From the NCBI GenBank assembly GCA_051652765.1, contig JBOFUV010000156.1, positions 1 to 15,573 of the forward strand: a stretch of DNA of 15,573 nt, in the 5' to 3' direction. The translations under genes were made by a program, and so were the position numbers. The stretch comes from Microcoleaceae cyanobacterium (GTDB lineage: Bacteria > Cyanobacteriota > Cyanobacteriia > Cyanobacteriales > Microcoleaceae). The notes under the pieces are model-generated. The model had not been told where the DNA came from, did no database searches, and saw only the letters and a list, made by a program, of their open reading frames with translations. Of the stretch, positions 1 to 15,573 are shown piece after piece; positions within the stretch are counted from its first letter, which is position 1, and every line of letters starts with the position of its first letter.

Positions 1-2943
1 GCCGATGACGACAACCACACGGGCAAGAGTAGGCAGACTATTTTCAGAGGCTTCGATATAAATAGGCTCTACATATAGCAAAGATCTTTCAATCGGAATT
101 ACCAGCAAATTTCCTTGAACTGCTCTTGAACCTTGGCGATTCCAAAGGGAGATCTGTTCTGAGATTTCGGGGTTTTGATTAATCAAAGCTTCAACTTGTT
201 CTGGCCCAAAGACCAACCGTTGTTTAGGAAAGCGATAAAGTAGAAGTTTTCCATACTGTTCTTCATCAGAACGGGCGGCTAGCCAGGAAATCAAATTAAT
301 CCGACTCGCTGGAGTAAAGGGCTGCAAAATGATAAATTCTTCCTCTTTTTCTCCTGGAAGTCCTGTGATTAGATAATAGGGCTCAACAGGTTGTTGTTCT
401 CCAGCATAAATTTCTCGTGGAATCCGCCATTGATCCTCCCGGTTGTAAAACACCTTGAGATCTTCCATGTGATAAACCAACAATCGATCAGACTGTAGCT
501 TCAACAGATCAACAGGATAGCGAATATGAGCTTTTAGGGAGGGAGGCATTTCCTGAATCGGCTTGAACAACTCTGGGAAAACTTTACGCCAACTGGTGAG
601 AATTGGATCGACTTCAGGGGTGTCTAAATAATAGAATTTAACCAAGCCATTGTAGGCATCAACCACAACTTTAACGGAATTACGAATGTAGTTTAACCCT
701 GTATTTCCGGGATCGGAATAGGGATAGCGATCGCTCGTAGTATACGCATCCAAAATCCAGTAAAGATAGGTATTCTGTTGGCTAGAGTCTGATTCATCTC
801 CTGCTAGATTTGCTTTTGCAGAGACCAAATAAGGGTTCCCATCGTAATGTAAAAATGGGGCGATCGCTTTCACCCGTTCAACAATATTGCGTCGAAATAA
901 TAGCTTGGTCTCAGGAGAAAAATTACGAGTGAAAATCATTTGCCAATTTCTCAGGCGATTGGCAAACAGATATCGTTTCCATCCTTGACCAATGACAATT
1001 CCCCCTGTACCGTCATAAACGTTATAAACATTTTCATTTCCAAAGGGATAATCTAGCTCCTGAACAGTCGTAGAAGTCATCACATTGGTATTCGTCAACT
1101 CTCCATAGTAGATCCTAGGTTTGCCAATGGGAATACTGTCTTGAACTCTAGGAGAAACTTGTAAAACGCTAGCAGGGTCCAGTCTCGGATCAGGCCCAAT
1201 TTCGCTGATAAAATATTCTGGAAGTCCACCTGCTCCAACGGTGTTGACGGGAGACAGGGTAAAGCCATAACCATGGGTATAAATTAAATGTTTATTAATC
1301 CAGGTTTGAGCTTCTGAGGGAACTGAAGTATAGTCCAACTCCCGTGCTGCAATCAATACCTGTTGCCTTTCAGTACTGCTGTTGGAGGGTTGCTGTTGAG
1401 GAAATTTGAGCAAGGTGTAGCGATCAATATCTGCATCAAAAAATGCGTAATAGGGGCGAATTTGCTGTAATTGTTTATTCGTCTGCAACAGCGGGCGCAC
1501 ATCCCACAATCGAATGTTCCGAACGGTTAAATCATTATTCTGAATATCTGCATAGGTCAGTTCTGCCTCCGGATCAAAAGTTCGAATCTCAATCTGATCC
1601 AGACCAAATGCCGCGCGGGTGAACTTGATATTCTGCTTAATATAAGGCGTTTCCCGTTCTAGTTCGTTCGGTTGAACAACAAGACCTTGAACCAATGCGG
1701 GCAATAGCCAAACGGCAATCAAGAATAATGCTAGATACGATCCTAAGATGACTCTCAAAGAATAGCTATTGGCAAACAGTCGGGGAGCAGATGGAACATC
1801 AGGACGTTTCTGGCGTAGCCCAATCTGATGTAGTCCAATTTGTAGTCCAAAGACTTTCAGGCTTGAATCAACATAGGGCTGAATGACTTTAATCTGAAAA
1901 AAAGCTTGCCAGAACAGAAAAATTGCGATCGCGATCGCAATCAAACAAAGCACTCGATAGGCAGGAGCCTGAATCATAATATCGGTGTATCCCGCCCCAA
2001 ACACTACTCCTCTGGGGGAATACAACAACTTGTAGCGATCAATCCACAGGGCGAGAGCAATGCTTAACATCACCCCTCCCCCAAGCCCGTGCAAATGGCG
2101 TTGCTGAAGCTGAGAAAAACCTGGAAATTTGCCCTGACTGAAGCTATTGCCTGAGACGAGGTACCGCAGGCAACAACAAAGAAACCCCACTAGAGTCAAA
2201 CTGAGTAGCCAAAATTCCAGCAGATAGCCAATGGGCAAGCTGAAAATATAGAAGCCAATATCAAGTTTAAATAAATCTTCTGTTTGGTTAAATGCTACTG
2301 GATTTAAAAATTGCAACACATTTCCCCAGTGTGTCGATAAAACCAGACTAAACCCCAAACTCAGGAACAGGACGATCGCCCAACAGGCCAATTCAGACTG
2401 AGTTAAGAAACAAAAGATTATTCCTCCTAACGTAACAAGTTGCCAACTTCGAACAGGGTAGAACCCTTGCTGTAACTCTTCTATTCCTGACCGATCTGGC
2501 AGCAGAGGCACAACCAAAGATTGACTCATATCCGGATGCCAGTAGGTCAAAAAGACTTGGCCACAGGACATCAAGATCATGCCCAGCACTACCGCCAATC
2601 CCAAAACAAAAATCAAAAACCAACCAAACCGGAGAGCTGGGGTCGGGAGTGACGGCAATGGAGAGAAATAAGGAGTGTTCGGCTTGACCTCAGGATCGGG
2701 TTGTAGGGGATATTGATACCGATTGGCTAGACTGAGATTTAGGGCTAAAAAAACCGCCGTAACACTGAAGCCCACCAAGCCCAAGATCACTTGGGTAACA
2801 AACCGCTTTAGAAAGACAGAAAGATAGCCAACCTCTTGGAACCACAGGGTTTCTGTGATCAGATAGGTTGCCAGGTTAAGGAGTAACCCTAGGGCAAATA
2901 ATAAAATGAGACTGATCTGAGCAACTCGTTTTTGAACAGCCAT
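1..2943 (-). CDS. UPF0182 family membrane protein (3' end beyond window)
   Basis: ATG at 2943 gives MAVQKRVAQISLILLFALGLLLNLATYLITETLWFQEVGYLSVF; the same frame at the left edge reads LLVIPIERSLLYVEPIYIEASENSLPTLARVVVVIG; internal YTHGYG and DAYTTSDRYPYSDP motifs are typical of UPF0182. Probably absent from the ORF track because its stop is outside the window; not every codon was checked. Confidence 0.92.
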   Translation of the reverse strand, partial: MAVQKRVAQISLILLFALGLLLNLATYLITETLWFQEVGYLSVFLKRFVTQVILGLVGFSVTAVFLALNLSLANRYQYPLQPDPEVKPNTPYFSPLPSLPTPALRFGWFLIFVLGLAVVLGMILMSCGQVFLTYWHPDMSQSLVVPLLPDRSGIEELQQGFYPVRSWQLVTLGGIIFCFLTQSELACWAIVLFLSLGFSLVLSTHWGNVLQFLNPVAFNQTEDLFKLDIGFYIFSLPIGYLLEFWLLSLTLVGFLCCCLRYLVSGNSFSQGKFPGFSQLQQRHLHGLGGGVMLSIALALWIDRYKLLYSPRGVVFGAGYTDIMIQAPAYRVLCLIAIAIAIFLFWQAFFQIKVIQPYVDSSLKVFGLQIGLHQIGLRQKRPDVPSAPRLFANSYSLRVILGSYLALFLIAVWLLPALVQGLVVQPNELERETPYIKQNIKFTRAAFGLDQIEIRTFDPEAELTYADIQNNDLTVRNIRLWDVRPLLQTNKQLQQIRPYYAFFDADIDRYTLLKFPQQQPSNSSTERQQVLIAARELDYTSVPSEAQTWINKHLIYTHGYGFTLSPVNTVGAGGLPEYFISEIGPDPRLDPASVLQVSPRVQDSIPIGKPRIYYGELTNTNVMTSTTVQELDYPFGNENVYNVYDGTGGIVIGQGWKRYLFANRLRNWQMIFTRNFSPETKLLFRRNIVERVKAIAPFLHYDGNPYLVSAKANLAGDESDSSQQNTYLYWILDAYTTSDRYPYSDPGNTGLNYIRNSVKVVVDAYNGLVKFYYLDTPEVDPILTSWRKVFPELFKPIQEMPPSLKAHIRYPVDLLKLQSDRLLVYHMEDLKVFYNREDQWRIPREIYAGEQQPVEPYYLITGLPGEKEEEFIILQPFTPASRINLISWLAARSDEEQYGKLLLYRFPKQRLVFGPEQVEALINQNPEISEQISLWNRQGSRAVQGNLLVIPIERSLLYVEPIYIEASENSLPTLARVVVVIG

Positions 2944-3066
2944 TAAACCCAATAAGAACATTCCAGGTAGAGTTGCTCCTAATTTTAGTTGATTCCCACT
3001 TCCTGCTAACAACACGCTATCCTAGATTGAATTATTGAGTAGATGATCTTCAGTCTCAAACGCTTT

Positions 3067-4134
3067 ATGGAAACTTTGGCCCGCCAGATCTCGATTGAAA
3101 AGACAAAATCCTCTCGTTTGCCGGGACTCGATTTGCACAATGTGCCGTTTGGCAAAGTTTTCAGTGACCATATGTTCTTGGCAGACTATCGAGAGGGTTG
3201 CTGGCAGCAAGCCAAAATTGTTCCCTATGGCCCACTGGAAATCGCTCCCTCTGCCTCAGTCTTGCACTATGGCCAAGCCGTATTTGAAGGCATGAAAGCC
3301 TACAAAAGTGCTGTGGGTCAACCTTTACTGTTCCGACCTCAGGCCAATTATCAACGCATCAATCAATCTGCCCAAAGACTGTGTATGCCACCCATCCCTG
3401 AAGAGATGTTTATGCAGGGATTAACTGAACTGATCCGACTGGATGCAGACTGGATTCCAAATGGCAGCAAGACTGTTCTATACATTCGACCCATTTACTT
3501 TGCAACGGAGGAAGCCATTGGTTTAAAGCCGTCCGCAACCTATAAGTTTGTGATGATCGCTTGCCCAGTTGGGTTGTACTACACAGAGCCGGTGAAGCTG
3601 ATTGTTAGCCAAACTTATATCCGAGCCTGTGAAGGGGGGACAGGAGCAGCCAAAGTCGCGGGCAACTATGCAGCAAGTTTACTGGCTGACCGAGACGCAA
3701 AAGCTCAAGGGTATGATAACGTCATTTGGCTAGATGCCATCCATCGGAAATATATTGAAGAATGTGGCACGATGAATTTAGCCTTTGTGATTAATGATGT
3801 CGTTGTCACGCCGAAATTAACCGGAACGATCTTAGCAGGAATTACCCGAGATAGTGTATTAACTTTGTTTCGCGATCTGGGAATTCAAGTTGAAGAACGA
3901 TTGGTTTCTATTGATGAAGTTGCTGAGGCGCATCAGTTGGGAACTTTGACAGAAGCATTTGGAATGGGCACTGCTGCTACGATTGCTCATGTTTCAACTA
4001 TTAGTTATCAGGGGCAAGATCTGGTTTTATCTCCGGTTTCGGAGCGTAAGTACGCCAATTTAGTCTTTGAGAAGCTAGAAGCGATTAAGACTGCAAAATG
4101 TAACGATCCTTACAATTGGATTGTAAGAGTTTAG
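3067..4134 (+). CDS. ilvE: Branched-chain amino acid aminotransferase (PLP fold type IV)
   Basis: Motifs FGKVFSDHM, LHYGQAVFEGMKAY, LYIRP, GGTGAAKVAGNYAASL (PLP lysine), EECGTMN, ILAGITRDS, GTAA. Start ATG 3067 (alternative 3043). Confidence 0.95.
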   Translation: METLARQISIEKTKSSRLPGLDLHNVPFGKVFSDHMFLADYREGCWQQAKIVPYGPLEIAPSASVLHYGQAVFEGMKAYKSAVGQPLLFRPQANYQRINQSAQRLCMPPIPEEMFMQGLTELIRLDADWIPNGSKTVLYIRPIYFATEEAIGLKPSATYKFVMIACPVGLYYTEPVKLIVSQTYIRACEGGTGAAKVAGNYAASLLADRDAKAQGYDNVIWLDAIHRKYIEECGTMNLAFVINDVVVTPKLTGTILAGITRDSVLTLFRDLGIQVEERLVSIDEVAEAHQLGTLTEAFGMGTAATIAHVSTISYQGQDLVLSPVSERKYANLVFEKLEAIKTAKCNDPYNWIVRV

Positions 4135-4320
4135 CTTTGTCATTTAATCTGATTTCCAGACAAGAGGATCACACTTCAAGAGGTGAACTCAATCAATCTA
4201 AGGTTAAGACTTGTTTTAACAAAAGCTCAAGCGATCAATGGTAAGCTCTAAATGAATTGTTGAAGTTGTTCAAGCTTCGGTGACTCTTATTTTTCTTTGT
4301 AGAGTTTTAATGTGAGACTT

Positions 4321-4857
4321 ATGCAACACAGAACGAATATTGAAAAAATCTTCGAAGCTTGCCTGTGGAAGTTCAGATTATTCACGATCTTACCTGTTAT
4401 TTTTGGACTATTGAGTACCTTGAATTTTTTCGTGATTGGTAGCTTTGACGTAGTTCGAGGGATTACCTATAACTTTGATTTTTCCCACGACCATACTGAT
4501 CGGACTAATGAAGCCATTTCCCGGATTATTACAGGAGTTGACAACTATTTAATTGGCGTGGTGTTGCTGATTTTTAGCTTTGGGATCTATGAGTTATTTA
4601 TCTCTAGAATTGATATTCGACTCCTCCATCAAGACGTAAAAATTCTTCAGATTTCATCTCTTGACCAACTCAAGCATAAGATTTTACAAGTTATTGTGAT
4701 GGTCTTAGTGGTGAGCTTTTTTAAAAAAGTTTTGACGATGGAAGTTAAGTCATCTCTTGACATGCTCTATCTAGCCATTTCAATTCTTGTTATTGCGATC
4801 AGCAGCTATTTGATGCACGCCCAATCTAGCAATAAGCACTCTGAACTAGGACTGTAA
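4321..4857 (+). CDS. YqhA (UPF0114) family membrane protein
   Basis: IEKIFEACLWKFR, VDNYLIGVVLLIFSFGIYELFIS and SLDQLKHKILQVIVMVLVV match the YqhA pattern; ATG 4321 (GTG 4312 alternative). Confidence 0.88.
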   Translation: MQHRTNIEKIFEACLWKFRLFTILPVIFGLLSTLNFFVIGSFDVVRGITYNFDFSHDHTDRTNEAISRIITGVDNYLIGVVLLIFSFGIYELFISRIDIRLLHQDVKILQISSLDQLKHKILQVIVMVLVVSFFKKVLTMEVKSSLDMLYLAISILVIAISSYLMHAQSSNKHSELGL

Positions 4858-4870
4858 GCCAAGTTGTCGG

Positions 4871-4930
4871 TTGAAAAGTTGCAAGTTGAAAAGTTGTAAA
4901 TTAAAAAGTTGTAAATTAAAAAGTTATGAA
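4871..4930 (+). repeat. Intergenic tandem repeat, 4 x 15 bp (approximately TTRAAAAGTTRYRAR)
   Basis: ttgaaaagttgcaag / ttgaaaagttgtaaa / ttaaaaagttgtaaa / ttaaaaagttatgaa read directly. Confidence 0.9.
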
Positions 4931-5033
4931 CTAGAGTGCAAGGAATGGCACTTTAGTCTTTATGTCCTCGTCAATTCTCTTAGGGTTGCTAAAGCCCGAG
5001 CAATTCTCCTCGCAAAGCATTTTTTAAGCGTTT

Positions 5034-5816
5034 ATGAAGCATTACTTTTCTGTTGCCCGTTGCAGCTACTGTTGGGTTCAAAACTCTTTTAGTTCAACTC
5101 ACAACTTGCAAACACTCTGGATTGTTCTGGCTAGCGTAGGGATCTTCTCAGTCGTCGAATTTGTTGTTGGAAGTTTGAGCCATAGTTTAGCGCTACAGGC
5201 AGACTCTGGGCACATGCTTTCAGATTTTGCTGCCTTAGGCGTGGCCTTGTTGGCAACCTGGGTAACTCGACAGTCTGGGCAAAGTAATGCTGTGCAGGGT
5301 GATGTCCCTCGTCACTCTCAAGTTGAGGCTATTGCAGCCCTGGCAAACGGTTTGGGGATGTTGAGCATGACGGGGTTTATTACCTGGGAAGCCCTGCGTC
5401 ATTTACACCATCCGCCTGCTGAAATTTTGAGTTTCCCTATGTTAATTACCGCAATTATTGGTTTAGGAATTAACGGATTTAATGCGATTTTACTCTATGA
5501 AAAAAGCCAGCAGAACCTAAACCTTAAAGGTGTTTTTCTGCATGTTGTCGCAGATACAGTCAGTTCTGTTGGGACGATTCTAGCTGCCCTGATGGTTTGG
5601 CTGCTCAGTTGGCATTGGGCAGACAGTGCTATCGGTTTAGCTGTGGCACTGTTTACCGTCTTCAGTTCAGTGCCTTTGATTCGGCAAAGCCTGAAGAGTT
5701 TGAACCAACCCGCACCAAATTCAACCTCAGATCCGGAAACACTAAGAATGCTGGGATTTCTAGAGATTGGAACCGTTCAACTGGATGCTGTCATTTTGCA
5801 AAAATCTCCCCACTAA
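5034..5816 (+). CDS. Cation diffusion facilitator (CzcD/ZitB-like) transporter, short C-terminus
   Basis: SLALQADSGHMLSD (TM2 HxxxD) and LNLKGVFLHVVAD (TM5 HxxxD), about six hydrophobic segments. Confidence 0.9.
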   Translation: MKHYFSVARCSYCWVQNSFSSTHNLQTLWIVLASVGIFSVVEFVVGSLSHSLALQADSGHMLSDFAALGVALLATWVTRQSGQSNAVQGDVPRHSQVEAIAALANGLGMLSMTGFITWEALRHLHHPPAEILSFPMLITAIIGLGINGFNAILLYEKSQQNLNLKGVFLHVVADTVSSVGTILAALMVWLLSWHWADSAIGLAVALFTVFSSVPLIRQSLKSLNQPAPNSTSDPETLRMLGFLEIGTVQLDAVILQKSPH

Positions 5817-5882
5817 CGTCAAAGGCTGCTATACAATTTGGGCGTTGCTTAACATTTGCTGACTTCAAACGGGCTGAACAGA

Positions 5883-7238
5883 ATGTCTTACTCCGTCGTC
5901 AACGTTCAACCGCCTTTAGAATTTCTGGCCCCTGATTTCAATCCTTGGGTGTTGCGGTTTTGTCAACTCGGAATGCCCCTGTGGATTCGGGTGAATACCC
6001 CGATTGCCGAGATTCATACCGATCAGATCGAACAGTTGGCGCAGCTTTACTCCCAGTTTCAACAGGGAAAAATTCGCTTCCTACTGGCATTTCGTCATCT
6101 CTGTGTGGATGATCCTTATCCCATCACCCAGCTCATCTGGAAACAGGTTCCTCAAATTGCTCACGAGCAGGGCATTCCCTTGAAAGACCTCGTTCATGCC
6201 CACTTCATGTATGATCGCGGCATTCCCGTTTGGGCCGGGGACTATGTTGCCTGGTTATTTCCCAAACTAGGGGGAACTTCAATTATTCGGGGAAAACTGG
6301 ATCGCCAGGGATTGCGGTCAGCCCGAGACCTGTTAGCGAATGGTCGCTTTCCCCTAGCCGCCGCCCCTGAAGGATCAACCAATGGCCATAACCAGCGGGT
6401 GAGTCCCTTAGAGCCTGGAATTGCTCAGTTGGGATTTTGGTGTGCTGAAGATTTGCAAAAGGCGGGACGGACAGAAGAAGTTTTAATTGTGCCTCTGGGG
6501 CTACAGTATTCCTATATTCAAGAAAATTGGGACGCGATCGCCCAACTGTTATCCCAAATGGAAGCGGACTGTGGTTTACCGCCCCATCTATCTACAACTC
6601 CTGCAACCTTTGAGGCACTCTATCCTCGGTTAGTTAATTTAGGTACTTATCTCTTGGGCCTAATGGAAAATTTTTACCGTCAGTTCTATCATCAGAATAT
6701 TACAGGGGATGAAACGGCTGATTTATTCATGCGGTTGCAGGAATTGCTGAATGTTGCGTTAAAAGTTGCTGAGGACTTTTTCGCAGTTCAAGCCAAGGGC
6801 AGCTTAACTGATCGGTGTCGTCGCCTAGAACAAGCAGGCTGGGATTGTATCTATCGAGAGGATATCAAAGATGTAGATGCCCTTCCCGCTGTTGAAAGGG
6901 GACTGGCGAATCGGATTGCAGAGGAAGCCAGTCTGCGAATGTGGCATATGAGACTGGTGGAGAGTTTTGTTGCCGTCAGTGGTCGCTATGTTCAGGAAAA
7001 TCCGACCTTTGATCGATTTGCCGAAACCAGTTTGATTCTGTGGAAAACCTTGGGTTGGTTAAAGGGTACTGAAACGGTTCGCCGCCCTAATTTAGGCAGA
7101 CAACGGGTAAAAATGACCGTGGCTGAGCCTTTGTCGATCTCCCAACGTTGGCCAGATTACAAGAATAATCGCCGTCAAGCCGTTGCTGATTTCACTCAAC
7201 AGTTGCAAGAGACGTTGGAAGTTATGGTTTCCAACTAG
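5883..7238 (+). CDS. Phospholipid/glycerol acyltransferase (PlsC-like, cyanobacterial long form)
   Basis: FRHLCVDD (HxxxxD), HFMYDRGIPVWAG, LAAAPEGSTNGH, PLEPGIAQLGFWC; ATG 5883 preferred over TTG 5856. Confidence 0.88.
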   Translation: MSYSVVNVQPPLEFLAPDFNPWVLRFCQLGMPLWIRVNTPIAEIHTDQIEQLAQLYSQFQQGKIRFLLAFRHLCVDDPYPITQLIWKQVPQIAHEQGIPLKDLVHAHFMYDRGIPVWAGDYVAWLFPKLGGTSIIRGKLDRQGLRSARDLLANGRFPLAAAPEGSTNGHNQRVSPLEPGIAQLGFWCAEDLQKAGRTEEVLIVPLGLQYSYIQENWDAIAQLLSQMEADCGLPPHLSTTPATFEALYPRLVNLGTYLLGLMENFYRQFYHQNITGDETADLFMRLQELLNVALKVAEDFFAVQAKGSLTDRCRRLEQAGWDCIYREDIKDVDALPAVERGLANRIAEEASLRMWHMRLVESFVAVSGRYVQENPTFDRFAETSLILWKTLGWLKGTETVRRPNLGRQRVKMTVAEPLSISQRWPDYKNNRRQAVADFTQQLQETLEVMVSN

Positions 7239-7311
7239 ACAGTATGTACTTGTAACCCCCCAAGGAATAGAGTATTGTAAGCTCAAAATCCTGATTTGAG
7301 GGGCACGTTCC

Positions 7312-8007
7312 TTGGTTCCAATTCGCGATGAAAATCCAGTCACGATTACCCCCTGGGTGACACGGGGATTGATTCTAGCCAACATCTTAGTCTTTATTTT
7401 TGAGCTAAGTTTGGGCTCAGATCAACTTGAATCTTTTCTCTACAACTGGGCATTTGTTCCCTGTCAGCTTGTTGGCGATTGTACAACTCAGCTTCCAGCA
7501 TCTCCTTTTCCAGAGTGGGTTACTTTGATCACGTCTCAGTTCTTGCATGGCGGCTTCGGGCACATTGCTGGGAATATGATTTACCTGGCGATTTTTGGCA
7601 ACAATGTAGAAGACTGCCTGGGACACTTCAAATTTTTTGTCTTTTATATTGCCTGCGGTGTTTTGGCGGCTCTAACCCAAGGATTCTTTGCCCCCGACGC
7701 TGCCATTCCAACTTTAGGGGCGAGCGGGGCGATCGCTGGAGTTTTAGGTGCTTACATCATTCGCTTTCCCCGAGCTAGGATTACGATGTTACCCTTGCCT
7801 TTTCCGATTCCAATTCGGATTCCTGCCTTCTTTTTTCTGGGGTTCTGGTTCGTCATGCAATTTGCCAGTGGGATTAGTAGCTTTAGTGTTCCAACAACAA
7901 CAGGTTCAGAAGGAGGAGTTGCCTACTGGGCCCATGCAGGCGGGTTTGTTTTCGGCGTTATTCTAGGGCCGCTGCTTGGTTTATTTTCTAATCGTTCCGC
8001 CAAGTAA
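7312..8007 (+). CDS. Rhomboid family intramembrane serine protease
   Basis: FLHGGFGHIAGNMIYL, catalytic GASG and AYWAHAGG motifs; N-terminal VPIRDENP; TTG start. Confidence 0.95.
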   Translation: MVPIRDENPVTITPWVTRGLILANILVFIFELSLGSDQLESFLYNWAFVPCQLVGDCTTQLPASPFPEWVTLITSQFLHGGFGHIAGNMIYLAIFGNNVEDCLGHFKFFVFYIACGVLAALTQGFFAPDAAIPTLGASGAIAGVLGAYIIRFPRARITMLPLPFPIPIRIPAFFFLGFWFVMQFASGISSFSVPTTTGSEGGVAYWAHAGGFVFGVILGPLLGLFSNRSAK

Positions 8008-8197
8008 GGCTTCCGGCGTTGCATAAATGTTGCAGTGCCAGCTCTGCCAACTTATCAAGCCGACCCGCTGCAACATCTTCCTCAAACTGCCGATCCCATA
8101 TCTCAGCATCGAATTCCGCAAACCAGACTCGGAAAGCAGCAAGCTCATTGGCAGACAGCTTACTGATAGCACTTTCAATTTCTTGCAGGCTACTCAT
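7988..8197 (-). CDS. Small antitoxin-like hypothetical protein (69 aa), C-terminus possibly replaced
   Basis: ATG 8197: MSSLQEIESAISKLSANELAAFRVWFAEFDAEIWDRQFEEDVAAGRLDKLA resembles a common small family usually found upstream of RelE/ParE-like genes (recalled, not searched); 3' end overlaps the rhomboid gene by 20 nt. Confidence 0.65.
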   Translation of the reverse strand: MSSLQEIESAISKLSANELAAFRVWFAEFDAEIWDRQFEEDVAAGRLDKLAELALQHLCNAGSLTWRND

Positions 8198-8246
8198 AAA
8201 AATTGTAGAAACGCAACAGTCTAAATGTGCATTCCCAATGGTACCG

Positions 8247-8549
8247 CTAAGACTTAAGTTTGTCCTCCCCTTGCTGCTTGCTTTTTCCTGCAATGGCAAG
8301 ACTAATGGCAATAGATCCCGTGACTCCAGCCGCTATAAAAGAACCTGAAATTGAACTTTGTAAAGATTCTAATTTTGGCTTATCTATGAAGTCGTCCCAG
8401 CGTAATAAGCTTTGACTTAACTCTCTTGTAATAGGATCTCTACTTTCCAGTTCTTTTTCAAATTTATTCTTCTCTGCGATCGCAAAACCTCCAAAAATTA
8501 GACACAAGATTGAGATAGCAAAGAACACTCCCTCAGCAACAGTCATCAT
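8247..8549 (-). CDS. Hypothetical membrane protein (100 aa), likely cassette gene
   Basis: Two hydrophobic segments; AAGG upstream of the ATG; lies just downstream of the attC at 8643-8731. Confidence 0.6.
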   Translation of the reverse strand: MMTVAEGVFFAISILCLIFGGFAIAEKNKFEKELESRDPITRELSQSLLRWDDFIDKPKLESLQSSISGSFIAAGVTGSIAISLAIAGKSKQQGEDKLKS

Positions 8550-8642
8550 TTACCTTATTGATAGTCCCATTCTTTAGCTCCTTCAACTTCAGACATAGCA
8601 AACATGGTGCAGAGTCCATCAAGACGTGTTGCTCACTCAGCC

Positions 8643-8731
8643 AGCTAATACCGCCATTCACCCGCCGCCAGAAACCTCTCGGACTGAACCAACCAACTAG
8701 ATGCGGTCGGTGTGCAACGAGATTGTTGTGC
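8643..8731 (-). repeat. attC-like site (R' degenerate)
   Basis: + strand: AGCTAAT-accgcc-ATTCACCCGCCGC ... GCGG[T]CGG[T]GTG[C]AAC-gagatt-GTTGTGC; 89 bp; 20 nt after the beta-lactamase stop. Confidence 0.72.
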
Positions 8732-8751
8732 TGCATCCTACAGTATATGAC

Positions 8752-9621
8752 TTATAACAATCTCAGATCCTTCAAACAACGGCGTGTGACCTCCATTCGA
8801 GCAGAAGCATCTTTCTCGTTAAGAATCTCGATATTGGTGGCGAAAAAGTAAACATCTTTTCCTTTCTCTAAGTACCCAACTAACCATCCAATTTGGGGTT
8901 TTACGCCATCGTCAAATCCAACCCAGCCTGTTTTCCCTCGTATGGTATAGTCTGGAGTTTTCTCTAGAACCATGATGTCTTTTACAATCGAGAGAGATCG
9001 CGCTTGAAAGGGTAAATCATTCTTGTAAAAACGGCGGAGAAACTGAATTTGCTGTTCAGGCGTGATTCGCAACTCTCCTCGTAACCAGAATTTGTCAATA
9101 TCTGCTTGACTCCCAATTTTTTGGTTGCCATATCCAACTTGCGTCACCCATTTTTGCATCCGGTTGTGCCCTACTCGACGAGCTAAAACCTGATAAAACC
9201 AATAGGCAGAGAGCTTGATTGCTTCTCTCATGTTCAGATCTCGATTCCATGCAGGCAGCTTTCTTTGAATGCCGTCCCACGTTAGAACCGCAATTTCATC
9301 TGAAATGACTCCCGTTTCCAGTGCAATGAGAGAATTCAGAATTTTGAAGGTAGAAGCAGGTAAAAAAGCAGTTGTGTTTCGAGATGGATTATGTTGAAAA
9401 ACGCGATCGCTGTTCGAGTCGTAAATTAGAATGGAACCCTCAATCCCTAGTTCTCGAAAGTGCGGCGCAAAATCGATGTTCTGTGCAACCTCTACACGAG
9501 TCGCGGATTCAATCGGCGAATTTGGCATTGTTGCGACTGATTGCACGGTCTGAACCAGGGCAGTGGCACTGCAACACAGCGCAACGAAAAAGATAATGAC
9601 AAAGCGAAACCTTTGATTCAT
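8752..9621 (-). CDS. blaOXA: Class D beta-lactamase (OXA-like) with signal peptide
   Basis: PASTFK (SxxK), SAYW at the SxV position, YGN, FWL, KTG, GWLVG motifs; hydrophobic N-terminal leader. Confidence 0.9.
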   Translation of the reverse strand: MNQRFRFVIIFFVALCCSATALVQTVQSVATMPNSPIESATRVEVAQNIDFAPHFRELGIEGSILIYDSNSDRVFQHNPSRNTTAFLPASTFKILNSLIALETGVISDEIAVLTWDGIQRKLPAWNRDLNMREAIKLSAYWFYQVLARRVGHNRMQKWVTQVGYGNQKIGSQADIDKFWLRGELRITPEQQIQFLRRFYKNDLPFQARSLSIVKDIMVLEKTPDYTIRGKTGWVGFDDGVKPQIGWLVGYLEKGKDVYFFATNIEILNEKDASARMEVTRRCLKDLRLL

Positions 9622-9699
9622 CGGCTTCTACCAACTAGCAATAGGATGAGCAGCCTTACTAAAGTTTTGATGCCGTCCGCTGCACCAGGGTTGTTATGC
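9604..9699 (-). repeat. attC-like site overlapping the HNH 3' end and blaOXA start
   Basis: Right arm is clear: GCCG[T]CCGCTG[C]ACC-agggtt-GTTATGC. Putative left arm GCGAAAC-ctttg-ATTCATCGG at 9604-9624 is less certain. Confidence 0.62.
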
Positions 9700-10160
9700 T
9701 GCCAGATCAACCGGTTAATGTGTGGATCATTAGTAGGCGGATGCCAACCACCGCGAATCCAGAGACGACGGGCACGCTGAATAGAGCCATCATCATGCCA
9801 ATCGTCATTCATATCTAAGCGTTGAATCGTGGCACGTCCGATCGGAGCGATACCTATAATTCTTTGTCCATCGGCAGACCAGATAAAATGCTCTGACCAT
9901 TGATTTTGTCTGGGGTTGAAAAGCGGAAAATTCTCCTGGGTATCAGGATCGATGCCATCTGTAAAGTTGTAGCGGTGACCATTGCAGCGATGGCAGGCAA
10001 GGGCAAGGTTATCTTCGGCATCTGTACCACCTAGGGACTGAGGTATCAGGTGGTCAAAGGTGAAAAGAGATGCACTGGCTTCTTCCGAGGAATGACAATA
10101 CTCGCACAAGAAATTAGCGCGTTGACGAATGCATTGACGGCTGGCAATGCTGATGGTCAT
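9618..10160 (-). CDS. HNH endonuclease
   Basis: RANFLCEYC, DHLIPQSLGG, NLALACHRCN, LFNPR, HFIWS, GRATI..L.MN; C-terminal tail reads through the attC. Confidence 0.9.
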   Translation of the reverse strand: MTISIASRQCIRQRANFLCEYCHSSEEASASLFTFDHLIPQSLGGTDAEDNLALACHRCNGHRYNFTDGIDPDTQENFPLFNPRQNQWSEHFIWSADGQRIIGIAPIGRATIQRLDMNDDWHDDGSIQRARRLWIRGGWHPPTNDPHINRLIWQHNNPGAADGIKTLVRLLILLLVGRSR

Positions 10161-10396
10161 GACTCGGCAATAATGCGGGCATTCATCAAAGTAAAGATGC
10201 GGTCAAGTTCAGTAATACCAGCCAACTCAGCGGTTTCTTCTGAAGTGAGAAGGTTGACTTTTTGGCGCTCAATCAGAATTTCAAGGCGCAGTTGGAGTTG
10301 ATCGTTAAACTTAAAAAGATTAAGACCGCGCATCTTTTGGATTTTAATACCTTCTTCAATCCACGATGAAGGTTGTACCATTGTTTGAGTAATCAT
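10157..10396 (-). CDS. Small antitoxin-like partner of the HNH nuclease
   Basis: 79 aa, LQLRLEILIERQK..LLTSEETAELAGITEL pattern; GGAGAG RBS; ATGA overlap with the HNH start. Confidence 0.7.
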   Translation of the reverse strand: MITQTMVQPSSWIEEGIKIQKMRGLNLFKFNDQLQLRLEILIERQKVNLLTSEETAELAGITELDRIFTLMNARIIAES

Positions 10397-10407
10397 GGCG
10401 ATCTCTC

Positions 10408-10662
10408 CTATTCTCTAAGCGCGATTATATTTAAGGAAGCAATCTTGCGAATACTGAACCGTTTCTCTGTGAAATAGCATAGGCTGATAAAAGATAAGAA
10501 GCTGACGAGCCACTCTAAAGACACTGAGTATAAAAGCCCGACTGCTGTAATCAGGTAACCCATCATGATCAGGCAAGTATTATCAGCCTGAAGGATTTCT
10601 GCTCTTAGGGCAACGTATTCAGTTCTTCTGTCTTCTAGCTTTATTGCTTTGTCAGGTTCCAT
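10408..10662 (-). CDS. Hypothetical membrane protein (84 aa), possibly 3'-truncated
   Basis: EYVALRAEI followed by two hydrophobic segments; its stop abuts the RBS of the next gene. Confidence 0.55.
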   Translation of the reverse strand: MEPDKAIKLEDRRTEYVALRAEILQADNTCLIMMGYLITAVGLLYSVSLEWLVSFLSFISLCYFTEKRFSIRKIASLNIIALRE

Positions 10663-10828
10663 ATAGCTTACCCGCTAATCCAGTTTTCTGAAGTAAAAAT
10701 AACCCTAGCAACTTTTCCACAACATTCAAGTGGTGGTAATTAGCTAACCTTAACTTGATTTTACAAAAAATTGCCTGACATAGCTTGAAGACAAAGAAGC
10801 TCTTGACGAACCAAGACACTCGGCTGAA

Positions 10829-10915
10829 GTATAACGTTCCTGTTTAGCGGCGGTAGATAACCTTGAACTCTCGCCGATAACTTCTGTTCCATCCGCTCCA
10901 ATCGGGTTGTTAGGC
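10829..10915 (-). repeat. attC-like site
   Basis: GTATAAC-gttcct-GTTTAGCGGCGG ... CCATCCGCTC[C]AAT-cgggtt-GTTAGGC; 87 bp; 6 nt after the hydrolase stop. Confidence 0.82.
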
Positions 10916-10921
10916 TGTTTC

Positions 10922-11770
10922 TCACGGTGATACAGTTTGCTTCTCTATCGCTTCAAAAATAACAGACCAGTCGCCGCGATGCAATTCGTGTCCTGTTCCA
11001 GGCAATGATAGTAATATAGACTCCTGGATTTTCGCTTTCAATACCAAGCTATGGGCATAGGGTAAAACACGATCCTCTGTGCCATGAATAATCAGAGTTG
11101 GAACGGCGATTTCGTGGAGGTGGTTGAACCATTGTTCTCCACCTTGAAGCGAGGCATGATTAAAGGTCGTCATGAAATTGGGCGTTCGATCAAAGTCAGC
11201 CCCAGCTAATTCGCGGATCGCTGATTCATCAAACAGATGGGCTGAACCAGACATCAATCGCCATGCACCAATCTGATAGTCAATCACTGCCTCACGGTTT
11301 GCCCAATCCAGTTCACTAGCTTTCGCATGATACTCAAGGACAGATGAATCGATCCCTGGTATTGTTGGATCGCCTTCAGCCAAAGGTTCTGAGGCAATTA
11401 ACGTTAGACTTTTAACTCGCTGAGGATACTTGAGCGCCATGAGTTGAGCTAAGAATCCTCCCAGCGACATCCCTACTAAATGAGCGCTCTGAAGACCATA
11501 GCTATCAAGAACACAAAAAGCATCATCCGCTAGATCTTCAACGGAATAGTGAGTGTGACCTAGCTCGTAACTGGTTGAGCGCCCCGTGTCTCGGTGATCA
11601 TAGCGAATCACATAGCGTCCTAGAGCAGCCAACTGACAGCAGAAATCTTCCGCCCACCACACGGCTGAAGACATCGCTCCCATAATCAATAAAATTGGTT
11701 GATCGCTTGGATTACCGAAAGATTCGGAAAAAAGACGAACCTCATTATGGTTAATCCATTTACTTTCCAT
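10922..11770 (-). CDS. estX: Alpha/beta hydrolase, EstX/EstT (macrolide esterase)/RdmC-like
   Basis: [38 protein letters not shown] nucleophile elbow, HGTED, GTGHELH; closely matches my recollection of the EstX cassette protein. ATG 11770 preferred because the longer ORF starts inside an attC. Confidence 0.85.
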
Positions 11771-11807
11771 ATCTTTTCGCATCTCGGCTTTCTTACATTC
11801 TATCAAC

Positions 11808-11899
11808 CTCGATTCCTGCATTTCACCATCATCAAAGATCAAATCATTTGGTCTTCTACAATAGCCATGCTTCGCACCGGTGCAGCGCGGTTGTTATGC
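11808..11899 (-). repeat. attC-like site (R' lost)
   Basis: Right arm CCGGTG[C]AGC-gcggtt-GTTATGC; left L' TTTCACC at 11821-11827; central hairpin aagatcaaa/tttggtctt; R' position reads CTCGATT. Confidence 0.68.
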
Positions 11900-11907
11900 G
11901 GCGATCG

Positions 11908-12312
11908 CTAGGTCATTGAAATTACTGGGTAATTATAACTTTCCTTAACGACTAAACCATCTTTCCAATAACCGATCGAAAGTTGATTGCTTTTATTATC
12001 AATGATCTGTTCAGCATATCTAATGGTGAAATCGTTGTACCAATTGGAAACTACAACAAAGTCATAACTGTGATCGGCTGAGACTGCAATATCTTGACTA
12101 ATCAATCTAGACTCTCTAAACTCGACCAACATTTCGTCGAAAAAGACAGCTCTTCCTTGGCGGCAGGCTTCTTTCCCTGTGGTGACCGTACCGTCGCCTT
12201 CAATCATCACAGTATCCTCAGAATAGTATTTTTCCAAGGCTACCGATGTTTGAAACGTAACAACTAAATTGTTAATGTCTGCCAACGCGGCTTGTAATTC
12301 TTCAATCGTCAT
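11908..12312 (-). CDS. SnoaL-like / NTF2 superfamily protein
   Basis: ALEKYYSEDTVMIE...TTGKEACR and C-terminal YWKDGLVVKESYNY pattern; ATG 12312. Confidence 0.75.
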   Translation of the reverse strand: MTIEELQAALADINNLVVTFQTSVALEKYYSEDTVMIEGDGTVTTGKEACRQGRAVFFDEMLVEFRESRLISQDIAVSADHSYDFVVVSNWYNDFTIRYAEQIIDNKSNQLSIGYWKDGLVVKESYNYPVISMT

Positions 12313-12417
12313 AAGCAAAATAATAAGGTTTTGAGAATTCAGAGAAAATTTTAGCTTACTGTTTTAATCACGTCCCACAAGTAATACTCTAATTGCGCCC
12401 TAGCTGTAATCGAAGCT

Positions 12418-12504
12418 GCATAACGGTGCGGTTCACCAGACGCAAAAGAACTATGTATACCACTGACAATTTAGATTCGTTCTGGTGCAGTGGGCTTGTT
12501 AGCT
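12418..12504 (-). repeat. attC site (best preserved)
   Basis: GCATAAC-ggtgcg-GTTCACCAGACG ... CGT[T]CTGGTG[C]AGT-gggctt-GTTAGCT; 87 bp; two extrahelical bases. Confidence 0.9.
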
Positions 12505-12532
12505 ATTTTTTGTCGCATCAGAACATGAAACT

Positions 12533-13107
12533 TTATGAATTCAATGTCTTTTCAATGCGGCGATCAGGAACGAGCCACATGACTGCAACCAGAACATACA
12601 ATGCACATGCAAGCCAAGAGGTTGCAAAAGCAAGTGGAATTGCAACTGCATAAATCAATACCGAAACTTTCCTTTAAGATCCCGACCGAGAGCGTTTGCA
12701 AGTGTGGAATCTTGGCCGTGGTGAAAAATAAGTGTGCGGGTTAGAGTGAAATAGGCGATCGCAGCCAACAATAGAACCGCACCATAAAGCGCAACAGGCA
12801 ACGCCGCAAAGTGATTTTCACCCATCCATGCGGTGGCAAAGGGAAATAATGATAACCAGAACAACAAATGTAAGTTTGCCCACAAAGTTGAACCATTCAC
12901 TTGTTGGACTACCTGAAACAGGTGATGGTGATTGTTCCAGTAGATACCAACATACACGAAACTCAACACGTAGCTTAGGAAGGTTGGAATCAGCGGAAGT
13001 AGCGCAGCTAGATCTGACTCATGAGGTATTTTCAACTCCAATACCATAATGGTGATAATAATAGCAATTACCCCATCACTGAATGCTTCTAACCTGCCTT
13101 TAACCAT
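12533..13107 (-). pseudogene. TMEM175 (DUF1211) potassium channel family gene with a 1-nt frameshift
   Basis: RLEAFSDGVIAIIITIMVLE and YWNNHHHLF motifs; ORF stops at GKFRY*, but the -1 frame from about 12668 continues VSVLIYAVAIPLAFATSWLACALYVLVAVMWLVPDRRIEKTLNS* (TAA 12535-12533). Confidence 0.85.
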
Positions 13108-13182
13108 TTTCAGGTGCGCTCCTTGTCTGCTTACCGCGTTGTCTAACCGCCGTTTGCAAAAATGGTTGTTCGGTTATCCACT

Positions 13183-13268
13183 ATCCATCAGTATAGCTAA
13201 GTAGCAGCAGATCACCTCAAACGTTGGATCAAGGTCGATCATCCATCCGCTTCAGCAATTTGTTAGCT
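13183..13268 (-). repeat. attC-like site (R' degenerate)
   Basis: ATCCATC-agtata-GCTAAGTAG ... gatcacct/aggtcgatc stem ... CCATCCGCTT[C]AGC-aattt-GTTAGCT; 86 bp; abuts the DUF5996 stop codon. Confidence 0.72.
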
Positions 13269-14210
13269 TTACACGGTTGGGGCACGCTCCAGAGTTGCTC
13301 GATCCCAATGTCCTAAATTTGCTGCTGCTTCATAAGTGCTTTGGAGAAAAGCAAGGATTACTGCATCTGGTTCGCTAGCTTGTCTTACGACCTCATAGGG
13401 TAGGATAAACTCTTGCAACTCCGAGCTATAGAATGCCCCCTTAGGCTGAACAGGATAATCACGGAACCCTTCCGGCGCAGGGTAAGCATAAGCGTAAAAA
13501 ATAGGCTCCACAACTGACCCACCCCCTGGCCAAAAGCCGCAACTACTGACTTCATGTGAATAGGCTTCTCGTGTGACCCAATCTGCCATATTCGGAACTC
13601 CCCCTGGATGTTCTGGCGCAAGACGACCGGAGAAACGAGTCACAGCAAGATCGAAGCTGCCCCAAAAGAAATGCACAGGGCTGGATTTACCAATAAACTG
13701 TGAACGGAATAAGGTCATGACTCGATCAACTTGCACGAGAATTCGCCAGAACCGTTGTGCGTATTCCGGATCGTAAGCTGCGTGTTGATAGTCCTGATCA
13801 AACGGGATTGGTTCTGACACTTCTTGCGGCATCGTCCAGATTCGGACTTCGATACCGATACTGCTCAATGTAGTCAGCACCGTTTGGTAAAAATCTGCAA
13901 CAGAGCGAGGAGTCAGGGCAATTCTTTTAGTAATGCCGTCGCTAGTGTCGATTTGTAGTTGATGATCGAGAAAATCAAAGCTAATTTGAAAGTTACGAGT
14001 TTCGTAAGGGATGGAAGCGGTTGTCAGTCCACGTGGTGTGACATAGAGAGTAGACTGCCACCAGTGATTGAGTTTAGGAGCCAATGCCAACCGAATTTTA
14101 CCGATGATTTGTGTCCATAGATGGACAGTTGTATAGGTATCTTGCCAGTCTGCTAGGGGCAAACTGGGCCAAACGATGTCAATGGGAGTACCTTGAACCG
14201 AAACTGCCAT
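13269..14210 (-). CDS. DUF5996 family protein
   Basis: WPSLPLADWQDT..TVHLWTQIIGKIRL, NHWW, SPVHFFWGSFDLAVTRFSGR, EAYSHEVSSCGFWPG; ATG 14210 with GAGG RBS. Confidence 0.85.
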   Translation of the reverse strand: MAVSVQGTPIDIVWPSLPLADWQDTYTTVHLWTQIIGKIRLALAPKLNHWWQSTLYVTPRGLTTASIPYETRNFQISFDFLDHQLQIDTSDGITKRIALTPRSVADFYQTVLTTLSSIGIEVRIWTMPQEVSEPIPFDQDYQHAAYDPEYAQRFWRILVQVDRVMTLFRSQFIGKSSPVHFFWGSFDLAVTRFSGRLAPEHPGGVPNMADWVTREAYSHEVSSCGFWPGGGSVVEPIFYAYAYPAPEGFRDYPVQPKGAFYSSELQEFILPYEVVRQASEPDAVILAFLQSTYEAAANLGHWDRATLERAPTV

Positions 14211-14336
14211 AATAAGCCTCAAATTAAAGAAAACATACTGGAAATCTATCAAAAGTTAGATGCTATTCACAACGTTTTTCCATTCGCCGGGTTAAAAACC
14301 GAGTGTTAAGGCAAGTTTCTTCACAGACCCCAAAAC

Positions 14337-14425
14337 TGCTAACAACCAAGCTCACCCGCTGCTGATAGCTTTGGGACTAATCCCCAATAGTACTATTGCA
14401 GGTCGGGTGCAGTGATTGGTTAGCT
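14337..14425 (-). repeat. attC site
   Basis: TGCTAAC-aaccaa-GCTCACCCGCTGCTGATAG ... CTATTGCAG[GT]CGGGTG[C]AGT-gattg-GTTAGCT; 89 bp; canonical 6/5 spacers. Confidence 0.9.
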
Positions 14426-14436
14426 TGACTTGGGCG

Positions 14437-14522
14437 AGCTGACTGTTTCTTAACTCAGCAAAACGACCAGCGCAGATGATGCAAACCCTCTCTCAAAATT
14501 CCGTTGCAACGACTTGTTAGCT
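14437..14522 (-). repeat. attC-like site (left arm degenerate)
   Basis: AGCTGAC-tgtttc... TCCGTTG[C]AAC-gactt-GTTAGCT; 86 bp, same length class as the other sites. Confidence 0.6.
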
Positions 14523-14577
14523 GGCGGTCTGCTCAGGATCTCTTAGGAGCACAGAGGTCAGCCAATATCCACCTGTC

Positions 14578-15066
14578 CTAGAAATTAGTTTTCTTAGCAT
14601 ATTTTTGCATAAGCTCCTGCACGATCGCCGTGGAAGTACGAAAGTTAGTTTGCTGAAGTCGTTCAATTGCTACAGCAAAGTCAATCAAGTTTTCACTAGC
14701 AGCTCGATCCAAAATACCCAAAACGCCAGTGAGGCCAAGCCCACGACTAGCCGCTAGGCGACGGGCTGCAAGATCATCAAGTAGGATAAGATCAGCTTTC
14801 AAGCTTTCCGCAAGCAAAATGGCGGCGCATTCTCCCGCGTCTAACTTGAGCAAGTCTGAATCAGGTTGAGTTGAAGTTGATTGAATAGTAAGCCATGTAG
14901 GCGGCGATGCAATCCATTGCTGCACGACGAGTGGAGCTTTGGGTGAAGCAAGCTCATCCCGAACAGTTTCAGGAATGAGGATGCCTTCAAAAAGACGAGG
15001 TAGAAGATCTATTTGCTCAATAACAACCAGATAAGAGATGGGCGAGGTGTTGGAAACAACCAGCAT
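14578..15066 (-). CDS. DUF3368 PIN-domain protein (putative toxin)
   Basis: VVSNTSPI, IPETVRDEL, LDAGECAAILLA, LILLDDLAARRLA, GVLGIL. Confidence 0.9.
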   Translation of the reverse strand: MLVVSNTSPISYLVVIEQIDLLPRLFEGILIPETVRDELASPKAPLVVQQWIASPPTWLTIQSTSTQPDSDLLKLDAGECAAILLAESLKADLILLDDLAARRLAASRGLGLTGVLGILDRAASENLIDFAVAIERLQQTNFRTSTAIVQELMQKYAKKTNF

Positions 15067-15069
15067 ATA

Positions 15070-15333
15070 TCAGGGCAACAGTTTTTTTAGTGTGGCGCGA
15101 TCGCCCTCTAAATCGACTTCAGTGTAGGCTGGTTCAGCTTGTTCGTGCTCAAGGAAGGCGTAGGTGTCCCAACGAGAGGTGAAGCCCAACATTTGTCCAA
15201 CCTCACCTGAGCCAATTAAGCCTTTACGATAAGCTTCGACAGCAAGAGCCTCAAGGAATCGTCGGCTGAGAATTTCGGGACTATCTGCCAGTTGATTAGC
15301 AATGTGATCGGGAATCTCAAGAGTGATTTTCAT
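15070..15333 (-). CDS. UPF0175 family protein (putative antitoxin)
   Basis: ITLEIPD, LEALAVEAYRKGLIGSGEVGQMLG..SRW, YTEVDLEGD; 3 nt upstream of the PIN gene. Confidence 0.88.
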   Translation of the reverse strand: MKITLEIPDHIANQLADSPEILSRRFLEALAVEAYRKGLIGSGEVGQMLGFTSRWDTYAFLEHEQAEPAYTEVDLEGDRATLKKLLP

Positions 15334-15389
15334 ATCAAGAATCTTCCAAACAGTTGCTGTTAAAGCAATACCTCTAAATTTGTTTCTCT

Positions 15390-15572
15390 TTAATCAGGAA
15401 CATGAATGAGACGATTCTCGATCTCCTGACCACCAGAGGTGAAAATTTGTAAGCGAATGACCTCTGAATCACTGGGTCGCCAAGCAACTTGATATCGACG
15501 ACTGCTGTTTTCCCATGTATAAATCCGGCGTTCGTTAGTCCCAGAAAGGGTTGCTCCGCTCAAAGATATAGG
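15390..15572 (-). CDS. 3' end of a hypothetical protein (start beyond window)
   Basis: Open frame PISLSGATLSGTNERRIYTWENSSRRYQVAWRPSDSEVIRLQIFTSGGQEIENRLIHVPD*; resembles a cyanobacterial hypothetical family (recalled). Confidence 0.65.
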   Translation of the reverse strand, partial: PISLSGATLSGTNERRIYTWENSSRRYQVAWRPSDSEVIRLQIFTSGGQEIENRLIHVPD

Positions 15573-15573
15573 C

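Follow-up and report, generated by a model that had tools for sequence, protein, structure and literature searches.

A partly eroded row of gene cassettes in a cyanobacterium with attI and truncated intI at many genomic positions

The window, the whole stretch of DNA that was analysed, comprises 15,573 nucleotides of a Microcoleaceae cyanobacterium, and the array genes described here lie on its minus strand. At the distal edge, against a rhomboid gene, a small open reading frame (ORF) at 7988..8197 has a paralogue beside an attC site on contig C34 and no match in Pfam; its 3' end is cut at an inverted-repeat-like motif, GGCGTTGC..AA, at position 8015. We take this ORF to be antitoxin-like. A hypothetical ORF from the ORF list at 8247..8549, without a family match, is probably cassette cargo that has no remaining attC. 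It is followed by a predicted class D beta-lactamase gene at 8752..9621 (NF012161, 282 bits, cut-off 250), an HNH nuclease gene at 9618..10160 (PF01844) and, at 10157..10396, a gene for a 79-amino acid partner of the HNH protein, the latter two recurring as a paralogous pair in the array on C17. The putative beta-lactamase contains the STFK, YGN and KTG motifs and reads SAY at SxV; its closest solved structure is 6nhs, and YbxI-like class D members are described as sometimes showing very low activity (PMC13095955). The gene at 10922..11770 encodes a predicted alpha/beta-fold, Est-type macrolide esterase that passes NF052610 narrowly (427 bits, cut-off 420), scores 425 bits on the EstX model (below its cut-off of 600) and carries the triad S102/D233/H261 by residue count against PMC11214618. 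By family membership, both proteins look like antibiotic-inactivating enzymes; hydrolysis of 16-membered macrolides has been shown for three other cyanobacterial members of the esterase family, which are different proteins (PMC12910000).

The right half of the array begins with a 136-amino acid cassette ORF at 11908..12318, a region represented in run X1 by a 555-nt contig covering 11894-12362. The original prediction had labelled this ORF SnoaL, a label for which neither Pfam nor NCBIfam gives a match. Beyond it are a TMEM175-family gene (12655..13107, PF06736), a DUF5996 gene (13269..14252, PF19459) and a DUF3368/UPF0175 pair (14578..15066, PF11848; 15070..15333, PF03683) that is also found in the C74 array. 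The window closes with a gene truncated at the contig end, of which the 3' half is present (15390..15573, identified by tblastn with full-length relatives); a relative of this gene adjoins an attC in genome G040. Genome-wide, the cassette cargo is typical: GNATs, toxin-antitoxin pairs, SnoaL and SDR proteins and restriction-modification systems.

Eight complete attC palindromes had been proposed between these genes. The right-arm pattern used for that proposal occurs in 8600-14600 seven times on the plus strand and once on the minus strand, compared with a mean of 0.79 and a maximum of 5 in 500 approximate dinucleotide shuffles; the shared plus-strand arm is thus far above chance. Arm profiles built from 34 non-window sites likewise gave strong right arms at seven of the eight sites, but left arms only at 8643, 10829, 12418 and 14337. 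Site 8643, which the pattern misses, belongs to a subtype with three extrahelical bases that is also present on C17, C51, C52, C61, C64 and C134. A covariance model matched seven sites (10829, 73.1 bits; 12418, 60.8; 14337, 46.3; 8643, 37.5; 13183, 31.3; 9604, 19; and a shortened 14458-14522, 13.6), a count inflated by the origin of 39 of its 57 non-window training sites in the same genome; it gave no match at 11808, and Rfam gave none. The canonical register forms 12/12 pairs at 12418 and 14337, 11/12 at 10829, 10/12 at 13183, 9/12 at 8643 (where an extra bulge displaces the register), 8/12 at 11808, 6/12 at 14437 and 4/12 at 9604. Folded alone as single-stranded DNA, as had been suggested for each site, only 14337 is stable (z −3.9, stem probability 0.92); the other seven have z between −1.1 and +1.4, a point against the attC reading. 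R''/R' cores, a paired L stem and two or three extrahelical bases on the R''-L'' arm occur together at 10829, 12418 and 14337 and in part at 13183, the core is mutated at 8643, and 9604, 11808 and 14437 lack the combination. Arm profiles, covariance model and stem pairing together leave four or five attC sites, the others being half-sites. All lie on the plus strand, mostly just after the 3' ends of minus-strand genes, and the assignment of that strand as the bottom strand holds.

The intact sites are the attC of the esterase cassette (10829..10915), that closing the DUF5996 and TMEM175 unit (12418..12504), whose junction recurs in X1, G249 and G304, and that of gene-less cassette X (14337..14425), for which folding and paralogues add to the model score. 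The 3' part of cassette X, which is about 130 bp as a whole, occupies 14426..14495 on the minus strand; blastn found 15 further matches (16 in all) across the arrays of the genome, at 94-100% identity. In the two-armed site at 8643..8731 the crossover triplet AAC has become AAT, and the full-length site at 13183..13268, inside a two-gene cassette, has lost its AAC core; its counterpart in G249 has decayed to the same degree (30.6 bits), and in G304 the site has been lost by deletion. At 9658..9699 only the R''-L'' arm is present (right-arm score 30.4). The left arm claimed at 9604 proved to be the start and leader of the beta-lactamase gene, 9622-9657 resembling the leader of related beta-lactamase genes, and a deletion here has fused the HNH cassette to the beta-lactamase cassette. 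The half-site at 11876..11899 marks a similar deletion, fusing the cassette of 11908-12318 to the esterase cassette; what had been read as a left arm at 11808 is the leader of the latter, 11771-11876 resembling the esterase leader at loci L103, L104, L106 and L111. The left arm claimed at 14437 is the body of the small gene-less cassette, which is joined at a CTCTCAA microhomology to half of a long-type (105-bp) attC at 14480..14522 that resembles long-type sites on C34 and C22. Several of the cassettes are fused pairs.

The same attC family is found throughout the genome, with 83 matches on 32 contigs that form 46 clusters, each with 1-8 sites; of 63 two-armed sites, 45 have a length of 86-87 bp. 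Such dispersal and the weak folding of most sites would favour REP or MITE elements, and the repeats do occur genome-wide as that reading demands. They do so, however, as strand-consistent cassette arrays: 21 of 22 multi-site clusters lie on a single strand, and the sites follow gene 3' ends and are associated with attI and intI. Across the 57 non-window sites the middles are unconserved and the bulges fixed, 94% of stem cells are paired (22-44% in slid controls) and 8 of 13 pairs have changed on both sides, covariation that supports the attC architecture. The three end-complementarity pairs reported for the window (SnoaL, HNH unit and DUF5996) read as claimed, at 4/4, 3/4 and 3/4 of the variable bases. 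Genome-wide, 25 of 49 cassettes match at 4/4, as against a permutation mean of 4.6 and none as high in 20,000 permutations, although cassette X is counted several times among the 49, which are thus not independent of one another. This is the footprint of circular cassettes, and end matching, stem covariation and strand-consistent clustering refute the REP/MITE reading, to which we give virtually no credence. The window array is a genuine, partly eroded row of gene cassettes.

Cassettes of this family have changed context. A contig of run X1 matches 12444-14343 and departs at both ends, at one into an attC arm with a different neighbour and at the other into attI-like sequence after AAC. This evidence comes from one contig of one run; the 12418-14343 unit is also found with different neighbours in G249 and G304, showing that it moves as a whole between contexts. 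Cassettes common to G002 are 89-93% identical, compared with about 67-81% for the flanks. At 4/4 tested loci the left and right flanks lie apart in G001 and G002, so that an empty site was not found.

Twenty attI motifs are present in the genome, 15 of them with an intI start within 320 nt, and the window array is one of about 22 scattered units. Twelve of 18 intI stubs end at nucleotide 63 and represent one deletion allele, yet the 12 copies carry different first cassettes, the sequence after the attI crossover (directly after GTT) differing among copies. The attI junctions fall exactly at AA|C, and the next four bases fit the attC of the first cassette at 3-4/4 in 10 of 11 cases. The far ends of these platforms vary: two end their homology at GCGATCGC, and most adjoin chromosomal genes via variable 22-bp repeats without a fixed end. 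In one platform copy, a search for the cassette promoter Pc gave 2 consensus matches against 1.6 expected, none of them conspicuous. The absence of an integrase, noted earlier for the window, extends to the assembly, where no array has an intact IntI beside it: Xer-type matches aside, no IntI residues beyond 142 were found, and TIGR02249 gave only N-terminal pieces below cut-off (it exceeds the cut-off in 5 of 61 genomes searched). The assembly consists of 158 contigs, the smallest of 1614 bp, and an intact intI could therefore have been lost from it. A 25-bp attI motif occurs in 64 of 301 related genomes of the order, and the control gave no match; of 20 matches that were inspected, 13 lie within 1.5 kb of an intI piece on the upstream side or an attC on the downstream side.

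An attI and intI had been expected to the right of the window. The gene cut at 15573 has its 5' half at the end of C138 and again at the start of C97, and both contigs carry an attI and a truncated intI 0.9-2.1 kb further right; an N-terminal intI stub probably lies 1-2.4 kb past the contig end. Given the split gene and the twin contig ends, the array most likely extends to the right as far as an attI and intI 5' stub on one of them, a join that reads do not bridge and for which C97 and C138 are indistinguishable as partners. The arrangement of attI between intI and first cassette is thus seen outside the window, its link to the window array being inferred. Alternatively, the window could be an orphan CALIN that arose by cassette insertion at an attG beside the rhomboid gene, with no platform ever present. 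Cassettes are known to insert at attG sites (10.1101/2022.09.11.507474), attI and intI are absent from the window, and no cassettes follow the rhomboid gene in G001 or G002, a comparison proposed earlier that also showed gene order to be poorly kept within the genus. The cut gene nevertheless resumes nowhere but on C97 and C138, each of which carries a platform in the correct orientation, and we consider an orphan origin improbable.

The whole is probably best explained by a distal array built by IntI, with later decay and fusion, a platform to the right and an integrase acting in trans. Under this explanation, IntI would have inserted circular cassettes via the folded bottom (plus) strand of attC, crossing at AA|C, the footprint being evident and the enzyme deduced from it. 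Three sites then lost their L'-R' half to deletion and two more were damaged by mutation, so that the genes became fused into three blocks. The DUF5996-TMEM175 and 136-amino acid ORF-esterase blocks are each flanked by two intact attC sites and may be excisable, whereas the mutated core at 8643 probably locks the HNH-beta-lactamase block. Since a single intI deletion allele is common to 12 units whose first cassettes differ and have matching ends, cassettes presumably kept entering or leaving attI copies after the deletion, through an integrase acting in trans, from a since-lost copy or incoming DNA. For the multiplication of the platform we lean, as a matter of judgement, towards duplication followed by recombination among repeats; movement of the platform as a cassette by IntI seems doubtful, and repeated import from relatives improbable.

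The same facts could instead be wreckage: one or a few sedentary integrons duplicated and shattered by insertion-sequence, MITE and HIP1 recombination, inert ever since, the differing first cassettes being deletion products that need no IntI in trans. Integron loci are enriched in the inverted-repeat-like motif: hand-drawn loci totalling 156 kb contain 12 of its 46 copies, where 1.4 would be expected, and one copy lies at window position 8015. Platform far ends vary as noted, integron units occur in tandem in G016 together with a duplicate of the 3' end of a release-factor-like gene, gene order is poorly conserved, and one intI deletion is found on two platform types, which implies recombination among copies. 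Random deletion would not, however, yield AA|C junctions with 3-4/4 end matches in 10 of 11 attI cases, and near-identical cassette X sits in many arrays; we regard this account as rather unlikely. An equally doubtful proposal is that the platform is itself a cassette, IntI inserting at a GTT in or beyond intI so that attI, promoter region and stub come to lie between two attC sites and are excised and reinserted. The intI stub on C63 of G002 does meet an attC arm directly at AA|C (nucleotide 209), five contigs of the present assembly, G000 (C116, C138, C61, C71 and C146), have a same-orientation attC or arm on the platform far side, and attI-bounded cassettes are reported to recombine in class 1 and 2 systems (PMC12901181). 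Against this, none of the 18 G000 stubs ends at AAC, the common allele stopping at nucleotide 63, most platforms join chromosomal genes without a fixed end, and the four tested loci revealed no empty site in G001 or G002. Little weight attaches to an artefact of mixed-strain assembly or to an intact intI in unassembled sequence. Many arrays do end at contig ends, the 158 contigs include none below 1614 bp, and draft assemblies are reported to raise CALIN counts (10.1101/2022.02.28.482270), but contamination is 0.18%, platform copies have distinct chromosomal flanks, G002 has 10 platform matches, and one- and two-contig genomes are equally scattered (G044, 17 attC matches at about 11 places; G040, 13 at 8 places, with intI stubs at 4).

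By itself the window is a decayed array of a known kind, and its surroundings matter more. Taken alone it qualifies as a CALIN, one of the two options in the original prediction: such elements have at least two attC sites, no recognisable intI nearby and mostly unknown or accessory cassettes (2016, PMC4889954). Cyanobacterial attC sites and integrons, which had been taken to be little characterised, are already published, and Cyanobacteria are among the integron-bearing phyla (PMC4889954). That source reports no nearby intI pseudogene for 95% of CALINs, using a profile of the IntI C-terminus that leaves N-terminal stubs unseen; the arrays here differ in keeping attI and such a stub, in about 22 copies per genome. 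Accounts of pseudo-integrons state that a third or more of intI genes are pseudogenes, that roughly 20% of carriers possess several intI genes, in some cases through duplication, and that inactivation is common without LexA control, Cyanobacteria included (Nemergut 2008, PMC2426708; PMC3108266). Compared with those described there, the present genome has about 22 copies rather than a few, 12 of them with one deletion allele and each with attI and its own cassettes. Like sedentary chromosomal integrons of the Vibrio and Xanthomonas type, it has a homogeneous attC family of about 80 sites, toxin-antitoxin cassettes and gene-less cassettes, but in 46 clusters instead of a single long array; no such array occupies a clade-conserved locus, the loci differing between G000 and G002. 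SALIN/attG insertions (10.1101/2022.09.11.507474) and delta-attI cassettes (PMC12901181) resemble it in placing cassettes outside a complete integron, and the latter also in having attI-containing units that recombine; the cases reported there are single cassettes or class 1/2 arrays, not genome-wide platforms of attI and intI stub.

About 22 attI platforms without an integrase fit poorly with the picture of one array with one expressed end. We tentatively suggest, at somewhat less than even chances, a distributed integron, in which a platform of attI, promoter region and intI stub at about twenty places shares a cassette pool and is served by an occasional integrase in trans; we found no description of such a dispersed form in the literature. 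There would then be many first-position, expressed slots, many apparent CALINs would be hidden platforms, and cyanobacterial arrays would serve as a reservoir in which EstX-like macrolide esterases and class D beta-lactamases are kept in cassette format. In the boldest form, the platform itself would move as an IntI-made cassette. A platform-rich genome makes the origin of CALINs testable, as profiles of the IntI C-terminus miss such stubs. While most integrons are described as having no known attI site (PMC4889954), a single 25-bp motif locates them in 64 of 301 genomes of the order.

In other cyanobacteria, too, the EstX-like esterase and the class D beta-lactamase are each linked to an attC. 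Activity of cyanobacterial macrolide esterases was demonstrated in 2026 with their integron-cassette nature unrecognised: that paper describes IS elements as neighbours, never uses the word 'cassette' and mentions 'integron' a single time, for EstX. In our data, by comparison, 7 of 11 cyanobacterial loci have an attC at the same offset from the gene, a linkage that names a mechanism for its spread among cyanobacteria and relates these genes in kind to estX, a cassette of class 1 integrons. The window esterase shares enzyme family and triad numbering with EstX esterases; judged by its sequence it is a relative of estX and not the direct source, since identity is 63%. All 57 aligned sites of the present family have C as their first extrahelical base, a count that site selection favoured, as opposed to the usual G described in PMC2727003. 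The attC of estX shares this C-bulge type of arm, and the cyanobacterial model gives it 26 bits.

The window carries a real, eroded cassette array, which as it stands is a CALIN. The attC family was gathered genome-wide, and after omission of seven near-duplicates from 64 candidates we aligned 57, all lying outside the window: 39 belong to the host genome (G000) and 18 to four other genomes. These sites have the attC stem: 94% of cells were paired and 8 of 13 pairs had changed on both sides, compared with 22–44% pairing for slid partners. A covariance model made from the alignment (R2) scored window sites at 73, 61, 46, 37.5, 31, 19, and 13.6 bits and missed the site starting at 11808. The original prediction of eight attC sites, with the + strand as bottom strand, therefore stands in part. 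Its right-arm pattern occurs seven times on the + strand in 8600–14600, against a shuffle mean of 0.79, but three of the eight are only half-sites. Intact sites stand at 10829, 12418, and 14337; that at 8643 retains both arms but reads AAT for AAC, and that at 13183 is full-length with AAC gone. At the half-sites 9604, 11808, and 14437 the proposed left arms proved to be something else, namely the start and leader of a beta-lactamase gene (9604–9657), an esterase leader (11808–11876), and a gene-less cassette, cassette X, fused at CTCTCAA to half a long-type attC (14437–14495). Decay that strips left arms only was ruled out by the genome-wide counts of 20 right-only and 14 left-only sites. A second GTCTAAC at 13136–13175, 29 nt before the TMEM175 start, matches R2 weakly (7.8 bits) and may represent both an additional eroded site and the point where the TMEM175 cassette really begins. 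A lone right-arm-like match at 3580–3610 (score 18.7), within an aminotransferase gene, is probably a chance match.

In a reversed-genome control a single right arm scored at least 18, versus 80 in the real genome. When each + strand window site was folded as ssDNA, only 14337 was stable unaided, which weakens free folding as evidence, and an Rfam search gave no match. The first extrahelical base of these attC sites is C in place of the usual G; in the attI × attC assay data of PMC2727003, that change caused only a 2.7-fold loss. The same C is present in the attC of the class 1 integron cassette estX (L209:2358–2428), whose arm CCGGTG-C-AGC is identical to that of a cyanobacterial attC subtype.

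Footprints of the integrase mark the crossover position. The variable four bases at both cassette ends matched perfectly in 25 of 49 G000 cassettes, which are not fully independent since copies of cassette X recur among them, compared with 4.6 by permutation. In this genome 46 of 87 right arms come after a stop codon (10.6% at random), and 21 of the 22 multi-site clusters are single-stranded. In the sole mixed-strand cluster (L057:10919–11502; contig C22:53918–54500) one attC and a BrnT gene are reversed inside the array. Cassettes have also moved between genomes. A 2004-nt contig from an unrelated sequencing run aligns to window 12444–14343 with 92 differences and diverges from the window at both ends; on the left it passes into an attC arm whose neighbour is different, and on the right an attI-like sequence, shorter by one base than the G000 motif, begins immediately after AAC. 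The same two genes (DUF5996 and TMEM175) with the same attC have other neighbours in genomes G249 (92%) and G304 (89–90%), and they therefore travel as one cassette; the decayed internal site is retained in G249 and deleted in G304. Deletions have fused cassettes in the array into larger blocks; two fused blocks should still be excisable, and the beta-lactamase block appears to be locked. Gene-less cassettes are a known kind of integron cassette. Cassette X is about 130 bp long, has 16 matches at 94–100% identity (window 14426–14495; whole copy at C82:9436–9567), comes first in the array at the attI sites of C50 and C67, and might be a promoter cassette or an RNA cassette. A cassette-promoter scan of one platform copy gave results at chance level.

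Across G000, R2 found 83 attC matches (E ≤ 0.01) on 32 contigs in 46 clusters, and platforms, consisting of attI, a promoter region, and an intI stub, matched on 20 contigs plus C68. The genome has multiple attI copies: 20 attI motifs were found, and for 15 of them an intI start lies no more than 320 nt away. The sequence beyond the attI crossover varies among copies, and three or four of its four bases match the first attC in 10 of 11 measurable cases; this end test covered 17 regex matches, among which C15 and C52:48868 look spurious and gave no cassette pair. No catalytic intI was found in the G000 assembly. Three tyrosine recombinases of about 190–210 residues that comprise only a catalytic domain (L001, L003, and L005, on C94, C116, and C87) lie in phage-like or element-like contexts and are not IntI. 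Among the stubs, 12 of 18 stop at nucleotide 63 and are followed by a common tail and then by a 22-bp repeat in as many as 15 copies. This tandem repeat (1–15 copies) was seen at L067:2473–2670 on C116 and about 20 other places, both behind intI stubs and, on C101, C109, C134, and C144, without a platform match.

The expectation that attI and intI would lie to the right of the window was supported. The gene truncated at 15573 continues in two places, the end of C138 and the start of C97, and the contig ends come as twins, the window ending like C31 and C97 like C138. On both candidate continuations a correctly oriented attI and intI stub follow, 0.9 and 2.1 kb further on, and C97 also has two attC sites. 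We infer that the window array is joined to a platform on one of these contigs and probably forms the distal tail of a pseudo-integron.

The platforms may have multiplied by recombination among repeats or may have been moved by IntI itself. Two platform types each occur in G000 and in genome G002, and a shared intI deletion is present on both, so copies have recombined with one another. IntI probably acted in trans after that deletion. Recombination among repeats is favoured by the variable far ends of the platforms and by an enriched inverted-repeat-like motif (12 of 46 copies at integron loci, which were hand-drawn, versus 1.4 expected). Tandem integron units in genome G016 point the same way. 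There, L042:757–19205 holds three intI genes, two of them intact, and one stub within 20 kb; each unit follows a near-identical block that combines an attC with a PIN-like gene and the 3' portion of a release-factor-like gene, a tandem amplification of whole integrons.

Movement by IntI is favoured by attC sites on the far side of the platform at five loci and by a junction on C63 of G002 (L039:2614–2902), where an intI stub adjoins an attC arm at AA|C, as if IntI had inserted a cassette into the intI gene itself. Against it, none of the 18 G000 stubs ends at AAC, and the 12 truncations at nucleotide 63 were rejected as IntI crossovers because they lack AAC at the junction. Nor was any empty site found; locus flanks were non-adjacent in all four loci tested, where gene order was too broken to decide. 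The same held for the comparison at the rhomboid gene, both sides of which differ in G001 and G002.

The 10 platform matches of G002 lie elsewhere than those of G000, and this genome also has an almost complete intI interrupted by an internal stop; G001 has one platform remnant and no attC match. In all, 32 of 61 genomes had attC matches, with 21 the highest count after G000, the training genome that R2 favours. Scatter was likewise seen in one- and two-contig genomes. The palindrome TA.AC.GAAA.TTTC.GT.TA is repeated about five times between attI and the intI start. With one mismatch allowed, its crossover-adjacent copy, GAAANTTTCNGTMTAATAAMTAGTT, matched 64 of the 301 genomes searched in the order and gave no match in the reversed control; it did not pick up G016 or G044 and so is not universal. 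Twenty attI-motif matches were inspected: ten had an IntI match upstream (one uninterrupted at high identity, six as short pieces only), eight had a correctly oriented attC within 1.5 kb downstream, and 13 had one or the other. Of two metagenome scans for the attI motif, one gave no match and the other 12 unrelated matches without intI or a platform match.

The array carries a predicted class D beta-lactamase (8752–9621), above the family cut-off, and a predicted macrolide esterase (10922–11770), which passed its cut-off narrowly. The esterase is 63% identical to EstX and 76–88% identical to genes of 11 named cyanobacteria; in seven of these an attC begins 13 nt past the match, and one also has an attI-like site in front. 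A search at E 1e-60 did not find the esterase in 200 genomes sampled from the order. Three Nodosilinea, Tildeniella, and Phormidium genomes (L103, L104, and L111, around 3890–4870) have copies with the cassette leader and no attC, with their upstream flank in common, apparently a domesticated cassette. The beta-lactamase occurs in 87 of 251 genomes of the order, yet only 5 of the 29 inspected have it linked to an attC, so cassettes make up a minority of the cyanobacterial copies. In the window a fusing deletion has carried the frame of an HNH gene across what is left of the attC to a stop that overlaps the start of the beta-lactamase gene (ATGA, 9618–9621), which could couple translation of the two genes. 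Among the 77 cassette ORFs, 72 searched against Pfam and 44 against NCBIfam, no further resistance family was found at E 1e-25.

Cyanobacterial integrons and attC sites have been published (PMC4889954, PMC8352920, PMC2426708), as have intI inactivation (PMC2426708, PMC3108266), insertion at attG (10.1101/2022.09.11.507474), delta-attI cassettes (PMC12901181), cassette uptake by natural transformation (PMC12614218), macrolide esterases of this kind (PMC12910000, PMC11214618), and cyanobacterial class D enzymes (PMC13095955). In the main texts of mostly open-access papers we found no cyanobacterium with many dispersed platforms, no cyanobacterial attI consensus, and neither enzyme described as a cyanobacterial cassette. 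The wider multi-platform architecture is a variation on known integrons.

The assembly comprises 5.04 Mb in 158 contigs (completeness 99.97%, contamination 0.18%), and the window is all of one contig, C156. A cyanobacterial host is suggested by 641 GCGATCGC sites per Mb, a repeat we take to be HIP1, and by the 11 named cyanobacteria being the closest carriers of one cassette gene. A sequencing-run search listed one DNA run with the window (share 0.06) and no RNA run, which has no bearing on expression. Ordinary genes, the last encoding a rhomboid protease, lie left of 8007, and from 7988 rightwards every gene is on the minus strand. Between the UPF0114 and cation-efflux genes, about four copies of a 15-bp tandem repeat occupy 4861–4920.

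What the first reader, a model, noticed from the sequence alone, without database searches (positions are those of the whole stretch)
10922..11770. EstX-like hydrolase cassette: possible environmental relative of a clinical class 1 integron cassette
Seen: hydrolase flanked by attC sites (10829-10915 and 11808-11899). Long stretches such as [73 protein letters not shown] and GTGHELH match EstX as I recall it. EstX travels in enterobacterial class 1 integrons and is related to the macrolide esterase EstT. Inference: the gene family is cassette-borne in two phyla, implying a shared cassette pool.
Basis: partly seen in the sequence, partly recalled or inferred. Interest (0 to 1): 0.75.

Follow-up and report, generated by a model that had tools for sequence, protein, structure and literature searches.

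The report
Cyanobacterial macrolide esterase integron cassette
A cyanobacterium carries a likely macrolide-antibiotic-cleaving enzyme gene as an integron gene cassette in a decaying capture array; it is a distant cousin, not the source, of the clinical estX cassette, and the same cassette occurs in several other cyanobacterial genera.

Summary
The gene is real (11770-10922, minus strand, 282 aa). It passes NCBIfam's 16-membered-macrolide esterase cut-off, keeps the Ser102-Asp233-His261 triad, and is 63% identical to EstX and 70-72% to three cyanobacterial enzymes already shown to inactivate tylosin (PMC12910000). It is a true cassette: the downstream attC is genuine but eroded. The upstream 'attC' is only a 23-bp left arm fused to the cassette leader. 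Seven of 12 close cyanobacterial relatives carry the same attC, mostly in unrelated contexts; the gene was found in 2 of 401 genomes of the phylum. The 'shared pool with estX' inference is not supported for this gene: EstX lies in a separate clade (100/100), joining the two cassette clades is rejected (AU p=0.026), the attC types differ (87 vs 71 bp), and 0 of 13 intermediate relatives had a downstream attC. Two independent captures are more likely. The array also holds a class D beta-lactamase cassette. No intact integrase was found in the assembly. The scan had already noted this genome's dispersed integrase-less attI sites; it had not noted this cassette. New member of a known family; the cassette context was not found in print.

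The parts
10922..11770 (-). Est-type alpha/beta-hydrolase macrolide esterase gene, 282 aa; triad S102-D233-H261, oxyanion-hole A32/L103
   Evidence: (NF052610 427.8 bits vs cut-off 420)
10829..10915 (-). attC of the esterase cassette (R'' GCCTAAC 10915-10909; R' GTTATAC 10835-10829, crossover inferred after G10835); L' box eroded
   Evidence: (57.5 bits)
11771..11876 (-). Cassette 5' leader, conserved among cyanobacterial copies; contains a sigma70-like site (GTGAAA-18-TG-TAGAAT, 11826-11797), a candidate internal promoter
   Evidence: leader alignment; boundary at 11876; 5 sites found vs 3.6 +/- 1.8 by chance, so not significant on its own
11877..11899 (-). Left arm only of the previous cassette's attC (R'' GCATAAC plus L''); its centre, right arm and the GTTAGGC core are missing
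   Evidence: (no hit); GCATAAC is the exact complement of the GTTATGC core at 12424-12418 that opens that cassette
11908..12318 (-). Upstream cassette ORF, 136 aa, no Pfam or NCBIfam match; now fused to the esterase cassette as one unit
12418..12504 (-). Nearest full-length attC upstream of the esterase
   Evidence: 31.3 bits; R-box pairing probability 0.09
14337..14425 (-). attC of the same array
   Evidence: z -3.56; 30.5 bits
13195..13266 (-). Degenerate attC after the DUF5996 gene
   Evidence: 18.6 bits
9658..9699 (-). Partial attC (left part) ahead of the beta-lactamase cassette
   Evidence: 18.3 bits, model positions 1-41
8752..9621 (-). Class D beta-lactamase-family gene in the same array (STFK and KTG present; Tyr at the S-x-V valine position)
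   Evidence: (NF012161 282 bits vs cut-off 250)
8653..8731 (-). Degenerate attC of the beta-lactamase cassette
   Evidence: 27.7 bits

Best explanation
The gene is an integron gene cassette of a cyanobacterial lineage of Est-type serine esterases, predicted to hydrolyse the lactone ring of 16-membered macrolides such as tylosin, and it likely became a cassette independently of clinical estX. Shown: family membership by profile, intact triad, a cyanobacterial-type attC shared with copies in at least six other genera, and separate clades for this gene and EstX. Inferred: an integron integrase once inserted it at a GTT site of this array; the integrase was later lost, the upstream attC lost its right half and its own attC eroded, so the cassette is now likely fixed in place. 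It is likely expressed from a promoter in its own conserved leader, which would explain why copies persist after attC loss. Mechanism by homology: Ser102 attacks the lactone carbonyl, His261/Asp233 activate it, and water releases the ring-opened, inactive drug.
For: NF052610 passed, 427.8 vs 420. 63.1% to EstX, about 46% to EstT. 70.4, 72.4 and 71.2% to OCA-1, OCB-1 and the Nodosilinea LEGE 07298 protein (OCA-1 and OCB-1 accessions match Table S1). 21 of 26 pocket/triad positions equal EstX, versus 19-21 for the assayed cyanobacterial enzymes. Downstream attC of 26-55 bits in 7 of 12 close relatives with DNA (L015, L016, L017, L019, L020, L023, L027); sequence diverges right after the GTT core. 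Flanks are shared only within the Nodosilinea-group trio and the Rivularia/Richelia pair, and none match the window's flanks. 22 of 48 proteins of the close clade end in ETA, the ending produced where the stop codon lies in the attC R'' box (inferred for rows without DNA). Patchy: 2 of 401 phylum genomes; no DNA match to the gene among 30 relatives including both congeners. Tree: window in a 99/96 close clade inside a 99/98 clade whose named members are cyanobacteria; EstX in a 100/100 clade; AU p=0.026 against joining them. attC 87 bp vs 71-72 bp for estX and a second enterobacterial est cassette; 0.51 identity to the estX attC vs 0.58-0.69 to cyanobacterial orthologues. GC 46.2% vs genome 46.1%. 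Integrase only as N-terminal fragments.
Against: Activity is untested and the NF052610 margin is only 8 bits. The assayed cyanobacterial enzymes raised the E. coli MIC for tylosin only, 2- to at least 4-fold. The attC scan is insensitive to eroded or foreign-type sites: the structural scan missed the window's own attC and those of L017, L023 and L027, so 'no attC' in intermediate relatives is weak; L010 (72%) has an attC ending about 150 bp upstream and may be a former cassette. A single ancient cassette origin with later attC replacement is therefore not excluded. The AU test is moderate and the groups were named after a first tree had been seen. The array runs off the contig end, so a linked integrase cannot be excluded locally. 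The promoter-like site is within chance expectation. Genome searches scored only the top 6-9 candidates per genome.
Confidence: 0.72

Rival explanations
1. Shared cross-phylum pool: one ancestral est cassette circulates among cyanobacteria and proteobacteria, and attC sites were swapped to host type along the way.
For: Both clades contain cassettes. A protein named from Synechococcus sp. ATX 2A4 and one from Desulfonatronum are 92% and 93% identical to an est that is first cassette of a class 1 integron in E. coli, so EstX-clade genes do appear under several phylum names. L010 follows an attC.
Against: The window gene is only 63% (protein) and 65% (DNA) identical to estX; separate clades and AU p=0.026; 0 of 13 relatives at 56-76% identity with downstream DNA, and 0 of 78 more distant or intermediate loci in all, showed a downstream attC. 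The Synechococcus record's DNA could not be fetched (0 of 280 genomes) and may be contamination of a non-axenic culture.
Confidence: 0.15
2. The enzyme is a broad-specificity esterase whose natural job is detoxifying some other lactone or ester in mats and soils; macrolide cleavage is a side activity or is absent in this subclade.
For: OCA-1 also hydrolyses p-nitrophenyl butyrate and gives small MIC shifts. The other cassettes of this genome encode generic enzymes (SDR, GNAT, dienelactone hydrolase, NmrA) and toxin-antitoxin or defence genes; none of 60 attC-adjacent ORFs passed a resistance-gene model at E<=1e-15. The paper's supplement speaks of five enzymes but reports three, so activity across the clade may not be uniform (inference).
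Against: The crystal-structure preprint finds the Est pocket distinct from nearest non-macrolide hydrolases, and the pocket residues are as conserved here as in the assayed enzymes. This rival concerns the natural role and is compatible with the cassette anatomy.
Confidence: 0.3
3. The gene is an ordinary chromosomal gene that happens to lie next to a stray attC.
For: The upstream attC is incomplete, and three Nodosilinea-group copies lack attC and are syntenic.
Against: Same attC 6-9 bp behind or overlapping the stop in 8 of 13 close-clade loci; complementary core sites (GTTAGGC start in L016 and in run X2; GCCTAAC R''); absence from congeners.
Confidence: 0.03

Closest known systems
Cyanobacterial macrolide esterases OCA-1, OCB-1, NOD-1 (PMC12910000; main-text parts 1-4 of 7 and the supplementary PDF read)
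   Same: Same cyanobacterial clade (99/98), 70-72% identity, same triad and S102. Table S1 lists as NOD-1's 100% match the Phormidium tenue FACHB-886 protein, which is 87% identical and sister to the window protein; the main-text organism and identity figures fit the 71% Nodosilinea protein instead.
   Different: That paper reports IS and Rpn genes nearby; its main text has 0 occurrences of 'attC', 'cassette' or 'integrase'. The window protein itself was not assayed.
EstX, class 1/2 integron cassette (PMC11214618, passages; PDB 11TV; bioRxiv 10.64898/2026.03.24.713787, passages)
   Same: 63% identity, colinear, same triad numbering S102-D233-H261, also a cassette with its own attC.
   Different: Fails the estX equivalog (425 vs 600); separate clade; 71-bp attC of another type; N192 is D here as in the cyanobacterial enzymes.
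EstT and Gram-positive MLEs (BRB, CBF, BCA; PMC12704417, passages)
   Same: Same Est-type family and triad.
   Different: About 46-49% identity; all family-specific cut-offs failed; spread by transposases/plasmids or vertically rather than as cassettes.
CALIN, cluster of attC sites lacking integron-integrase (PMC4889954, passages)
   Same: At least six attC hits in one orientation with no integrase on the contig.
   Different: That survey found known resistance genes in only 31 of 1933 CALIN cassettes; this array holds two resistance-family genes.
RdmC aclacinomycin methylesterase (PDB 1Q0R)
   Same: Nearest non-macrolide hydrolase of solved structure.
   Different: 140 bits versus 409 for EstX.

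Membership tests
Est-type (alpha/beta-fold) macrolide esterase | Curated profile cut-off NF052610 | tested here: met
   427.8 vs 420 bits, full length
Est-type (alpha/beta-fold) macrolide esterase | Ser102-Asp233-His261 triad, GxSxG, oxyanion hole A32/L103 | tested here: met
   positions from PMC11214618 and the bioRxiv preprint
Est-type (alpha/beta-fold) macrolide esterase | Hydrolysis of 16-membered macrolides | not testable with these tools
   Shown only for relatives at 63-72% identity
EstX proper | estX equivalog NF033124 cut-off | tested here: not met
   425.4 vs 600 bits
EstX proper | Nesting in the EstX clade | tested here: not met
EstX proper | estX-type 71-bp attC | tested here: not met
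   87-bp cyanobacterial type; 0.51 identity
Integron gene cassette | Single ORF followed closely by attC with R''/L''/L'/R' boxes | tested here: met
   attC begins 6 bp after the stop; 57.5 bits
Integron gene cassette | 5' core complementary to R'' | tested here: inconclusive
   Missing in the window (deleted at 11876/11877); present as GTTAGGC in L016 and run X2
Integron gene cassette | Found in unrelated contexts with breakpoints at GTT | tested here: met
Integron gene cassette | Recombinogenic bottom-strand hairpin | tested here: not met
   z -0.35; R-box pairing 0.12; met by orthologous attCs (0.89-0.97)
Integron gene cassette | Excision or integration by an IntI | not testable with these tools
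   Needs a recombination assay
Complete integron | Intact intI beside the array | tested here: not met
   No TIGR02249 match over cut-off; only N-terminal fragments; array is open at the contig end
CALIN | Two or more attC, no integrase nearby | tested here: met
   6 hits on the contig; caveat of contig end

The most novel reading that the evidence does not exclude
Est-type macrolide esterases are an old, repeatedly recruited cassette family, and cyanobacterial attC arrays are a standing reservoir of resistance cassettes (macrolide esterase plus class D beta-lactamase here) that exchange with proteobacterial integrons; the EstX-clade gene recorded from Synechococcus sp. ATX 2A4, 92% identical to an E. 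coli class 1 integron cassette product, would be a recent crossing between the phyla.
Probability: 0.15. Interest if true: 0.72.

Novelty: new member of a known kind. Interest (0 to 1): 0.4.

Why it matters
It supplies the mobility mechanism that the paper on cyanobacterial macrolide esterases lacked: one subclade is an integron cassette found in unrelated contexts across at least seven cyanobacterial lineages, and naturally intact versions of its attC exist. It also suggests that the same resistance family was packaged as a cassette at least twice, which bears on how cassettes arise, and it argues against cyanobacteria as the source of clinical estX, whose nearest named environmental relatives are gammaproteobacterial or desulfobacterial.

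Tried and rejected
Rfam scan of the window: 0 hits. Strict RYYYAAC...GTTRRRY regex missed the real attCs. My structural attC scan was noisy genome-wide (169 hits vs 80 and 87 in two shuffles), so an HMM from 21 stricter seeds was used; one seed (C112) is probably false. Three comparison folds (L011, L015, L016) were out of register and were redone. DNA context for environmental EstX-clade genes was not obtained: 401 genomes around the Mesorhizobium handle gave only three 44-46% relatives; the Synechococcus protein was not found in 5 and then 280 genomes; viral contigs gave none or only 43-49% relatives; a guessed leader pattern matched 0 of 185 loci. No RNA holder listed, so expression is open. 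Six of 80 metagenome loci (L036, L039, L040, L069, L083, L102) lacked downstream DNA and were dropped from attC counts. L021 and L023 (frameshifted) and duplicates were left out of the trees. No structure prediction was run because EstX is solved at 63% identity. Literature searches found no description of cyanobacterial est genes as cassettes; subscription papers are not covered, figures were not seen, and parts 5-7 of PMC12910000 were covered only by term search. PMC8352920 (passages) has a Cyanobacteria attC model but 0 mentions of estX in the main text; its supplements were not read.

Full report
The gene. The minus-strand ORF runs from ATG 11770 to TGA 10922, 282 aa. It scores 427.8 bits on NCBIfam NF052610 (alpha/beta-fold macrolide esterase, cut-off 420) and fails the narrower estX (425 vs 600), EstT (346 vs 450) and Gram-positive models. 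It is 63.1% identical to EstX on enterobacterial plasmids and about 46% to EstT. Among solved structures EstX scores 409 bits, EstT 269-278 and RdmC 140. The triad S102-D233-H261 established for EstX (PMC11214618, passages) is intact, and 21 of 26 pocket and triad positions equal EstX. The host is inferred to be a cyanobacterium from its closest named relatives and GCGATCGC repeats.

Already in print. PMC12910000 (main-text parts 1-4 of 7 and the supplementary PDF read) reports three cyanobacterial EstX-like enzymes that inactivate tylosin and some other 16-membered macrolides, with S102A abolishing activity in OCA-1. MIC shifts in E. coli were seen for tylosin only. The window protein is 70-72% identical to them. 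Table S1 lists for NOD-1 a Phormidium tenue FACHB-886 protein that is 87% identical and sister to ours, but the main-text figures fit a different, 71% protein, so I do not count the 87% relative as assayed. The main text never uses attC, cassette or integrase.

Cassette anatomy. An HMM built from 21 attC candidates on other contigs hits 10915-10830 at 57.5 bits and five more sites on this contig, all on the minus strand. The esterase attC is eroded: no better folding than shuffles and R-box pairing probability 0.12 versus 0.89-0.97 in four orthologous sites. The proposed upstream attC is not one. Only 11899-11877 is attC; its GCATAAC complements the GTTATGC that opens the preceding cassette at 12424-12418. 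The rest aligns with the leader that follows GTTAGGC in Fischerella. In run X2 a contig matches the window to 11876 and continues with an intact attC right arm; in run X8 a contig covers 11065-11876 and then departs. So a deletion at 11876/11877 removed the right half of the upstream attC, and the esterase cassette can no longer be cut out on its own by the canonical reaction (inference). The last 55 bp of the leader are conserved in nine aligned copies and hold a promoter-like site, which is within chance expectation and only a candidate.

Mobility within cyanobacteria. Of 12 other close-clade loci (82-88% identity) with DNA, 7 carry the same attC directly behind the gene at 26-55 bits, one has a weak hit (L012, 16 bits), one a left-arm remnant seen by eye (L009) and three none. 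Sequences diverge right after the GTT core. Flanks are shared only within L013/L014/L021 and L017/L023. 22 of 48 close-clade proteins end in ETA, as happens when the stop lies in the R'' box (inferred where DNA is lacking). The family passed its cut-off in 2 of 401 genomes of the phylum and 0 of 25 of the same family, and no DNA match to the gene appeared in 30 relatives including both congeners; these searches score only the top few candidates per genome. GC content matches the host, which fits long residence in cyanobacteria.

Relation to estX. In a 164-row quick tree and a 42-row careful tree the window protein lies in a close clade (99/96) inside a clade whose named members are cyanobacteria (99/98). 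EstX lies in a separate 100/100 clade with Moraxellaceae, Microbulbifer, Marinobacter, Natronospirillum and Desulfonatronum proteins, 74-85% identical to it. Forcing the two cassette-bearing clades together costs 30 log-likelihood units (AU p=0.026; groups chosen after the first tree). The estX attC is 71 bp and 0.51 identical to the window's 87-bp site; a second enterobacterial est cassette has a 72-bp attC like estX's. No downstream attC was detected in 13 relatives at 56-76% identity, or in 78 intermediate and distant loci in all; the scan recovered estX's attC but missed several eroded ones, so this is modest evidence. Two independent captures are the simplest reading. Against it stands one lead: a protein named from Synechococcus sp. 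ATX 2A4 in the EstX clade, 92% identical to the E. coli cassette product, whose DNA I could not retrieve.

The platform. No integron integrase passes its cut-off in this 99.97%-complete assembly; only N-terminal pieces were found. Among ten genomes behind the related loci, one had a match over the cut-off, with a stop inside, and one of two congeners has one. The genome holds 85 attC hits on 32 contigs and about 20 attI heads with intI stubs, which earlier notes of this scan also describe (I found them before that look-up). The array here is open at the contig end. Besides the esterase it carries a class D beta-lactamase-family gene that passes NF012161. None of 60 attC-adjacent ORFs elsewhere in the genome passed a resistance model (79 attC hits examined, 19 without a qualifying ORF), and PMC4889954 (passages) found resistance genes in 31 of 1933 CALIN cassettes. 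Two in one array is unusual but is a single case, and the beta-lactamase has an atypical active-site residue.

Verdict. A real, now probably immobilised cassette encoding a new member of the Est-type macrolide esterase family. The enzyme family in cyanobacteria is known; its cassette form was not found in the six paper searches run or in the scan's earlier notes. The proposed link to the clinical estX cassette is a distant cousinship, not a shared recent pool. Interest 0.4.

Noticed in passing
Genome G000, e.g. C17:34740, C22:47710, C34:147743, C52:125384, C64:22896, C82:11028, C97:2108, C116:2176 (loci L152-L185): About 20 dispersed integron heads: a conserved attI ending exactly at GTT, a promoter region and a short 5' stub of intI; 12 of 15 with a detectable stub break off near codon 20 into a shared flank followed by 22-bp tandem repeats. 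In 12 of 12 cases with an attC within 2.5 kb, the attI core matches the complement of that attC's R'' at 5-7 of 7 bases. 85 attC hits on 32 contigs. A congener has a long intI ORF and similar heads. Found here independently; the scan had already reported it.
   Followed up: partly
window 8752-9621 (-): Class D beta-lactamase cassette. The family is common in the order (46 of 151 genomes); attC or attC-like remnants behind it were seen by eye only in three of the closest relatives (L125, L126, L131; below the HMM threshold). The window copy alone of 33 loci has Tyr at the S-x-V valine position, which may alter or impair activity.
   Followed up: partly
P0125 (WP_255147502), P0126 (WP_031386253), P0123; L113:3001-3849: A second enterobacterial est cassette (85% to EstX) is first cassette of a class 1 integron in E. 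coli JML285; proteins named from Synechococcus sp. ATX 2A4 and Desulfonatronum are 92-93% identical to it. Their DNA context is unseen.
   Followed up: partly
L013, L014, L021 (5001-5846): Nodosilinea-group copies keep the cassette leader but have a terminator-like hairpin in place of attC and share both flanks: a cassette apparently domesticated as a chromosomal gene; L021 is frameshifted.
   Followed up: partly
PMC12910000 Table S1 versus main text: NOD-1's identity is inconsistent: main text fits the Nodosilinea LEGE 07298 protein, Table S1 fits the Phormidium tenue FACHB-886 protein; the supplement mentions five enzymes.
   Followed up: yes
window 12545-13107 (-): TMEM175-family gene whose frame ends at 12655 while relatives match on to about 12550 and contigs in two runs carry one more base at 12664: likely a frameshifted cassette gene.
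   Followed up: partly
window 9618-10396 and 14578-15333 (-): Two-gene cassettes: small ORF plus HNH nuclease, and UPF0175 plus DUF3368 (PIN-type) pair; likely toxin-antitoxin modules that would stabilise the array (inference).
   Followed up: no
window 15254-15573: The contig end is 95% identical to the end of contig C31, a duplicated stretch that probably broke the assembly and hides the head of the array.
   Followed up: partly
window 1-3000: No ORF of 60 aa or more was listed between 1 and 2392 under default settings, and short 15-bp direct repeats lie at 1583-1842; not examined.
   Followed up: no
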